NCBI GenBank assembly: GCA_965206845.1
Contig: OZ242221.1
Span: 1,088,001 to 1,152,000, forward strand
Direction: 5' to 3'
Source: Cenarchaeum sp.
Lineage (GTDB): Archaea > Thermoproteota > Nitrososphaeria > Nitrososphaerales > Nitrosopumilaceae
DNA: 64,000 bases
Positions within the stretch are counted from its first letter, which is position 1, and every line of letters begins with the position of its first letter. The translations under genes and the position numbers were made by a program. Below, piece after piece: positions 1 through 64,000 of this stretch. Below the pieces are notes generated by a model. It was not told where the DNA came from, did not search any database, and worked only from the letters and a program-made list of their open reading frames with translations.

Positions 1-1045
1 TCTCCCGATCTTGGACAAGTCAAACATCGTCGACATAGGCGCCGGCATGACGCCGCTGCTCAGGGCCGACAGGCTCGGCAGCGAGCTGGGGATAGACAAC
101 CTGTACATAAAGAACGACTCTGTCAACCCAACCTTCTCGTTCAAGGACAGGCCTGCGGGCGTGGCCGTCTCCAAGTCCCTGGAGTTTGGCCTGTCCGCTG
201 TGGGCTGCGCGTCCACCGGAAACCTGTCGTCTGCCACCGCGGCGCACGCGGCAAGGGCCGGACTGCCATGTTACGTCTTTGCCCCCAGCGACATCGAGAT
301 GGCAAAGATCGCGCAGGCCCTCTCGTACGGGGCCAGGTACACCCCGATCAAGGGCACGTATGACGACGCAAACAGAATCGCCGCATACGTGGGGGACAGC
401 AAGGGGTATGGCATTGTAAACATCAACATGCGCTCGTACTATGTGGAGGGCTCCAAGACCCTGGCCTTTGAGGTCGCAGAGCAGCTGGGCTGGAGGGTGC
501 CGGATCACCTTGTGGTTCCTGTGGGCAGCGGCGCGATGCTCAACGCGATCTGCAAGGGCTTTGAGGAGCTGCAGCAGGCCTCCCTGCTGGGAGACGTCTC
601 ACAGATGAGCGTGGAGGCCGCACAAGCGCGGGGATGCGCGCCTGTCGTGGACGCGTTCAGGGGCAACCACAGGGAGGTGACGCCCGTCGAGCGCCCGGAC
701 ACCGTTGCCAAGAGCCTGGCCATCGGCGACCCAGGGGACGGCAGGTACGTCCTCAAGCGGCTCGCCCAGTATGGCGGCTCTGCGGATGACGCCACCGACC
801 AGGAGATCATGGACGCGATACTGCTGCTGGCAAGGACAGAGGGAGTGTTTACCGAGCCTGCCGGCGGCGTGTCTGTCGCGGCGCTCAGGAAGATGGCCGA
901 GTCGGGCAGAATCGACTCGGGCGACACCGTCGTGTGCTACATTACGGGCAACGGCCTCAAGTCGATCGAGCCACTGATGCGAGTCCTGCCAAGGCCCCAG
1001 GCGGTGGAGGCCGATCTGGGAAAGATCGCGGCGGTGATCAAGTAG
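1..1045 (+). CDS. thrC: Threonine synthase-like PLP enzyme (5' end probably outside the window)
   Basis: NPTFSFKDR PLP-lysine motif, CASTGN, VPVGSG, TEPAGG, ITGNGLK; the reading frame is open at the window start. Confidence 0.88.
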   Translation, partial: LPILDKSNIVDIGAGMTPLLRADRLGSELGIDNLYIKNDSVNPTFSFKDRPAGVAVSKSLEFGLSAVGCASTGNLSSATAAHAARAGLPCYVFAPSDIEMAKIAQALSYGARYTPIKGTYDDANRIAAYVGDSKGYGIVNINMRSYYVEGSKTLAFEVAEQLGWRVPDHLVVPVGSGAMLNAICKGFEELQQASLLGDVSQMSVEAAQARGCAPVVDAFRGNHREVTPVERPDTVAKSLAIGDPGDGRYVLKRLAQYGGSADDATDQEIMDAILLLARTEGVFTEPAGGVSVAALRKMAESGRIDSGDTVVCYITGNGLKSIEPLMRVLPRPQAVEADLGKIAAVIK

Positions 1046-2382
1046 TGGCCGACGTTACGTTCACGATTCCATCCGTCCTCAACAGCGGCGGCGGCGAGAG
1101 GAAGGTGCCGGTGTCCGCATCCAGCCTGGCAGACGCGTTCAGGGTGATCGCAGATCAGATGGGCGCCGACTTTGCAAGGAGGGTGCTTGACGACGACGGC
1201 TCGCCCAGGGCGCTGATCAACATATACATCAACGGCAAGAACGCCAAGTTTGCCGACGGCATCCAGACCGCCCTCAAGGACGGCGACGACATCTACATCC
1301 TTCCCGCGGTGGCCGGCGGCTCTGGAATGTCAGGCCGCGACCTTGACAGGTACTCAAGGCAGATAATGCTGGAGGAGATAGGCTACAACGGCCAGCTGGA
1401 CATCCGCAGGGCCAGGGTCTGCATAGTGGGCTCCGGCGGGCTGGGAAATCCGATAGCGTCGCGCCTCGTGGCCATGGGGGTGGGAACCGTGAGGCTGGTC
1501 GACAGGGACGTAATCGAGCTCTCAAACCTGCACCGCCAGACCCTGTTTGATGAGGGGGACGTGGGCCAGGTCAAGGTGGAGGCGGCGGCCGCACACCTGC
1601 GCAAGATGAACTCAGGCGTCCTGATCGAGCCGCTGGCTGTCTCTGTAAACATGTACAACGCGCCAGATGTGGTGGACGGATGCGACGTGGTGATCGACGC
1701 GCTGGACAGCGTCAGCGCAAGGTACGCGCTGAACCGGGCATGCGTCAAGAAGGGGATTCCGTTTGTCACGGGGGCCGCCGTGGGGACCTCGGGACAGGTC
1801 TTTACCGTCCTGCCGGGCAGGACTGCCTGCTACCACTGCATGTTTCCCGAGCTTGACGAGGACTCGATGCCCACATGCTCAATTGAGGGGGTGCATCCGC
1901 CGGTCCTCTCGATAGTGGCCGCCATCGAGGTGGCCGAGGCGGTCAAGATAATGCTGAAGAAGAGCCCCAACCTGTCAGAGCGCATACTGCATGTGGATAT
2001 CGAGAACCTTGACTTTTCGTTTACGCGCACGTTCCGGGCCGAGGAGTGCCCGGTGTGCGGCTCCGGCAGGGAGCGGGAGGCGCCAAGGCAGGAGATGATC
2101 ATCGAGGAGCTGTGCGGCCGCAACCGCGGCCGGCGCACGTTCTCACTGACGCCAACGCAGTCAGCGGATCTTGACATGGAGCGGGTCACGAGAATTGCAA
2201 GGGAGAAGGGGTTCACGGTGGACAACCAGGGCGATCTTGGGCTGTCCGTGCGCACGACCGACCTTGCCGTCAGCTTCATGAAAAAATGCTCGGCCGTGGT
2301 GGTGGGGCCCCGGGACGAGGACGAGGCGCTGCATCTCTACTGCTCCCTTCTGGGAAGGCCCCCGCTGGTCAAAAGCCGGTAG
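1045..2382 (+). CDS. MoaD/ThiS (SAMP-like) ubiquitin-fold domain fused to a ThiF/MoeB (E1-like) adenylyltransferase
   Basis: GTG start overlaps the thrC stop; ILPAVAGG end of a ubiquitin-like domain, then RYSRQ, GSGGLG, DRDVIELSNLHRQ, CYHC and CPVC Zn motifs. Confidence 0.88.
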   Translation: MADVTFTIPSVLNSGGGERKVPVSASSLADAFRVIADQMGADFARRVLDDDGSPRALINIYINGKNAKFADGIQTALKDGDDIYILPAVAGGSGMSGRDLDRYSRQIMLEEIGYNGQLDIRRARVCIVGSGGLGNPIASRLVAMGVGTVRLVDRDVIELSNLHRQTLFDEGDVGQVKVEAAAAHLRKMNSGVLIEPLAVSVNMYNAPDVVDGCDVVIDALDSVSARYALNRACVKKGIPFVTGAAVGTSGQVFTVLPGRTACYHCMFPELDEDSMPTCSIEGVHPPVLSIVAAIEVAEAVKIMLKKSPNLSERILHVDIENLDFSFTRTFRAEECPVCGSGREREAPRQEMIIEELCGRNRGRRTFSLTPTQSADLDMERVTRIAREKGFTVDNQGDLGLSVRTTDLAVSFMKKCSAVVVGPRDEDEALHLYCSLLGRPPLVKSR

Positions 2383-2422
2383 GTTCCCGTTCCGCCGCGC
2401 GCGGCGGGTGCCCCACGGCGGG

Positions 2423-5400
2423 CTACAGCTCCAGATCAAAGAACCTGGCGGTGACCGAGAACGGCTCGGTGAAGTTCCCGCCGCCAAACAGCGTCGAGTG
2501 CATCATCATGCCGTAGGTGCCGGTCTGGTTTATGGGTACCTGCAGCAGCGTGGATGTGGCGTTGAGGCCGCTCACGTGGAAGAAGCCCCCTCCGCCGGAG
2601 AAGCTGGTGGATCCCAGCCAGTCGTTGCTGGGCCAGCCGGCCAGGTGCCCAAAGACCCCCGAGGGCACGTTTGTCTGGATTATCTGTCCCGCGGGATCGA
2701 TTACGAACACCGACATGCTGCTGTTCTCGTCGCTCCAGGACACCTTGATGGCGGCCGAGTCTATGTCGGGGTCGCTGATCTCAAAGTGGTAGTGGCGCCA
2801 GTCCCCGGCCATGTACCTGCTCAGCATGTCAAAGGAGCCCTTGACGTACCCGTTGCCGTACATGACGTCGTTTGTGTCATGCCCCCCTATGCGTACCGTG
2901 ACGTCATTGGAGTCTATGGCCTCCTTTACTACATAGGAGACGGGCGCGTGCACCGCGCTGCGCTCCCCCTCAAAGGTGATCACTCCCTGGTACACGCCGA
3001 CGGCCGCACCATGAGGGGCTACCACCGTGGCAGTCACTTCGGCGGTGCCCCTGCCGGGCACGTACGCCTCCCGATCGTCCACCCACACAGCTCCCCAGTC
3101 GCCCCGGGAGTAGTAGGATGCCGACAGCGTGTAGTCTATTGCCGTGGCGTTGTTCTCGGTGAGACCCAGCCAGTACGAGTACCGGCTCGGCACCGGATAC
3201 ACGCCCACCACCGGCTCGTGCTGGAACTTCGAGTCGGGATCCGTCACCCTCATCTCCTGGACAGTGCCCCAGGAGCCGGCCCGGCTGACCATCGACAGCT
3301 CGTCGCTGGATATCCGGGTGTTGCCGTCTGTGTCGTTCCAGTCGTACAGGTACAGCGAGGCGATCTTCATGTCATCGGCATAGATGACAGAGTCGGTGCT
3401 GTTCATGAAGGCGTCAAAGTCAAACGTGAGGCCCAGGATCATCAGGGCGGCATCCTCGGGCACGGGATACCGGTAGTCAAAGTAGTCTGCCAGCGTGTCA
3501 AACCCCTTGACGTCTGAGAGCCGGATGTAGTTTGGCGCATAGATGCCTGAGCTGTTCAGCACCGGGTCCTGCTCGTGGGGTGAGGTGGTTCCTTGGTACT
3601 CGGTCCTCTTTATCAGCTGCAGCGTCTGCGGCGTGACAGAGACGTTTATGGGCAGGATCGAGGGGTTCTCGATGGTGAACGTGGTCGTGCTCCGCTGGCC
3701 GGCCTCCATGCGCCCGGCAAACCAGGAGGTGGCCGGCAGCGCCGTGTCGGGAAGCACGAACCTCTCGGCCCCGAACCCGGTATGGTTTACCGCTTGCATG
3801 GCCTCGGCCAGTGCAGCCCTGACGTTGCCGTAGGTGGAGTTGTTGTGGACTATGAACTGTCCGGGCTCGCCGCGGGCATACGCCACCGCCCGGGTCGCGT
3901 TGACCAGTCCGCTGCCCTGGGTCAGCGGATCGTTGCCCAGGTCGCTGGCAGTGGACATCAGGATGCTCTTTATCAGAAACGGATCCGCATCGGCTCCGCG
4001 GTCCCGCAGCGCCTCGATCACCAGCGCCGCGCTGCCTGCCACCACAGGGGCCGCCATGCTGGTGCCGCCGTACAGGGAGAACGGGTTGTTCTCCGGTTCC
4101 CGGACCGACTCGGTCACCGGCGCCGGCACAAAGCCATAGGCCCCTATCCCCATGATGTCCGGCTTGGGATCGCCTATGATGCCCGGGCCGCGGCCTGAAA
4201 AGTCCACCACGTGGTTCCGGTGCGCGGTGGTGTTGCCGAAGCGCGGCTCCCCGTCAAAGCTGCTGTATCCCACAAACACGTTGTTCGTGGTGGCCCCGAC
4301 GGTGATCCCAAAGGACGCGGTAGCAGGTACCGACATGGCGCCGTATCCTGGACCGGAGTTTCCTCCGCTGGTCACCATTGTGATGCCCGGGTAGTCCGGA
4401 TGCATGGACTTTGGCGTTACTATGGCGTTGTTGATCAGGGACAGGACATCCATGCCTGGTGCCGCATCCAGGTTGGGAAACGCGGAGACTCCCCAGCTGT
4501 TGGAGACTATGTCCGCCCTGGTCTGGTTCGAGTAGGTCCAGGAGGTGTCGTGGTTGTCAAACCCGGCAGCCCACATCCACGCGTACAGCACGTCACCAAA
4601 CCACAGGACCTTGATGGGGAGTATCTCGACCTCGGACGCCACGCCGGCGATGTTGAACTTTTCACCGGTACCGTAGATGTCGTACTCCCTCTGGCCTGCA
4701 GACGCAACGGTGGCGGCGCTAGCAGAGCCGTGTCCATAATAGTCAGTCATCAGGCCAAAGAAGTTGCCTGCGGGATCCATCGGGGGCAGGAGCGTACCGT
4801 TGACTGCGCCCAGCGCATCCACCTCTTCGGCTGTGTAGTCCGGCTCGATGACGCTGTGGACGTCTAGCACCCACGCGCCCACCGTGCCGCTACTGTAGTT
4901 GTCCCTTCCGTCCCCGTCAGAGTCGTACACCAGAAACTCCTTGCCCTCCCCCAGCTGTATCTGGGTCTCGTCGGTAAAGTCAAAGTCATAGTCCGGACTC
5001 TCCCTGGGCTCCAGATCGAACCTGGTATAGTCCTCCCAAGAGGTGGACATGTCAGGAATTATGGTGTCGTATACGCCGGCCTCCTCTGCGTCCACCACAA
5101 GTATGGGCACCACCTGCGCCGCAAGGAAGATCCCGCCGGGCGCCGGCTGGTATATGACGCCCAGGTGATATACGCCGCTCTGCGATACGATATAGTCGCG
5201 GTTGTCCGTCCCTATCTTCAGGTCGTTTATCATGGTGCCGTTGAGGACCGGACTGCTGCCGCCATACGGGTAAAACGCGTTGTACACCTGGATCGTGGTT
5301 CCCGTGTTCCCCTGGTTCAGGTCCAGGAACACGCCGTCGTCTGAGACGTATACCCGGGAGGTCGCCCCCTCAGGCAGGTCGCCGGTGTAGTTTCGCATGA

Positions 5401-5998
5401 CGCCGAACTCGTCTATGTTGGCAACAAACGTGGCGTTTGTAAGCACGATGCCCTGGCCGTCGGCGTCAAGCATTATGGGCCTGTTCAGCTCGTCGCGGGC
5501 AAGGGAGTCGCGTATGTCGGTGTTTGAAAAGTCCACGCCGGTGTCGGCGATGCCGACTGTAACGCCCGAACCCTGATACCCCAGGGCGCGGTTCACATGC
5601 CTGGAGCCCACGATGTCGCCGATTCCTGAAGCGTCGCCGCCCATCGAGTCAAACTCCAGCTCAAAGTCCTCTATCACGTGGTATCCCATCCTCTCCATGG
5701 ATGCTCTCGCGTTCTCCGGAAATGCGCCCACGGAGAGAAATCCCGTATCCGTCCTTGCCGTGTATGCCATATTCTCCGCAACCTGCGGGAGCCAGTTGCC
5801 GGTGCCTTGGCCAAACACTATGTAGCGTCTGGGAGGTTCGCCCTCCGTCCAGGCGGCCCCGTCCATGTGTATGATGCCTGACTCCGTGGGTGCGGGTCGG
5901 GCCTCCTCGCGGACCTGCGGCAGATCGCCGCCGAGCAGTCCGTAGGCGGTGCCTGATATCAGTGACGCCGTCACGATCACTGCTATCAGTCTGATCAT
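2423..5998 (-). CDS. Secreted subtilisin-like S8 serine peptidase
   Basis: Signal peptide; catalytic motifs ADTGVD, HGSASA, SGGNSG, GGTSMAAP. Confidence 0.9.
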   Translation of the reverse strand: MIRLIAVIVTASLISGTAYGLLGGDLPQVREEARPAPTESGIIHMDGAAWTEGEPPRRYIVFGQGTGNWLPQVAENMAYTARTDTGFLSVGAFPENARASMERMGYHVIEDFELEFDSMGGDASGIGDIVGSRHVNRALGYQGSGVTVGIADTGVDFSNTDIRDSLARDELNRPIMLDADGQGIVLTNATFVANIDEFGVMRNYTGDLPEGATSRVYVSDDGVFLDLNQGNTGTTIQVYNAFYPYGGSSPVLNGTMINDLKIGTDNRDYIVSQSGVYHLGVIYQPAPGGIFLAAQVVPILVVDAEEAGVYDTIIPDMSTSWEDYTRFDLEPRESPDYDFDFTDETQIQLGEGKEFLVYDSDGDGRDNYSSGTVGAWVLDVHSVIEPDYTAEEVDALGAVNGTLLPPMDPAGNFFGLMTDYYGHGSASAATVASAGQREYDIYGTGEKFNIAGVASEVEILPIKVLWFGDVLYAWMWAAGFDNHDTSWTYSNQTRADIVSNSWGVSAFPNLDAAPGMDVLSLINNAIVTPKSMHPDYPGITMVTSGGNSGPGYGAMSVPATASFGITVGATTNNVFVGYSSFDGEPRFGNTTAHRNHVVDFSGRGPGIIGDPKPDIMGIGAYGFVPAPVTESVREPENNPFSLYGGTSMAAPVVAGSAALVIEALRDRGADADPFLIKSILMSTASDLGNDPLTQGSGLVNATRAVAYARGEPGQFIVHNNSTYGNVRAALAEAMQAVNHTGFGAERFVLPDTALPATSWFAGRMEAGQRSTTTFTIENPSILPINVSVTPQTLQLIKRTEYQGTTSPHEQDPVLNSSGIYAPNYIRLSDVKGFDTLADYFDYRYPVPEDAALMILGLTFDFDAFMNSTDSVIYADDMKIASLYLYDWNDTDGNTRISSDELSMVSRAGSWGTVQEMRVTDPDSKFQHEPVVGVYPVPSRYSYWLGLTENNATAIDYTLSASYYSRGDWGAVWVDDREAYVPGRGTAEVTATVVAPHGAAVGVYQGVITFEGERSAVHAPVSYVVKEAIDSNDVTVRIGGHDTNDVMYGNGYVKGSFDMLSRYMAGDWRHYHFEISDPDIDSAAIKVSWSDENSSMSVFVIDPAGQIIQTNVPSGVFGHLAGWPSNDWLGSTSFSGGGGFFHVSGLNATSTLLQVPINQTGTYGMMMHSTLFGGGNFTEPFSVTARFFDLEL

Positions 5999-6050
5999 GG
6001 CTCAGATATGCCGGTTCTGTATAAAAGCCATTGTTTGCGGGGCTGCCTGC

Positions 6051-7028
6051 CTACCTGCGGCGCGCCAGTATGGCTATCTGCAGGGCCACTATTATTGCAA
6101 TGGATCCCACAATGGGAAACAGCAACGAGTTGAGCTGCAGTGACGCCTCCACTATGTTGTCGACCGACGCGGACATGAACCTGACGCTGGAATCGATGGT
6201 CTGGTTTGCTCCCTCCAGCGTGGAGCCAAATCCCGCTATCTCCGCCTTGAGTACCCCAAGCTCCGTGGATGTCTCATTGAGGGCGCTGTTGAGTCGGATG
6301 ATCTGCTCTGAGATGCTCTCGATATCCTGGCTCATTACCGTGGTGGCCACAGAGCCGTGGGAGGTTGTGCCCTGATGGAATGCCACCACGTGGAATATGT
6401 AGGTGCCCAGCTGCCGGGGCGTATAGTCCACAAAGTGCAGTCCGCGGTGAAGCGTGTCAAAGCTCTCGGTGATGTCCTGTACGGTTCCGTCGGGCAGGTG
6501 GATGTGACTTGTGTCCAGTATCTCGTCTGGGGATCCCTCGATGAGGAGTCCGTCGCTCGTGGTCTGCACAAAGACTCTCAGCGAGGATCCCAAGGCGGCG
6601 GTCTCGGGCGCAAACACCAGGGTGCTGATGCTCCGCTCGATGGGAACCTGGACAAGATCAGACGAGGGCGCAAACCTGATGTCGATCGACTGTGACAGCG
6701 CCGGGTCTACAGTGCCTATGATCTCGATGGCATAGGTGCCGTAGGGAAAGTCAGTCGAGGCCTGGGGCCACACCAGCAGGACATGGTTGAACGTCCCGTC
6801 CTCTCTTGTGATCTCTATCTGGTCGAACTTGGCAAAGGCGCCATCGGGCGCGCGCAGCCTTATGATGAGATTCTCCCCGGACTCGGCGGTTCCATACAGA
6901 AGGAGCGGCTGGCCGCTGGCGTACACCACGTTGTCTGCAAATATCTCGGCCGCACTGGCGCTCTGGGTTCCGGCGGCGGTTGCCGCGGTGACCATGAGCA
7001 GCGCCATCAGCGGCACGGTTGTTCTCAT
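6051..7028 (-). CDS. Exported, C-terminally membrane-anchored hypothetical protein with a coiled-coil segment
   Basis: N-terminal signal peptide, heptad-like region, C-terminal TM helix ending ARRR. Confidence 0.75.
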   Translation of the reverse strand: MRTTVPLMALLMVTAATAAGTQSASAAEIFADNVVYASGQPLLLYGTAESGENLIIRLRAPDGAFAKFDQIEITREDGTFNHVLLVWPQASTDFPYGTYAIEIIGTVDPALSQSIDIRFAPSSDLVQVPIERSISTLVFAPETAALGSSLRVFVQTTSDGLLIEGSPDEILDTSHIHLPDGTVQDITESFDTLHRGLHFVDYTPRQLGTYIFHVVAFHQGTTSHGSVATTVMSQDIESISEQIIRLNSALNETSTELGVLKAEIAGFGSTLEGANQTIDSSVRFMSASVDNIVEASLQLNSLLFPIVGSIAIIVALQIAILARRR

Positions 7029-7201
7029 TCAGATCCCTGATTGGTCTGCTACTAGATATTGGTTCTGTTTTTATAACTCTGTTTCCTAATTATTTCCAGT
7101 CACGCCTAATGGCTCCAAAATCAGGCCAGACTAGGCACGCCAACTGAATTTGAGCATCATATCAAGCATTTTCAACAAGAAGCCATATTGATCAGAGAGG
7201 C

Positions 7202-7729
7202 GTGCCGGTAGTCAGGCTGCGAAACATGACCACAAACACCTCCTCTCCGAATACACCCGACCCACATAATACTAAAAAATCTTTCAATCCGAAAAAATGC
7301 AGGCTCCAGTACGATGACCGCAAGTACATAAACCGTGGTCGGCTGTACGTGCTTCAGATAAGCATGGCGATCCTAAAACAGGGCCTGGAGGAGCTAAATC
7401 ATGGAAAGGTCGGCCGTCCGTTTGGCTTTTCAAACGCATGCTTTGCGGCAGCATCCCTGTTCAGAAACGCCACGGGCATAAAGTACAGGCAGCTGCAGGG
7501 CCTGGCAGAGACAATCGTCGGCAAGGTAAACGCACCCACATACTCGGCATTCCAGAAGAGGATGACAAAACTCAGCTGCACTTTTGATGAGAAAGGCAGT
7601 GGCAATACGGCTGCCGCATGGTTCTCAGATGGCAGCACGAGAACCGAGATAAGCCTGTTTGCCTTTGACTCCACCGGGCTCAAGCCTACAAACCGCGGTG
7701 ACTGGATGACAGCAAAGTGGGGCACGAGG
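7202..7729 (+). pseudogene. Truncated IS5-family (IS903-like) transposase
   Basis: GRPFGFS, YRQLQG, PTYSAFQKR, FAFDSTGLK..RGDW..KWG (first catalytic Asp); homology stops where an inverted-repeat element begins at 7730. Confidence 0.75.
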
Positions 7730-7859
7730 AACTTTGTTTCCCAATCCAAACATTTCGCACTTTTACGATTAATTTGATCCGTAAACAGCGTCAAGTCGCA
7801 CGAGAATCGTGTTCCTTGTGGCAACTCAGATGCGTTTATCGAAATTGGGAAACAAAGTT
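7730..7859. mobile_element. 130-bp MITE-like element (family D)
   Basis: Perfect 16-bp terminal inverted repeat AACTTTGTTTCCCAAT (7730-7745 / 7844-7859); non-coding interior; no TSD seen. Confidence 0.65.
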
Positions 7860-7902
7860 TGCAAAGCGCAAAGGATATTAAATAATGCGCCGGACTGATG
7901 GC

Positions 7903-8034
7903 ATGGCACGACGCTCGATACCGGTATGCTTTACCAAGGAGCAGCTGAAGAAGCTGGAGGAGTACGGCAGGCAGAACGGCACACTCAACTCAAGCCAGGC
8001 ACTTGAGAAGCTGATCAAAAACGCTCGGACATAA
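7903..8034 (+). CDS. Small ribbon-helix-helix (CopG-like) protein, 43 aa, not in the ORF track
   Basis: MARRSIPVCFTKEQLKKLEEYGRQNGTLNSSQALEKLIKNART; beta-strand plus two helices; TTAAATA box about 25 nt upstream. Confidence 0.65.
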   Translation: MARRSIPVCFTKEQLKKLEEYGRQNGTLNSSQALEKLIKNART

Positions 8035-8247
8035 CCACATCCGTCTTTTTTCCCACCCATGCGACGCCGGATCCGCGGATCGGGAGATCCCGGCCCCTGC
8101 GCGCAAGGACCGGCCTGCGGTTGAGCTGCGTCCTACAGACATAGCCAAACGCGCCAAATCGACAGAGCCAATTCCAGTTCACATATGCCCGTAGGACACA
8201 GCCATGCGGTTGCCAAGACTTGAATAGACGTGGCACCCATATGGTGT

Positions 8248-8442
8248 ATGTCACTGGGGATCTACATAGCCGTATTGGTACTGGCGATCGTTGCCGTTGT
8301 GATGGTAAAGCTGATTCGCAGCACCAGCAAGACGAGCGCGCTCTCCATGCAGAGCAGATGCACGACATGCGGCCGCAAAAAGGGGTTCCTAAAGTGCCCG
8401 TTCTGCCATCCGAGCACCGACGACCGGCCACCGGAGTGGTAG
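8248..8442 (+). CDS. Small membrane protein with a C-terminal Zn ribbon
   Basis: One TM helix, then CTTC...CPFC. Confidence 0.6.
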   Translation: MSLGIYIAVLVLAIVAVVMVKLIRSTSKTSALSMQSRCTTCGRKKGFLKCPFCHPSTDDRPPEW

Positions 8443-8560
8443 CCGCATCCACAAACCGCTATAATCTAATGGATTTTGCAAGATTTTTCATGGATTACCT
8501 AAGAACTATATGTCATCATGTGAATAATCTTATAAAAAACACCATATATGCATAAAATTC

Positions 8561-8580
8561 ATATTAAAATATTAAATACT
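8561..8580 (+). promoter_or_regulatory. Putative archaeal TATA box in an AT-rich intergenic region
   Basis: ATATTAAAATATTAAATA about 25 nt upstream of ATG 8600 and ahead of the structured element. Confidence 0.45.
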
Positions 8581-8632
8581 AAATTTGCGTAGGATAACCA
8601 TGCCGATGGGTCTAACCTCTATCGACTAATCG

Positions 8633-8726
8633 GGCGTGATCCCGCAGGACAAATGGTGAAAACAGACCAACGCGTGTCTGGAAGGGGAGGAAATCTCCCA
8701 TGGTCCTGCAGTTTAGGGATCACGCC
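8633..8726 (+). ncRNA. Candidate structured non-coding RNA (three-way junction on a long closing stem)
   Basis: Perfect stems 8633-43/8716-26 (11 bp), 8644-50/8703-09 (7 bp), 8663-67/8676-80, 8685-89/8695-99; purine-rich junctions. Confidence 0.5.
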
Positions 8727-8747
8727 ATTGTCTTGTTCCTGCGGGTG

Positions 8748-9785
8748 TCACCTCTGCGCATCGGCGCGTCTCAGGTCGGCGAGCCTCCTCTTGATAAACT
8801 CTATCGGCTCAACCGGAGTGGGATCCGTTCCTGACATGACCGCCCTGTATATGGTGGAGTAGTCCAGGAGGTAGATCAGGTTGATCATCTTCCCAAGTAT
8901 GTTTCCGTCCACCGAATGGATGTCATTGTGCTCGATGCCCCTCTCTGCAAAGAACTCCTTCAAAACGGCCCACCTCTCCTTGGTCTTCTGGTGGTCATCG
9001 GCCCCGTGGATCAGGATCGGCCTGATGCCGGACGGGCCGCACCAGGACACAATTCCGTTGTGGCATGCCTCTATGACGTCCTCGGTGATGGCGTGCATCT
9101 TTGCGTTCTCCTGCAGCGAGTTCTTGAATCTTGTTGCGGCTGCCTGCAGTCCCCAAGGGTAGTATACCATGGGAATGCCGGTAAGCCACCGGGCCAGGGA
9201 TATGGCCGGGTTCTCCACGCAGAGGTTGGAGGACGAGATCCTCTCTCCTGTCTCCTGTATCTTCTTCAGCGAGTCGGTAATGTCGCGTCTCATTACGGGC
9301 AGGAACGACTCGAGAACCCTGAGTATGGAGAACATGTATGCGGGAAACGACGCCCGCGAGGAGTGCGCCATGGGAATCTTCCTGTAATTGATCCCCTTTT
9401 TGGCGCAGAACTCCTCCATCCTTCCGCCGCTGGAGAACGCAGCCACCTGGCACCCAAGGGATGCCGCCTTTGCCAGCACGTTGAGCGTCTCCTCGGTGTT
9501 GCCGGAGATGCTGGTGGTAACCACCAGGCTCTTTGAGCTGACCGTTCTGGGCAGCTGGTACCCCTTGACCACGTCCACGTGAATGGCGGTCTTGGAGAGG
9601 ATTGCCGAGAACACGTCCCCGATCGTCCCGGATCCGCCCATGCCTGCAAAGACCACGTGTGAGATCTCATCCAGGTCTATGGCGGGCAGATCTGTCCCGT
9701 AGAACTCCGAGGCCGTCTCGGGCCAGGTGTCGTAAGCCTTGTGCATGTTCTGCCTGTCGAATCTTTTTAGCGTGTTAGTATCCAT
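8748..9785 (-). CDS. Bifunctional phosphoglucose/phosphomannose isomerase (SIS domain)
   Basis: GMGGSG, SISGNTEET, RFKNSLQENAK, EACHN motifs. Confidence 0.88.
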   Translation of the reverse strand: MDTNTLKRFDRQNMHKAYDTWPETASEFYGTDLPAIDLDEISHVVFAGMGGSGTIGDVFSAILSKTAIHVDVVKGYQLPRTVSSKSLVVTTSISGNTEETLNVLAKAASLGCQVAAFSSGGRMEEFCAKKGINYRKIPMAHSSRASFPAYMFSILRVLESFLPVMRRDITDSLKKIQETGERISSSNLCVENPAISLARWLTGIPMVYYPWGLQAAATRFKNSLQENAKMHAITEDVIEACHNGIVSWCGPSGIRPILIHGADDHQKTKERWAVLKEFFAERGIEHNDIHSVDGNILGKMINLIYLLDYSTIYRAVMSGTDPTPVEPIEFIKRRLADLRRADAQR

Positions 9786-9932
9786 CAAGTACCTGACTAA
9801 TTTGTCGGGATGCGCCCTGACAATATAAAGCAAAAAACCTGGCACCGGCAGGAGTCAGCGGCCCGGCCTGCTTTCTGCCGGAGCCTCCGTTCCGTCTTCC
9901 CGCTGCGGGGGTATGGCACGCCTGCGGCAGGC

Positions 9933-10301
9933 CTACGGCTCGAGCACGACACGGTCGCGGCTCATCGAGATGACGGAGCCGCCGGATCTTTTGACGCCGC
10001 GCTTGAGCTCCCTGTCCATGGTTGCGACAATGCCGCCGTTCTGCTTCACATGCCTGAGTATCTCCCTGTCCGCAAAGTCGCCGTCCATCTCTATGATGTC
10101 CATCCTTCTCGCACGTTCAAGAACCGCAGATATCTCGGGAGCCCTTCGGGGATCGTCCATGAGCCTGTTCAGCTCCGACAGCGCGCATGTGGGAACCGCA
10201 AACCGAACAGGGCCTATCTCGGCCTCAAACGTGTCGATGTTCCTGATGCGTCTGGTGAAAAGGTGGATCAGAAAGCTGGTGTCGCAGATTACCCTAACCA
10301 A
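9933..10301 (-). CDS. PIN-domain protein (Fcf1/Utp24-like)
   Basis: VICDTSFL, ADREIL, VATMDREL; usual position downstream of aIF2-gamma. Confidence 0.82.
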   Translation of the reverse strand: MVRVICDTSFLIHLFTRRIRNIDTFEAEIGPVRFAVPTCALSELNRLMDDPRRAPEISAVLERARRMDIIEMDGDFADREILRHVKQNGGIVATMDRELKRGVKRSGGSVISMSRDRVVLEP

Positions 10302-11556
10302 TGGTTCCCGCACCGATGAGTCTCCATCTGTCCGCTATGCGCCTGCTGATGGCCACATTGTCTGACTCGAATATGCAGACGGGCCGGCGGAGCTCGACTG
10401 ATATATTCTCGTTTCTTACCTTGGTGACCTTGGAGAGCACCGGGGCGGTGCCTATGTTGAGCCGCAGGGCCTCCCCGTTCTGGATCGGCGCTACCTTGGT
10501 CTCATCGGTGGCGCCCACGACGGCATCAAACAGGCTGACTGTGATCTGCGCTCCCGTGGAGTTCTCGGGCAGGGTTCCCGGCCTGCCGATTACAGATCCC
10601 ACCAGGGAGTCCCTTCTTGCAATTGCAGGATCCAGCCTTGTGCCCACGGCCACCAGGCCGCCGGGCCTTACCGACTCGACGGTTCCGGCAGACGTGCCCA
10701 GCGAGACCACCTCGGTTAGTATGGGTTCGTACGCCCCCCTCTTTGTGGTGACGATCCCGGGCTTGATCTCGATCTCGTCTCCGATCTTAAGGGTTCCCTC
10801 GGTCAGGCTTCCTCCCACGACCCCTCCCTTGATGTCTGTGATCCTTGAGCCGGGCCGGTTTACGTCAAACGAGCGGAGGACATGCATCACCGTGCTGCTC
10901 TTCTCGTCGCGGATCGGCGTCTTGATGGTGGACTCTATCATGCCGATGAGCGCGTCGGTGTTCAGGTTCGACTGTGCCGAGATCGGGATTATGGGCGATC
11001 CCGAGGCGCCGGTTCCGTCCACAAACGCGGCAATGTCGTTGTAGTTTGCCATGGCGTCTGTGTATGATACCAGGTCTACCTTGTTTTGTATCGTGACAAT
11101 CTGTGTTATTCCCAGGGTCTGCAGGGCCAGCAGGTGCTCCTTTGTCTGCGGTTTTGGCACCTTCTCGTTGGCGGCAACAAGGAGCAGCGCGCCGTCCATC
11201 AGCGCAGAGCCGGAGAGCATGTTTGCCATCAGGCTCTCGTGGCCCGGACTGTCCACAAAGCTCACCACACGGGAGAGCTCGCTCTTGGAGCCGCAGCCGG
11301 GACACTCTGGTCTGGTCGAGTACCCCAGGGGATCCTCGCAGCTGGGACACTTGTAGAATGCGGCATCTGAGTATCCGACCCGGATTGTAATCCCGCGCTT
11401 GAGCTCCTGGCTGTGCACGCTGGTCCACTGTCCGGTCAGCGACTGGATCAGGGTGGTCTTTCCGTGATCCACATGGCCTGCGGTTCCAATGTTGACGCAG
11501 GGCTGGTAGCCGTATTCTTTGATGTACCAATCAGGAAGGGACTCTCTCCAGTGCAA
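10294..11556 (-). CDS. eif2g: Translation initiation factor 2 subunit gamma
   Basis: QPCVNIGTAGHVDHGKTT, RGITIRVGY, DSPGHE, NKVD, WRLIG. Confidence 0.97.
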   Translation of the reverse strand: MHWRESLPDWYIKEYGYQPCVNIGTAGHVDHGKTTLIQSLTGQWTSVHSQELKRGITIRVGYSDAAFYKCPSCEDPLGYSTRPECPGCGSKSELSRVVSFVDSPGHESLMANMLSGSALMDGALLLVAANEKVPKPQTKEHLLALQTLGITQIVTIQNKVDLVSYTDAMANYNDIAAFVDGTGASGSPIIPISAQSNLNTDALIGMIESTIKTPIRDEKSSTVMHVLRSFDVNRPGSRITDIKGGVVGGSLTEGTLKIGDEIEIKPGIVTTKRGAYEPILTEVVSLGTSAGTVESVRPGGLVAVGTRLDPAIARRDSLVGSVIGRPGTLPENSTGAQITVSLFDAVVGATDETKVAPIQNGEALRLNIGTAPVLSKVTKVRNENISVELRRPVCIFESDNVAISRRIADRWRLIGAGTIG

Positions 11557-11582
11557 TATTCCAAAACTATGCGGCTGTTATG

Positions 11583-11972
11583 TTAACCTTCTTTTTTGCT
11601 CGGCGCGGCGTCTGCTCCCCGCTCTTCAGGCAGCTGCCCGTCAAGCCTGCAGTTTATCTGGTATGTCTCTTCGGATACCTGGTTGCCCCGGATCAGCTTT
11701 CTCACCCTCTTGCCCTTCTCGGCATCCTGCAGGCCCACCCCCTTGGAGAGCAGGACGTACTTTCTTGCGCTGCCGTGCACATCCTGCCGCATGGGAACGC
11801 CTGACCTGTCGCTGCCTCCGGTGATCCTCATCTGGCCTGCGAAGCTGGCTACGGCCGCATCCACCTTGCTGCCGATCGTCTGTCCTAGCAGGGCGCTGCC
11901 CTCGTTGTCCCTGAGCTCCTTGGTTATGGATCTGCCCTTGCTGTCGGATATGGTAAGCTTAAAGTCAGTCAA
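11583..11972 (-). CDS. rps6e: 30S ribosomal protein S6e
   Basis: ITGGSDRSGVPMRQDV, RVRKLIRGN. Confidence 0.95.
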   Translation of the reverse strand: MTDFKLTISDSKGRSITKELRDNEGSALLGQTIGSKVDAAVASFAGQMRITGGSDRSGVPMRQDVHGSARKYVLLSKGVGLQDAEKGKRVRKLIRGNQVSEETYQINCRLDGQLPEERGADAAPSKKEG

Positions 11973-12127
11973 GCAGACGACAAAAGCGGCGCTCCACTAA
12001 TTAACTTTTGGAGATCAAACGATCCGGCCCCTTGGCCGATTCCCGGCCGCAGGATACTCCGGAATCGGCCCGCATCCGCTCCGGTGTTGATTGGGGCGCG
12101 GGGGTATAATCTCCGCATGGTTTGTAG

Positions 12128-12212
12128 TGCGGGAGATGGGATTCGAACCCACGAACTCCTAGGAGATAAGGACCTGAACCTTACGCCGTTGACCAGGCTG
12201 GGCGACTCCCGC
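12128..12212 (-). tRNA. tRNA-Leu(CAG)
   Basis: Acceptor GCGGGAG/CTCCCGC, anticodon arm TAAGG-TTCAGGT-CCTTA, long variable arm, GTTCGAATC. Confidence 0.95.
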
Positions 12213-12554
12213 ATCCCTTCGTCCTAAAAACTGGAATAAGTTTCTTTTTTATTCCGCTGGTCGCGACACCCGAATCAGTCCACCCGTTTCGTGCTTGGGC
12301 GCGTCCTCGGGCCCAAACCTACAACTCCAACCTGTGACGAACTACTTTTGCTGCCCGGCGGCACAGCTGCCGGGCTGATCCCCTGTTGGCGCGGCAACGG
12401 CTGCCAAGAGTGCAGGAGATCCTCGTCATCATGCAGCTCTGGCTTATGCTACTCCTGTGGGCAAGACATAGGCGCAGCTATTCCAGGCTTGAGGGCGCGC
12501 CGTGCGCGATCGAGATAGGTATAATAGTGCACATCTGTTTACCATAAATCGTAA

Positions 12555-13412
12555 TTGTCCAGATACGAGTCTCCAAGAGTCAATGCCGGTGCGGCAAAGG
12601 TGGTCTTAATAGTGCTCATCGTACTGGTTGTGGCGGGCTTGGTGGCTGCTTCTTCGGTAAAGATTGTGGAGGCCGGAACAAGGGGCGTCCTGCTTCACTG
12701 GAGTGCGGTAGATCTGACACAGCCGCCACTTGAGGAGGGCCTGCACTTTGTGACTCCCTTTGCTGATGATGTTATCAATGTCGAGGTTCGGACCCTCAAG
12801 TATGAGAGATCGACCACGTCTGCCTCCAGGGACCTGCAGACCGTCAGAACCACCGTGACCGTAAACTACCACCCGGAGAAGGAGATGATCCACTACCTGT
12901 ACAAGAACCTGGGGCTTGACTACGAGAACAGGGTCATCCAGCCGGCAATCGAGGAGACCGTCAAGCAGGTGACTGCCAACTATAACGCAGAGGAGCTCAT
13001 TACAAAGAGGCCGCTAGTAAAGGCCGACATCCAGGACGAGATCACCGACAGGCTCAACGAGTTTAACCTGGCAACAGAGGTAATCTCGATTACGGACTTT
13101 GAATTCTCACTCCTATTCTCCCAGGCAATAGAGTCAAAGGTGGAGGCAGAGCAAAAGGCATTCAAGGCGGAGAACGACCTGTTAAGAATCCAGGTTGAGG
13201 CGCAGCAGCAAGAGGCCCAGTCCATCGGTATTGCAAACGCCAACATTGCGGAGGCAGAGGGAGAGGCAAAGGCGATCAGGATCATCAACCAGGCCCTGGC
13301 AGAGAACCCGAACTATCTGGAGTGGTTCAAGACACGGGCATGGGACGGAAAGCTGCCGCTGGTGGTCGGCGAGGGCGGAACCCCATTCATTCAGATACCT
13401 ATTTCTCCGTAA
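12555..13412 (+). CDS. Prohibitin/SPFH (band 7) membrane protein
   Basis: N-terminal TM, SRDLQTV, AEELITKR, AIESKVEAEQ, WDGKLP. Confidence 0.9.
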   Translation: MSRYESPRVNAGAAKVVLIVLIVLVVAGLVAASSVKIVEAGTRGVLLHWSAVDLTQPPLEEGLHFVTPFADDVINVEVRTLKYERSTTSASRDLQTVRTTVTVNYHPEKEMIHYLYKNLGLDYENRVIQPAIEETVKQVTANYNAEELITKRPLVKADIQDEITDRLNEFNLATEVISITDFEFSLLFSQAIESKVEAEQKAFKAENDLLRIQVEAQQQEAQSIGIANANIAEAEGEAKAIRIINQALAENPNYLEWFKTRAWDGKLPLVVGEGGTPFIQIPISP

Positions 13413-13476
13413 CGCTGGGGAATTACATGCCATAGCTTCTGAACAGTTAAAATACCAAAGCAACCCATAGGTAGGC

Positions 13477-13782
13477 ATGGCGCTTGTAATAATCATACCG
13501 CTGATCGTCATTGGGATAGTTGGTACGGCAGGCTACCTGATCTACCGGTTTCTAATTTACGACATGATGTGCAGCAGGACCGTTGAAAAGACGCTCCGCG
13601 AGTACAGCATTGCAAAGACCCAGTCCCAGATCGTCAGGGAGTACCACCATAGCCGGGGAAACGACATGTCAGAGAGGGAGGCCAGGGTCATGGCAAAGCA
13701 CTACCGGCAGCACGAGCCTGATCAGTTTTTGGCCATGTATGAGGCCACAAGGGACAGACTAAAGAGCGACAAAGGGGAATAG
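13477..13782 (+). CDS. Hypothetical membrane-anchored protein
   Basis: TM helix, coding-like codon usage, TTAAAATA box upstream. Confidence 0.7.
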   Translation: MALVIIIPLIVIGIVGTAGYLIYRFLIYDMMCSRTVEKTLREYSIAKTQSQIVREYHHSRGNDMSEREARVMAKHYRQHEPDQFLAMYEATRDRLKSDKGE

Positions 13783-13998
13783 GCCACGCTCTGGGCGTGT
13801 CACAGCCTGTCCGTGGAGCTTCCCATATGCCACTGCCCACATCCTGCATCCACGTCGAGTTCGGGGCCGCTTGCCGTACCGAACCTGGCGTGAAGACCAG
13901 AGTCTGGCGCAGATCCAGTCCAAACGAGAGCAGGATCCGACCCCGCCGGTTCTGGCCCATAAAGCAATTAATAGAACAGGGGCGCATGGTGCTATATC

Positions 13999-14520
13999 AT
14001 GTCAATGGGTGAAGTGGATACTCTGGGTATGCTTGCAGAGAAGCTTGACAACCTGTTTACCGACTCCCAAGGGTACTATGAGTCATTTCTGGAGACCAAC
14101 ACCCTCTACAAGAACGGCAAGCTGGACGACAGGGAGTTCTTTCAGAAGATGGGCGACTACATAGTAGCATACTCGGCCCTGGAGTTCCTGTCGATCAAGG
14201 TGATCATGGAACTGAAAAAGGCGCTGGGCAAGATGGCCGGCGGCCAGGCACCGGGAGGCACGCAGTCTGCCGGCCTGATGCCGGGCATGACGCCTGGCAT
14301 GATGCCGGGAATGGCCATGCCCCCAAGAACGGGAACTGCGCAGAATCCGGCCGGCCCGCCGGGTGTGGTATCGACCCAGGACGCATTCGGCCAGCCAGGA
14401 ACCCTTCCAACGCCGGATCCCAGGATGATATCTGCGCCCAGGGCGAACCGGTGCTCCTCATGTGGGGCGGGGCTCGGGGCCGGTGCAAAATTCTGTACAA
14501 AGTGTGGGAACAGAACCTAG
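13999..14520 (+). CDS. Zinc-ribbon domain protein with a Pro/Gly/Met-rich linker
   Basis: C-terminal CSSCG...AKFCTKCG. Confidence 0.75.
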   Translation: MSMGEVDTLGMLAEKLDNLFTDSQGYYESFLETNTLYKNGKLDDREFFQKMGDYIVAYSALEFLSIKVIMELKKALGKMAGGQAPGGTQSAGLMPGMTPGMMPGMAMPPRTGTAQNPAGPPGVVSTQDAFGQPGTLPTPDPRMISAPRANRCSSCGAGLGAGAKFCTKCGNRT

Positions 14521-14568
14521 GCCAGACAGGACACCTGGAATCGTGATCCACAGATATTGCAACAGGGC

Positions 14569-14931
14569 CTATGCCGGGTCACACAGTGTGCCGCACTGCG
14601 GACAGAACTTGGCAGCGGATGCCATTTTGGCGCCACAATCGGCACAGAACTTTCCGGTTGCCGCGTCTGACGGCGTGCCGTATATGCTGGTAGACTTGAC
14701 GGCACCGGTGGGAACGTACCTTTCGTCGTCCACTATCTGCACGGGCTCAAAGTCCTTCTCCTCCACGAACGTGTAGAGCCGCGGAACCGTCTGTTTTCTG
14801 TCTGCGGGATCCGGAACCATCTCCCCAAGCCAGAACGCAAACCGGGTTAGCGTCAGATCCGGTGTGGAGAACGCCAGTGTGTGGCTTGACATATAGTCCT
14901 GGGACGCCTTTCTTCCGTCAAAGACCTTCAT
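14569..14931 (-). CDS. Zinc-ribbon domain protein
   Basis: KFCADCG...AKFCPQCG; TATA-like box about 25 nt upstream of ATG 14931. Confidence 0.75.
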   Translation of the reverse strand: MKVFDGRKASQDYMSSHTLAFSTPDLTLTRFAFWLGEMVPDPADRKQTVPRLYTFVEEKDFEPVQIVDDERYVPTGAVKSTSIYGTPSDAATGKFCADCGAKMASAAKFCPQCGTLCDPA

Positions 14932-15046
14932 GTGGGGTGTATGCCTTTGTGGGTTTAATAATTTGACGTACTGGGAGTCGTGGTTGGTGGATCCGGTTGC
15001 GTCCATGCCTGCCAGGCTCCGGGAGGCGGCGCGCCAAATATGGGAG

Positions 15047-15118
15047 TGGACCGGGGGGGAATTGAACCCCCGACATTCGCGTTGCGAACGCGACATTATA
15101 CCACTAAACCACCGGCCC
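15047..15118 (-). tRNA. tRNA-Ala(CGC)
   Basis: GGGCCGG/CCGGTCC acceptor with G3:U70, anticodon arm TCGCG-TTCGCAA-CGCGA, GTTCAATTC. Confidence 0.95.
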
Positions 15119-15330
15119 CTGCTATAGCAGAGTTCGATCCGTTTTTATTCATTTTCTATTTCTGCCAGTGGGCAGAACATGTTTCTCCGGGTACCGACAC
15201 CCTGACCCGCATCTAAAGCAATACACCAAAGCCAGCACGCCACACGGCGTGGCCGCATTTGGGGTTATTGTATGTAGTACGCAGCTACCATTTGACTATA
15301 TTTATTAACTCGCTAATTCTAGGGTTATAG

Positions 15331-17127
15331 ATGAAGTACGGAATCACCGGCGTGTTTGCTCTTGCAGTAATTGTGGCCGGTACCATGGGCGTCGGCGCGT
15401 ACGCGCAGGACGGCTCCGATTCCGGACTGTCCGGGGAGATCCGCCTTGGCTTGATCACGCCGCTCTCGGGCGACGTGGCCCAGTACGGGGAGGAGAACCT
15501 GGCGGCAACAAACCTTGCCGTAGATGACTTTAACAAGTACCTTGCCGACAAGGATGCCGGCTGGTCAATTGAACTTACGATAGAGGACTCGCAGACGCTT
15601 CCCACAGCAGCGCTGGAGAAGATCCAGTCGCTGCGCGCCAAGGGCATAAGCATAGTGCTCGGGCCCTGGTCCAGCGCGTCGCTGCAGAACGTAAAGGGGT
15701 ACGCCGACTCCAACGAGATGCTGCTGTTCAGCTGCTGCTCCACATCACCGCTCATTGCCATCTCCGGGGACTCCGTCTTTAGGATGTCACCGGACGACTC
15801 CAACCAGGGCACCGCAATAAGCAAGCTCTTCGATGACGCCGGAATCGAGGTCATGGTGCCGGTATGGCGCGAGGACGCATGGGGAACCGGACTCCAGGAC
15901 GCCTCACGGCTGTCATTTGAGTCCCGGGGCGGCATAGTCGACGATGGCTTGGGCTACAACCCGGAGGTCAGCGAGTTCTCAGTCGAGGCCTCAATCCTGG
16001 CAGACACCGTGCAGGGATATGTTAATGATCACGGCGCCGACAAGGTGGGCGTGCTGTACGTCGGGTTCGGCGAGGTGCTTCTGTTCATGCAGGCCGCATC
16101 AGACTACGAGGTGCTCGGCGACGTAAGGTGGTTCGGCAGCGACGCCAACACAAAGGAGTCAAAGCTGGTGGAGGACTCCATCGGACTCGGGTTTGTGACT
16201 GACACAATGTACACCACCGTGCAGGTGGCATCAGGCAAGAACGATCTCAGCCAGTATGTCGACAGCTCCCTGAATGAGAGCATCGGACGGATACCAAGCA
16301 CCTACGCAAGCTCCGCATACGACATGATGTGGCTGATGGGACTGACTATAGAGAGGGAGCAGAGCACCGATGTTGCGGTGCTGACCGCGGCGATACCCGA
16401 GGTTGCAGAGGAGTATGTTGGGGCCTTGGGCTCCTCGCGCCTCAATGACGCAGGCGACCTGGCCCAGACAAACTACGACGTCTGGGACATAAGGGACGGC
16501 TCATGGACGCTGGCCGGGACGTACTTTTCGGCATCAGACACCATAGAGTTTGAGGGCGCCATGATGGACGATGCCATGAAGGACGACGAGATGATGGATG
16601 ATGCCATGAAGGACGACGAGATGATGGATGATGCCATGAAGGACGACGAGATGATGGATGATGCCATGAAGGACGACGAGATGATGGATGATGCCATGAA
16701 GGACGACGAGATGATGGATGACGAGACTGACGAAGCCACGCCTTCCGGCGGCGGATGCCTGATTGCGACCGCCGCATACGGCAGTGAGCTTGCACCGCAG
16801 GTCCAGTTCCTGCGTGAGATCAGGGACAACACGTTGCTCTCGACTGACTCTGGGACGTCATTCATGACGGGCTTCAACCAGTTCTACTACTCGTTCTCCC
16901 CTGCTGTTGCAGACCTTGAGCGCGAGAACGCCATGTTCAGGGACGCCGTGAGGGTGGCGATAACGCCTGGACTGTACACGCTGAACATAATGACGCTTGC
17001 GGACCAGAACTCTGACGCCTCGGTCATCGCATTTGGCCTACTCGCGATTGCCGCCATGGCAGGCATCTACGTGGCAGGACCGGTCCTGACGGTACACGCC
17101 ATCCGCAAAAGAGCAAGGCGCGCATAA
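15331..17127 (+). CDS. Branched-chain amino-acid-type ABC substrate-binding protein with a Met/Asp repeat linker and CFI-box-CTERM anchor
   Basis: Signal peptide, IRLGLITPLSGD, FRMSPDD, YASSAYD; GGGCLIATAAYGSELAPQVQFLREIRD; C-terminal TM. Confidence 0.85.
   Translation: MKYGITGVFALAVIVAGTMGVGAYAQDGSDSGLSGEIRLGLITPLSGDVAQYGEENLAATNLAVDDFNKYLADKDAGWSIELTIEDSQTLPTAALEKIQSLRAKGISIVLGPWSSASLQNVKGYADSNEMLLFSCCSTSPLIAISGDSVFRMSPDDSNQGTAISKLFDDAGIEVMVPVWREDAWGTGLQDASRLSFESRGGIVDDGLGYNPEVSEFSVEASILADTVQGYVNDHGADKVGVLYVGFGEVLLFMQAASDYEVLGDVRWFGSDANTKESKLVEDSIGLGFVTDTMYTTVQVASGKNDLSQYVDSSLNESIGRIPSTYASSAYDMMWLMGLTIEREQSTDVAVLTAAIPEVAEEYVGALGSSRLNDAGDLAQTNYDVWDIRDGSWTLAGTYFSASDTIEFEGAMMDDAMKDDEMMDDAMKDDEMMDDAMKDDEMMDDAMKDDEMMDDAMKDDEMMDDETDEATPSGGGCLIATAAYGSELAPQVQFLREIRDNTLLSTDSGTSFMTGFNQFYYSFSPAVADLERENAMFRDAVRVAITPGLYTLNIMTLADQNSDASVIAFGLLAIAAMAGIYVAGPVLTVHAIRKRARRA
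16561..16720 (+). repeat. 30-bp coding tandem repeat, 5 full copies plus a partial (MMDDAMKDDE)
   Basis: ATGATGGAYGATGCCATGAAGGACGACGAG x5. Confidence 0.97.
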
Positions 17128-17436
17128 CATCCCACAGGCGCCAGCAGCAGTAGATACCTTCTAGTGCCATTGCCAAACTCGATCCGCACGCAAGAGAGGA
17201 AATGCGCACCAATCAGGACTGGGATATCTGCGGGGATCTGTTGGCGTGTCTGCTTGTACATGCTTGAGCACCATGGCGGCCACACGTCGGCCTTTTAGCC
17301 TGCATGCCGTGCGGCGTACCGGCTTTGGCGGATCGCTTCAGACATGGGTCAGGGTGGCAGTACGCGGAGAGGGCTGCCCGGCCTGCCGTCTGTAACCAAA
17401 ATCAAATATTGGATGACCGCGCAAGAGTTGTAGAAG

Positions 17437-18315
17437 ATGCTGGATTACAACTACCCGCTGTACAGGCCGCCCTCGGAAGCCCGATCTCTGATCTTTCAGG
17501 TTACCTTGGGGTGCTCGTTTAACCAGTGCTCCTTTTGTGACATGTATCGCTCCAAGGAGTATGTGGAGCGACCCTGGGAGGAGGTAAGGCAGGAGATCGA
17601 CATTATGGCAGAGCGCGCCCCGCAGACCCGGAGGGTCTTTCTTGCCGATGGCGACGCGCTTAACCTGTCCACCGAGTACATGATCAAGATTGTGCGGTAT
17701 GTCAGGGACAAGTTTCCCGCCATCGAGCGGGTCTCGTGCTACGCCATGCCCATGAACGTGCTCAAAAAGAGCGCGCAGGAGCTCCAGGATATGAGGCTTG
17801 CCGGACTGGACATGCTGTACCTGGGGGTTGAGAGCGGCTCTGATCTCATACTGCGAAAGGTCACCAAGGGCGCGGTGGCAGATACCATCGTCCGGTCGGT
17901 AAAGAAGGCAAAGGATGCGGGGTATGTGATGTCGTGCATGATAATACTGGGTCTGGGAGGAAAGACGCACTCCAAGGAGCACATACGGGGCACCGCCAAG
18001 GTGATAAGCGCCGCATCGCCCCACTATGTGGGGGCGCTCACGCTGTATCTGGAGAATGGAATCAAGGAAGAGTTTCTCACAAAGTTTGGCGAGGCATTCA
18101 TTCCCATATCGGATTCGGAGGCCTTGGAGGAGCTTGAGGATCTGATATCGCAGATCGACGCGGGGGACGAGATCGTGTTCCGGGCAAACCACGGCTCAAA
18201 CGCATACATGGTTAGGGGTACGTTTCCCCAGGACAAGCAGGCCATGCTGGAGCAGGTTGCATACGGGAGGCAGCATCCGGAGATCGTGCGGCCCAAGGGC
18301 CTTCGTGGATTCTAG
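17437..18315 (+). CDS. Radical SAM protein
   Basis: CSFNQCSFC (CxxxCxxC), YRPPSEA, FLADGDA, YLGVESG. Confidence 0.9.
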   Translation: MLDYNYPLYRPPSEARSLIFQVTLGCSFNQCSFCDMYRSKEYVERPWEEVRQEIDIMAERAPQTRRVFLADGDALNLSTEYMIKIVRYVRDKFPAIERVSCYAMPMNVLKKSAQELQDMRLAGLDMLYLGVESGSDLILRKVTKGAVADTIVRSVKKAKDAGYVMSCMIILGLGGKTHSKEHIRGTAKVISAASPHYVGALTLYLENGIKEEFLTKFGEAFIPISDSEALEELEDLISQIDAGDEIVFRANHGSNAYMVRGTFPQDKQAMLEQVAYGRQHPEIVRPKGLRGF

Positions 18316-18368
18316 TTCGTCCCAAATGTATCCTGATGCGCGCTAAGGCAAAAGGCCGCCTGCCGGTC

Positions 18369-18788
18369 CTAGACCATCTCAAGGGAGCTATGGTACACGA
18401 CCTTGAATATGGTGACCTGATAGTGGCCCTCAAAGATGTTGATGACCACGCCGTCATGCACGTTCCTTACCCTGAACTTGTACTCGTACTCGCCAGCCTC
18501 ATTGACATCTGTCTGCGCAAAGTGCACCGCGCTTCCGTCAAGCTCGTGTATCTGAATGATTACAGGATAGCCAGCAACGTGGTTCGCGATCTTTCCTTTT
18601 ACATATGCCCAGGGAAGAGTGTTGTCCTCAGGGGCATAAAAGAGTAGGCGGGTCTTCTCGATGGCCGTGCTGCCATCAAGCGGAATCATCTCCGTGTCCG
18701 GCAGTTGTCCGTCGTCTGCTGATGCAGAGGTGGCCCCTATGTACAGTGCTGCCAGGGTGAGCAGAGCTGCCGCCATTACCAGTCTCAT
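18369..18788 (-). CDS. Secreted hypothetical protein
   Basis: Signal peptide MRLVMAAALL..., beta-rich mature part. Confidence 0.7.
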   Translation of the reverse strand: MRLVMAAALLTLAALYIGATSASADDGQLPDTEMIPLDGSTAIEKTRLLFYAPEDNTLPWAYVKGKIANHVAGYPVIIQIHELDGSAVHFAQTDVNEAGEYEYKFRVRNVHDGVVINIFEGHYQVTIFKVVYHSSLEMV

Positions 18789-18963
18789 ACATGTGCTCTG
18801 CGATTCCCCATTAAAATATTTTGCCAGATTTGTATTGGCCATGCCTGCAAAAAAATCTGGAAGTAGCTGCGTTGGTTGCGTACCTGACTGGAGGATCCAT
18901 ACGATCCCCAACCCCGATCCGGGAGCCGCATGTGCCTGCCCCGCAGGGGTGACGTCGACCGGC

Positions 18964-19170
18964 CTACGTTGTCAGCTCTGGTTTTAGGGTCCAGACTGTC
19001 CCCAGAACCACAAACGGGATGGAGATGATTCCGATAATTCCAAGAATTGTGAAGAGGTGCGACTGGGACACGTCGGGATTGTTTACGATCCAGGGCAGGG
19101 GCAGCGACACCACAAACCAGATGCAGGCCAGCAGAATGATCAGTTTGACCTTTCCCTTCTTCTGCATCAT
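18964..19170 (-). CDS. Small two-TM membrane protein
   Basis: Two hydrophobic helices; TATA-like box upstream. Confidence 0.65.
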   Translation of the reverse strand: MMQKKGKVKLIILLACIWFVVSLPLPWIVNNPDVSQSHLFTILGIIGIISIPFVVLGTVWTLKPELTT

Positions 19171-19395
19171 GCCGTTTTAACCGCATACGCGCTATTTATT
19201 CAATTGCCGTCACGTGCCCTATGGGGCTGCCTGCCGCACTCTGCACCCGCAGGCAGCAGGCGCCTATAGCTAAGAGCATAAGTTCGTGTAGAACGCGGAC
19301 CAGCACCTATTGGAATCGTTCACAAATAGTCAAAAAAGCAGTGTATTTCACGAAGGATTTGATCCTATAATCAGATTCTTGAGCGCGCCAGCGTC

Positions 19396-19872
19396 TTACG
19401 GATTGCTTACACCCTGAACGAACTTTGTCGTGTCGCTATAGGGGCGGACGATCATTACGGTTACGGAGCCCAGCGTGTTCCCGTTGGGGTCGATCCAGAT
19501 GGTCACCTCGCGATCCTCTGTGAGATCCAGCTGCTTCTCTCCCAGGTAATCCCACGTAAAGTACCTGGCAGACTCTGTTCCCTGCTCCGTGCCTTCCAGC
19601 TCAAAGCGCTCTGAGAATAGTACCTCGTCACCGTCCAGTATGGTGATATCCAGGATCCGCGGCGAGTCCCCGCTGGGCACAAACCTGAGCTCGTAGGAGC
19701 CCTGTTCCATGTGGCTCTGATCCGAGAACAGCCCGTCTTGGTACAGGCTCGGGTCGGCCAGCCTAGCCTTGAAGAGTACCTGCGGTCCGTCCCGCGGCCC
19801 GCTGTCTGCATAGATCAGGACTGCCGCAAGAACGACTACGGCTGCAAGGACGGCGATAATGCCCCTTTTCAC
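19396..19872 (-). CDS. Membrane-anchored/secreted hypothetical protein
   Basis: N-terminal hydrophobic helix, acidic beta-rich body; start codon uncertain. Confidence 0.65.
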   Translation of the reverse strand: MKRGIIAVLAAVVVLAAVLIYADSGPRDGPQVLFKARLADPSLYQDGLFSDQSHMEQGSYELRFVPSGDSPRILDITILDGDEVLFSERFELEGTEQGTESARYFTWDYLGEKQLDLTEDREVTIWIDPNGNTLGSVTVMIVRPYSDTTKFVQGVSNP

Positions 19873-20135
19873 ACCTTCTGTTCCGCGCAGACGCAATTAA
19901 AGATTGGGCGGCCGGCCCCAGGAGCAGCAGTCTCACGGCTGCTATCTTCTGAATGCTTTGATCGGCGTACATAAGATTAATTCCCCCAGATCGCGCGACC
20001 GCAAGCGAGCCCCATGGCCGCCCAGGCGCGGCTCTGGGGTGAGCATGCCAGGCGGCCTTAGCTAGCAGTAATACTGTAACTAGTGAACCATATTTCACAC
20101 GAAAAATTAAGAACTAACTCCTGTATCTGCTGACA

Positions 20136-20786
20136 TTGACCAACTTCCAGAACAAATGGTCCAAGCCAGCGAGCCCAAGCATCGGAGACAAGATTGTAGA
20201 CACCTTCAGGCCTAGATCGCCCCTCAAGCCCAAGGTTCAGATGGCCATCGCAAGGCTGCAAAACCAGATTGCCAAGCTTGACGGAATGATACTCAAGCTG
20301 AATGAGCGTGACACTAAAATTTTCAAGCGGGTCGTGGATGCGACCCAGATTCACGACGCCGGATCGGCAAGGGTGTTCTCAAACGAGCTGGCGGAGATCC
20401 GCAAGGTCACCAAGGTGCTGGGAAACGCCAGGATGGCGCTGGAACAGATCGAGCTTCGGCTTACGACCGCAAACGACATAGGCGATACGGTAACCACCAT
20501 AGTGCCCACAATCGGCCTCATGAAGAACCTCAAGACCCAGCTGGGAGCGTTCATGCCCAGTGCGGATCAGGAGATCACGAACATGGCAGACATGCTGGGC
20601 GGCATAATGCAGGACACGTTCAGCGGTGACACGTCGTTTGGAATGGATGCCGTGGTGAGCGAGGAGTCCGAGGGCATCCTGAGGGAGGCGGCCGCCGTTG
20701 CAGAGACCTCGGCGGACAGCAAGTTTCCCAACACGCCTGCAGATACCGGCAAGGTCGCAAACCCCAACGACTCCAGATATATCTAG
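20136..20786 (+). CDS. CdvB/Snf7 (ESCRT-III-like) protein
   Basis: Helical coiled coil, NELAEIRK, LEQIELRLTT..DIGD, ILREAAAVAE. Confidence 0.85.
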   Translation: MTNFQNKWSKPASPSIGDKIVDTFRPRSPLKPKVQMAIARLQNQIAKLDGMILKLNERDTKIFKRVVDATQIHDAGSARVFSNELAEIRKVTKVLGNARMALEQIELRLTTANDIGDTVTTIVPTIGLMKNLKTQLGAFMPSADQEITNMADMLGGIMQDTFSGDTSFGMDAVVSEESEGILREAAAVAETSADSKFPNTPADTGKVANPNDSRYI

Positions 20787-20856
20787 CGGCGATACCTGCG
20801 CCCGGCCACGCTGCACGAACTCAGACATATAAAACTGGTTTTAGTCCAAACCTCAG

Positions 20857-20930
20857 GCGGAGTTAGTCTAGCCCGGTATGACGTCAGCTTCCCAAGCTGA
20901 AGGCCGCGGGTTCAAGTCCCGCACTCCGCA
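20857..20930 (+). tRNA. tRNA-Gly(CCC)
   Basis: GCGGAGT/ACTCCGC acceptor, TCAGC-TTCCCAA-GCTGA, GTTCAAGTC; TATAAAA upstream. Confidence 0.95.
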
Positions 20931-20931
20931 C

Positions 20932-21891
20932 CTACATCTCCCTTAGGGCCGCCCTGATCGAGGCAGCGTCTGGCGCCCCCGGCGTCTGCTTGAGGTACGC
21001 CTCCAGGTCCTTCCGTGCACCGTCGGCATCTCCCTGCTCTAGGCGCACGATTCCGCGGTTCTTGTACGTCGGGCCGTACCGCGTCGCATTGATCGAGATC
21101 GCCTTGGTGTAGCACTCCTCTGCCTTTGCGTGCTGTTTGGTCTTCAGGTAGTAGTTTCCCAGTCCGCGGTACGCCAGATACGACCTCCCGTTCAGGCTGA
21201 TGCTCCTTTTGTAGTGTCCGACGCATTCCTGGGAGTTCTGCCCGTTGAGAATCCCTGCCAGAAGCGCATGCGCAGTGGAGTTTGAGCCGTCCAGCTCAAT
21301 GGCCTCCCTGAGGGATCCGACGGCGTCTTCTGGGCGCCTCAGCAGGTTCTGCCTCTCTGACTCAAAGCAGAGCCTGTTTGATCGCAAAAGCTCCTCGTCT
21401 GGCAGAGCCAGATCGGTAATCGTCTGAGGCGGCGCAACCAGGATCGCCAGCCTGCCGTCCTCTGACCACATCTCATCAAACCTCTTCTCCGGAATCACAC
21501 CCACTTGGTACTCGCCCTTGCTGTCTGCTTGGGGTATGTAGTGCATGACTGTGCCGTCCTCGTTGTTGTACCCCGATATGACCGATGCGTGCTGAATGGT
21601 GTTGTGGACTCCCGGCAGTATCACAACAGGTGGAATTCCGCAGTCTATGACCCGCTTCAGCTCGGCCAGGGACGAGTGCAGGATCGGGCACGCCAGTCCG
21701 TGCCTCTCTGCCAGCTCCACCCCCTCGATCAGTATGCTGCCGTCCACTGCGGGGTACCTTCGGGCGATCTCCGCTGCCTCTGCCATCGGAAGATCCACAT
21801 CCCAGTATCTCGATACGGCGTTGATCGCTAGGGGGAGGCAGACGTTCTCTTCGGACACCAGGGGCAGCAACAGGTCGTGATCCGATTCCAT
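20932..21891 (-). CDS. Peptidase C39-like domain plus TPR protein
   Basis: VCLPLA (Cys), QHASVISGY (His), C-terminal TPR helices. Confidence 0.75.
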   Translation of the reverse strand: MESDHDLLLPLVSEENVCLPLAINAVSRYWDVDLPMAEAAEIARRYPAVDGSILIEGVELAERHGLACPILHSSLAELKRVIDCGIPPVVILPGVHNTIQHASVISGYNNEDGTVMHYIPQADSKGEYQVGVIPEKRFDEMWSEDGRLAILVAPPQTITDLALPDEELLRSNRLCFESERQNLLRRPEDAVGSLREAIELDGSNSTAHALLAGILNGQNSQECVGHYKRSISLNGRSYLAYRGLGNYYLKTKQHAKAEECYTKAISINATRYGPTYKNRGIVRLEQGDADGARKDLEAYLKQTPGAPDAASIRAALREM

Positions 21892-22301
21892 GCATGGGAT
21901 GCCCTGCAGAGTTGTTAAAAACGTTCAGGGTGCCGCTCCCCAAAACTCGGACACATGCCAGCAGCTGGCCGCCATGCGGCAGGCCATATGTTGCCGGATG
22001 ACGCACGACGGCCTTTGACGTATGGGGCCATGGCAATCTGATCATCCGGAGCTCGTAATCCGGCCAGCCGTCGAATCCCACGAGGTTTGGGATGCTGTCT
22101 TACCGATGCACTCAGATCCCGGGACCGCCCCTGGCGCCTTCATGGCGCCTGTCGCCGAGAAAATGCACAGCATGATCAGACACGACGGCTCCGCAAGTAC
22201 CGGCAGGCCAAATCCGGAGATGGGCGCAGGATGCTCGGATCCGGACACAGGTTCGTGCCCAATGCAAGCACGAGGTTGATGCGCGTAGTGCGGATTAACG
22301 G

Positions 22302-22622
22302 TTATTTCGGTTTAGCGAGTTGCTCTGCATGGTCATAGCCCTTTGTAATCCATCTCATGGCGGTGCCGATTGTTGTCTGTTTGGAGTCTAGTTCAATCCA
22401 TCCCATTTTGGCTCCATGGGAAAAGGGTCCGATTGCCTTGTTTTTTATTGCAAGTTCCTGTTGATCCTTGGGGAGTCGTATTATGACCTGAAAATTGTTC
22501 TTGTTGCTAAACCCCACAAAAAATTTCCTGGAGATTGAAAAACACTGATAGCCAAACATGGGTCTGGTTGTCACGTTTTCCATGTCTTCAACCTTGGCTT
22601 TGATTGGATCATAACTGTTCAA
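22302..22622 (-). CDS. TfoX-N-like small protein, AT-rich
   Basis: RPMFGYQCF..FFVG, KMGWIEL, WITKGY; composition differs from the flanks. Confidence 0.6.
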   Translation of the reverse strand: MNSYDPIKAKVEDMENVTTRPMFGYQCFSISRKFFVGFSNKNNFQVIIRLPKDQQELAIKNKAIGPFSHGAKMGWIELDSKQTTIGTAMRWITKGYDHAEQLAKPK

Positions 22623-22964
22623 TGGCGCTCACTTTGGATCAGAGCTTGCGTTCGAGACCTGCATGTAGGGAGCACGACGGTTTCTCTCAACTTGCATCTG
22701 CAGCAACATTATGCAAGCGTTGTGCCAGTAAATAATGCTTCTGACGGGCGAGGTTCTCTCCGAAACTCGGGCGCAGACCTACGCCGACTGCCTACACGCT
22801 GTTCAAGTACTTCCCGACAGCGCGCGAACAGCCTCTGACGCACGCCGGTACATACGCGGCCGTAATCTTTCACAGACGCGATTGTGGCAGCACCCGGGAC
22901 AGGTGGGCTTTCGGACATTATGCTGCCCGCCTGTTGTGAACCGGCCAGTTGCGGCGCCCGCAGT

Positions 22965-24354
22965 CTATGCGCAAAATGCCGCCGCGTGCCGTATCAGTGC
23001 GAACCACTTGTTACACCCGTCTATTGTGGCGCCAGCTGCCTCCGCAGGCGTTCTGCCGCCGAGGCCGCTGTGGGGGCGCACGAAGCTGTGATACACGATC
23101 AGCAGACGGAAGAGGGCCGGATCTTTTGAGCTGAAGCCGCGTATGCGCGCTATGCGATCCTTGATCTCTCCGTTGAAGCGCTCGTACGGGTTGCTTGTGG
23201 CGTGCCTGTAGTGTATGCCCACGTCGGAGATGTGGTAAGGCGGGGTGTTGTGTTCGTATACATCACATCAGTAATCCCAGATGTGCCAGATCTAGCACCT
23301 GTGAGAGTTTAGATCACCTCCACCATGCCCATGAAGAGTTCAATTTGGCATGGGTCAAACCCTCGTATTCTGTCGTATGCGTCGTCATTTGTGTCTAAAC
23401 CTACATGAAATGGCCAAAAATATCTGAGTGGGACCAGCCCCTCACTCAGTCAAATGGTGGCGACTTAACCTCTTACTGGCACATCTGGGATTACTGCACA
23501 TGCCTGTACCCCTTCTCAAATCCCGCAAGGCCGTCGCTTATGGGGACGTCTGGGCGCCCTCCCGCGGTGGCTACCGCGTCCCTGAACAGGCCAGTGGCAT
23601 CGTAGCCGAACTTGATCCTTGAGAAGTCATACGCGACTATCTGTCTTGTCTCTGCGTCCATTACCCCGAACATCCACATTGACTCTCCCTGCGATTTGAA
23701 GTGGATCCCGTCCACATGCCATGTATGCCACACCGGTATCCCCGCCTTCTTGTGGAACCTTTCGATGATCCGGCCGTAATCACTGATCCATTGATGCACG
23801 GTGGATTTGCTGATCTTGATCCCATTCTTCGCCATTCCTTCTACGATCTTGGCCGGGGAGATGCCTGCGGCGCAATCCTGAAGCGCATCCGTGATTACGT
23901 GTGGCGGAAAGTGTTTGCCCACAAAGCCGGGGTTGTGCGTGAACCGTCTTTTGCAGTTCCTACACCGGTACCGGCTTACCTTCCAGCCCTGGTTCCTGCG
24001 CACCTCGCACTCGTAGCAGTCCTTGCTACGGCAGAACCTGCACGCCACGTCGGGCTCCCTGATCAGCATCTCCTCGAGCCCGTCGTCTGCGAGTCTTCGC
24101 TCCCTCATGACCATCCCGGCTACGGCTCTGATGTGTTTGCATCTCCTGTCGCCATGAATGTGGTATGGGCAGGAGCACTGCTAACCCCTCTCCCCGAACG
24201 TCACGTCGTAGTATGTATGGATGACTGACTGGGACGACACGCGGTACCGCATGGAGCCGATATCTAGGATCACGCCGTTCTGGATGGTCTCCTCGGCATG
24301 CGCGTTCAACAGCGATACGGCAGATCCGCTTCCGCGTCCCTTCTTCCTTGCTAT
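22965..24354 (-). pseudogene. Inactivated IS6-family DDE transposase
   Basis: SWIM CSC..CKH, CRFC/CRNC ribbon, WHVDG, ISDG, NPYERFNGEIKDR; lesions are ATA in place of a start, TAG at 24181-83, a MITE insertion and a 1-nt frameshift near 23240. Confidence 0.85.
23269..23496. mobile_element. 228-bp MITE (family B, ISH3-like ends), copy 1
   Basis: 21-bp TIR CAGTAATCCCAGATGTGCCAG; 5-bp TSD CACAT (23264-68 / 23497-501). Confidence 0.93.
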
Positions 24355-24434
24355 GGCAGGCCTGCCGGTTGGCCATATTTTGATCTTTCCAATTGGTTAA
24401 ATCTATAAATCGGTGAAAGACAGACCAACGCCAG

Positions 24435-24611
24435 ATGACCACCTGGCAGAAGGATGCGAAAGAGTTTACCGTATCCGTAATCCAAAACCGGAAGAGACGT
24501 ACCAGCTACAGCTACATACCGAAGCCCATACTGCAGATGCTGAACAATCCCGACGCCCTCAAGTTCACCGTGCGCGATGGCTATATCGAGGTGGGGCGAT
24601 CCAACGAATGA
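24435..24611 (+). CDS. 58-aa AbrB/MazE-like passenger protein inside the IS6, not in the ORF track
   Basis: MTTWQKDAKEFTVSV...SYIPKPILQMLNNPDALKFTVRDGYIEV; homologous 3' half at 29603-29708. Confidence 0.7.
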   Translation: MTTWQKDAKEFTVSVIQNRKRRTSYSYIPKPILQMLNNPDALKFTVRDGYIEVGRSNE

Positions 24612-24719
24612 CTTGGTGGGTTGCGCCCGAGTTTCGGAGAGAACCGAGGCGCCGTTAACTTTACAGTCCCCGGGCGCCGAAAAGGTTAGGTGTAAGAACG
24701 CGTCACCACAGTCCGTGAG

Positions 24720-26117
24720 GTGCCAGCGCGGGACGGCCCGTGGCGATGCAGGATGAGGAGCGCCGGCCGGGCGCCGTCCCGCGCTGCTCCCGGCGGGAGG
24801 AGCCCGGGGAAGGTGGCCGAGCACTACCGGAGAGGGATGGACCTGTACGAGCGGGGCAGGTACGCTGAGGCGCAGAAGCGCTTCAGAGACTCGCTCAGGG
24901 CGGATCCCAAGTACGTCGACGCCCACTGGGGCATGGGGCTGGCGCTGCTGCGCCTAGGCGAGGCCAGCAAGGCGGCCGGTCACTTGGATCGGGCCGCGGA
25001 GCTGGGCCCGGCCGACGACCCGCAATGGTACCTGGGCAAGGGTGCCGAGATGATTGGCGTCGGCGATGCCGGCAGGGCGCTGGAGATGGTCGAGCGTGCA
25101 ATCAGACTGGATCCATCCAACCCCCTCGCGTACTGCTGCAAGGGGGCGGCGCTATCCTACCTGGACGCAGGCGACGACACGGTGTTGTCCCACTACGACA
25201 AGGCGGTACGGATGGATCCCGGCGACGCCACCCTGCACGTATACAAGGCGGACGCCCTGAGCGCCCTTGGCCGGGTCGAAGAGGCGCTGGTCTGCTTCGA
25301 CGAGGCGATACGGCTGGATTCAGGCTACCACGACGCGTCCTACGCCAAGGGCGCCCTGTTGGCGGCCGAGGGCAGGGTCGCCGAGGCGCTCGACACGCTC
25401 AGGAGGACGATCAGCCTGGATCCGGCCGGCGCCGCGGCGCACTGCCGCGCCGGGCAGCTGCTGACCAGCGCTGGATACCCTTCCCTAGCCATGGAGTTCA
25501 TAGACGAGGCCATCAGGCTGGATCGGAACGGCTACGAGGCGCACCGCACCAAGTCCTCGACGCTGCTCGAACTGGGCATGTTCGATGATGCCATAGAATG
25601 CGCCGACAGTGCGATAAGGCTGAACCCCGGCGACCCCTATGGCTACTACAACAAGGGGACGTCGCTGATGTTCCTGGGGAGGTACGATGAGGCGGTAAGG
25701 TATCTGGACATGTCGCTGGAGCGCGACCCCCAATATCCCAGCTCGCACCACAACAGGGGCGTATCGCTGATGTTCCTAGGGGACGCCTCGGGGGCGATCG
25801 CGTGCTTCGAGAGGACCGTCGAGCTGAACCCCGAGCACGTCAACGCGCACGCCAACATGGGGCTGCTGCTGCGCGATCTCGGGAAGCTCGACGCGGCCGT
25901 CGAGTGCTTGGACAGGACAACGGAGCTGGATCCGGACAACCCGTCCATTCAGTACGACCTGGCGCTGATTCTGGTGGACTTGGGCGAGTACAGCCGGGCG
26001 GCCGCCTGTCTCAGGAAGGCCACGGAGCTAGATCCTGGCTTTGAGGCGGCCGGGCGGCTTCTGGATAGAATTGGGCGGAACGGCGCCCGGGCGCGCCGCC
26101 ATCCCCGTGGCCGGTAG
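24720..26117 (+). CDS. Multi-TPR repeat protein (about 11 repeats; start may be 24753)
   Basis: Recurring 34-aa units ending AIRLDP / AVELNP-like. Confidence 0.88.
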   Translation: MPARDGPWRCRMRSAGRAPSRAAPGGRSPGKVAEHYRRGMDLYERGRYAEAQKRFRDSLRADPKYVDAHWGMGLALLRLGEASKAAGHLDRAAELGPADDPQWYLGKGAEMIGVGDAGRALEMVERAIRLDPSNPLAYCCKGAALSYLDAGDDTVLSHYDKAVRMDPGDATLHVYKADALSALGRVEEALVCFDEAIRLDSGYHDASYAKGALLAAEGRVAEALDTLRRTISLDPAGAAAHCRAGQLLTSAGYPSLAMEFIDEAIRLDRNGYEAHRTKSSTLLELGMFDDAIECADSAIRLNPGDPYGYYNKGTSLMFLGRYDEAVRYLDMSLERDPQYPSSHHNRGVSLMFLGDASGAIACFERTVELNPEHVNAHANMGLLLRDLGKLDAAVECLDRTTELDPDNPSIQYDLALILVDLGEYSRAAACLRKATELDPGFEAAGRLLDRIGRNGARARRHPRGR

Positions 26118-26170
26118 CCGCCCCCACGTCCCGCCCGCCGTCCACCTCGGAACCTACATGCCCCAAGGGC

Positions 26171-26235
26171 GCCCCGGAAGATCGATACATTGCGTTTGCC
26201 ACCAATGCCCCGTGGATGGATGTAGAGGAATATTC
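26171..26235 (+). pseudogene. Short remnant of an ISH3/IS4-type transposase
   Basis: Translates APEDRYIAFATNAPWMDVEEY, resembling the FATN...Y..RW.IE segment; cut off by the IS66 end. Confidence 0.45.
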
Positions 26236-26360
26236 GTAACTGTTTTGGATTTTGAAGCGATATTGGCAGGCGGCCGCATGCGCATGGAAGGGCCACAAGT
26301 CGTGCGCAGCCTCCCCCGGCCTTGCGGCTTTTCCGATTTCCATCCGGCTGCAGCGCCCGT

Positions 26361-27797
26361 CTACCCGTCGCCGGAGGCCGCCAGCACCATGTGGTCAAAA
26401 AAGCTCCTGCCCGCAAGCCAGTCCGTGACCATGTTCGTGAACAGGATCGAGTTTGCCTCCATCCCCTTCCCGGACCGGTTTCCCCCGCCGTCGCTCCGGG
26501 CCGCCACCACCTTCCTGTTTGACCTCTCGACCGGGTTATTGTCGGGCGGGACGCCCGGCACCCGCAGGCAGACGGTCAGGAACCTCGACTCCCTCCTGTA
26601 CCGCTTCCTGTACCTTTCGATGTTGCCGTCCTTGTCCTCCTACCGGCGCCCCATCAGGGCCGCAAGCTCCGCGTCCAGGCGGTCGGCCTCGGCGAGCCGG
26701 ATGCCCTCGTCCCCGTCCCTGCTCGCCTCGTAGATCCCCTTGTGTATGGAGAGCAGCTCCTTGAGGAACGCGGCGGTCTCCCCGTCGAGTCTCCTGTACT
26801 TGAGATCCCACTTTATTAGGCGCATCTGGTGGTATATGCACATCTGGTGGTTCACTCCTATGTGCAGCCAGCCCGTGTACGAGTCCTGCACCGTGATCCC
26901 TTGGAAATCCCCAACGATTCCCTTGAGCGTCTTGCTCGAGCGCGACGTCTCGACCGACATCAGGCAGCCCGTCCTGCCCTGCACGGTTACCACGACCCCC
27001 TTCTTTTCCCCCAGGGGCCACCACAGCTCGTCGCAGTGGAGGACCTCCTCCTTCACGAGCCTCTCCCGGACGGCTTCGTAGTCGGGGCGGAGCGCCGTTG
27101 CCGTGCGCACCTTCCTGCGATGCGAGCCGGAGCGCGAGACGGGAGCCTTCAGAAAGTCCGCGCTCAGCTCGGCGATCCTCCCATGTGAGAGGCCCTTGAC
27201 GTTGAGCCAGGCTAGGAGTACCGAGTGATTTGCCGAGACGCGCGCGTTGGGGGCTACCCCCTTCGGCCTGGCCGTGTACTGCTTTTTGCACTTGCGGCAG
27301 TACCTCCGCCTGACCGTGCACAGCACCTTCTCCGTGACGACGGTCACGCGCTCGTAGCGCCGCGTGTATTCGCCTGTTACGCCGGACAGCTCCCCGCCGC
27401 AGCCGGAGCAGGCGCCAAGGTCGGCCGTCTCCCTCGCGTCGGCCTCCGACTCCTCAAACTGCCTGCTTACCGTGGCCCCCTTCCCCGGGGGCCTGCCCCT
27501 CCTTCCGGACGACTCTTTCTTCTCGCAGGCGGTAACCGCCCGTATGCCGTTTGCGCGCATGTTGAGGCGCCTGTTCAGCTCCGCGTACCTTTGCCTCTCG
27601 GCCTCCAGCCTCGCAACGGTCTCCTCGTGCTCCCGGAGGGCGCGCGCCATCTCGTCCCGCTGCGCAAGGAGCGTCTTGACCATACCAGCCAAAGTATCTG
27701 CAAGATCGAGCGCCCTGACGGCGTATCCCGTCAGCGGCGCGCAATCAGGCCCGTCGCACTGCCGGGTAACGGGTTTGGGCTGCTCGCAGGCGGACAT
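26361..27797 (-). pseudogene. IS66 transposase with one internal TAG (26640-42)
   Basis: Coiled coil, CSGC/CRKC Zn finger, LHCDE, VQDSYTGW, HQMC..H..R, and in-frame PDNNPVERSNR after the stop. Confidence 0.85.
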
Positions 27798-27923
27798 CTC
27801 GATCTATCAGCCCGGGGCGGGGCGATCTATTTCTTCCGACTTGTGGCGGAACGGGGCTTGAGGCGCCGGCATCCGAAAAACCGGCGCAGTTATGTTTATT
27901 TCAGCTGGTCGCGCGATCTATGC

Positions 27924-28178
27924 ATGGCCGGGACAAAACGGAACGCTGCGCGGGACCGGGGCGGGCCGTGCCTCGATCCCAACTGCACATGCTGCGTGCA
28001 GAACATGCAGCTGTACGAGGAGATTGCGCGCGAGGCAGATGCCAGCATTGGACGCATTGCCAGAATCTTTGACGAAATGGGGGCCGATGCTGCCACAATG
28101 GAAAAAGTGCGCCCCATCAGGTCGGCCGCGGATGCTGAGAAAGAAAAGTACAGGAAGATGACGTGGCGCTCGATATAG
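27924..28178 (+). CDS. Hypothetical passenger protein inside the IS66
   Basis: 84 aa, CLDPNCTCC cluster then helical region; TTTATTT about 25 nt upstream; divergent from the transposase. Confidence 0.5.
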   Translation: MAGTKRNAARDRGGPCLDPNCTCCVQNMQLYEEIAREADASIGRIARIFDEMGADAATMEKVRPIRSAADAEKEKYRKMTWRSI

Positions 28179-28224
28179 AAAACGGCGCCGAGACCAACAT
28201 CGCTTCAAAACCCAAAACAGTTAC

Positions 28225-28332
28225 CAAAATAGAGCGATTTTCGGCATAATCGTGCAAAATTTGCTTATTTGGAAACATACCCCTGTAGGAGTTGGACGAA
28301 AAAGACTTGATTTTTAATTGCGGATCATGTCT
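28225..28332. mobile_element. Family A MITE, truncated by the IS66 end
   Basis: Ends in TTAATTGCGGATCATGTCT; interior aligns by eye with the copy at 52577-52714. Confidence 0.7.
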
Positions 28333-28370
28333 CTGATAGTCTCTTATGTGGGCAGATCCTACGTTTAGGA

Positions 28371-29096
28371 TTGGGCGAGATCAAGGTTTTGGAGGCGACG
28401 GGCCGGGGGACGTGCAGCCTGTGTGGCAGCAGCTGCCCGCACGGTGAAATGTCCGGGCACATTCGGAGGCATTTGGGCGGTGGCGGATCGGAGCCGTCCC
28501 GGACCGCGGAAGGCCGCTTCGTCATCAAGGTCGCCGGCGAAGACGACGGCCTGTTCTGGATGTATCTGGAGATTGCCGGGAATCGAAAACTCTCCGATCT
28601 GGACGAGTTTCTGAGGAAGGAGTGGCTGGAGTGCTGTGGGCACGAGAGCTCGTTTTACATAGGCGAGGCCGAGTACTGCTCGAACAGATATGCCGGGGGC
28701 GCCTTATCCATGGGCCGCAGGCTGGACAAGGTCCTCTGCGAGAAGGCAGAGTTTCGGTACGAGTACGACTTTGGAAGCACCACCGCCCTGCGCCTGACCA
28801 TCGTTGCGGCGGGGGCGCCCGCCCTCTCCGGAAAGCGGAGAAAGGTGGCGGTGCTTGCAAGACACGACGACGTCACGTTCCTCTGCAGCGTGTGCGGTTC
28901 CAAGGCGGTTCATGTCTGCGGCAGCTGCGGCCTTTGGGACGGTGGGGCGCACTGCTACAAATGCGCCCCCAAGCATGATTGCGGCATGGAGTCGATGCTG
29001 GTGGCGGCGCAGTCCCCGCGGGCGGGCGTGTGCGCCTACGCCGGAAAGAAACCCGACGGCAGGACCGGGTACTGGGTGTACACCGGCGGCGACTGA
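28371..29096 (+). CDS. pRiA4b ORF3-like (IS1096 passenger TnpR-like) protein with Zn-binding motifs
   Basis: LSDLDEFLRKEWLECCGHESSF, YEYDFGSTT, SPRAGVCAY, several CxxC. Confidence 0.78.
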   Translation: MGEIKVLEATGRGTCSLCGSSCPHGEMSGHIRRHLGGGGSEPSRTAEGRFVIKVAGEDDGLFWMYLEIAGNRKLSDLDEFLRKEWLECCGHESSFYIGEAEYCSNRYAGGALSMGRRLDKVLCEKAEFRYEYDFGSTTALRLTIVAAGAPALSGKRRKVAVLARHDDVTFLCSVCGSKAVHVCGSCGLWDGGAHCYKCAPKHDCGMESMLVAAQSPRAGVCAYAGKKPDGRTGYWVYTGGD

Positions 29097-29374
29097 CGAC
29101 GGGTCCGGCATTGCCAGCGGGGATCGAACAGACCGCCCGACGGTCCAAGCGGCCGGCCTTCCGGGAGGTGCGTGGGACCCTGAGAGCGGCATGCCACTGG
29201 TGCTGGCCATGATAGAGATGATCCGCAATAGGCAGTCCATGCGTGGTTGATCCCACAAACCGCTCTAATCCGCGCCCGGTTCTAACTGTGGATCTAACAA
29301 TCCGCTCATTTTGTAAAATTATGACAAGAGCATGGCATGTGCTCTGGCAGCCTCTTTCGCTTTCTCGTCAAGTA

Positions 29375-29602
29375 CAGTAATCCCAGATGTGCCAGATCTA
29401 ACACCTGTGAGAGTTTAGGTCACCCCCATCATGCCCATGAAGAGCTCAATTTGGCATGGGTCAAACCCCCGTATTCTGCCGCACGCGTCATCATTTGTGC
29501 CTAAATCTACATGAAATGGCCAAAAATATCTGAGTGGGACCAACCCTCCACTCAGTCAAATGGTGGCGACTTAACCTCTTACTGGCACATCTGGGATTAC
29601 TG
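29375..29602. mobile_element. 228-bp MITE (family B), copy 2
   Basis: Same TIRs and length as 23269-23496, highly similar interior; flanks AAGTA / CAGCT do not match, so no TSD. Confidence 0.92.
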
Positions 29603-29746
29603 CAGCTACAGCTACATACCAAAGCCGATACTACAGGCACTGGGCAGCCCGGACGGCCTCAAGTTTACCATCCGCGACGGATACGTCGAGGTTAGCAGAC
29701 CCGACTAGCCACTCATGCCGCTGGCGCCCGAGTTTGGGAGAGAACC
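29603..29746 (+). mobile_element. Terminal remnant of a second IS6 copy (3' half of the passenger gene plus TIR)
   Basis: SYSYIPKPILQALGSPDGLKFTIRDGYVEV*, then GCGCCCGAGTTTGGGAGAGAACC at 29724-46. Confidence 0.85.
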
Positions 29747-29797
29747 ATCCGCAAAAACCACTTAAATGCTGTAGCACGAAACCCATCCTGACCGCAC

Positions 29798-31780
29798 ATG
29801 AGATCCTACTATTCAAATGACTTGGAAGGGTTTCTGCACGACGATGCGGACAGCGTGTTTGGCGCGCTGGCCGCCGCGTCCGAGTACAGCCCGACCCGGG
29901 AGCAGAAGGATGCCTGGGTGGGCGAGATTCAGGTCCTCAGGGAAGCGATGCGCGGGTTTGCATCCGGGCACATCTTTTTGGAGTTTACGATACCCCGGAT
30001 GGGAAAGAGGGCGGATGCCATCCTGATCTTCTCCGGCGTGGTGTTCGTGATAGAGTTCAAGGTGGGGGAGACACAGTACCAGAAAGCCGACATAGATCAG
30101 TGCGTCGACTATGCGCTGGATCTGAAGAACTTTCACGTGGGGAGCTATGATGTGCCGATCGTGCCGATCCTAGTCGCCACCGACGCGCCCGACAACAGAA
30201 ACGAGTACAAGAAAGACGAGGACGGTGTCTTCCACCCGGTGGCGGTGAACGGGGGAGGACTTGGCGGGGCGGTTTTGGAGATTGCCAGCACGTGCAGCGC
30301 CGACGGGATTGACACAGGCAAGTGGGCGGGATCGGGCTACCGGCCCACACCCACCATAATAGAGGCGGCCCAGGCACTTTACGCAAGGCACGACGTCTCG
30401 GAGATAACCCGCTCTGAGGCGGGAGCCGAGAACCTCACCCGGACGGCAGACACCCTTGATGAGATAATAGACGAGTCCAAGAGACTCAAGAGAAAGTCGA
30501 TCTGCTTCGTGACCGGAGTGCCAGGAGCGGGCAAGACGCTGGCGGGGCTCAACCTTGCAAGCAGGAGGCAGGATCTCGCAAGGGAGGAACACGCGGTATT
30601 TCTGTCCGGCAACGGCCCGCTGATCCACGTTCTGCAGGAGGCTCTCGCGCGCGACGATGTAAAAAATTCCAAGCAGAACCCGGACAAGCCGAAGATCACC
30701 AAGGCAGGGGCCCTACGAAGGGCCAAGGTATTCATACAAAGCGTCAGCGGCTTTCTTGCCGAGTCGATGGAAGATGAGTCGGTACAGCACGAGCGGATTG
30801 TCATATTCGACGAGGCGCAGCGTGCCTGGGACAGTGACGCAATCGACAGGTTCGCAAAGAAGAAGAACAGGGAACCGCCCTGCATGTCGCAATCGGCGTT
30901 TCTGATCAGCGTGATGGACAGGCGCAGCGACTGGGCCGTGATAGTGTGCCTGGTGGGCGGGGGACAGGAGATCAACCACAACGAGGCCGGCCTGCCAGAA
31001 TGGTTCTCGGCCATACGGGACCGTTATCCCGGGTGGAGCGTGTACCTGTCAGATGAGATAACAGACGAGGAGTACGTGCAGGGGAGTAGCGTAGAGGGCA
31101 TGCTTGAGGGCATCAGCCCGAACTACCGCCTGGGACTGCACCTTGCCACTTCGATCAGATCCTTCCGAAGCAAGCACGTCTCTGGTTTCGTCAAGGCGCT
31201 CTTGGATCTTGACTCAAAAGAGGCTGGAAGGATACTGCGCGGGATGGACAAGTACCCGATCGTACTTACGCGGAACTTTGGGCTTGCAAAGAGGTGGCTG
31301 CGAGAGATGGCCCGCGGCAGCGAGAGGCTCGGCATAGTGGCGGCTGCAAAGTCATACCGCCTCAAGCCACATGGGATATACGTGGAGCTTGCGGTGGATG
31401 CCGCACACTGGTTCCTCAATCCCCCGGACGATCCGCGCTCCTCGTACAGCCTGGAGTACGCCGCCACGGAGTTCAAGATACAGGGTCTGGAGATTGACTG
31501 GGCGTGCGTCGCGTGGGATGCAGACTTGAGGTACGTCGGAACCGGATGGCAGCACCGGGAGTTCCGCGGCGACCGGTGGACCAGAATAGCAAAGGTGCAC
31601 AAGCAGAGATATCTGAAGAACGCGTACCGCGTCCTCCTGACCCGAGCAAGGCAAGGCATGGTCATCTTCGTGCCCGAGGGGGATCCCGAGGACGGCACCC
31701 GGAACCGCGAGTTCTACGACGGGACGTACCGCTACCTACTAGAAGCGGGCATAAGGGAGATCCGGGATCGTTCTGCCTGA
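29798..31780 (+). CDS. DUF2075 (Schlafen group-3-like) helicase with an N-terminal PD-(D/E)xK-like domain
   Basis: EF..PRMGKRAD...IEFK; GVPGAGKT; IFDEAQR; IQGLEID; NAYRVLLTRARQG. Confidence 0.88.
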   Translation: MRSYYSNDLEGFLHDDADSVFGALAAASEYSPTREQKDAWVGEIQVLREAMRGFASGHIFLEFTIPRMGKRADAILIFSGVVFVIEFKVGETQYQKADIDQCVDYALDLKNFHVGSYDVPIVPILVATDAPDNRNEYKKDEDGVFHPVAVNGGGLGGAVLEIASTCSADGIDTGKWAGSGYRPTPTIIEAAQALYARHDVSEITRSEAGAENLTRTADTLDEIIDESKRLKRKSICFVTGVPGAGKTLAGLNLASRRQDLAREEHAVFLSGNGPLIHVLQEALARDDVKNSKQNPDKPKITKAGALRRAKVFIQSVSGFLAESMEDESVQHERIVIFDEAQRAWDSDAIDRFAKKKNREPPCMSQSAFLISVMDRRSDWAVIVCLVGGGQEINHNEAGLPEWFSAIRDRYPGWSVYLSDEITDEEYVQGSSVEGMLEGISPNYRLGLHLATSIRSFRSKHVSGFVKALLDLDSKEAGRILRGMDKYPIVLTRNFGLAKRWLREMARGSERLGIVAAAKSYRLKPHGIYVELAVDAAHWFLNPPDDPRSSYSLEYAATEFKIQGLEIDWACVAWDADLRYVGTGWQHREFRGDRWTRIAKVHKQRYLKNAYRVLLTRARQGMVIFVPEGDPEDGTRNREFYDGTYRYLLEAGIREIRDRSA

Positions 31781-31833
31781 TCAGGCGCGGTTGCCATTTT
31801 GCGCCTCTGGTAATCTGCGCCTGGGGGTGGGGC

Positions 31834-32370
31834 TTAGAGCTCCAGGAACCTCTCGATCAGCCTTCTGCCGTCCTGGGTCGCCTCGGGGTGGAATTGCGTC
31901 CCAAAGATCCTCGAGTCCCGGAGCCAGATCATCTCGTACCTGCAGATGGGCGAGCTGGCAACGCACACGACGGGATCCGGCATCCTGGCGATCTCAAAGC
32001 GGTGGCTCTCAAAGACTAGCAGCCTGCCGCCTGGGATGGGGCTTTGGCCAGACACCTGTATGCTGTGCAGGCCCACCCTGAGCGAGTCGGAGCGCCTCAG
32101 CGTGCCGCCCATCGTCAGCGCAAGTATCTCGGCGCCGTAGCATATGCCCAGAAGCGGCTTTCCCTCGGATACGCAGTGCCTGATGATCCTGGAGTTGGGT
32201 ACGTTGGTTCTGGAGTCGTTTACCCTGCGGCCCGACAGGATGACCGAGTCGAATCCGTCTGGCGGGCCGACGTCGGCGCAGCGGACGGACTTGAAGCGCG
32301 CATTGCACGAGGTGAGTATCTCCTGCAGGTTTTTTGTGAACACGGATCCGTTGTCGACTACCAGCAGCAA
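31834..32370 (-). CDS. Class I glutamine amidotransferase
   Basis: VDNGS, PLLGICYG, GTQFHPE. Confidence 0.88.
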   Translation of the reverse strand: MLLVVDNGSVFTKNLQEILTSCNARFKSVRCADVGPPDGFDSVILSGRRVNDSRTNVPNSRIIRHCVSEGKPLLGICYGAEILALTMGGTLRRSDSLRVGLHSIQVSGQSPIPGGRLLVFESHRFEIARMPDPVVCVASSPICRYEMIWLRDSRIFGTQFHPEATQDGRRLIERFLEL

Positions 32371-35223
32371 CTAGCTGCCTACCTCTACTGAGATGTAGTG
32401 CATCTCGGTGATACCTTCGGTGTTTATTATGGTGCCAAAGTTGAAGACGTCCTCGCTCTCCTCCCACATGAAGACCCTGTCGGTCCTGGGCTTGACGTAG
32501 CTGCTGATGAACGTGTCTATCAGCTCCAGCGTGTCATCCGTCTCGGTGTCGGTGATGTAGAAGATCTCGCCCTCCTTGAAGGACAGCGTGACCTGGATCG
32601 ACGCGGGCCTGCTAATGCTGATGTCTTCTGCCTGGAACGCCGCTAACATCGTGTCTATGCGGTTCTCCCTTGTCAGCTCCGGCTGGTCGCCGTTGGTCAC
32701 GGCGCTCGTCGTGGCCACGCCCGAGAGCTTTTGGAGGTATGCGGTAAAGGCGGCCTCTTGCGTATCGCCGAGCCCTACATAGTACTCCCCGGTGAACGCG
32801 GCGCCCACCGCGGCGATGGTTCCCAGCTGCGCCACCACACCGCCGGCGCCGGCCGTATACACGGGGATGAAGTAGGTATCATGCTCGCCCACGTTGTACA
32901 GGATGTTGTCGCCGATCCTGGGGTTGCGCAGCAGGGTTCTGAGCTGTGCAAAGTCGGGATCCCTGTCCAGCGCCTCGCGGACGGCGGTGGGCCCGATCAG
33001 CTTGGTGGTGGAATTGAGCGGCACTTCGTAGAACCGCATGTTGCCCAGGCTGGAGAGGTCGTTCTCGACTATCATGTATCCGGCCAGGTTCCTGCCCTGG
33101 GAGCCGCGCAGCTCCAGCGACAGCAGCCCGACAAACTCCGTCTGGTTGAATCCCGGCGGCTTGGCCTCGATGTAGTAAGGGTTCAGGCCCCTGGGTATCT
33201 CGTAGAACTCGTTTGCCTGTATGAATGTCTCCACGTTGTCCACGTGGTATATGTTGTACATCTCGGTCTTCCAGGTGAAGAGCTCCACCGGGTACCGGAT
33301 CTGCTCCTCCAGCCAGCTGGGGACGGGCTCTAACCTGTCCTGGTATTGGCTGACGAACATGTCCGCAAAGAAGTCGTCTCCGGACTGCAGCAGCCTGATG
33401 TTGCCGTCGTACGTGTCGATCAGCGCATAGCCCACCAGCCTCAGGTACGGGTTGCCCATGGACCATGGCACGTCGTCGGTGTCAAAGCCCACTATCAGCG
33501 GGACAAGCCAGTACGAGTTCTCGCCGTCGGTCACCGGCAGCGAGTCCAGCTCGTTGTTGAACAGGTTGTAGAGAAAGTACGGGTACAGCGTCTCCATCCT
33601 CTCGGTGATGTCCTTGTACCTCATAAGGTGGACCGGCTCGGTCGGGAACGACAGCAGAAAGTTTGGCTCAAACATGTAGCTCAGGGGTGGCGGTACCGTG
33701 AGGCCTCCGGTCCCGTCATATGACACACCACCCAGCTCGGCGCTCTCTACCCTGTTGACGGGGTATGCGGACCACTCCTCCTCCAGCAGTCCACCCTCGC
33801 CGTAGTAGATGGTCCTCTGTGAGAAGAACTTCCCGCTGTCCACTATGCTGCCGTCTGTCGCCTGCAGGGTCAGAAAGCCGTTTGGAACGTGGGTATACAC
33901 AAGGTGCTCGTTGTACCACAGGTTGTCCTGGCTTACCGACGGGGGCGTTATGGGCTTCATGGATGCGGTCCAGTACAGCGTGTTGTTGAAGCGCAGGATG
34001 TCGTTGTCCTCAAAGTCCACGTAGGGAATCAGGCCGATCTCTGGCTTGAGCTTGGCAAAGGCGGCCTCCCAGTCCCAGACGCGGATCACGCCCAGCACGT
34101 CGCTGTTGCTCTCTACGTAGTTCTCAATGTTGTTGGGTGAGATGGACTTGAGCTGGACGTCGTGGGTGTTCTCGTTGATCTTGTCCAGCTCCCCCAGGTA
34201 CCTGTTGACGCCGATCTGCTGTGCGGTGTACGGGCCCAGGAACTCGATCTTCCTTGCGTCGGCGACGCTGTCGTTTACCGTTACGATGCCTGCGGGTATG
34301 ATGCCGATGGCCAAAAGTATGAGAATCCTGATGTACACGTCGCGCTTTAGCATGTGGGTCAGAATCCTGGCCCTGATCCGATCTGTGACCGCAAACGCAA
34401 TGAGCGCCACGCCTGCCAGCATTATGCCCGCAATCACATACCTGGTGTTGTAGTCGATCTCCGCCGTAAAGAAGAGGTTGAAGCCAGCCCACAGGACGCC
34501 GATCCCTATTATCGCCTCGATGGTGGCGACGTAGTTGAGGTACCGGGGCTTTCCGTCGGCGGTGTCCTTGATGTAGGATGTTATCACCTTGAGCATGTTG
34601 TGCGCGCCGACGTACAGGACCAGGCGTAGCCCGATTACGCTCAGCAGGGAGGGGATCAGGATGACCAGCGCCGGAACCATGGGGATTACGGTATCTGCCG
34701 CATAGGCGCTGTCCGTTGGCGGCGTCACAAACGGTAGCGTAAAGAGGACGGGCAGGTTCTCGACGCCCAAAGTGTTGCCGTCGTAGAACTCCACTGCGGC
34801 AAAGCCGAACATCACGTTTGTGAAGAAGGCGCCAAAGAGGAGTATCTTTGTGACCTGCCATATCGAGAACTGGACCAGGCCCATCTTGTAGTCGCGAAAG
34901 CCGTTGATGTTCTTTGCGATCGGATCCCGGGGGCCGCGGTTGATAAACGAGATGGCCGTGCTTATGCTGTACCAGAAGATCGAGGACCTGGACACAAAGT
35001 TCACCCTGACCAGGGCGATGACCGAGAGCACCAGGGCGGATATGACGGAGTAGTACAGCGGCTTTGTGAACTCGTCGGCGAACTCGCCAAAGTTCATCCA
35101 CAGCGTGATGCTCTGGTTCCCCGTTATGATGAATATGATGATGGCCAGTATTCCGACAACCGCCCACGGGACATACTTGCCCGCGTCTGGTGGGGGAGCC
35201 TTCTCGGTGGACGTGCTATACAA
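32371..35223 (-). CDS. UPF0182 family membrane protein
   Basis: Multi-TM N-half; IRVWD, HLVYTH, IYYGEG, IDTYDG, IRYP, PYY motifs. Confidence 0.85.
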   Translation of the reverse strand: MYSTSTEKAPPPDAGKYVPWAVVGILAIIIFIITGNQSITLWMNFGEFADEFTKPLYYSVISALVLSVIALVRVNFVSRSSIFWYSISTAISFINRGPRDPIAKNINGFRDYKMGLVQFSIWQVTKILLFGAFFTNVMFGFAAVEFYDGNTLGVENLPVLFTLPFVTPPTDSAYAADTVIPMVPALVILIPSLLSVIGLRLVLYVGAHNMLKVITSYIKDTADGKPRYLNYVATIEAIIGIGVLWAGFNLFFTAEIDYNTRYVIAGIMLAGVALIAFAVTDRIRARILTHMLKRDVYIRILILLAIGIIPAGIVTVNDSVADARKIEFLGPYTAQQIGVNRYLGELDKINENTHDVQLKSISPNNIENYVESNSDVLGVIRVWDWEAAFAKLKPEIGLIPYVDFEDNDILRFNNTLYWTASMKPITPPSVSQDNLWYNEHLVYTHVPNGFLTLQATDGSIVDSGKFFSQRTIYYGEGGLLEEEWSAYPVNRVESAELGGVSYDGTGGLTVPPPLSYMFEPNFLLSFPTEPVHLMRYKDITERMETLYPYFLYNLFNNELDSLPVTDGENSYWLVPLIVGFDTDDVPWSMGNPYLRLVGYALIDTYDGNIRLLQSGDDFFADMFVSQYQDRLEPVPSWLEEQIRYPVELFTWKTEMYNIYHVDNVETFIQANEFYEIPRGLNPYYIEAKPPGFNQTEFVGLLSLELRGSQGRNLAGYMIVENDLSSLGNMRFYEVPLNSTTKLIGPTAVREALDRDPDFAQLRTLLRNPRIGDNILYNVGEHDTYFIPVYTAGAGGVVAQLGTIAAVGAAFTGEYYVGLGDTQEAAFTAYLQKLSGVATTSAVTNGDQPELTRENRIDTMLAAFQAEDISISRPASIQVTLSFKEGEIFYITDTETDDTLELIDTFISSYVKPRTDRVFMWEESEDVFNFGTIINTEGITEMHYISVEVGS

Positions 35224-35357
35224 AACTGCTTTAGCTTGATATCTGCTAAATTAATGTCTTGCCACACGGCGTGCGGCATGCTGTGCCGGTGTACGCGTCC
35301 GTACAGGTTCCTGCTCCCGGCAGGCGGTCCTGCGCCATGGCAGGGGGGTGCGCGTAA

Positions 35358-35432
35358 AGGACTCGGAGGGCTTCGATCCCCCGATCTGGCGGTCCGAAGC
35401 CGCCCGCACTGTCCTGACTGTGCTACGAGTCC
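35358..35432 (-). tRNA. tRNA-Arg(TCG)
   Basis: GGACTCG/CGAGTCC acceptor, GCAC/GTGC D-stem, GGCGG-CTTCGGA-CCGCC; T-loop reads ATCGAAG. Confidence 0.9.
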
Positions 35433-35529
35433 AGCAGGACGGGGGCGGCGGCAACCTAAATACCTGACTTTTCGTGCCGGGCGTCCCGCATCGATAACCT
35501 AAATTACGGTTCGGGTTCCACCATATGCC

Positions 35530-36714
35530 TTGAAGGTGTCAAAGAAGGTGACCGGCGTGGAGTATGCCATCCGGGACATAGTTGAGGCTGCCAGGAGGGT
35601 CCAGCAGCGGGGCATACGTGTCGACTACCTCAACATAGGCGATCCTGTGCAGTACGGCTTTCAGCCTCCGGCAAACGTGAGGGAGGCCATGATAGACGCG
35701 ATCCGGAGGGGAGACAACTACTACTCGCACTCCGAGGGCCTGCCCGAGCTCAGGGCCGAGATCGCAAAAAAGGAGGAGTCCAAGGGTCTCTCGGTCACTG
35801 CGGACGACATCCTGGTCACCAACGGCGTCTCTGAGGCGCTGGACATGGTGATGTCCTCCATAGTGGAGGACGGGGACGAGGTCCTGCTCCCGGGACCCTA
35901 CTATCCACCGTATGCGTCATACATCCGGCTGCACGGGGGTGTGCCGGTGGAGTTTGCCGTGAACCCGGACGACCCGACGCCGGACATGGACGATATCCGC
36001 TCCCGGATCACGCCGAGGACCGTGGCAATATGCCTCATCTCGCCCAACAATCCCACGGGTGTGGTCTTTGACGGGCGGGCCCTCAAGGGCCTGGTGGACC
36101 TTGCCAACGAGCACGGCCTCTACATCATATGCGACGAGATATACGACAAGATAGTCTTTGACGGAGAGTTTACGGGCATGGGCGGCGCGTCCGGCGACTC
36201 GCCGGTCATAATCCTCAACGGCTTCTCCAAGGGGTACCTGATGACGGGGTGGCGGATAGGCTACATCGCCTTTAACCGGTCTCCGTCGCTGCAGCAGCTG
36301 AGGGAGAACCTGCCCAAGCTTGCGCGGGTGCGCATCTCCACAAACCTGCCGGTGCAGTACGGGGCTCTGGAGTCCCTTCGGGGGCCGCAGGATTACATAT
36401 CTGACTTTGTCTCGGAGATCAAGAAGCGCCGCGACATGGTGGTAAAGCGCCTCAACTCGATCCCCGGCCTGTCGTGCTCCAATCCCCGGGGGGCGTTCTA
36501 CGTCTTTCCGAGGATAGAGCACAACCCGTTCCCGTCTGACCTGGAGTTCGTCTTGGGGCTGCTGGAGAAGGGTGTGCTGGCGGTTCACGGCTCCGGCTTT
36601 GGGGCGCAGCACGGCTCGAACCACTTTCGGCTTGTGTTCCTGCCGCACCCGGACATACTGGACTCGGCGCTCGACAGGATCGAGTCCTTTGTGGGCACGG
36701 CCATGCGGCCCTAG
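35530..36714 (+). CDS. PLP-dependent aminotransferase class I/II
   Basis: LNIGDP, SPNNPTG, DEIYD, GFSKGYLMTGWRIGY. Confidence 0.92.
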   Translation: MKVSKKVTGVEYAIRDIVEAARRVQQRGIRVDYLNIGDPVQYGFQPPANVREAMIDAIRRGDNYYSHSEGLPELRAEIAKKEESKGLSVTADDILVTNGVSEALDMVMSSIVEDGDEVLLPGPYYPPYASYIRLHGGVPVEFAVNPDDPTPDMDDIRSRITPRTVAICLISPNNPTGVVFDGRALKGLVDLANEHGLYIICDEIYDKIVFDGEFTGMGGASGDSPVIILNGFSKGYLMTGWRIGYIAFNRSPSLQQLRENLPKLARVRISTNLPVQYGALESLRGPQDYISDFVSEIKKRRDMVVKRLNSIPGLSCSNPRGAFYVFPRIEHNPFPSDLEFVLGLLEKGVLAVHGSGFGAQHGSNHFRLVFLPHPDILDSALDRIESFVGTAMRP

Positions 36715-36718
36715 CCGG

Positions 36719-37108
36719 TCAGTACTGCCAGCCCCATGTCCTGTCGGGCGTGATCTCTACGATGCAGTCCGTGTCATCAAGCAGGTCCTGCGCGGCCCTG
36801 GTCATGCTCTCAAAGTACCGCATCAGGATCCTGGTTGCGATCCCCTTGACGCTGGAGTCCAGGATGAGCCGGGCGCGGCCTTGGCCTGCCACGCCGTATA
36901 TGTTCGGCGCGTTTATCCCCACGTCCACGCAAAAGCCGACCCGGTCGTCCCTTTGGATGTTTCTTACCTTTCTGCTCTTTGCGCTGGTGCCGATGTAGAA
37001 TTTTCCTGCGTCGTACAGGTACCATAGCGGCGTCACGTGCGGCCCGCCGTCCTCGGCGGTGGCAAGCCGGATTATCCGGGAGTCGCGCAGGAAATCATCG
37101 CGGCGCAA
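36719..37108 (-). CDS. Pyridoxamine 5'-phosphate oxidase-family (possibly F420-binding) protein
   Basis: RLAT..GGPHVTPLWY, SRKVRNI..DDRV; lies near an F420 reductase. Confidence 0.8.
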   Translation of the reverse strand: MRRDDFLRDSRIIRLATAEDGGPHVTPLWYLYDAGKFYIGTSAKSRKVRNIQRDDRVGFCVDVGINAPNIYGVAGQGRARLILDSSVKGIATRILMRYFESMTRAAQDLLDDTDCIVEITPDRTWGWQY

Positions 37109-37328
37109 CGTTCTTCCTAAACCCCATGGCTATCATGAATGCCCCAAAGGCGATCATCGCAAGAGAGAGCTTCTCGTTTGTGAACTCCGCGCTCAGTATA
37201 AAGTCCAGCACAAAGTCCGGAGTCCACAGGGCAACCTGTCTCGCGAGCGTGATGCATGCCATAATTATGAACAGGAGTCCGATGGCGGTGTACCAGTTCC
37301 TGCCGCGGCGGTAGTATTCGGTGCTCAT
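37095..37328 (-). CDS. Small two-TM membrane protein
   Basis: Two hydrophobic helices; operonic spacing. Confidence 0.65.
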   Translation of the reverse strand: MSTEYYRRGRNWYTAIGLLFIIMACITLARQVALWTPDFVLDFILSAEFTNEKLSLAMIAFGAFMIAMGFRKNVAPR

Positions 37329-37335
37329 GCCGGGA

Positions 37336-38007
37336 CTAGACAACCTTGATGCCGGGATTCCTGATCTTGTTTCTTATCATGGCGTTGAGGAGCAGCGGCG
37401 TTGCGATCTCTGCCATATACGCAAGCTTTCCCGGTCCCAGACGTATGGGGCGTAGCCCGTCGATCTCGCTTATCAGGCCTTCGACTGTGGCGGTGGCCTC
37501 CCTGTCATCCCCGCACACAAATATGTCATAGTTCAGCTGCAGCTTTGGGTTTGCCAGCTTCTTCTCGGATATTACATGAAACGCAGATACCACGCGGGAC
37601 GCATCTTTTGCGTGCCTTGAGACCATCACGTGGGACGACTCCCTGCCGTCCATCATCGGAATGAACTCAAAGCCGGTGTCGGTCTTGACCATGGGTACTA
37701 TGGGCGATACCACGACGCACCCGTCTCCTGCCGCAGACAGCACCTGGGGGCACACCGAGTCGATGTTCTCATACGGTATGGACAGTATCAGAACGTCGCT
37801 CTGCCTTGCGACCTCTGCGTTGCCGTCCCCTGAGATGGTGCCGCCTATGTCGCCGTGGATCCCCCTTGCAAGCTCCAGGTATTCGCTGGCTGCCACAGCG
37901 GCCCTTCCGGCATCCCTGGAGCCTATCAGGATCTCGTGCCTTGTGCACCACCGCAACGCAAACCCCCTTCCCATTCCGCCGGTGCCTCCGATGATGCCGA
38001 TTCTCAC
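37336..38007 (-). CDS. npdG: NADPH-dependent F420 reductase
   Basis: IGIIGGTGGMGRG, IGSRD..RA, VVSAFH, VCGDD. Confidence 0.88.
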   Translation of the reverse strand: MRIGIIGGTGGMGRGFALRWCTRHEILIGSRDAGRAAVAASEYLELARGIHGDIGGTISGDGNAEVARQSDVLILSIPYENIDSVCPQVLSAAGDGCVVVSPIVPMVKTDTGFEFIPMMDGRESSHVMVSRHAKDASRVVSAFHVISEKKLANPKLQLNYDIFVCGDDREATATVEGLISEIDGLRPIRLGPGKLAYMAEIATPLLLNAMIRNKIRNPGIKVV

Positions 38008-38056
38008 AGCAATCGTCTGGGAATGTTATTATTATCTCTATGCGAAGGCAGTGGAC

Positions 38057-38680
38057 TTGTCGCTGATAGTATTTTTGAGGCACGGCCAGGCACTAAACAA
38101 CGTGCAGAAGATTCTTGCAGGCAGGACGCCTGGCTACGAGCTGACGCAGAAGGGAGTGGAGCAGGCCCGGGCAGCGGCACGGATGCTCCGGCCCCTTGGC
38201 ATATCCCACATATACTGCAGCCCCATCGAGCGCGCGCGCCAGACCGCCGGTATCGTGGCAGGGGAGGTATCGGCAGACGTCACCCCGGATGACCGCCTCC
38301 TGGAGCTGGACATGGGCAGTTTTACCGGCATGAGATATGACGACATCGAGCCCAGGTACGGAAACGTCTTTGAAAAGTTCTACCACGGCAGCCCGGATAT
38401 TGAGGAGAACGGCATCGAGTCCTTTGCCGATGTGAGGCAGCGGGTGGCCGACATGGCAGACCATATAGTCCGGAGCCACCCCGAGGAGAACACCCTGCTG
38501 GTGACCCACATGGATCCCGTCAAGGCCATGCTGGCAAACGTGACGGGCCTGAACCCGCACTCGCTGTACCGGCTGATAATCGCAAACGCGTCACTGAACA
38601 TATTTGCGCAGCACCAAGGCGAGATCTATCTCATGGGCCTCAATGTCGTGGACACCGCAAGGTTCAACGACGTATGGTAG
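38057..38680 (+). CDS. Histidine phosphatase / phosphoglycerate mutase family protein
   Basis: LRHGQ, CSPIERARQTA, LLVTH. Confidence 0.88.
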   Translation: MSLIVFLRHGQALNNVQKILAGRTPGYELTQKGVEQARAAARMLRPLGISHIYCSPIERARQTAGIVAGEVSADVTPDDRLLELDMGSFTGMRYDDIEPRYGNVFEKFYHGSPDIEENGIESFADVRQRVADMADHIVRSHPEENTLLVTHMDPVKAMLANVTGLNPHSLYRLIIANASLNIFAQHQGEIYLMGLNVVDTARFNDVW

Positions 38681-39426
38681 CCCCAGAGCACAAGGCTTTG
38701 TGCTTTCACCAAGCAGAGAATTCACTGACGGTGATGGCGTATTTGCCTGATGAGGATGTGCGGGCAAGAGCCCGAATGCCAGTCATCCATGTGCAAGACG
38801 GACATTGCCATGGCTGTACATCTCTTGGCAGCTCCTGCCATGGAGCAATAGGTGGTACCTCCGATGCCGAGAAAGGAGCATGCGGAGACCGGAGCCTTTC
38901 CAGACCGGACAGGTCGTTGCCGATTCTAGGAAGAATCATGGTATGGATAAAAAAAGAGGCAAGGAAGGCCGCCCACCGGATGGCAGACGGAGATATACAG
39001 ACTCGCACGAGACGGTGTGGTTCTAGGGGATATTCCAAAAAGATTCACGTAAGGAGGCATGCCAGAAAAACAGAAGCCAAAGAGAACAAAAAGTTTCAGA
39101 AATGGGTAGATGCCAACGTCAAAGGGAAGACAAGGAGCATCTGATGGCGGCTATACTTGATGGTGTCCGGCCTGCGCGCCCACCAACGCAGTCATGACGC
39201 AAGGTACAAGCCGAGATGGAAAACCTGCCATGGCACAGGACGGACCAGGCGCAGGGAGTAGTTTTGAGCGTAACGCACAGCAATCGGTTGGAGTCAGAGC
39301 CGGTGTCCTAATGTCTGCAGCCATGGTACATGCTTGTATTGATCATAAATGCAGAAAACTGCCCATTCTAGATTATACACTTTCGCGAAATCGTATATGG
39401 GTGATACATATAGGATTATATGTGCA

Positions 39427-39442
39427 GAAAAAGCTTTAAATT
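39427..39442 (+). promoter_or_regulatory. BRE-TATA promoter of the GHKL-AbiE operon
   Basis: GAAAAAGC-TTTAAATT about 24 nt upstream of ATG 39464. Confidence 0.6.
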
Positions 39443-39463
39443 CTAGATTTATGCTCCTTAGAT

Positions 39464-41476
39464 ATGGTTAAGAGAGCAGACATAACTCCAGACAAGTCAC
39501 TGATTCAAAAGCTTGGACTGGTGGGATACAGAGACATGATCCGCAATTAAGAAGCCTTCGATGCCCATAATCTTACAGAGTGCTCCAAAGATTGCAGAGC
39601 TGCTAATGTGCCTGACAATTACGAACATCTCAGAACGGAGCAGGCGATTGCAGAGCTGCTGGACAATTCCATCGACGCGAGAGTTGAAGGCAGAAAGGAA
39701 ATGATTACTGTGCGGCTAAGCCCAAATGAGAGAATGATTCAAGTCACAGACGATGGGCATGGCATGAACGAAGATGATCTGGCCGATGCAATGACGGTTG
39801 CAAAGGGCACAAAACTAAAAGGACAACTAGGGCAGTTCGGCATGGGGATGAACAGCGCGTGCTCCGCATTAGGGAAAAACTTCGTTATCGCAACATCAAA
39901 GGCCGACTCGGATGAGGAATACCAGACAGAGTACGACGAGGAAAAGTGGCTGTCAGACGAATCAAAAGGTTGGAAGAACCTTGAAATAACTGCAAGAACG
40001 TTGGGCGAAGGTGAAAAATGGCACGGCACAAAAATCACAATCAAAAAACTAAAGGTCCCAGTATATCCAAACCAGGTATCGAAGTTTAAGGAAAGTTTTG
40101 GAACACGCTATGCTCCATACTTGAAGTCCGGCCACATCTCAATAAGGATCAATACGACGTTCTGCATACCGGAAAAACCGGATGTGGTGGAAGGCAGCAC
40201 AAGCGAGGTCAAGATAGGTCTATCAAAAAGCAACAAACTCTGGGGGCATGTTGCATTATTGAAAAAAAGATCTGTACGAGGAGATTATGGCATCCATTTA
40301 TTTAAGAACAAACGATTAATCAAGGCAAATGAAAAATTTGGGTTTTCCGCACACCCAAAACAGGCACAGGTGGTTGGAGCATTAAACATGGATCACGTTC
40401 CGGTTAATTTTAACAAGAGCGGATTCATTGAAGACAGTCTGGAATACCAAGAAGCCCTATCTGCATTTCAGGAATCCCCGGAATTAAAGAGCATATTGCG
40501 CCTAGCCCAATCAAGAAGAGAGATTGTTGCATCTGTAGAGTCAGTGTTTGATTACTTTGGCGGGAAATCACCACAACAGTATTTGGATCGCAGCGTAAAC
40601 TTGAAAATTGCAGGCGAGATATTGGACAAAACACCTAGGCTGGAAGTGAAGATGGACAACAAACTGGTAGATATACGTCTGGAGGCACTGGGAGACCTTC
40701 CTCTTTATACAATAAACGGCGGCAATTCGCAAATCACCGTTGTCATAAACAAGGACAATAGAGCATTCAAATTCGTAAAAAATCCGTTATTTTTGATCGG
40801 GATGATTGCATCGGAAATAAAAATTCTTGCAACGAGTCCCAATTTTGAGAATGTTGTCAAGGAAAGAAATCGGAGCCTTGGTAAGTTTGTAGAAGAATGG
40901 TCCAAAAAACCAGGCGAAGCGAGTTTCAGGGACAGAGAAGTAGAGATACCATATATGGTAAACTACAAACTAGCCAACGATCTGTTTGAACCGCACGAAT
41001 ACCTTAAAGAAAAAATAGGGTTCAGGTTTCAGTTTACCGCACTGTCAACCCTAGTACCATACCTGCACAATTTGCGCGGTAAGGTAGTGTATACAGTGTA
41101 TACAGAACCTGGGAAGGGCGAGTACCTTGCAGACATGCTTGGCCAAAAATTTGACAGCAAGTTTGTTGTGGTAAACAAACCCAAATCCGATATGCTAAAC
41201 ATGCTGTTGCAAATCCCGACAGTAGACAGAATTATTGCGATAAGAGAATACTCGGTAATTGGGGGATCAACAGTGGCAGCTCCGGAAAAGGCCTATCTTG
41301 ATCTGGTAAATGAGGCTGGCCGGGGCGTCCCTGTAGGCGAAACAGAGCTTAGAAAAGTATTTTCAAGCATGCGGAGATACAACCTGATTGATCACACAAA
41401 ATTAAGGACATATGCCAGCTTTACCAAGAGAATAGGCGCCCTTGAGCGCATACTGGGGGACGGACTGCAGTGGTAG
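39464..41476 (+). pseudogene. GHKL (MORC/HATPase_c_3) ATPase fused to an AbiEi-like C-terminal domain; interrupted by a MITE after codon 22
   Basis: ELLDNSIDA, DDGHGM, GQFGMG, HGTKI; C-terminal VAAPEKAYLDL...IDHTKLRTYA; removing the 102-bp insert restores MVKRADITPDKSLIQKLGLVGY-RTEQAIAELLDN (636 aa). Confidence 0.8.
39532..39630. mobile_element. 99-bp family A MITE with 3-bp TSD CAG
   Basis: AGACATGATCCGCAATTA...AATTACGAACATCT flanked by CAG/CAG; homologous to 52577-52714 (reverse complement). Confidence 0.88.
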
Positions 41477-41841
41477 AGCTTCACTTCGCCGATCAGCTGA
41501 AACAGGATAACATAGAAAGAATTCTGGCAGAAAATGACTTTCAAAATGCGTATCCTGTAGAGCAATTCATAATGGATTTCGAAGCGCTTGTACATATCCA
41601 AGAAAAATTACCTGATTGCGTAGTGAGAGGTGGAATGGCCGTGCCCTTTCACATAAATGACAGTACACTACACAGGCTAAGTGTAGACATAGACATTGTA
41701 ACCGGCCATTCAAGAACCGAAGTCATATCCGCAGTGAGTGAAATTAGAAAAACGCTTGGGAGAAAAATAGACATTCCAGATCCTCATATTCCAAGGAGGT
41801 ACCAGATGGTAGGCGGAATGTGCAGACCCGTACAAACATGA
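41470..41841 (+). pseudogene. AbiEii-like nucleotidyltransferase, apparently 3'-truncated
   Basis: CVVRGGMAV...HRLSVDIDIV (GG + RxSxDxD); only 123 aa; overlaps the upstream stop. Confidence 0.7.
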
Positions 41842-42602
41842 GTGGGTTCTTCTGCAAACACGAGTGGTGGATCCGACTGTTCACACCCTGTCGCGACAGC
41901 CCCTCTCCATGCAGAGGATCAGATCTCCAGCGTACGCGCCGGACAGCTGAAAAATTTGATCGCAGAGTATGATGCCCCCGGGCACAGGATCTACAAAACA
42001 TGAAGATCCGGCCCGCATGACTCTTGCTACGGCGAACAGGAAAACCAGCAAGTGGTGCCAAAAAGAGATCCTGCCCTGGGAGATTGGGCGCCTCAGCATC
42101 TAGATCGCCAGCGGAACTAGGCCAGGAGGCTGGAAGCAAGACGCTGGGAGGTGGCCCTGCAGCCAGTCTACAGGAAATGGTGCCGGGTGATCCGGCGACT
42201 ATGTCTTGTGATTCTGCACCGATCTAGCATGACTTTGTGCTAGCCTGGCGCGCGGCTCCGCACAAAACCCACATCCAGATCTTACATAAAGTGCCGCTAC
42301 AAGCGCGAGATCGGCACCAAAACGAGGACATTTAGACACCATCTGTATTTGCAGAAGAACCTATGAAGAGCTGGCCCGTTTGAGACATGGACGGCTGAAT
42401 GCGTAAAGTATTCCACAGGCATGGCATCGGTCAAGTACCGCAGCGGATTATCGCACGACGCCGTGAATAGTGACGTCTTGGATAGTGCGTGTGTGTTTTG
42501 GTGTTCTAGCGGAATATGTGCGGATGTACAAGAAGAGCCACAACTAGGCTCCGGCACCGGAGAACCCAACATTAAATTAGCAACATAGGTGATTTCACAC
42601 TA

Positions 42603-43403
42603 TTGGAAGTGGATGAGCAGGACCTGCCGGAGCCCGGAGAGATCGTACTGGCCACCGTGACTAGGATCATGGACCATGGCGCGTACGTCAGCCTGGACGA
42701 GTACAGCGGCATACAGGGGTTTCTCCACATCTCCGAGATCGCCCCGGGCTGGATAAGGTCCGTCAGCAAGTTCGTCAAGCATGGCGAGAAGAAGGTGCTG
42801 CTGGTCAAGAGGGTGAACCTGGAGCGCTCCGACGTTGACCTCTCCCTCAAGCAGGTCTCCACGGATCAGAAGAAGAAAAAGCTGCTGGAGGTCAAGCGGT
42901 TTGAAAAGTCCCAGACGTTTTTGGAGAGCATCAAGGAGAACGCCGGACTCTCAGACGCCGGGCTGGAGAGCCTGGAGGACGATCTGTACAACAAGTATGA
43001 TTCCATATATGGCGCCTTTGTGGACGTGGCAAGAAACGGCATCGGCGTTCTTGACGGCATGGACATCTCAAAGAAGATATCAGACGCGCTCGAGGACGTC
43101 TGCAAGAAGATACGGCTCCCCTCGGTGGAGATAAGGGGCGTGCTGGAGATCTCAAGCAACCGTCCCGACGGCGTTGACGTGATCAAAAAGGTCCTGACAG
43201 GCGCCAGCAACAGCGAGCGCAGCCCCGGGGTGATGATCACGTACCTTGGGGCGCCAAGGTACAGACTGTCCCTCACCTCGCAGGACTTCAAGTCCGCAGA
43301 AAAGTCACTCAAGCCCATCCTGACCCAGATACGGCGCTCCATTGAGGCAAAGAAGGGGACCTTCAAGTTTGACCGGGAAGAGTCAAGGAAGACCAGGGAG
43401 TAG
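42603..43403 (+). CDS. eif2a: Translation initiation factor 2 subunit alpha
   Basis: LPEPGEIV, GAYVSLDEY, LHISEI, VDLSLK, YLGAPRYR. Confidence 0.96.
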   Translation: MEVDEQDLPEPGEIVLATVTRIMDHGAYVSLDEYSGIQGFLHISEIAPGWIRSVSKFVKHGEKKVLLVKRVNLERSDVDLSLKQVSTDQKKKKLLEVKRFEKSQTFLESIKENAGLSDAGLESLEDDLYNKYDSIYGAFVDVARNGIGVLDGMDISKKISDALEDVCKKIRLPSVEIRGVLEISSNRPDGVDVIKKVLTGASNSERSPGVMITYLGAPRYRLSLTSQDFKSAEKSLKPILTQIRRSIEAKKGTFKFDREESRKTRE

Positions 43404-43405
43404 GC

Positions 43406-43570
43406 ATGAGGTTCCAGATTAGAAGGTGCAGCAGCTGCCGCGCATACACGCTGGAAGAGACATGCCCCAAGTGCGGCGGGCCCGCCGAGTCGGCGCACCC
43501 GGCAAAGTTCTCCCCCGACGACAGGTACATGCGGTACCGGCTCAGGGCAAAGTATGAGGAACAGGCCTAG
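43406..43570 (+). CDS. nop10: H/ACA RNP protein Nop10, not in the ORF track
   Basis: MRFQIRRCSSCRAYTLEETCPKCGG...HPAKFSPDDRY; follows aIF2-alpha. Confidence 0.93.
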   Translation: MRFQIRRCSSCRAYTLEETCPKCGGPAESAHPAKFSPDDRYMRYRLRAKYEEQA

Positions 43571-46209
43571 GGCAGGGTGGCCGAGTTGATCCTGATCTCC
43601 AGTATCTCCGCCTGCCCGAGATCCAGCGGCTCGTTCTGATCGTCGGTCTCCAGCTCGGATATCGCATCTATCACGTCATCCCCCACAAAGACGCTGCCAA
43701 AGGCCACGTAGCCGTCGGCGATCCACGGGGTGCCGGAGTCTATTATGAAGAACTGCGGGTCGGCCCCGCCAAGGGAGGATCCCCTGGCGGCTGCCAGCAG
43801 GTATCCGGCATCGACAAAGTCATCAAATGTGGGCCCCGCGGGAAATCCCGGCGCGGCAGACGCAGGCAGGGCGGCCCCGGGACTGCCTCCCTGCAGCAGG
43901 ATTCCCGGCACGACCCGGTGGAAGAATGCTCCGTTGTACGCGCCGGCATCTGCCTGCGCGACAAAGCCCTCGACCAGCTCGGGCTGCGTCCTCCTGTCAA
44001 GGAGTATGCCTATCTCTCCCTGGCCGGTGCTGATGGTGGCTATCTCAAGCTGCCTCTGCGTGGATGCGACCGGCGGCGCCTGGCCCGGGACATAGTCCTG
44101 GTTCACCTCGTAGATGAACACGCCCACTATGGGGCCGGACTCGGCGGCAAAGCTTGGGGACGAGTAGGCCAGCCGCAGCGGCCCGTCCCCGTCCGCTGGG
44201 AGCTTGACGTTCTTCTCCAGCAGGGCCAGGGTGTTGGGCTGCCAGTCGGGCGCCTGCTCGCCGGTCTCCGGGTTTATGTACACGCGCGGCGAGAACGGGA
44301 TCATGCTTCCCAGCATCGTGTTCTCCCAGAAGAAGTTGGTCTCCGTGGACTGGTCCTCGTGGAGGTACCTTGAGAGCGGTTCCTCGGCTATGCGTATGAA
44401 CCAGTAGTTCTTCTGCTCGTCCCCGCCCCCGTTGAGCACGTAGGTGGGAGGCTCGCTGCCGATGCCCAGGGCGGCGATAAAGATCAGCACGTAGTCGGCC
44501 TTCAGCTCCTGCAGCTTTGCCCACGCGTCGTCGGGGTGGCTCAGCATCATCCTTGCCAGATCGGCTATGCGCTTGTCGTCTGACGTGAAGTTGTCGGCCA
44601 GCGTGGTCCGCTCACCCAGCGTGGTGATCCAGTACCCGTAGTCCCACCAGGCGGCGACTATCGAGTCGGGAGGGGTGCTTGTCCTTATCCACTCCAGCGC
44701 GTGGTGCCAGTCGTTGGAGACCACGCCAAAGCTTGTCCCGCCGTTGAGTATCGTGGGGGGCGCCTTGACGCCGGTGATCCAGTTCCCGTCGGCGGGCGCC
44801 ACGGTGGGTATGATCAGGAGCATGACGATGGCCGCCACGAAGGATGCCTGCATGAGGTTTCTTGTCCTGCCCCGGGACCTCCGGTCCGGATTCTCCGGAT
44901 GAAAGAACATTCCCGAGATTATGGACAGGGCGAGGGCGGAGAGTATGATGACCGCTATCGCGGCAAATATCTCCAGCCTGATAAACGCCGAGCTCACGTA
45001 GACGCCGGTGATTCCCAGGATCAGCGCGAACGCGGCCATCTCGGGCTTTTCCCGGAGGGGGCCGTTGATCTTGCCGGAGAGCAGCAGCCAGGCGCCGATT
45101 CCCGCAAATATCATCAGGACCGACAGGAACCAGAACGACGTGCCGGTGTCGGCCGTTGCGTGCTCTGCCACCGAGTCCACAAGGGGGTGGATGGTCGTCA
45201 GGAACGGGTTGACGGCGTTGAGGTACCGGAAGGAGGGCAGGGGTATGAACTGCTGCAGGGAGTTTACGTAGAGCAGCAGCATGGATCCGGCAAAGCTTCC
45301 CAAGAGAAAGATCAGGCTGTTTCTCAGCCCCGCGGCGCCGCTCCGCGTCTTGATGAGTATGATTGCCGCCATGAGTATGGTCGGCACGACTATGGTTATG
45401 CCGCCCAGGCCGGCGACAAACTCGAGCCCCGGCCTCTCAAATAGGAGGACCGTGCTCAGGAATACGGCCCCAAAGAGCGGGACTATCCAGAGCAGGAACC
45501 TGTGGTCGCTTCTGAAGAACGGCAGGGCCAGGATGAAGATCGCGATCGGTATCACAAAGTACTGTATCCCGCCCCAGGATGCCAGCCCGAAGGAGAGAAA
45601 GAGGCCGCCGGCGGCAACCTTTGCTGCCGCAACCCTCCTGTCTGCGGATCTTATTCCGCTCAGGAAGAGGTACATGGCCAGGAGCCCGTAGAACAGGCCC
45701 ATGGGCTCTGACTTGAACCACCCCATGGTGCCCCGGACGATTATGGCTGGGGAGATCGCAAAGAACAGGGCCGCGAAGAGCCCCGCGCCGGTCCCGCCGA
45801 TGGTGCGCACCAGGGCAAAGATCACCACGGCGGTGAGCGCGCCGACGACCGCGGGAAAGATGATTATGAACGAGAGCAGATCCATGCCGCCGCCAAATAG
45901 GTAGTACGTGGCGGCCGCGGTGATGTGCAGCATTATCTGGGACGTCGCGGAGACGTCCCGGCCGTTGGGATACCATGACATGTAGTCGTGCCATTCGTAG
46001 TACTCCTCAAGCCCGTTCTCCACCAGGAACTCGGTCGCCCTGTAGTTGAAGTAGGGATCAAACTCGTTCAGCTCAAAGCCGTAGTCCGCCCCCTGGAAGC
46101 GGATCATGGACGAGAGCGAGAACGCTATGATCAGGATCCCTATGACGAGCAGGTGGCTGCGCCTGAACTCAAAACCGCGTACAGAGAAGAGCCGGGTATC
46201 AGTTATCAA
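43567..46209 (-). CDS. aglB: Oligosaccharyltransferase AglB (STT3) with a C-terminal cyclophilin-like domain
   Basis: EFDPYF, DSVAEH, WWDYGYW, many TMs; C-terminal YNGAFFHRVVPG..LQGG, QFFI, FGSV..G. Confidence 0.88.
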   Translation of the reverse strand: MITDTRLFSVRGFEFRRSHLLVIGILIIAFSLSSMIRFQGADYGFELNEFDPYFNYRATEFLVENGLEEYYEWHDYMSWYPNGRDVSATSQIMLHITAAATYYLFGGGMDLLSFIIIFPAVVGALTAVVIFALVRTIGGTGAGLFAALFFAISPAIIVRGTMGWFKSEPMGLFYGLLAMYLFLSGIRSADRRVAAAKVAAGGLFLSFGLASWGGIQYFVIPIAIFILALPFFRSDHRFLLWIVPLFGAVFLSTVLLFERPGLEFVAGLGGITIVVPTILMAAIILIKTRSGAAGLRNSLIFLLGSFAGSMLLLYVNSLQQFIPLPSFRYLNAVNPFLTTIHPLVDSVAEHATADTGTSFWFLSVLMIFAGIGAWLLLSGKINGPLREKPEMAAFALILGITGVYVSSAFIRLEIFAAIAVIILSALALSIISGMFFHPENPDRRSRGRTRNLMQASFVAAIVMLLIIPTVAPADGNWITGVKAPPTILNGGTSFGVVSNDWHHALEWIRTSTPPDSIVAAWWDYGYWITTLGERTTLADNFTSDDKRIADLARMMLSHPDDAWAKLQELKADYVLIFIAALGIGSEPPTYVLNGGGDEQKNYWFIRIAEEPLSRYLHEDQSTETNFFWENTMLGSMIPFSPRVYINPETGEQAPDWQPNTLALLEKNVKLPADGDGPLRLAYSSPSFAAESGPIVGVFIYEVNQDYVPGQAPPVASTQRQLEIATISTGQGEIGILLDRRTQPELVEGFVAQADAGAYNGAFFHRVVPGILLQGGSPGAALPASAAPGFPAGPTFDDFVDAGYLLAAARGSSLGGADPQFFIIDSGTPWIADGYVAFGSVFVGDDVIDAISELETDDQNEPLDLGQAEILEIRINSATLP

Positions 46210-46387
46210 CGCATGTGGGCGGGGGCGCAAAGAATATTACTCTTTTGTGGGCTTGTGCGACAAAATACCGCCTGCCGCGCCAAGCCAGGCGTGCAGGCAC
46301 TTCTGCGTGTGCAGATCCATGCCTGGGGGCCTTGCCGGGGCCCACGGTTCGCGCTGTTTAAACACAAAAAGTGCAACGGGTACCACA

Positions 46388-46534
46388 ATGACTGGAACCG
46401 ACACCAAACCGGTATCCGATCCGGCAGAGGATGAGAGTGGCGAGGCGGAGATGGACGGGGAGAGCTTGCACGAGTTTGTAGAGGAGACACTGCGCAAGAA
46501 CAAGGCGGTGTACGAACGGTTGGCCGATACTTGA
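46388..46534 (+). CDS. Small acidic hypothetical protein (48 aa)
   Basis: TTTAAA about 28 nt upstream; C-terminal helix FVEETLRKNKAVYERLA. Confidence 0.45.
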   Translation: MTGTDTKPVSDPAEDESGEAEMDGESLHEFVEETLRKNKAVYERLADT

Positions 46535-46825
46535 GGATAAAACCAGTCTGGCATGATCTGCCGGATGCCCACGAACCTGTAGGCCGTCTCTGGATCCGTG
46601 GCCGGAGAAAGCCCCATGGGGGGATCTGTCTTGGCCCGGATGCCTGGTCAGGATGCGGGCCATATCTTGCACGGTGCGCCGCCGGCTGCCGCTTGGGACA
46701 CGGGGTATCCGGGGCGCACATCCCGGCGCACGGGCAAATGCGTGATCGCGGATCCCTGGATCCCGCGGGCGATCATTCCTATAAAGCTACAATCTGACAA
46801 AGCTTTAATTAGTACAAGCTAAGAC

Positions 46826-47047
46826 GTGAGTCTTATGGGACGAAGCTACCAAGAATGGATAAATCAGCAGGATCAGGCACTAGTTGCCAAGGTTAGAGCT
46901 GGCGACGAGGACAACAAGCCCCTCCTTAACCAGATCAACTGGATCTGGGTTGCAAACCTTATGGCACAAAAGGCGGACCTGAACCCAAGTTCTGCCGAAC
47001 TACTTGACTGGGTAACCTCCGGTCAGATCGACGCAATGAGAAAGTAA
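46826..47047 (+). CDS. Small hypothetical protein with clear expression signals
   Basis: AAAGCTTTAATTA box upstream, long T-rich tract downstream. Confidence 0.75.
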   Translation: MSLMGRSYQEWINQQDQALVAKVRAGDEDNKPLLNQINWIWVANLMAQKADLNPSSAELLDWVTSGQIDAMRK

Positions 47048-47061
47048 GATCTTTCACATAG

Positions 47062-47088
47062 TTCTCTTTTGTTTTTTCTTTTGTTTCT
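47062..47088 (+). terminator. Oligo-T archaeal terminator
   Basis: TTCTCTTTTGTTTTTTCTTTTGTTTCT just after the stop. Confidence 0.5.
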
Positions 47089-47293
47089 AATGTGGACATG
47101 ATCGCGGCTTGGCGCGGGCTCGTCCGGCGGCAGTTTTTTGCTCCCTCATCGGCGATCAGACTGGCACAGCCCGGGTTCCGAGGACTTACGCACGGTTTGC
47201 GGCACATGCGATCGACATAACTCTATAACCCCGTTATGGATTTCAATCATAGTTTAAATAGCAATCTCAAGATTGTTTAGTTAAGTGAAATAA

Positions 47294-47596
47294 ATGCCAA
47301 TAGCAATACTTCCTGACATAGACGAGCAGAGATGTATCGGATGCGCACTTTGTGTGGAAATCTGTACAACTCTCGGTCCAGACGTACTCCGCGTAAAGCC
47401 CGTTGAGGGCTGGAAGAGGGGAAAGGCATTTGTCTTTTATCCGGAGAGATGTATCTCTGACGGCGCATGCATCGGCGTGTGTCCGACAAAGTCCATCTTC
47501 TGGATGAGGCCAATGAACTACACCGCCGGACAGCCGGTACCTCTTCACGCAAACGGAGTCTTCCAGAAAGGCTGGGCAGAAGACGCCGCCCTCTAG
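47294..47596 (+). CDS. 4Fe-4S dicluster ferredoxin
   Basis: CIGCALCVEIC and CISDGACIGVCP. Confidence 0.92.
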   Translation: MPIAILPDIDEQRCIGCALCVEICTTLGPDVLRVKPVEGWKRGKAFVFYPERCISDGACIGVCPTKSIFWMRPMNYTAGQPVPLHANGVFQKGWAEDAAL

Positions 47597-47719
47597 GCGG
47601 AGTCTCTGTACATCTCTTTTTTCATTTTTTAGATGCGACCTCTTCGGGCCGGTCATGCCGCGCGCCCCAGGCTGTTGTACAGGCGGCACGCTGGCCCCTT
47701 TGCATGGCGTATTGTGGTA

Positions 47720-49240
47720 TCATGCCTCTGGGACGTGGTGCGGGTTCTGGCCCATGCGCCTCCTCTCGGTCTTGATGCCCTCTAGCATGGCATCAAGGAA
47801 CGCATCCTCGGGCAGGTACGTCACCTCAAAGCGGTTCCTCTCAAAGAATGTGCGGAACGTCTCCCTTGTCTGCCCAAACCGCTCCGGGGCGTACTCCTGG
47901 CGGCTCATGACGTGGTGGGCCGCAGGGTACATGTCGGAGATCTCGATTGGTATCGGGCCCAGAAACGGGTTGTAGCTGCAGAACTGTACGTCGTCAGACT
48001 CTAGCCTCCTTCTTGCCGCGGCGTACTGCGGGGAGAGGTATGCCGGCTTTATGTCGGCATCCGCGAATATGCACAGGGTTCTCTTCTTTGAGGTGAACCT
48101 GCGCACCATGCGGTGGTACGAGGTTATCTCGGGCCGGAACTGGTCCTCTGCCGCAAAGAGAAAGATGGCCCTGTCCTTGAATTTTGCGGTGCCGTCTGCA
48201 AGGTACTGGTGGTTCTCCGTCAGGACGTCGCCCGCCTCAAAGAGCTTGGGGTGCGCCCGCAGCTTCTTGAAGACGTACTCCCACAGCCTTCCCTCGTGTA
48301 TGGCCTCCCGCGTCCGGTTCACCTCGGCCTTTATGGCGTGCAGGTTGTGCAGGGCCAGGTTGTTGGTGCGGTCGGGGTGGCCAAGGGCGTGCAGCTCCTG
48401 CGGCGTGTGCCGGGAGCAGACCTCGCAGGGGCAGGAGAAGCAGCTCATCTCTGCCAGGTGCCGCGTCCGGTCCTCCGTGATGTACCTGCCCTGCTTCGCG
48501 TACAGCACGTAGGACGCGGAGTCAAACGTGTCGCAGCCCAGGGCGACTGCCAGGGGTATGGTGAGCGGGTGGCCCGCGCCAAAGAGGTGCAGCGGCAGGC
48601 CCGGCGGCATCTGCCTCTTTGCGTGCATGATCATCTGGGCCAGCAGCCTGTACCGGTACGACTTCATGAACTCCACCGGGCTTCCCAGTGCGAGCATCTC
48701 AAAGCCGTACCCCACAAGGGACCTGGTGGATCTCCGGACCAGATCCATGTGCTCGCCGCCCTGTATGGGGCCAGCCCATATCTGCCCGTTGTCGGGGGAA
48801 TCCTCCAGGGTCCTCTTGGAGACCTTCAGGGTGTGCTTCACGTGGCGCAGGGCCACGTCCCGGGGCAGCCCAAACCCCGTGGGTCGGTCCAGCGGTATCG
48901 CGATGTCTGAGTCTATCGCGGTCTCAAAGGATGCCATCTCCTCTGGCGTGACGTCCAGGTCGCCGTACTCCAGCACCTGGTACCCCCCCGAGTCTGTCAT
49001 TACGGGGCCGTCAAACCCTATTATGTCGCGTATTGGCCTGCTGGTGTCGCCGTAGTTCTTTCTTGCCAGGTACGCGTTGGTGATCACAAGCTCGAATCCC
49101 AGCTCGTGAAACTTTGCCGCGGGTATGTTCTGCCTGACCGGGTGCAGGACCGGAACGTACGCCGGGGTGCTTACCCTTCCGTGGTTGGTGGTGAGCACGC
49201 CTATCCTGCCGGCAAGGTCGCTCTTGAGGATCTCAAACAT
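47720..49240 (-). CDS. tgtA: Archaeosine tRNA-guanine(15) transglycosylase
   Basis: TDSGGYQ, PIQGG, HLFGAGHP, CDTFDSASY, CPCEVC, LHNL. Confidence 0.93.
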   Translation of the reverse strand: MFEILKSDLAGRIGVLTTNHGRVSTPAYVPVLHPVRQNIPAAKFHELGFELVITNAYLARKNYGDTSRPIRDIIGFDGPVMTDSGGYQVLEYGDLDVTPEEMASFETAIDSDIAIPLDRPTGFGLPRDVALRHVKHTLKVSKRTLEDSPDNGQIWAGPIQGGEHMDLVRRSTRSLVGYGFEMLALGSPVEFMKSYRYRLLAQMIMHAKRQMPPGLPLHLFGAGHPLTIPLAVALGCDTFDSASYVLYAKQGRYITEDRTRHLAEMSCFSCPCEVCSRHTPQELHALGHPDRTNNLALHNLHAIKAEVNRTREAIHEGRLWEYVFKKLRAHPKLFEAGDVLTENHQYLADGTAKFKDRAIFLFAAEDQFRPEITSYHRMVRRFTSKKRTLCIFADADIKPAYLSPQYAAARRRLESDDVQFCSYNPFLGPIPIEISDMYPAAHHVMSRQEYAPERFGQTRETFRTFFERNRFEVTYLPEDAFLDAMLEGIKTERRRMGQNPHHVPEA

Positions 49241-49275
49241 GCCTGCGCGTTGGGCAGCGGGTTATTAATTCCCAT

Positions 49276-49818
49276 TCAGTATGCAAAGTACCTCCTCAGG
49301 TCATCTCTCTGCAGCACCTGCGACAGCCAGTCCACGGCGTCGCCCGTGGTCCTGTGCCCCAGCGCATGCATCGCCAGATCCCGCACGGCAGTCGGCGTCC
49401 TGCCGGTTACGTCTATCTGGGTCACCTTTGCGATGCCAAAGCTCCTTGTGGCGTCGTACGCCACTATGCCCAGGATCTCACTCTGCAGGTTCTGGGACGC
49501 CTTGCGGGCCGGATATCCCCTGTCCCGGTATGCCCTCTCCAGGTCATAGGGGCTCCGCCTCAACACCAGCGCCCTCTCCACCTGGGACTCGGCAACGACG
49601 TAGGGCGCCAGGTGTCCCACGACTATGGTGTCATCATCCAGGTATGGGGGAAGCAACTCCCGCAGCATGTCGGTGTCGACGCTCCGGTCGTCCTCGGCCG
49701 CGCCCAAGCGCTGCGCCAGCGCGGATATGTCAAGCGTCCTGCGGTGCAGCGACTCTGCCAGCAGGGCCGACAGGGTGTGCTTTCCCACCCCGGGGTTTCC
49801 GGTTACTATGATCGGCAC
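49276..49818 (-). CDS. Putative adenylate kinase (AK6/Fap7 type)
   Basis: VTGNPGVGK, VVGHL, RGY..K..QN..SEI. Confidence 0.82.
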   Translation of the reverse strand: MPIIVTGNPGVGKHTLSALLAESLHRRTLDISALAQRLGAAEDDRSVDTDMLRELLPPYLDDDTIVVGHLAPYVVAESQVERALVLRRSPYDLERAYRDRGYPARKASQNLQSEILGIVAYDATRSFGIAKVTQIDVTGRTPTAVRDLAMHALGHRTTGDAVDWLSQVLQRDDLRRYFAY

Positions 49819-49947
49819 ACCCGTACTGGGGCGGATCCGGTTAATTTACTGTGCTGTATCTGCGCCGCCCGGGAGGCAGCCTGCGCCCCGGCGCGGGGAG
49901 ATCCGGCATCAAAGTGTTTATGTGTGGCCGTGGCATGGCGGATCCCT

Positions 49948-51141
49948 GTGCAGATCGGTCTATTGGGCAAGGCAAACGTCGGCAAGTCCACGTTCTTCTC
50001 TGCGGCGACGCAGACGCAGGTCCAGACAGGCAACTTTCCGTTTACCACCGTGCAGCCAAACGTCGGCGTGGCGTATGTGGAGTCGGAGTGCGCCTGCAGG
50101 CACCTGGGCATAACGCACGAGAACAGCCTGTGCTCCGGCGGCACCCGGCTCATTCCAGTAAAGATAATCGACATCGCGGGGCTGGTTCCGGGGGCCCACC
50201 AGGGCAGGGGACTGGGCAACCAGTTCCTTGACGATGCCCGGCAGGCCAGGGTGCTGATACATGTGGTGGACATAGCGGGGGCCACGGACCTGCAGGGACA
50301 GCCCGTCTCCCCCGGGAGCCACGATCCGCTGGAGGACGTGAAATTCGTCCAGGAGGAGTTTGACCAGTGGTTCCTGCAGATACTGATGCGGGAGTGGAAC
50401 AAGCTGCGCCGGGAGCTGGTCCAGAAGAGGGCCAGCCTGGCAGACGGCATAGCGCGGCGCTTTAGCGGCCTGGGGGTGGAGAGCCACCAGGTGCACCAGG
50501 TCCTCCAGGAGATGAACCTGCTGGTGAAGAAGCCCGACAACTGGACCGACGGCGACAGGCTGGCGCTTGTCGTCGGGCTCAGAAAGATGACAAGGCCCAT
50601 GATAGTAGCGGCAAACAAGGCAGACCTGTGCCGGGACCTTGCTGTCACAAAGGGCATCACCGGGTGCGACGTGGTGCCGTGCAGCGCAGAGGCCGAGCTG
50701 CTGTTGCGCAAGGCGTCCGGCGCGGGGCTTGTGGAGTACGCCCCCGGCGCCGGCACGTTTGCCGTCGGGCCCGGCGTGCAGGTGTCCGCCCAGCAGAGGA
50801 GGGCGCTGGAGACGGTGCGCGCCATACTTGGGAGGATCGGCACCACCGGAGTCCAGCGGGTGCTGAACGCCGCGGTCTTTGACATGCTGGGCATGATAGT
50901 GGTGTATCCGGTGGAGGACGAGACGAGGTTCACCAACAGGGACGGCGAGGTGCTCCCCGACGCAAGGCTGCTGCCTGCCGGCTCGGGTCCCCGGGATCTG
51001 GCCGCAACCATCCACGCGGATATAGAGAAGGGGTTCCTGTACGCCATAGACTGCAAGAAGAGGCAGAGGGTCGGCGTGGAGCACAGGCTCCAGAACGGGG
51101 ACGTGGTCAAGATCGTCTCGACGGGAAGCAGGGGGGCATGA
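49948..51141 (+). CDS. Obg/YchF-family translation-associated GTPase
   Basis: GKANVGKST, FPFTT, DIAGLV, GLGNQFL, NKAD, C-terminal TGS domain. Confidence 0.92.
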   Translation: MQIGLLGKANVGKSTFFSAATQTQVQTGNFPFTTVQPNVGVAYVESECACRHLGITHENSLCSGGTRLIPVKIIDIAGLVPGAHQGRGLGNQFLDDARQARVLIHVVDIAGATDLQGQPVSPGSHDPLEDVKFVQEEFDQWFLQILMREWNKLRRELVQKRASLADGIARRFSGLGVESHQVHQVLQEMNLLVKKPDNWTDGDRLALVVGLRKMTRPMIVAANKADLCRDLAVTKGITGCDVVPCSAEAELLLRKASGAGLVEYAPGAGTFAVGPGVQVSAQQRRALETVRAILGRIGTTGVQRVLNAAVFDMLGMIVVYPVEDETRFTNRDGEVLPDARLLPAGSGPRDLAATIHADIEKGFLYAIDCKKRQRVGVEHRLQNGDVVKIVSTGSRGA

Positions 51142-52121
51142 TCTGCCTAGGTGTCGAGAGCACGGCGCACACGTTCTCGTGCGCCGTCCTGGAGAGGAGC
51201 GGCGGCCGTGGGACCATACGCTCTGATGTGAGGAGGATATACCGGCCCCCGGACGGGGAGGGGATACACCCCAGGGAGGCCTCGCGCCACCATGCCGAGT
51301 GCGGCCCGGACGTCCTGCACGAGGCGCTGCAGGAGGCAGAAGTGTCCGTGGGAGACCTGGACATGGTGGCGTATGCGGCAGGGCCCGGACTGGGCCCGTG
51401 CCTGAGGGTGGGCGCCGTGGTGGCGCGCTCCATATCGTCATACTACGGCATCCCGATATACCCGGTCAACCACGCCGTCGGGCACATAGAGCTGGGAAAG
51501 CTTCTCACCAGGGCAAAAAACCCCCTGGTGCTGCTGGTGTCCGGCGGCCACACCATGCTGCTGGCGTTCATGGTGGGCAGGTGGCGGGTCTTTGGGGAGA
51601 CGCTGGACCTCACCCTGGGCCAGCTGCTGGACCAGTTCGGGAGATCCATCGGGTTTGCCTCGCCCTGCGGCAGGCAGGTGGAGGAGCTTGCCTTGGGGTC
51701 TGATGTCTACGTACCGCTGCCGTACACGGTCAAGGGAAACGACGTGTCGTTCTCCGGGCTGCTGTCAGCCACAAAGCTGGCGTCCAGGAACGGCCGGGAG
51801 GCGGCCTGCTTTTCGCTGCAGGAGACGGCCTTTGCGATGATGTGCGAGGCGGTCGAGAGGGCGCTGGCCTTTACCGGGAAGAGGGAGTTTCTTGCCGTGG
51901 GCGGGGTCGCGGCAAACAAGCGGCTCTCAAGGATGCTGAGCCAGGTCTGCCGGAGGCACAGGGTCCGGTTCTCCGTCGCTCCGCTTCAGTACTCCGGCGA
52001 CTGCGGCTCGCAGATCGCCTGGACCGGGCTGCTTGAGGCCGGCGTAAAGGGCGGCGCACCGCTGGAGGAGACCTTTGTCCGGCAGTCGTGGCGCCTGGAC
52101 ACCGTGGACATCGCCTACTAG
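51138..52121 (+). CDS. kae1: KEOPS tRNA t6A threonylcarbamoyltransferase Kae1
   Basis: LGVESTAHT, GPGLGPCL, NHAVGHIE, VSGGHT, GGVAAN. Confidence 0.95.
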   Translation: MICLGVESTAHTFSCAVLERSGGRGTIRSDVRRIYRPPDGEGIHPREASRHHAECGPDVLHEALQEAEVSVGDLDMVAYAAGPGLGPCLRVGAVVARSISSYYGIPIYPVNHAVGHIELGKLLTRAKNPLVLLVSGGHTMLLAFMVGRWRVFGETLDLTLGQLLDQFGRSIGFASPCGRQVEELALGSDVYVPLPYTVKGNDVSFSGLLSATKLASRNGREAACFSLQETAFAMMCEAVERALAFTGKREFLAVGGVAANKRLSRMLSQVCRRHRVRFSVAPLQYSGDCGSQIAWTGLLEAGVKGGAPLEETFVRQSWRLDTVDIAY

Positions 52122-52148
52122 GGCAGTGCCTGTATGCGGCCTGCGGGC

Positions 52149-52472
52149 CTACTTGTCGAGGTCGCCGATTGCCTGCTGTATGGACTCAAGCCAGCTCCCG
52201 TTGCTGAAGACGCCAAACTTGTAGGTCTTTGTGCCGTCGCCGACCCTTGCCGTAAAGCAGACCTTCTTCATCAGCCATCCCTCCTTCCAGACCTTCTCTA
52301 CGTCACCCAAGGGAACGTCGACGACCGTGTCCCCGAACTTTTTTGTAAAGTCCATTATCCTTCCCTTGGTCTTGTCAAAGGCAAGCCGCCTGTTTGTCAG
52401 GGTCAGAATTCCGGCAAGCAGGGCATCCTCGCTGCAGTCCTCCTGCCTGATCCTCTTTTCCCCTTCCTCCAT
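52149..52472 (-). CDS. Hypothetical protein, possible PH-like fold
   Basis: GILTLTNRRLAF beta pattern with a C-terminal W-containing helix. Confidence 0.65.
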   Translation of the reverse strand: MEEGEKRIRQEDCSEDALLAGILTLTNRRLAFDKTKGRIMDFTKKFGDTVVDVPLGDVEKVWKEGWLMKKVCFTARVGDGTKTYKFGVFSNGSWLESIQQAIGDLDK

Positions 52473-52514
52473 GGCAGAATCAGGACAGCGCGCGTTATAA
52501 TTTTAGTGGACGGC

Positions 52515-52827
52515 GGGTTTATCCAGAAACTCGGGCGCAGGAGTGGCTGGCCGCATCATGTTGCGCCTGGTTGCATAGATGTGATTCGTAATTAGCACGC
52601 AGGCACATTAGAGCACGATCTTTGGCATAATCATACGAAAGTTGCATGCTTTGGAGCACACATCTGTAAGATTATGGGCATCGAAGGCCCGATTCTTAAT
52701 TGCGGATCATGTCTCATGATCTCCGCCTCCACCATTCTTGGTGCGTCCGTATGAAGCTGCTCGACACAGCCCGGATTGGTCATGCAGAACGGACGCGCTG
52801 GCTGGCGCCCGAATTTCGGGGAGAACC
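52515..52827. mobile_element. IS6-derived non-autonomous element (family C) with TSD
   Basis: Degenerate left TIR GGGTTTATCCAGAAACTCGGGCGCA, right TIR GCGCCCGAATTTCGGGGAGAACC; direct repeat TGGACGGC(G) at 52507 and 52828. Confidence 0.82.
52577..52714. mobile_element. 138-bp family A MITE nested in the IS6-derived element, TSD CAT
   Basis: Imperfect 18-bp TIR AGATGTGATTCGTAATTA / TAATTGCGGATCATGTCT; CAT on both flanks. Confidence 0.85.
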
Positions 52828-52997
52828 TGGACGGCGCGCCGCTTGGGGGTCTGGGCGCGCCGGCAGGACGCGTCCGCTGCGCAGGACCGCCGGCGCTCCC
52901 CGCGGCTCCGGGCCCGCGGCCGCGTCCCGGGATGCGGGCGCCGCCGAACACCTCCGGGGGATGCCGCGTGGGTTCTGCCCCGGGGCTGTGCCGCGGG

Positions 52998-54185
52998 CTA
53001 TGAGAACTTGGCCCTCCATGTCTCGCCCTTGCCATACCTGCCCACGGCATACTCGAACTCCCTGCCTGCAAAGAGCTCTTCCCCCTCCTTTGCGATCTGC
53101 CGCGCCCTGCCGGGATCCGATTTCTGCAGGAACGCGATATATCTGGCGCATATGTCCTGGCTGCTACGGTAGTGGGCCCGGTAAACGTCTTCCAAGGATC
53201 CGTCCTCCAGCCTCTCAAGCACGTCAAGCTGCATCTGCACCAGCCTTACTGCATCGAGGTGCGGACCGTATCTTCTCCTACTGTCCGGTATCGCGTCTGG
53301 CAGGGCTGGCGCAAGCGCATCCCTCCAGTAGGCGAGATCCTGCCTGTCCGTGCATGTCTCCTCAATGGATCTGCAGTAGACGTCCTCAAAGTACTCGGAG
53401 TCGTTTCCCACGAACTGCTTGACCAGGTACGATATGTACAGGCGCCTTTGCTCGCGTCCGGACTTCTGCCGCATTGTGCAGGATGTCATCCCGCGCATGG
53501 CGTTGTCAAAGTCCTCGATGTTGTCCCCGTCGGTGTTGTCGATCACGCCCACGTTGCGGGTTATGGCCTCAGATATCTCCCTGTATATCCGTGCGGCCTC
53601 TGCCGGATCCCCGCCCTCCTCGCATGCCTTGGCGGCGCCGAAGAATCTGTAAAAGTCTGGCGCGACTCCGTACCTTCTTGCATCGCAGTCGGCATTGCCA
53701 TACAGCGCGTCTATCTCTCTCCGGTAGTCCCGCGGGGGCATGCTGCCGGCCCTGCCAAATCGGGACATGAAGCGCCCCCGCAACCCCTCGTCTGACTCCA
53801 TCTCGGTCACCAGAAACCCCTTCATCTGCGCGGCAGACAGGCCGTCAAAGGCGTCGTCGATGCAGGCCGCCAGACTGCTCTCTTCCTTGAGCAACTCCCG
53901 GAAGTTTTTTGACGCATGCAGCATTACCGCAACGATGTGCTTGCAGACCCCAGCGTCCGCGTACGGGCATGTGCAGACGCTTGTCGCGTCGCCGGGGAGG
54001 AGCGAGACCATGACGCGGTACACCATTCTTCCCTCGACATGCGCCGTCACGATGCCGCGGCTTATCGTGGCCCGCTCCACCCTGCCCTGATTGTGGTACC
54101 CCTGACCGCGCTCAAAGGACTTTTGCGTGCACAGCTTCCTTATCCGTGATGCCGCCGGCTTCTTGGGGTTCATGCCTCCGGTCAC
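52998..54185 (-). CDS. SWIM zinc-finger protein with a helical C-terminus
   Basis: SFERG..Y, CTCPY...CKHIVAV. Confidence 0.82.
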   Translation of the reverse strand: MTGGMNPKKPAASRIRKLCTQKSFERGQGYHNQGRVERATISRGIVTAHVEGRMVYRVMVSLLPGDATSVCTCPYADAGVCKHIVAVMLHASKNFRELLKEESSLAACIDDAFDGLSAAQMKGFLVTEMESDEGLRGRFMSRFGRAGSMPPRDYRREIDALYGNADCDARRYGVAPDFYRFFGAAKACEEGGDPAEAARIYREISEAITRNVGVIDNTDGDNIEDFDNAMRGMTSCTMRQKSGREQRRLYISYLVKQFVGNDSEYFEDVYCRSIEETCTDRQDLAYWRDALAPALPDAIPDSRRRYGPHLDAVRLVQMQLDVLERLEDGSLEDVYRAHYRSSQDICARYIAFLQKSDPGRARQIAKEGEELFAGREFEYAVGRYGKGETWRAKFS

Positions 54186-54511
54186 GGTTGGAGGCGGGGG
54201 GTTTTATGTATTGGGCACGGGCCGCCCCCGCCCAAAAACCCCCCAAGGGCCCGCCGGCGGTGCCTGGTTGGTAGTGCCAGCCTCCGGCAGGGGCGCGTCA
54301 CCGCGTCCATGATCGGAGTCCGGAGAGCTGCGCAGTCGGCGCTCCCGGCCCTACCGCACCCGTGCCTGATCAGTTCTACGCCCCTGCCTGCAGCGGGCGG
54401 GCCGGACAGGAACCGGCAGGGAACCCGAACCCGCGGGCCGACTGACTTGGGGGTGTGCCCCGTCGGAGCCGCAAAGGTTTACAAGCGCTGTCCCGCCTTG
54501 CCTGGTTGCTC

Positions 54512-54964
54512 ATGGAGAGACTGACAAAGACTGCATTCTGTGTCGGAATCGGGATGGCCGTTTCATTGTTCGCCCTGTTTATGGTTGCAGCCCTTCCAGA
54601 CATAATCAAGAGCGCGGCCAACCAGTGGGATGAGTTGGGCGACACGGGCAAGTCGGAGGCGGAACTGCTGGCAAGGTTCCAAGGGCATCCGGCGTACGCG
54701 GCGATGTATGAGCGGTTCCCCGATGCCGTGGAGGAGGTCACGTACAGAGGGAATGGCCGCAGCTCCATGGAGGTAGGGGCCATGAATTTTGAGAGCGGCA
54801 GCCAGCTGGTGCTGGGCATGTCTATTTACGATGACAATGTGGATATCGACGTGACTTGCACGAGTGATGCCAGGGACGGATCAACGCACATAGATGGCTT
54901 GTTCGCGGAGAGCTTTATCAGGAATACCGACTGCTTGGACGCGGCAGACGGTACCGGAACCTAG
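54512..54964 (+). CDS. Membrane-anchored hypothetical protein
   Basis: N-terminal TM, HPAYAAMYERFPDA, two C-terminal Cys. Confidence 0.65.
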   Translation: MERLTKTAFCVGIGMAVSLFALFMVAALPDIIKSAANQWDELGDTGKSEAELLARFQGHPAYAAMYERFPDAVEEVTYRGNGRSSMEVGAMNFESGSQLVLGMSIYDDNVDIDVTCTSDARDGSTHIDGLFAESFIRNTDCLDAADGTGT

Positions 54965-55147
54965 GGTGCGGCCAAGGCCGTGCCATTGCTGTATGGTCGG
55001 GCAGACGGCTGGCGCCCCCGGAGCGCGCATGATCCCCGTTCCTGACTGTATTCTCCGGCTAGAGGCGCGGCTGGTACACAAAAGGTTCCCGTAGCCGGAC
55101 GGGATCGTCGATCACTACAAATAGCACATGTGCCAATCCCTATACCG

Positions 55148-55558
55148 ATGGGTCTATTTGGCGGCAAGCCAGCGAGCTGCACCGTGTGCGGCAAGGAGCT
55201 CAAGCACAAGAGCAAGCCCAAGCGGGAGTGGAACATCAAGGGGCCGCTGTGCGGCGACTGCTACATGGACAAGGCAGAGGAGTTCTACGAGGGAAAGGTC
55301 AGGCAGCCCTGCAAGTCCTGCGGAACGGTAAGGAAGATAACCGATCTGTGGGAGCCCCGGTGGCAGTGGGACATGGACGGCTTGCTGTGCAAGGAGTGCT
55401 TTGACAAAAAGGAGGCGGGCCACAACACCAAGCGAAACTACTGCAGCCTCTGCAACGCCAAGATAGGGTTCATAAGGTACAACCCAAAGCCGAAGTGGAA
55501 GATAGATGGCCAGATGTGCCGAACCTGCTGGGACGAGCACAAGGCAAGAATGGGATAG
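55148..55558 (+). CDS. Protein with three tandem Cys4 zinc-finger units
   Basis: CxxC...W.(I/M).G.(L/M)CxxC repeated three times. Confidence 0.75.
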   Translation: MGLFGGKPASCTVCGKELKHKSKPKREWNIKGPLCGDCYMDKAEEFYEGKVRQPCKSCGTVRKITDLWEPRWQWDMDGLLCKECFDKKEAGHNTKRNYCSLCNAKIGFIRYNPKPKWKIDGQMCRTCWDEHKARMG

Positions 55559-55591
55559 GCGCTACTCTGTGTTGGGTCTGGCATGCCGCAT

Positions 55592-55768
55592 CTAGACGGC
55601 TTCGATCTCTTTGTCTATGCCCGGCCTCACCTTGGTGAAGACGCGGAACCCGCATATGCACTTTATCTCCGGGAGCCTGCCCAGCTCCGTGTTTGACACC
55701 TTGGTTCCGCAGCGCAGGCACGCATAGTCTACGCTGTTCGGCTTGGCGTCGCTCTCAAACTCAGACAT
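55592..55768 (-). CDS. rpoP: RNA polymerase subunit P (Rpo12), not in the ORF track
   Basis: YACLRCG...IKCICGFRVFTKVRP. Confidence 0.85.
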   Translation of the reverse strand: MSEFESDAKPNSVDYACLRCGTKVSNTELGRLPEIKCICGFRVFTKVRPGIDKEIEAV

Positions 55769-55774
55769 GTCTCA

Positions 55775-56083
55775 TCACGTTATCTTTACCTCGAGGTAGA
55801 CGTCGTTGGGCGGGTCTATCCTGGTCAGCTGCCTGATGGCCTTCTCGTCTACGTTGATGACTATTATCCTGCGGTGCATTCTCATCTCCCACTTCTCATA
55901 GGTCTCGGTCCCGTTGCCGCAGGGCGACTTTCTTGTGGCCACATGCAGGCGCTTTACGGGAAGCGGAATCGGCCCCTTTACGCGGACGCCGGTGTTCTTG
56001 CCGATCTGGAGGATCTTGGTGCACACGCCGTCAAGTTTGGACAGGTTGATGCTGGTAATCTTGATTCGAGCACATTGGGACAA
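55775..56083 (-). CDS. rpsJ: 30S ribosomal protein S10
   Basis: GPIPLP, TRKSPCGNGTETYEKWEMRMHRR. Confidence 0.96.
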   Translation of the reverse strand: MSQCARIKITSINLSKLDGVCTKILQIGKNTGVRVKGPIPLPVKRLHVATRKSPCGNGTETYEKWEMRMHRRIIVINVDEKAIRQLTRIDPPNDVYLEVKIT

Positions 56084-56093
56084 CTGCTCTTAC

Positions 56094-57392
56094 CTACACT
56101 TTGTGCTCTTCGGTAATCTGTTTTACAACACCGGCGGCAATGGTCGCTCCCATGTCACGCAGTGCAAACCTGCCCATCTCCGGGAACTCCTTGAATGTCT
56201 CGATCGGTGTAGGTCTGACCGGCCTGATCTTTACGATGGCAGAGTCGCCTACCTTGAGGAACTTGGGTGACTCTTCCTCTGCCGCTCCTGTGGCAGGGTT
56301 TATCCTTGAGACGAACTCCGAGATGGTGGCGGCTACCTGTGCGGTGTGGCAGTGCATTACGGGCGTGTATCCCGGGGCTATGGCCGTGGGGTGGTGAATT
56401 ACTATAATGTGCGCCAAGAACTCCTTTGCGACCCGCGGCGGTGCGTCGGGCGTTCCCAGTACGTCGCCGCGCTTGATGTCCTTCTTGTCGATTCCCCGCA
56501 GGTTGAACCCGATGTTGTCGCCCGCCTCTGCCGTGGGCAACTGGGTGTGGTGCGTCTCGATGGATTTGATCTCCCCGACGGCTCCAGAGGGCATTACGAC
56601 GATCTTGTCGGCTACCTTCATCGTGCCGGTCTCGACGCGCCCTACGGGGACGGTGCCGACGCCGGTGATCGTGTAGACGTCCTGGATTGGAATGCGCAAC
56701 GGCTTTCCTGTGGGCTTTTCGGATATCTTGAAATCATCAAACACCTCAAGCAGCGTCTTGCCCTTGTACCACGGCATGTTCTCGGACTTCTTTACCAGGT
56801 TGTCCCCCTTCCAGCCGGATACGGGTACGAACGGAACGGCGTCTGCCTTGTAGCCCACCGATTTGATTAGCTTCTCTCCCTTTTCGCAGGCGTTCTTGTA
56901 TGACTCCTCGCTGTAGTTGCCGACGTCCATCTTGTTGATTGCGACTATGAGCTGGTTTACGCCCAGCGTCTTTAGCAGGAATGCGTGCTCCCTCGCCTGT
57001 CCGCCAGGCGCGATGGCGGTGTCCGTCTCTCCCTCCTTTGCGGAGAGGACCAGGACTGCACAGTCGGCCTCGGATGCTCCGGTGATCATATTCTTGATAA
57101 AGTCCCTGTGGCCGGGCGCGTCTATCAGGGTGAAGAAGAACTTTGGTGTCTCAAACTTTTGGAACGCGAGATCGATTGTGATTCCCCTCTCCCTCTCGTC
57201 CTTGATGTTGTCCATTACCCACGCGTACTTGAAGGTGTCTCCCTTGCCGGTCTTCTCTGACTCTACGGCATGCTGGGCGATCGTTCTCTCGTCCACGACT
57301 CCCAGATCCATCAGGAAGTGTCCCATGGTGGTGGACTTTCCGTTGTCGATGTGACCCGTTATTATCAGGTTCAGGTGGGGCTTGTTTGCCAT
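56094..57392 (-). CDS. tuf: Elongation factor 1-alpha
   Basis: GHIDNGKST, ERERGITID, DAPGHRDF, NKMD, GRFALRDMG. Confidence 0.98.
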   Translation of the reverse strand: MANKPHLNLIITGHIDNGKSTTMGHFLMDLGVVDERTIAQHAVESEKTGKGDTFKYAWVMDNIKDERERGITIDLAFQKFETPKFFFTLIDAPGHRDFIKNMITGASEADCAVLVLSAKEGETDTAIAPGGQAREHAFLLKTLGVNQLIVAINKMDVGNYSEESYKNACEKGEKLIKSVGYKADAVPFVPVSGWKGDNLVKKSENMPWYKGKTLLEVFDDFKISEKPTGKPLRIPIQDVYTITGVGTVPVGRVETGTMKVADKIVVMPSGAVGEIKSIETHHTQLPTAEAGDNIGFNLRGIDKKDIKRGDVLGTPDAPPRVAKEFLAHIIVIHHPTAIAPGYTPVMHCHTAQVAATISEFVSRINPATGAAEEESPKFLKVGDSAIVKIRPVRPTPIETFKEFPEMGRFALRDMGATIAAGVVKQITEEHKV

Positions 57393-57590
57393 ATGGTTGC
57401 ATCATCAGGGGGATTTATTACCGTTACGATTCTTTGACGAAATTTGGGGAATTCTTGAATTTTTTTTTTTGGCGCGCGTGTTCCTGCGTCTCTGCCCCGC
57501 GGGTGGGGAGGGTACGCCGTTGTGGGCGCAGGGCAAGTGATATTCTGTTGACCCTGCGGGTATGGTCGGGCCGGTTCTGCGGGTGCGGCG

Positions 57591-58724
57591 CTAGTCGGGA
57601 TCCTCGTAGGATCCTCTCTTCTGGCCCGCGGAGGCATCCTCCACCGGCTTCATCTTCTCCTTTAGCATGTCCATCCGGGCGCGGTACCCCTGGGCGTACT
57701 CCAGCTCGTCTGGAACCAGCGTGGCCGGGTGCAGGAACCCCTGGCTTCTCATCGCCAGCGCCTTCTTGGTGGCGATCTCGCGTATGTGATCCCAGTCCGG
57801 GGTGGAGAACCCGTCAAAGGGCCCCGTGAGCTTGCCGCCGTGCATGCTGAAGACCAGCGACTCCACGATGGGGATGCAAAAGTTGATGGTGGCAGCGGAG
57901 TTGAGCCGGACCGGCATCAGCGGCATGTTGTGGCTTCCCCTGGTGTTGCCTGCGACATAGTGCGGGTTGTTGAATACGCTGCCTGCCTCCTCGGTGGCAG
58001 GAAAGTTCTTCTGAGTCCTGATCACGCATATGGGATCGTCCTTTCCCACGTAGGTGCCGGCTATGTTGTGCAGCCGGTCAGTCGACGCGGCGACTATGGG
58101 CTCGCCGTCCCTTGTCTCGATGGAGGAGACCACGTACCTTCCGGGGTACATCAGCGCCGCCTCCACGGTGGGCTTGTCCTCCCACAGCGTCAGGCGGGCT
58201 ATCTTTCCTTCCTCCACGTCCATTATGTTGAATATGACCCCCCGCGCCAGGGACTCGTTTACGATCAGGCCCGTGTTGCTCAGCGCGTCCACGAACAGCC
58301 TGTAGAACGGGTAGTTGAACGCGCCAGGCTCGGTCTTGTCTGCCGCAAAGACGACAAACGCCTCGTTGGCCCTCTCCTCAAACTCCATCTCCGCCACGCC
58401 GGGACCCATGCCCTTTACGTTGCCGGAGAACGAGTCCTTGAGCAGGTCCTGGCCCGCGCCGTAGAGCCCCTCCTCCTTGGCAACCCGGGTTCCCTCCTCA
58501 AAGGCGCTCCAGGCCAGCTTGTGGATCTTGCTGTCGTCGGTGCCCCGGGTGTGGGTCATGAGTATGTGGACGTCGTCGCCGCAGTACCCGATGTAGTAGT
58601 CGATCAGCATGTCCTTGGCTGACTCGATGGTGTTCCTGACCGCGTCCAGCAGGCCGTCGCTGGGCTTTGTGTGGCCGCCCACTCCGCCCACGTCTGCCTT
58701 GATGGCAGATACGGTAACTCGCAT
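57591..58724 (-). CDS. fbp: Fructose-1,6-bisphosphate aldolase/phosphatase
   Basis: IKADVG, GLYGAGQDLL, ADKTEPGAFN, YVGKDDP. Confidence 0.95.
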   Translation of the reverse strand: MRVTVSAIKADVGGVGGHTKPSDGLLDAVRNTIESAKDMLIDYYIGYCGDDVHILMTHTRGTDDSKIHKLAWSAFEEGTRVAKEEGLYGAGQDLLKDSFSGNVKGMGPGVAEMEFEERANEAFVVFAADKTEPGAFNYPFYRLFVDALSNTGLIVNESLARGVIFNIMDVEEGKIARLTLWEDKPTVEAALMYPGRYVVSSIETRDGEPIVAASTDRLHNIAGTYVGKDDPICVIRTQKNFPATEEAGSVFNNPHYVAGNTRGSHNMPLMPVRLNSAATINFCIPIVESLVFSMHGGKLTGPFDGFSTPDWDHIREIATKKALAMRSQGFLHPATLVPDELEYAQGYRARMDMLKEKMKPVEDASAGQKRGSYEDPD

Positions 58725-58875
58725 ATCTGTCGTGCTTTCTTCCTCGATTTATGTGTAAGTCTGTCGCCCGGAACCGGGCACGGCGCCGCCCTGCGTCCGG
58801 AACCCGGCGGCATGCGGGGGATCCTATGTTTGTGGGAGCGCGTCTTTTTGCAAAAGGTGTAGCTGCCTGCACCGG

Positions 58876-59280
58876 CTAGATGTATCTGAATATGGTTCGC
58901 TTCTCTGCCTTTGGAATATCGCCTACCAGGGCAAAGTTGTACAGCGGGTATGCCCTCTTGTACTGCTTCATGAAACTCCATGCCACGTCGCTTGTCTTGA
59001 ACTCCGTCCTTATCCCGTCGATCTCCGACTCGTTGCCGTACACGTCAAAGGTGACCACAAAGTAGCCCTTTGGCCTGTTGTGGGGGCGCGCCCTTAGCAG
59101 CCAGACGAAGGCAAAGATCAGCACGGTGCCCAGGATTACAGTCTCCCCGGCAAACCGGAAGAACGAGAGTACCACGTTGGGGATGAGCTGGCCAAATATG
59201 TACACCACCAGATGCGAGAACGACAGCACCGCCAGTGCCATCAACACATACGTCTTGGCGCTGCCAAGATCCCAAGGCAT
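58876..59280 (-). CDS. Hypothetical membrane protein
   Basis: Two TMs then a soluble domain; start uncertain. Confidence 0.7.
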   Translation of the reverse strand: MPWDLGSAKTYVLMALAVLSFSHLVVYIFGQLIPNVVLSFFRFAGETVILGTVLIFAFVWLLRARPHNRPKGYFVVTFDVYGNESEIDGIRTEFKTSDVAWSFMKQYKRAYPLYNFALVGDIPKAEKRTIFRYI

Positions 59281-59537
59281 TCCCATCAGTAACCCCTGTC
59301 TTTCTTTTGATTTAACTCTTGTTGCTCTCGAATGTGCGTAGGGCCAGATGCCTTTTTGCCCGATCCCGGGGTTGCCCATCTGCTGGCTTTCACGTACGGC
59401 CCGGCGCGGCAGGCTGCCTGATCCGGGGCATTGCCCGTATGTGGGCAGGAGCCGCATCGGCGTCGCGGGGTATCTTGTGGCCCGTGAGCCAGGTTAACAT
59501 AAAAGATAAATCCCGACCGGCATGACATCAGCGCACA

Positions 59538-60737
59538 TTGATCAAAAAGGCCGTGCTGGCGTTCTCCGGGGGACTTGACACCTCGGTCGTCGTAAAGTAC
59601 CTGCAGGAGAAGTACGACATGGATGTCGTAACGGTCACAGTCGATGTCGGCCAGGGCGATGACTATGCGTCAATCGACGCAAAGGCCAAGACCCTTGGGG
59701 TGCGCAAGCACTACACCATAAACGCAAAGGAGGAGTTTGCCCGCGATTACATCGTCCCCTCGATCAAGGCAAACGCGCTGTACCAGAAGAAGTACTGCCT
59801 GGCAACGGCCCTGGCGCGCCCGCTGATCGCCCGGAAGCTCCTGGACATCGCAAGGGTGGAGAACGCCGACGCTCTGGCGCACGGCTGCTCCGGCAAGGGA
59901 AACGACCAGGTGCGCTTTGACACTACCATGAGGGCAGGCTCTGACCTTCCCATCATCGCCCCCATCCGCGACCTGAACCTGGACCGGCCGGCGGAGCTGG
60001 AGTTTGCAGAGGAGCACGGCATACGCATAGACGGCGTGGCCAAGAAGTTCAGCATAGACCAGAACCTGTGGGGTCGCGCCCTGGAGGGCGGCGTGCTGGA
60101 GGATCCCATGACGGAGCCCCCGGGCGACGCGTTCATCTGGGTAAAGACCAGGGATCTTCCCGACGAGCCCAGCTACCTTGAGATACAGTTTCAGAGGGGG
60201 GTTCCCGTTGCGGCAGACGGGAAGACACTCCAGCCCGTGGATCTCATCGAGTACGTCAACCAGAAAGCGGGTGCCGCAGGAGTGGGAATAATCGACCACA
60301 TAGAGGACCGCGTGGTGGGGATAAAGTCCAGGGAGGTGTACGAGACGCCTGGCGCGTCCTGCCTCATCGAGGCGCACTCGGACCTGGAGAAGATGGTCCA
60401 CACGTCACACCAGACCCGGCTCAAGTCCATACTGGACGACGAGTGGGCCCGGCTTGCATACTCGGGGCTCTGGGAGGATCCCCTCCGAAGGGACATAGAC
60501 GCATTCATTGAGAGCTCCCAGGGCGTGGTCTCGGGTACCGTGCGCATAAGGATGCACAAGGGATCCATGAGGGTGGTGGGAAGAAGCTCCGAGCACTCCC
60601 TGTACAGCCGCGAGGTGGCCACCTACGGGGCAGAGTCCTCCTTTGACCAGCGGCTTGCCCGCGGCTTTGTGAACCTCTGGGGGCTGCAGTCAACAGAAGC
60701 TAATAAATTACAAGAGGGAAGGCTGAAAAAAATATGA
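59538..60737 (+). CDS. argG: Argininosuccinate synthase
   Basis: LAFSGGLDTS, HGCSGKGNDQVRF, SIDQNLWG, GIKSREVYE. Confidence 0.97.
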   Translation: MIKKAVLAFSGGLDTSVVVKYLQEKYDMDVVTVTVDVGQGDDYASIDAKAKTLGVRKHYTINAKEEFARDYIVPSIKANALYQKKYCLATALARPLIARKLLDIARVENADALAHGCSGKGNDQVRFDTTMRAGSDLPIIAPIRDLNLDRPAELEFAEEHGIRIDGVAKKFSIDQNLWGRALEGGVLEDPMTEPPGDAFIWVKTRDLPDEPSYLEIQFQRGVPVAADGKTLQPVDLIEYVNQKAGAAGVGIIDHIEDRVVGIKSREVYETPGASCLIEAHSDLEKMVHTSHQTRLKSILDDEWARLAYSGLWEDPLRRDIDAFIESSQGVVSGTVRIRMHKGSMRVVGRSSEHSLYSREVATYGAESSFDQRLARGFVNLWGLQSTEANKLQEGRLKKI

Positions 60738-60901
60738 ACTGCCCCGAATGCGATGCTGACGTGCCAGTACCGGATGACGCCGCCGTGGGTGAGATAGTCT
60801 CCTGCCCGGACTGCGGGGCCGACTATGAGATATCCAAGAAGAACGGCTCCGCGATCGAGGTAAAACAGGCGGAGACCGTCGGCGAAGACTGGGGAGAGTA
60901 A
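60734..60901 (+). CDS. lysW: Amino-group carrier protein LysW/ArgW, not in the ORF track
   Basis: MNCPECDA...CPDCG...EDWGE C-terminus. Confidence 0.96.
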   Translation: MNCPECDADVPVPDDAAVGEIVSCPDCGADYEISKKNGSAIEVKQAETVGEDWGE

Positions 60902-61752
60902 TGCCAAGGATCGGCATCGTCTTTGACCGGCTGCGGTCAGAGGAGAAGATGCTGCAAAAGGCGGCAGCCGGCATGGGCCACGACACGGTCATGACAGACG
61001 CCAAGATCACACAGTTTGACACCGATGGCCAGGCGCCGGATCTTGGCGACGTGGTTCTGGAGAGGTGCGTGAGCCACTTTCGGGGGCTGTACTTTGCCTC
61101 GTGCCTGGAGTTTCTGGGGGTTCCGTCCGTGAACAGCTCCGCAGTCTCGCATTTATGCGGAAACAAGATGCTCACCACGCTGCAGCTAAAGAGGAGCGGA
61201 GTGCCCACGCCGCGGACCCTCTTTGCGTTCTCCCAGGAGGCGGCAGCCGAGTGCATCGAGCGCGCCGGATACCCCATGGTGATAAAGCCCGTCATCGGCA
61301 GCTGGGGAAGGGGCGTCATGAAGGTGGCAGACCGGGATACCATGGATGCCGTAATCGAGGTCAGGGCGCTCTCAGACACCCCCCACGACAGGATCTACTA
61401 CCTACAAGAGGTGGTAAAGAGGCCGCCCCGGGACATCCGGGTCGTTACCGTCGGGGAGAGGCCGGTTGCCGCCATGTACAGGAGATCCTCCGGCGGGTTC
61501 AAGACGAACGTGGCCGCCGGAGCGGATCCCGAGCCCTGCGAGATTACGGGCGAGCTGGAAGATGTTGCGGCCGCCGCGTCCCGCGCCGTCGGCGGCGGGA
61601 TCCTGGGCGTGGATCTGATGGAGGACGAGGCAAGGGGGCTTGTGGTCCACGAGGTGAACAGCACGGTGGAGTTCCGCGGCCTTGCCACCGTCGCCCGGCG
61701 TGACATTCCCCGGGAGATGGTGGAGTTTGCCGTCGGCATGGCGCAAAGGTAG
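60901..61752 (+). CDS. lysX: LysX/ArgX RimK-type ATP-grasp ligase
   Basis: KPVIGSWGRG, RDIRV, ILGVD, HEVN; follows lysW. Confidence 0.9.
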   Translation: MPRIGIVFDRLRSEEKMLQKAAAGMGHDTVMTDAKITQFDTDGQAPDLGDVVLERCVSHFRGLYFASCLEFLGVPSVNSSAVSHLCGNKMLTTLQLKRSGVPTPRTLFAFSQEAAAECIERAGYPMVIKPVIGSWGRGVMKVADRDTMDAVIEVRALSDTPHDRIYYLQEVVKRPPRDIRVVTVGERPVAAMYRRSSGGFKTNVAAGADPEPCEITGELEDVAAAASRAVGGGILGVDLMEDEARGLVVHEVNSTVEFRGLATVARRDIPREMVEFAVGMAQR

Positions 61753-62198
61753 CGCTACCGGCAGTCTTTTGTCTCGTGCCTTTGATCCGGAGGTGTATGC
61801 GGTGTACAGCTTGCCAACTCCTGCTGATCTCGAAGGGCTCGATCTGTGGGGCTACGGTTCTATGACCCTGCCGGTACGGGGTGGGGGGTCGCATTCCCAG
61901 GCCTCTTTTTGTCCCTGACGGTCTACATCATGTGCCAAAACAGCTTGGTTATGGGGACTTTCTAGCTGCGTAGCAGCCTGATCTTCTTCTACATATCATC
62001 GAATCTACCGAAGACGATACCTGCGATTGCCCCTTTGAGCCTCCTTCGCTGCATCCGGATGTGTTATGCTGCGGATCTTTAGCTCTATTACTGCACAGAG
62101 CATTGATCCGTGCCCCGTATCTGCCCGTCCCAAACTTGCGAACGAACTCAAATACACATCAAGAATGTGTGTCAGTACCGGACAGTCGGCAGAGCTTG

Positions 62199-62510
62199 CT
62201 AAACGCACTCTATGCTTTGAGGACTGCACCGCTCAAAGTCAAACCAGTGGGGAAGATCCTCGATATCGTCTAGCGCCAAGATTAAGCCAAATGCAACTAC
62301 GTCTGATCTTTTAAGCGCCACACCCAGAACTACCAGCACTGCCCCAAGTAACCCATGATGCATCCTGCGGCCGCCTGGGTAGACCTTGGGAGGATTCTGC
62401 ATAGACCTCCACAACAACACGGCAGAGAGCGCAAACGAAGCCGCGACTGCAGCTCTTTCGTATTCGCCCATCCTAGACTTTTTGCGCCTAGGGATCCTTA
62501 TTCTGCTCAT
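62199..62510 (-). CDS. Small hypothetical membrane protein
   Basis: Hydrophobic segments, RMHHGLLG and ALDD motifs; TTAATA upstream. Confidence 0.55.
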   Translation of the reverse strand: MSRIRIPRRKKSRMGEYERAAVAASFALSAVLLWRSMQNPPKVYPGGRRMHHGLLGAVLVVLGVALKRSDVVAFGLILALDDIEDLPHWFDFERCSPQSIECV

Positions 62511-62823
62511 GACAGATCTACACGGCGCAGTCTATTAACGATTGCGCGTACTCTGCTCTATGCCTCCTGTGGGCGGTTGCGGGATCCCGTCATGGAATCT
62601 GAGGCATGGCATCTGCTCTCAGAACTTGTATCTGTCATGGATCACTGAAGATGCGCGGTTCTGCCTACCGTCTTTTGATGTGTGCCGGCTCGGGTGGCCC
62701 TTGTGCCGGGATATCCTTGCCGTGCGCGGAAAGCCGCCGCCGGCATCGGGGCGGGCTGCCGGCCAGGCCAATGAACAAGTTGTTCATTCCGGTTAAATGC
62801 TACTTTTTTGAGTATGGCGCAGC

Positions 62824-64000
62824 ATGCAGGATACAGCCAGGCGCAAAGCAGCCAGCCTTGCGCTCATGACAATAATGCTTGCAGGCGGGATGACCATCGC
62901 AATGCCCGGCGAACCGCCGCAGGCAGCGGCGCAGACAGGGACCCTTAGCGTCTCGGCTACGGGAGCGTTTGGCGGACCGCAGATACTTGAGATTGTGGTG
63001 GACGACCCCTCAAGGGACGGGCTTGACTCTGGCACCCCGCTGCCCGACGTCCGCATAGACGACAACAAGGTGGTCATGGCCCAGTCAGACACCGGAAAGT
63101 GGTATGCCTACGTGGCATCTGACGAGCTTACCTCAGAAGTCGGCGTCATGCTGGGCCTGTTCATCTATATCGCCGCAGACGAGGCCGCGCCCACAGGGTA
63201 TGGCGACTCCGGCGCGGAGTCCTTCTTTGTCGGCGCCGGGCAGTTCCTGAGCGCCAAGGCGCTCGGCGGTAACAACGGCGGACAGATCGGCGTCCTTGAT
63301 AACGACTGGCCCGTCATCCAGGTGTACGAGTTCAAGGACGACTCGCCGGTCGACATCACGCACAACGCCGAGACGGTAACCCTGAGGTACAAGGCAGATC
63401 TCAGCGATCTTGCCTCGATACGGGTTGACAGGGTAGACGTGCCGGCAGGCGGCCAGGTGCATGTGGCGATTAGCGACGTCCAGCTGAACCTGAACCCGAC
63501 CAAGGACGACGTGTGGTACATGTGGGCCAACGGCACTACGACGTACGGCGATGCCGACCCGGAAGCCATCGACTGGCAGGACATATTCCGGGGCGACACC
63601 GGGAGGCTTGCCATCAACAACCTTGACCCGATAACCATTGAGTATGATGCAGACGACGGCGCGATGGTAGAGTTTGAGGAGACCGGCCCTAGCACGGGCG
63701 TGTTTGTCAGCTATGACACCAACGAGGAGTCAAGGATCACGGTCAACGGCGACGCCCGCGCCGGCAGTACCTTCACGGTGGACTATGCAGGCAACGACGC
63801 GCAGGTGATAGTCGATGACTTTGACTTTGCCATGGAGCTGGTGAGGGACGGCATAGGCAGCACGTGGGACTCTGGCGAGGATCTCACCGTCAGGCTGTCT
63901 GCCGAGGGCCTGAACCTCAACACACTCAAGGATGACGACATGACGATAGCAGACGACGATCTTCCCGTGCTGATACTGGGAGAGCCCATCACGCTGGCCA
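62824..64000 (+). CDS. Thaumarchaeal S-layer protein (SlaA-like), runs off the window end; not in the ORF track
   Basis: MQDTARRKAASLALMTIMLAGGMTIAMP signal, FGGPQILEIVVDDP, MAQSDTGKWYAY, WPVIQ, FEETGPSTGVF; acidic and beta-rich. Confidence 0.82.
   Translation, partial: MQDTARRKAASLALMTIMLAGGMTIAMPGEPPQAAAQTGTLSVSATGAFGGPQILEIVVDDPSRDGLDSGTPLPDVRIDDNKVVMAQSDTGKWYAYVASDELTSEVGVMLGLFIYIAADEAAPTGYGDSGAESFFVGAGQFLSAKALGGNNGGQIGVLDNDWPVIQVYEFKDDSPVDITHNAETVTLRYKADLSDLASIRVDRVDVPAGGQVHVAISDVQLNLNPTKDDVWYMWANGTTTYGDADPEAIDWQDIFRGDTGRLAINNLDPITIEYDADDGAMVEFEETGPSTGVFVSYDTNEESRITVNGDARAGSTFTVDYAGNDAQVIVDDFDFAMELVRDGIGSTWDSGEDLTVRLSAEGLNLNTLKDDDMTIADDDLPVLILGEPITLA

Follow-up and report, generated by a model that had tools for sequence, protein, structure and literature searches.

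The two overlapping genes that form an AT-rich islet at positions 39464-41841 of the window (the whole 64,000-nt stretch of the Cenarchaeum sp. contig OZ242221.1 analysed here; all of the features described below lie on its + strand) probably represent an allele, now decayed, of a mobile module of the AbiE/MenAT type (DUF1814 nucleotidyltransferase) that is compact and has two genes, of which gene 1 would be an antitoxin fused to a MORC-like ATPase and gene 2 would be the toxin. What is observed are the identities of the domains, a conserved pair with a patchy, multi-copy distribution, a toxin gene that is lost more often than its partner, and the damage to the window copy. The ATPase-fused AbiEi appears to be a variant of AbiE/MenAT, and it is one that we could not find described.

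The locus, its promoter-like element and its damage

An earlier note on this DNA had claimed an AT-rich two-gene unit, and this is indeed what is seen: the GC content of the islet is 0.42-0.47 against ~0.6 in the flanks (0.47, 0.42 and 0.46 across 39001-42000, with 0.55-0.63 in the surroundings), and gene 2, starting with a GTG at 41470, overlaps the stop codon of gene 1 (41474-41476), the overlap amounting to 7 nt. All of the motifs which that note had quoted are likewise present in the translations, both for gene 1 (AELLDNSIDA, DDGHGM, GQFGMG, HGT, GIHLFKNKRLI, VNFNKSGF, TALSTL, VAAPEKAYLDL and IDHTKLRTYA) and for gene 2 (RGG...RLSVDID). Both flanks (38680-39470 and 41800-42600) are unique, with no second copy elsewhere in the same genome, and Rfam found nothing in window positions 38500-42700, nor in a complete copy of the MITE-like repeat described below.

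Upstream of gene 1, a promoter-like element (39426-39451), as read from the sequence, consists of a purine-rich BRE-like AGAAAAAG and a TATA-like CTTTAAAT, which together span 39426-39441, ~25-35 nt 5' of the ATG, and are followed by TCTAGA. A near-identical BRE-TATA-like element is found 5' of gene 1 in seven related loci (L001-L006 and L064). The TATA is flanked by a degenerate inverted repeat (AGAA-N11-TTCT), and inverted-repeat arms of at least 6 nt around an 11-12-nt TATA-containing spacer are seen in 8/38 related loci, the arm sequences being lineage-specific, which suggests that the operon may be autoregulated by the gene 1 protein or a partner.

The suspicion of the earlier note that this copy is damaged was borne out at both genes. 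Gene 1 (ATG at 39464) is interrupted after codon 23 by a 102-nt MITE-like insertion (39533-39634), which is in frame, carries a TAA at 39548-39550 and is absent from the intact homologue P0001. The insertion is an internally deleted copy of a ~146-nt repeat (element length 144-149 nt) with imperfect terminal inverted repeats, as read by eye; the 4-nt CAGA is found at both insertion ends, and the rest of the genome holds 32 matches of 66-77 nt and one 25-nt partial match to it. Contigs from public sequencing runs skip the insertion in all four of the four runs, joining 39528 to 39631. As for gene 2, alignment to its neighbours places the end of homology after codon 110, at 41799/41800, past which deletion junction the frame continues into an out-of-homology tail (41800-41841) with its stop at 41839-41841. 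In one public run (X1), a 154-nt contig bridges this junction just as in the window, and a second contig departs at 41799 and reads in frame into QRDKQLPLLT, which matches the homologues; loose contig ends are found at the same junction in three public runs. The public runs contain an allele of gene 1 without the insertion as well as one of gene 2 without the deletion, and presence/absence alleles coexist within populations. Among the runs holding the locus none is listed as RNA, one run (X19) being RNA by conjecture only. As gene 1 is MITE-interrupted, gene 2 is truncated and the own-genome search of the 1.65-Mb assembly returned no further copy of the module, the latter cannot work in the genome that the window comes from.

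Domains of the two gene products

The native first 23 codons of gene 1 (39464-39532; MVKRADITPDKSLIQKLGLVGYR), identical to residues 1-23 of P0001, encode a conserved N-terminal ATPase strap, mapped to 39464-39535 by the own-genome search, whose residues D6, I7, T8, P9, D10 and K11 are invariant among 20 homologues; such a DITPDK strap would fit a dimerising GHKL protein. The main open frame (39608-41476; 622 aa from a GTG, with the native sequence resuming at 39635) then runs through a GHKL ATPase, an S5-like domain, a middle region and an AbiEi-type C-terminal domain. There are 249 gene 1 homologues, most of them 620-670 aa long, at a query coverage of 98-99%. The 636 aa reconstructed in the earlier note is the length of P0001, which is 95% identical, and intact homologues, which the note had wished to see sought, were found, P0001 among them.

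The GHKL (Bergerat-fold) ATP-binding domain (39635-40060) has its ELLDNSIDA, DDGHGM, GQFGMG and GT motifs all intact and matches Pfam HATPase_c_3 at 1.4e-19, the residues of Bergerat motifs I-IV (E30, D33, N34, D37, D62, G64, G66, G89, G92, G94, G154 and T155) being invariant in 20 sequences. The S5-fold transducer domain that follows (40070-40420) carries in VNFNKSGF the lysine K284, invariant in 20 homologues; Pfam Morc6_S5 is matched at 3e-4 in gene 1, with 19.5-24 bits in gene 1 and its homologues, all of which are below the cut-off of 26.2. Structural matching of model residues 8-318 returned SMCHD1 (Z 19.1), MORC3 (18.9) and MORC2 (18.8) before Hsp90 (~15) and MutL (~14), the match to MORC/SMCHD1 extending through residue ~318, and the N-terminal 318 residues are, on the evidence of this model, a MORC/SMCHD1-like GHKL+S5 ATPase. 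ATP-dependent dimerisation and the clamping of DNA or a client are properties that would be predicted for gene 1 by analogy with such proteins. The middle region (40421-40939; P0001 residues ~300-460) is modelled as a helical linker, a four-stranded sheet and two long helices; there is no Pfam match to it at E <=1, no listed structural match spans it, and a comparison with the Atlas gave only unnamed clusters at scores <=0.89.

The C-terminal domain (40940-41473) belongs to the AbiEi-type antitoxin class covered by Pfam DUF6577 and has conserved FQFTALSTL..LHN and PEKA..DL..E motifs. Its AF2 model has a pLDDT of 91, and the best of 48,161 chains compared with it was S. agalactiae AbiEi (6y8q_A; rmsd 3.2 A), 123 residues of which were aligned, onto the AbiEi C-terminal domain, at Z 9.4, a value moderately above the 7-8 that the tool states as a typical best chance value. 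With a second, independent model the same chain gave Z 9.8, AbiEi being first among the rows covering the C-terminal domain in each search, and the COG5340 antitoxin Rv2827c/MenA4 (Z 6.3-6.4) ranked third in the search with the C-terminal domain. Foldseek returned nothing from the PDB for this domain at E <=1e-3 (AbiEi being at rank 46, with E 1.4 and TM 0.39), and its sequence profile found only chance matches among PDB chains (E >=0.12).

The same profile, when run against 1.84 billion proteins, gave 271 matches, the best 150 of which include 26 fused forms of at least 600 aa, the remainder of those 150 being mostly stand-alone proteins of 220-310 aa. All eight of the stand-alone proteins scanned have DUF6577, three of the eight also have an AbiEi_4 wHTH, and the profile reaches wHTH-bearing proteins with E-values down to 1e-28. 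An AbiEii gene (345-390 aa) lies immediately 3' of the stand-alone gene in 6/8 loci. A further stand-alone protein (L107), which came from a separate PF20217 genome search and was the only one run through PADLOC, is matched over its whole length by AbiEi at 7e-30. The relationship of the C-terminal domain to AbiEi proposed in the earlier note therefore holds, being seen both in the fold (Z 9.4 and 9.8 to 6y8q_A) and in the profile link to wHTH+DUF6577 proteins, as does its proposal that the wHTH was replaced by an ATPase, since the stand-alone relatives carry a wHTH where the fused forms carry the ATPase. No Pfam match to an HTH or AbiEi_4 was obtained in gene 1 and five homologues at E up to 0.1-1. 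Weak, below-cut-off Pfam T_Ag_DNA_bind hits inside the C-terminal domain were, given the AbiEi-like fold, taken as chance.

What is left of gene 2 (41470-41799) is the 5' end, 110 codons long, of a gene for an AbiEii/DUF1814 nucleotidyltransferase; RGG (motif 1) and R-x-S-x-D-x-D (motif 2) are retained, and the later catalytic motifs are absent. The fragment matches PADLOC AbiEii at 2.9e-6 and Pfam AbiEii at 1.5e-4 (22.2 bits, the cut-off being 22.5). When it is aligned with 21 intact downstream neighbours of ~380 aa, Pfam AbiEii is found in 21 of the 22 rows (best 1e-14) and PADLOC AbiEii in 20 (best 8.9e-27), and G54, G55, R69, S71, D73, D75, K179, K200 and D204 are invariant in the family. 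The spacing of R-x-S-x-D-x-D is that of R76/S78/D80/D82 in TglT/MenT3, where S78 is the phospho-acceptor (PMC7205606). A search of PDB chains with the sequence profile of the toxin family yielded no solved relative at E <=1.

A predicted complex of the C-terminal domain and the AbiEii of one intact pair (L002) scored 0.32, the best of three controls being at 0.00, and the mark set for this score is reached by 58/80 solved complexes and 2/110 mismatched pairs, although among the complexes that reach it with a score <=0.60 there are only 7 of the 80 solved ones and both of the passing mismatches. Contacts are shared between the runs to at least 92%, the pLDDT of the partner is at least 83, and the model could be remembering a solved AbiEi:AbiEii-like complex; a contact between the C-terminal domain and AbiEii is thereby weakly supported.

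Spread of the pair and its relation to known systems

The C-terminal domain is present in 39 of the 79 loci fetched, and in 35 of these 39 an AbiEii gene follows directly 3' (intact in 28 of the 35), so the pair is conserved well beyond the window, as the earlier note had supposed. The two genes overlap, or lie a few nt apart, in the majority of the 28 loci that are intact. A third gene common across lineages was not found in the related loci, whose neighbourhoods vary. The domain occurs in 22/201 Nitrosopumilaceae genomes and 8/27 genera, the number of matches in a genome ranging from 0 to 6, and the syntenic site in a same-genus genome has no copy of the module; a tblastn of the neighbour genes of that same-genus genome (a CobO-like gene and two others) against the window gave no match. 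In IMG/VR, there was no full-length relative, and 30 loci match the GHKL part only (<= ~260 residues at 21-38% identity).

Gene 1 is intact in 37/39 loci, gene 2 in 28/39. There are ten loci in which gene 1 is kept and gene 2 is broken or absent, and only one (L053) in which the reverse is seen, an asymmetry that fits a gene 2 product harmful without that of gene 1, as in a toxin-antitoxin pair. In L053, the toxin gene is apparently intact and the frame of gene 1 breaks inside the C-terminal domain, which, barring a mistake in the assembly, would not be expected of a domain that neutralisation depends on.

In the tree of the domain, the fused forms branch from within the stand-alone ones, and by parsimony the fused state needs two changes, the fused labels including seven short fragments, assigned by an HMM of the middle region, and 13 rows of intermediate length being left out; as the well-supported branches force only one change, a single origin of the fusion is possible.

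The AbiE/MenAT class of toxin-antitoxin systems was regarded as type IV and has recently been re-read as type VII. Its members AbiE of L. lactis and S. agalactiae and both MenA3-MenT3 (TakA-TglT) and MenA4-MenT4 of M. tuberculosis consist of a COG5340 antitoxin and a DUF1814 toxin. The module resembles them in having the antitoxin gene first and overlapping the toxin gene, in the AbiEii motifs of its toxin, including the R-x-[ST]-x-D-x-D phospho-acceptor site, and, judging from the models, in the AbiEi fold of the antitoxin C-terminal domain. It differs from them in that the N-terminal wHTH, which in such systems binds inverted repeats of the promoter, is missing, its place being taken by a MORC-like GHKL+S5 ATPase and the middle region, together ~455 residues, and in that neither of its proteins matches the solved AbiE or MenAT chains by sequence. 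The toxin of the module, at ~380 aa, is also longer than S. agalactiae AbiEii. Close to it, too, are the stand-alone wHTH(AbiEi_4)+DUF6577 antitoxins of other Thermoproteota and metagenomes, which the AbiEi model of PADLOC covers: these have the same C-terminal family and the same kind of AbiEii partner, but are 220-310 aa long and carry a wHTH where the fused forms carry the ATPase.

On its N-terminal side, gene 1 shares the Bergerat motifs and the S5 lysine with MORC/paraMORC proteins, MzaB, MORC2, MORC3 and SMCHD1. Unlike the prokaryotic MORC/paraMORC loci (Iyer, Abhiman and Aravind 2008), its loci have no helicase, methylase or nuclease partner genes, and, unlike MORC-family proteins, it has an ATPase fused to an antitoxin domain and is without CW or coiled-coil domains. 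MzaB of the PADLOC MZA system was considered and set aside: only ~100 N-terminal residues match, and weakly, no further genes are conserved, and gene 1 is not MzaB, as its NCBIfam MzaB score is 39.4 bits against a cut-off of 850. The shorter GHKL relatives (417-557 aa; CPR bacteria, Clostridia and Woesearchaeota) have no AbiEi domain or AbiEii and represent a different association. The PADLOC AbiEi models gave no match to the fused gene 1 proteins, which were recognised only by the N-terminal part of MzaB, and no pairing of AbiE with a GHKL/MORC protein was found in the literature searched, so that the earlier note's impression that the architecture belongs to no named system stands; the supplementary MORC listing of PMC2292703 may include a related architecture.

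Proposed working and meaning

For the module, a toxic gene 2, its neutralisation through autophosphorylation that gene 1 induces, gating by ATP and a role in defence are all predictions. In the known systems, the toxin is bound by the C-terminal domain of the antitoxin and is thereby led to phosphorylate a Ser/Thr of its own active site, which inactivates it. The binding of AbiEi to AbiEii leads to autophosphorylation of T65 (bioRxiv 10.64898/2026.01.19.700257), and induced toxin autophosphorylation is likewise reported for MenA1/MenA3 (PMC11375011). By the same token, an intact gene 2 would encode a ~380-aa AbiEii-type nucleotidyltransferase that may modify tRNA or another RNA and thereby stop growth, and in an uninfected cell the C-terminal domain of gene 1 would ensure that the invariant Ser in the R-x-S-x-D-x-D motif of this toxin stays phosphorylated. 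Such neutralisation would be made conditional by the ATPase, the relatives of which dimerise on ATP and clamp DNA or a client: a trigger, such as DNA of foreign origin, a protein of a virus or falling ATP, might change the state of the ATPase, and the antitoxin domain would then release its hold on the toxin. Put forward tentatively, as one possible working, the MORC-like ATPase would be an infection sensor: once clamped, in an ATP-driven step, onto foreign DNA or a protein of the virus, it would pull the AbiEi domain away from the toxin, which would then escape autophosphorylation and halt translation. A defence role is not automatic for the AbiE family, since S. agalactiae AbiE in E. coli gave no protection against 32 coliphages (bioRxiv 10.64898/2026.01.19.700257).

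The polarity of such a switch might also be the reverse, with a nucleotidyltransferase that is inert by default and is switched on, via the AbiEi-like domain as an adaptor or activator, by an ATPase sensing invading DNA. MORC-type GHKL ATPases are indeed known in restriction-modification and defence contexts (PMC2292703 and the Tiamat preprint), and the nearest GHKL relatives that lack the AbiEi domain have different downstream partners, unrelated to AbiEii and to each other's kind, which suggests a modular regulator. The AbiEi-type domain, however, neutralises the toxin in every relative studied (bioRxiv 10.64898/2026.01.19.700257, PMC11375011 and PMC7205606). An inert effector would, moreover, not be expected to be lost preferentially, whereas the decay of ten loci against one fits a harmful gene 2, and we regard an ATPase-activated effector as unlikely.

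Among GHKL proteins, SpoIIAB and BCKDK are serine kinases, and the GHKL domain of gene 1 could by that example phosphorylate the conserved serine of the toxin itself, the AbiEi domain only docking the substrate. Neutralisation in the family is by phosphorylation of a Ser/Thr that is invariant here, and the fusion places an ATP-binding domain beside a toxin-binding one; but an S5 transducer with an invariant lysine is typical of dimerising ATPases, and the Z of ~19 to MORC/SMCHD1 compares with only 5.6-6.7 to histidine kinases, SpoIIAB and BCKDK, for the nucleotide-binding part alone. The known AbiEi and MenA antitoxins (bioRxiv 10.64898/2026.01.19.700257 and PMC11375011) also do without a kinase, since their toxins are self-phosphorylating, which leaves this reading quite improbable. 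That the pair might be an ordinary unit for RNA modification, serving housekeeping or the stress response and playing no part in conflict or addiction, as the modification of tRNA ends by DUF1814 enzymes (PMC7450476) and the lack of any virus link beyond the GHKL-part matches in IMG/VR could suggest, is very hard to credit in view of its patchy spread and varying neighbourhoods, a base composition foreign to the host, the copy-free syntenic site in the same genus, the frequent pseudogenes and the coexistence of presence/absence alleles within populations.

In AbiE/MenAT systems, the antitoxin makes the toxin phosphorylate itself, and how that control is released is the question on which the fusion bears: it is a natural variant with a conformational ATPase at the position of the DNA-binding head, in which ATP or a ligand may gate the release. 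Eukaryotes employ MORC-family ATPases in genome defence, and a compact prokaryotic system in which such an ATPase is coupled to a defined effector could be used as a model. The window copy itself illustrates the life cycle of the module, with interrupted and deleted alleles existing beside intact ones in natural populations. For Nitrosopumilaceae, the immune repertoire of which is, to our knowledge, poorly charted, a candidate defence/addiction module is added whose fused gene 1 current PADLOC models miss as AbiEi. The archaea hosting it dominate marine nitrification and sponge symbioses, and the module is conserved in ammonia-oxidising archaea. If the ATPase of gene 1 does act as an infection sensor, a toxin-antitoxin pair that is otherwise passive would, through the fusion, have become an immune switch under active gating, in which prokaryotic MORC-type sensing would be coupled directly to an effector.

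Domain composition of the two genes and their islet

The two genes lie in an AT-rich, 2.4-kb islet of the window, which is flanked by core genes (a phosphatase-like ORF ending at 38680 on the left and an aIF2-alpha-like gene starting at 42603 on the right) and has a GC content of 0.42-0.47, compared with about 0.55-0.63 in the surroundings. Gene 1 (present frame from GTG 39608 to 41476, 622 aa) and gene 2 (present frame 41470 to 41841, 123 aa) share a strand, overlap by 7 nt, and contain every one of the motifs that an earlier note on this DNA had named for them. Gene 1 was matched by Pfam HATPase_c_3 (1.4e-19) and, below threshold, Morc6_S5, its sole PADLOC result being a weak N-terminal match to MzaB; gene 2 scored 22.2 bits with Pfam AbiEii, just under the 22.5-bit cut-off, and 2.9e-6 with PADLOC AbiEii. 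The islet is missing before aIF2-alpha in a genome of the same genus, G001, where a CobO-like adenosyltransferase gene abuts aIF2-alpha instead (locus L100); at the place of that gene the window has a unique stretch of about 760 nt that seems to be non-coding (41842-42602), and no CobO-like match was found anywhere in the window.

Across 20 gene 1 homologues, the Bergerat motifs are all invariant, as are the N-terminal strap and the S5 lysine, and residues 8-318 of the full-length model (pLDDT 80) matched SMCHD1 (Z 19.1), MORC3 (18.9) and MORC2 (18.8), followed by Hsp90 relatives (about 15), type II topoisomerases and MutL (about 14) and kinase-type GHKL proteins (merely 5.6-6.7). Residues of about 320-460, modelled as helices, a four-stranded sheet and two long helices, matched no family in Pfam and no fold among the matches listed by the structural search of the full-length model.

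The last 183 residues, for which the earlier note had proposed an AbiEi-like nature, were modelled with AF2 from a 36-sequence alignment (pLDDT 91). Foldseek returned nothing significant with this model; an all-against-representatives structural search of 48,161 chains placed the S. agalactiae AbiEi C-terminal domain first (Z 9.4, rmsd 3.2 A, 123 residues) and the COG5340 antitoxin Rv2827c/MenA4 third (Z 6.3), the other top rows being DUF1814 and other nucleotidyltransferases (Z 5-7), and an independent full-length model matched AbiEi again (Z 9.8). Some gene 1 homologues score close to the cut-off of Pfam DUF6577, and a profile of the domain retrieved 271 proteins out of 1.84 billion, the best 150 of which include 26 fused forms of at least 600 aa, most others being 220-310 aa long with the domain at the C-terminus. 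All eight stand-alone proteins scanned, i.e., those without the ATPase, contained DUF6577, three of them also the AbiEi_4 wHTH. One stand-alone example had a full-length PADLOC AbiEi match (7e-30), and six of eight stand-alone loci of other Thermoproteota have an AbiEii gene directly following. It follows that one class of AbiEi antitoxins has DUF6577 as its C-terminal domain, which bears the proposal out; the fused proteins, unlike that stand-alone class, carry the domain without a wHTH. A tree built from 111 sequences of the domain places the fused type within the stand-alone ones and requires two state changes for it, only one of them forced by well-supported branches.

Pairing, distribution and upstream repeats

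Among the 79 genome loci fetched with the gene 1 profile, 39 hold full-type relatives, i.e., those carrying the C-terminal domain, all labelled as Nitrosopumilaceae, Nitrosopumilus, Cenarchaeum, Thaumarchaeota or archaeon MAGs. The AbiEii partner and the conserved pairing that had been anticipated were found in 35/39 of these, an AbiEii-family frame lying immediately downstream and being intact in 28 of the 35, split or truncated in seven (L001, L006, L011, L013, L017, L019, L030), and absent from the remaining four loci (L007, L022, L025, L027). In L001 (8435-9770) and L017 (8278-9696) an insertion of ~1.3-1.4 kb splits AbiEii, gene 1 being intact in both. Gene 1 is intact in 37/39 loci and gene 2 in 28/39; ten loci have kept gene 1 with gene 2 broken or absent, the reverse being seen in L053 alone, an asymmetry of decay to be expected of a toxin and its antidote.

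An alignment of 22 gene 2 rows (21 downstream neighbours and the window fragment) was recognised by Pfam AbiEii in 21 and by PADLOC AbiEii in 20 of them, its invariants being GG, R-x-S-x-D-x-D and a later K and D. TglT/MenT3 has the same R/S/D/D spacing (R76/S78/D80/D82), its S78 being described as the regulatory phospho-acceptor (PMC7205606).

Within the window's family, 22 of 201 genomes and 8 of 27 genera carry the C-terminal domain, each genome with at most six matches, and the frames concerned are almost always 620-670 aa long. One bacterial relative, labelled Candidatus Acidoferrales, was found, IMG/VR contigs held no full-length relative, and no third gene common to lineages surrounds the pair. 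Shorter GHKL relatives of 350-423 aa without the AbiEi domain (L059-L063, L069, L075, L077; Clostridia, Diapherotrites/Woesearchaeota, Nomurabacteria and Gammaproteobacteria MAGs) are each followed by an overlapping ORF of 367-396 aa, with a significant Pfam family in none of five scanned and only faint PADLOC matches to AriA in the two scanned, and may represent another uncharacterised two-gene GHKL module.

The BRE/TATA-like element upstream of gene 1 in the window is near-identical in seven relatives. About 30-55 nt before the gene 1 start, inverted repeats with arms of at least 6 nt flank an 11-12-nt TATA-containing spacer in 8/38 related loci examined, the arms being of the CTAGAA type (L005, L006, L053), the TGCGAA type (L011, L016, L018) or TGTAAA (L023, L024); L008 has a TCCGGAA pair that was spotted only on visual inspection. 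Inverted repeats of at least 6 nt are present in 24/39 upstream regions (the 38 loci and the window) versus about 30% in shuffles, a statistic weakened by the AT-rich DNA. These repeats hint at autoregulation as in canonical AbiE, where, however, such repeats are bound by the wHTH that the fused proteins do not have, and the lineage-specific arms look like operators co-varying with their binder.

Damage in the window copy and its coexisting alleles

The intact homologue P0001 (636 aa, 95% identical) shows that the true start of gene 1 is ATG 39464, and that 102 extra bases (39533-39634) follow 23 native codons, in frame, yet containing a TAA (39548-39550), with CAGA duplicated at both ends. 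The inserted bases represent a copy, shortened by internal deletion, of a ~146-nt MITE-like repeat (first bases CAGAGACATGAT, last bases ATCACATCTCAG) with imperfect terminal inverted repeats and no Rfam match, of which the window's own genome has 32 further matches of 66-77 nt, including one at window position 52643-52715 (minus strand), and a 25-nt partial one at window position 28311-28335 (minus strand); the copies are 78-88% identical to that in gene 1 and 99-100% identical among themselves (three compared in full). Gene 2 can be aligned to its ~380-aa relatives only through codon 110 (41799), the frame continuing into unrelated DNA richer in GC, and is therefore a fragment without the later Lys and Asp motifs, mutation of which made TglT non-toxic (PMC7205606). 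Neither gene has a second copy in the complete 1.65-Mb genome. The earlier suspicion of damage holds for both genes, and the window copy is a non-functional remnant. The P0001 cluster (32 members, at least 90% identity) contains several fragments (113, 224, 291, 310, 382 and 580 aa), the 382-aa and 224-aa pieces sharing one 1.58-Mb contig, suggesting that other strains have a broken gene 1 as well.

Contigs of four public sequencing runs from four studies were compared with the locus, and in 4/4 one contig skips the insertion, joining 39528 to 39631 (in runs X1 and X5 with the shorter side matching over 229 letters, without a mismatch). In X1, a 154-nt contig of depth 99 spans 41799/41800 in the window form, and another of depth 43 departs there, its in-frame continuation QRDKQLPLLT fitting the homologues; loose contig ends occur at this point in X1, X5 and X13. 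Alleles with an uninterrupted gene 1 and with an undeleted gene 2 therefore coexist with decayed ones, contig depths being only a rough guide to their shares. All four runs have A at 41470 and 41462, where the window has G, and A at 41470 gives gene 2 an ATG in place of its GTG start, being synonymous in gene 1.

Proposed working and novelty of the fusion

AbiEi is reported to bind AbiEii and bring about its autophosphorylation on an active-site Thr, abolishing activity (bioRxiv 10.64898/2026.01.19.700257), MenA1 and MenA3 acting likewise on MenT1 and MenT3 (PMC11375011; PMC7205606). The C-terminal domain of the fused protein may similarly induce autophosphorylation of its partner's invariant serine, and the MORC-like ATPase would make this neutralisation conditional on nucleotide state or a bound ligand. 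The predicted complex of the intact natural pair L002 scored 0.32 (best control 0.00), the score mark being reached by 58/80 solved complexes and 2/110 mismatched pairs, with 7 of the 80 solved complexes and both passing mismatches at no more than 0.60; the prediction lends weak support to binding of AbiEii by the C-terminal domain.

The impression that the architecture matched no described system was upheld, as no PADLOC AbiEi model picks up the fused gene 1 and the literature search found no publication joining AbiEii with GHKL, none on DUF6577, and, among the papers listed, none relevantly combining AbiE/COG5340 with MORC, GHKL or Hsp90-like proteins; the NCBI name for such proteins is simply 'ATP-binding protein', and the main text of a 2008 MORC survey (PMC2292703) makes no mention of nucleotidyltransferase, toxin or COG2253. 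S. agalactiae AbiE is reported to have given E. coli no protection from 32 phages (bioRxiv 10.64898/2026.01.19.700257); a defence role of the fused pair is plausible. We rate the AbiE-type pair itself as already known, and the fusion of its antitoxin domain to a MORC-like ATPase as a new variant of it.
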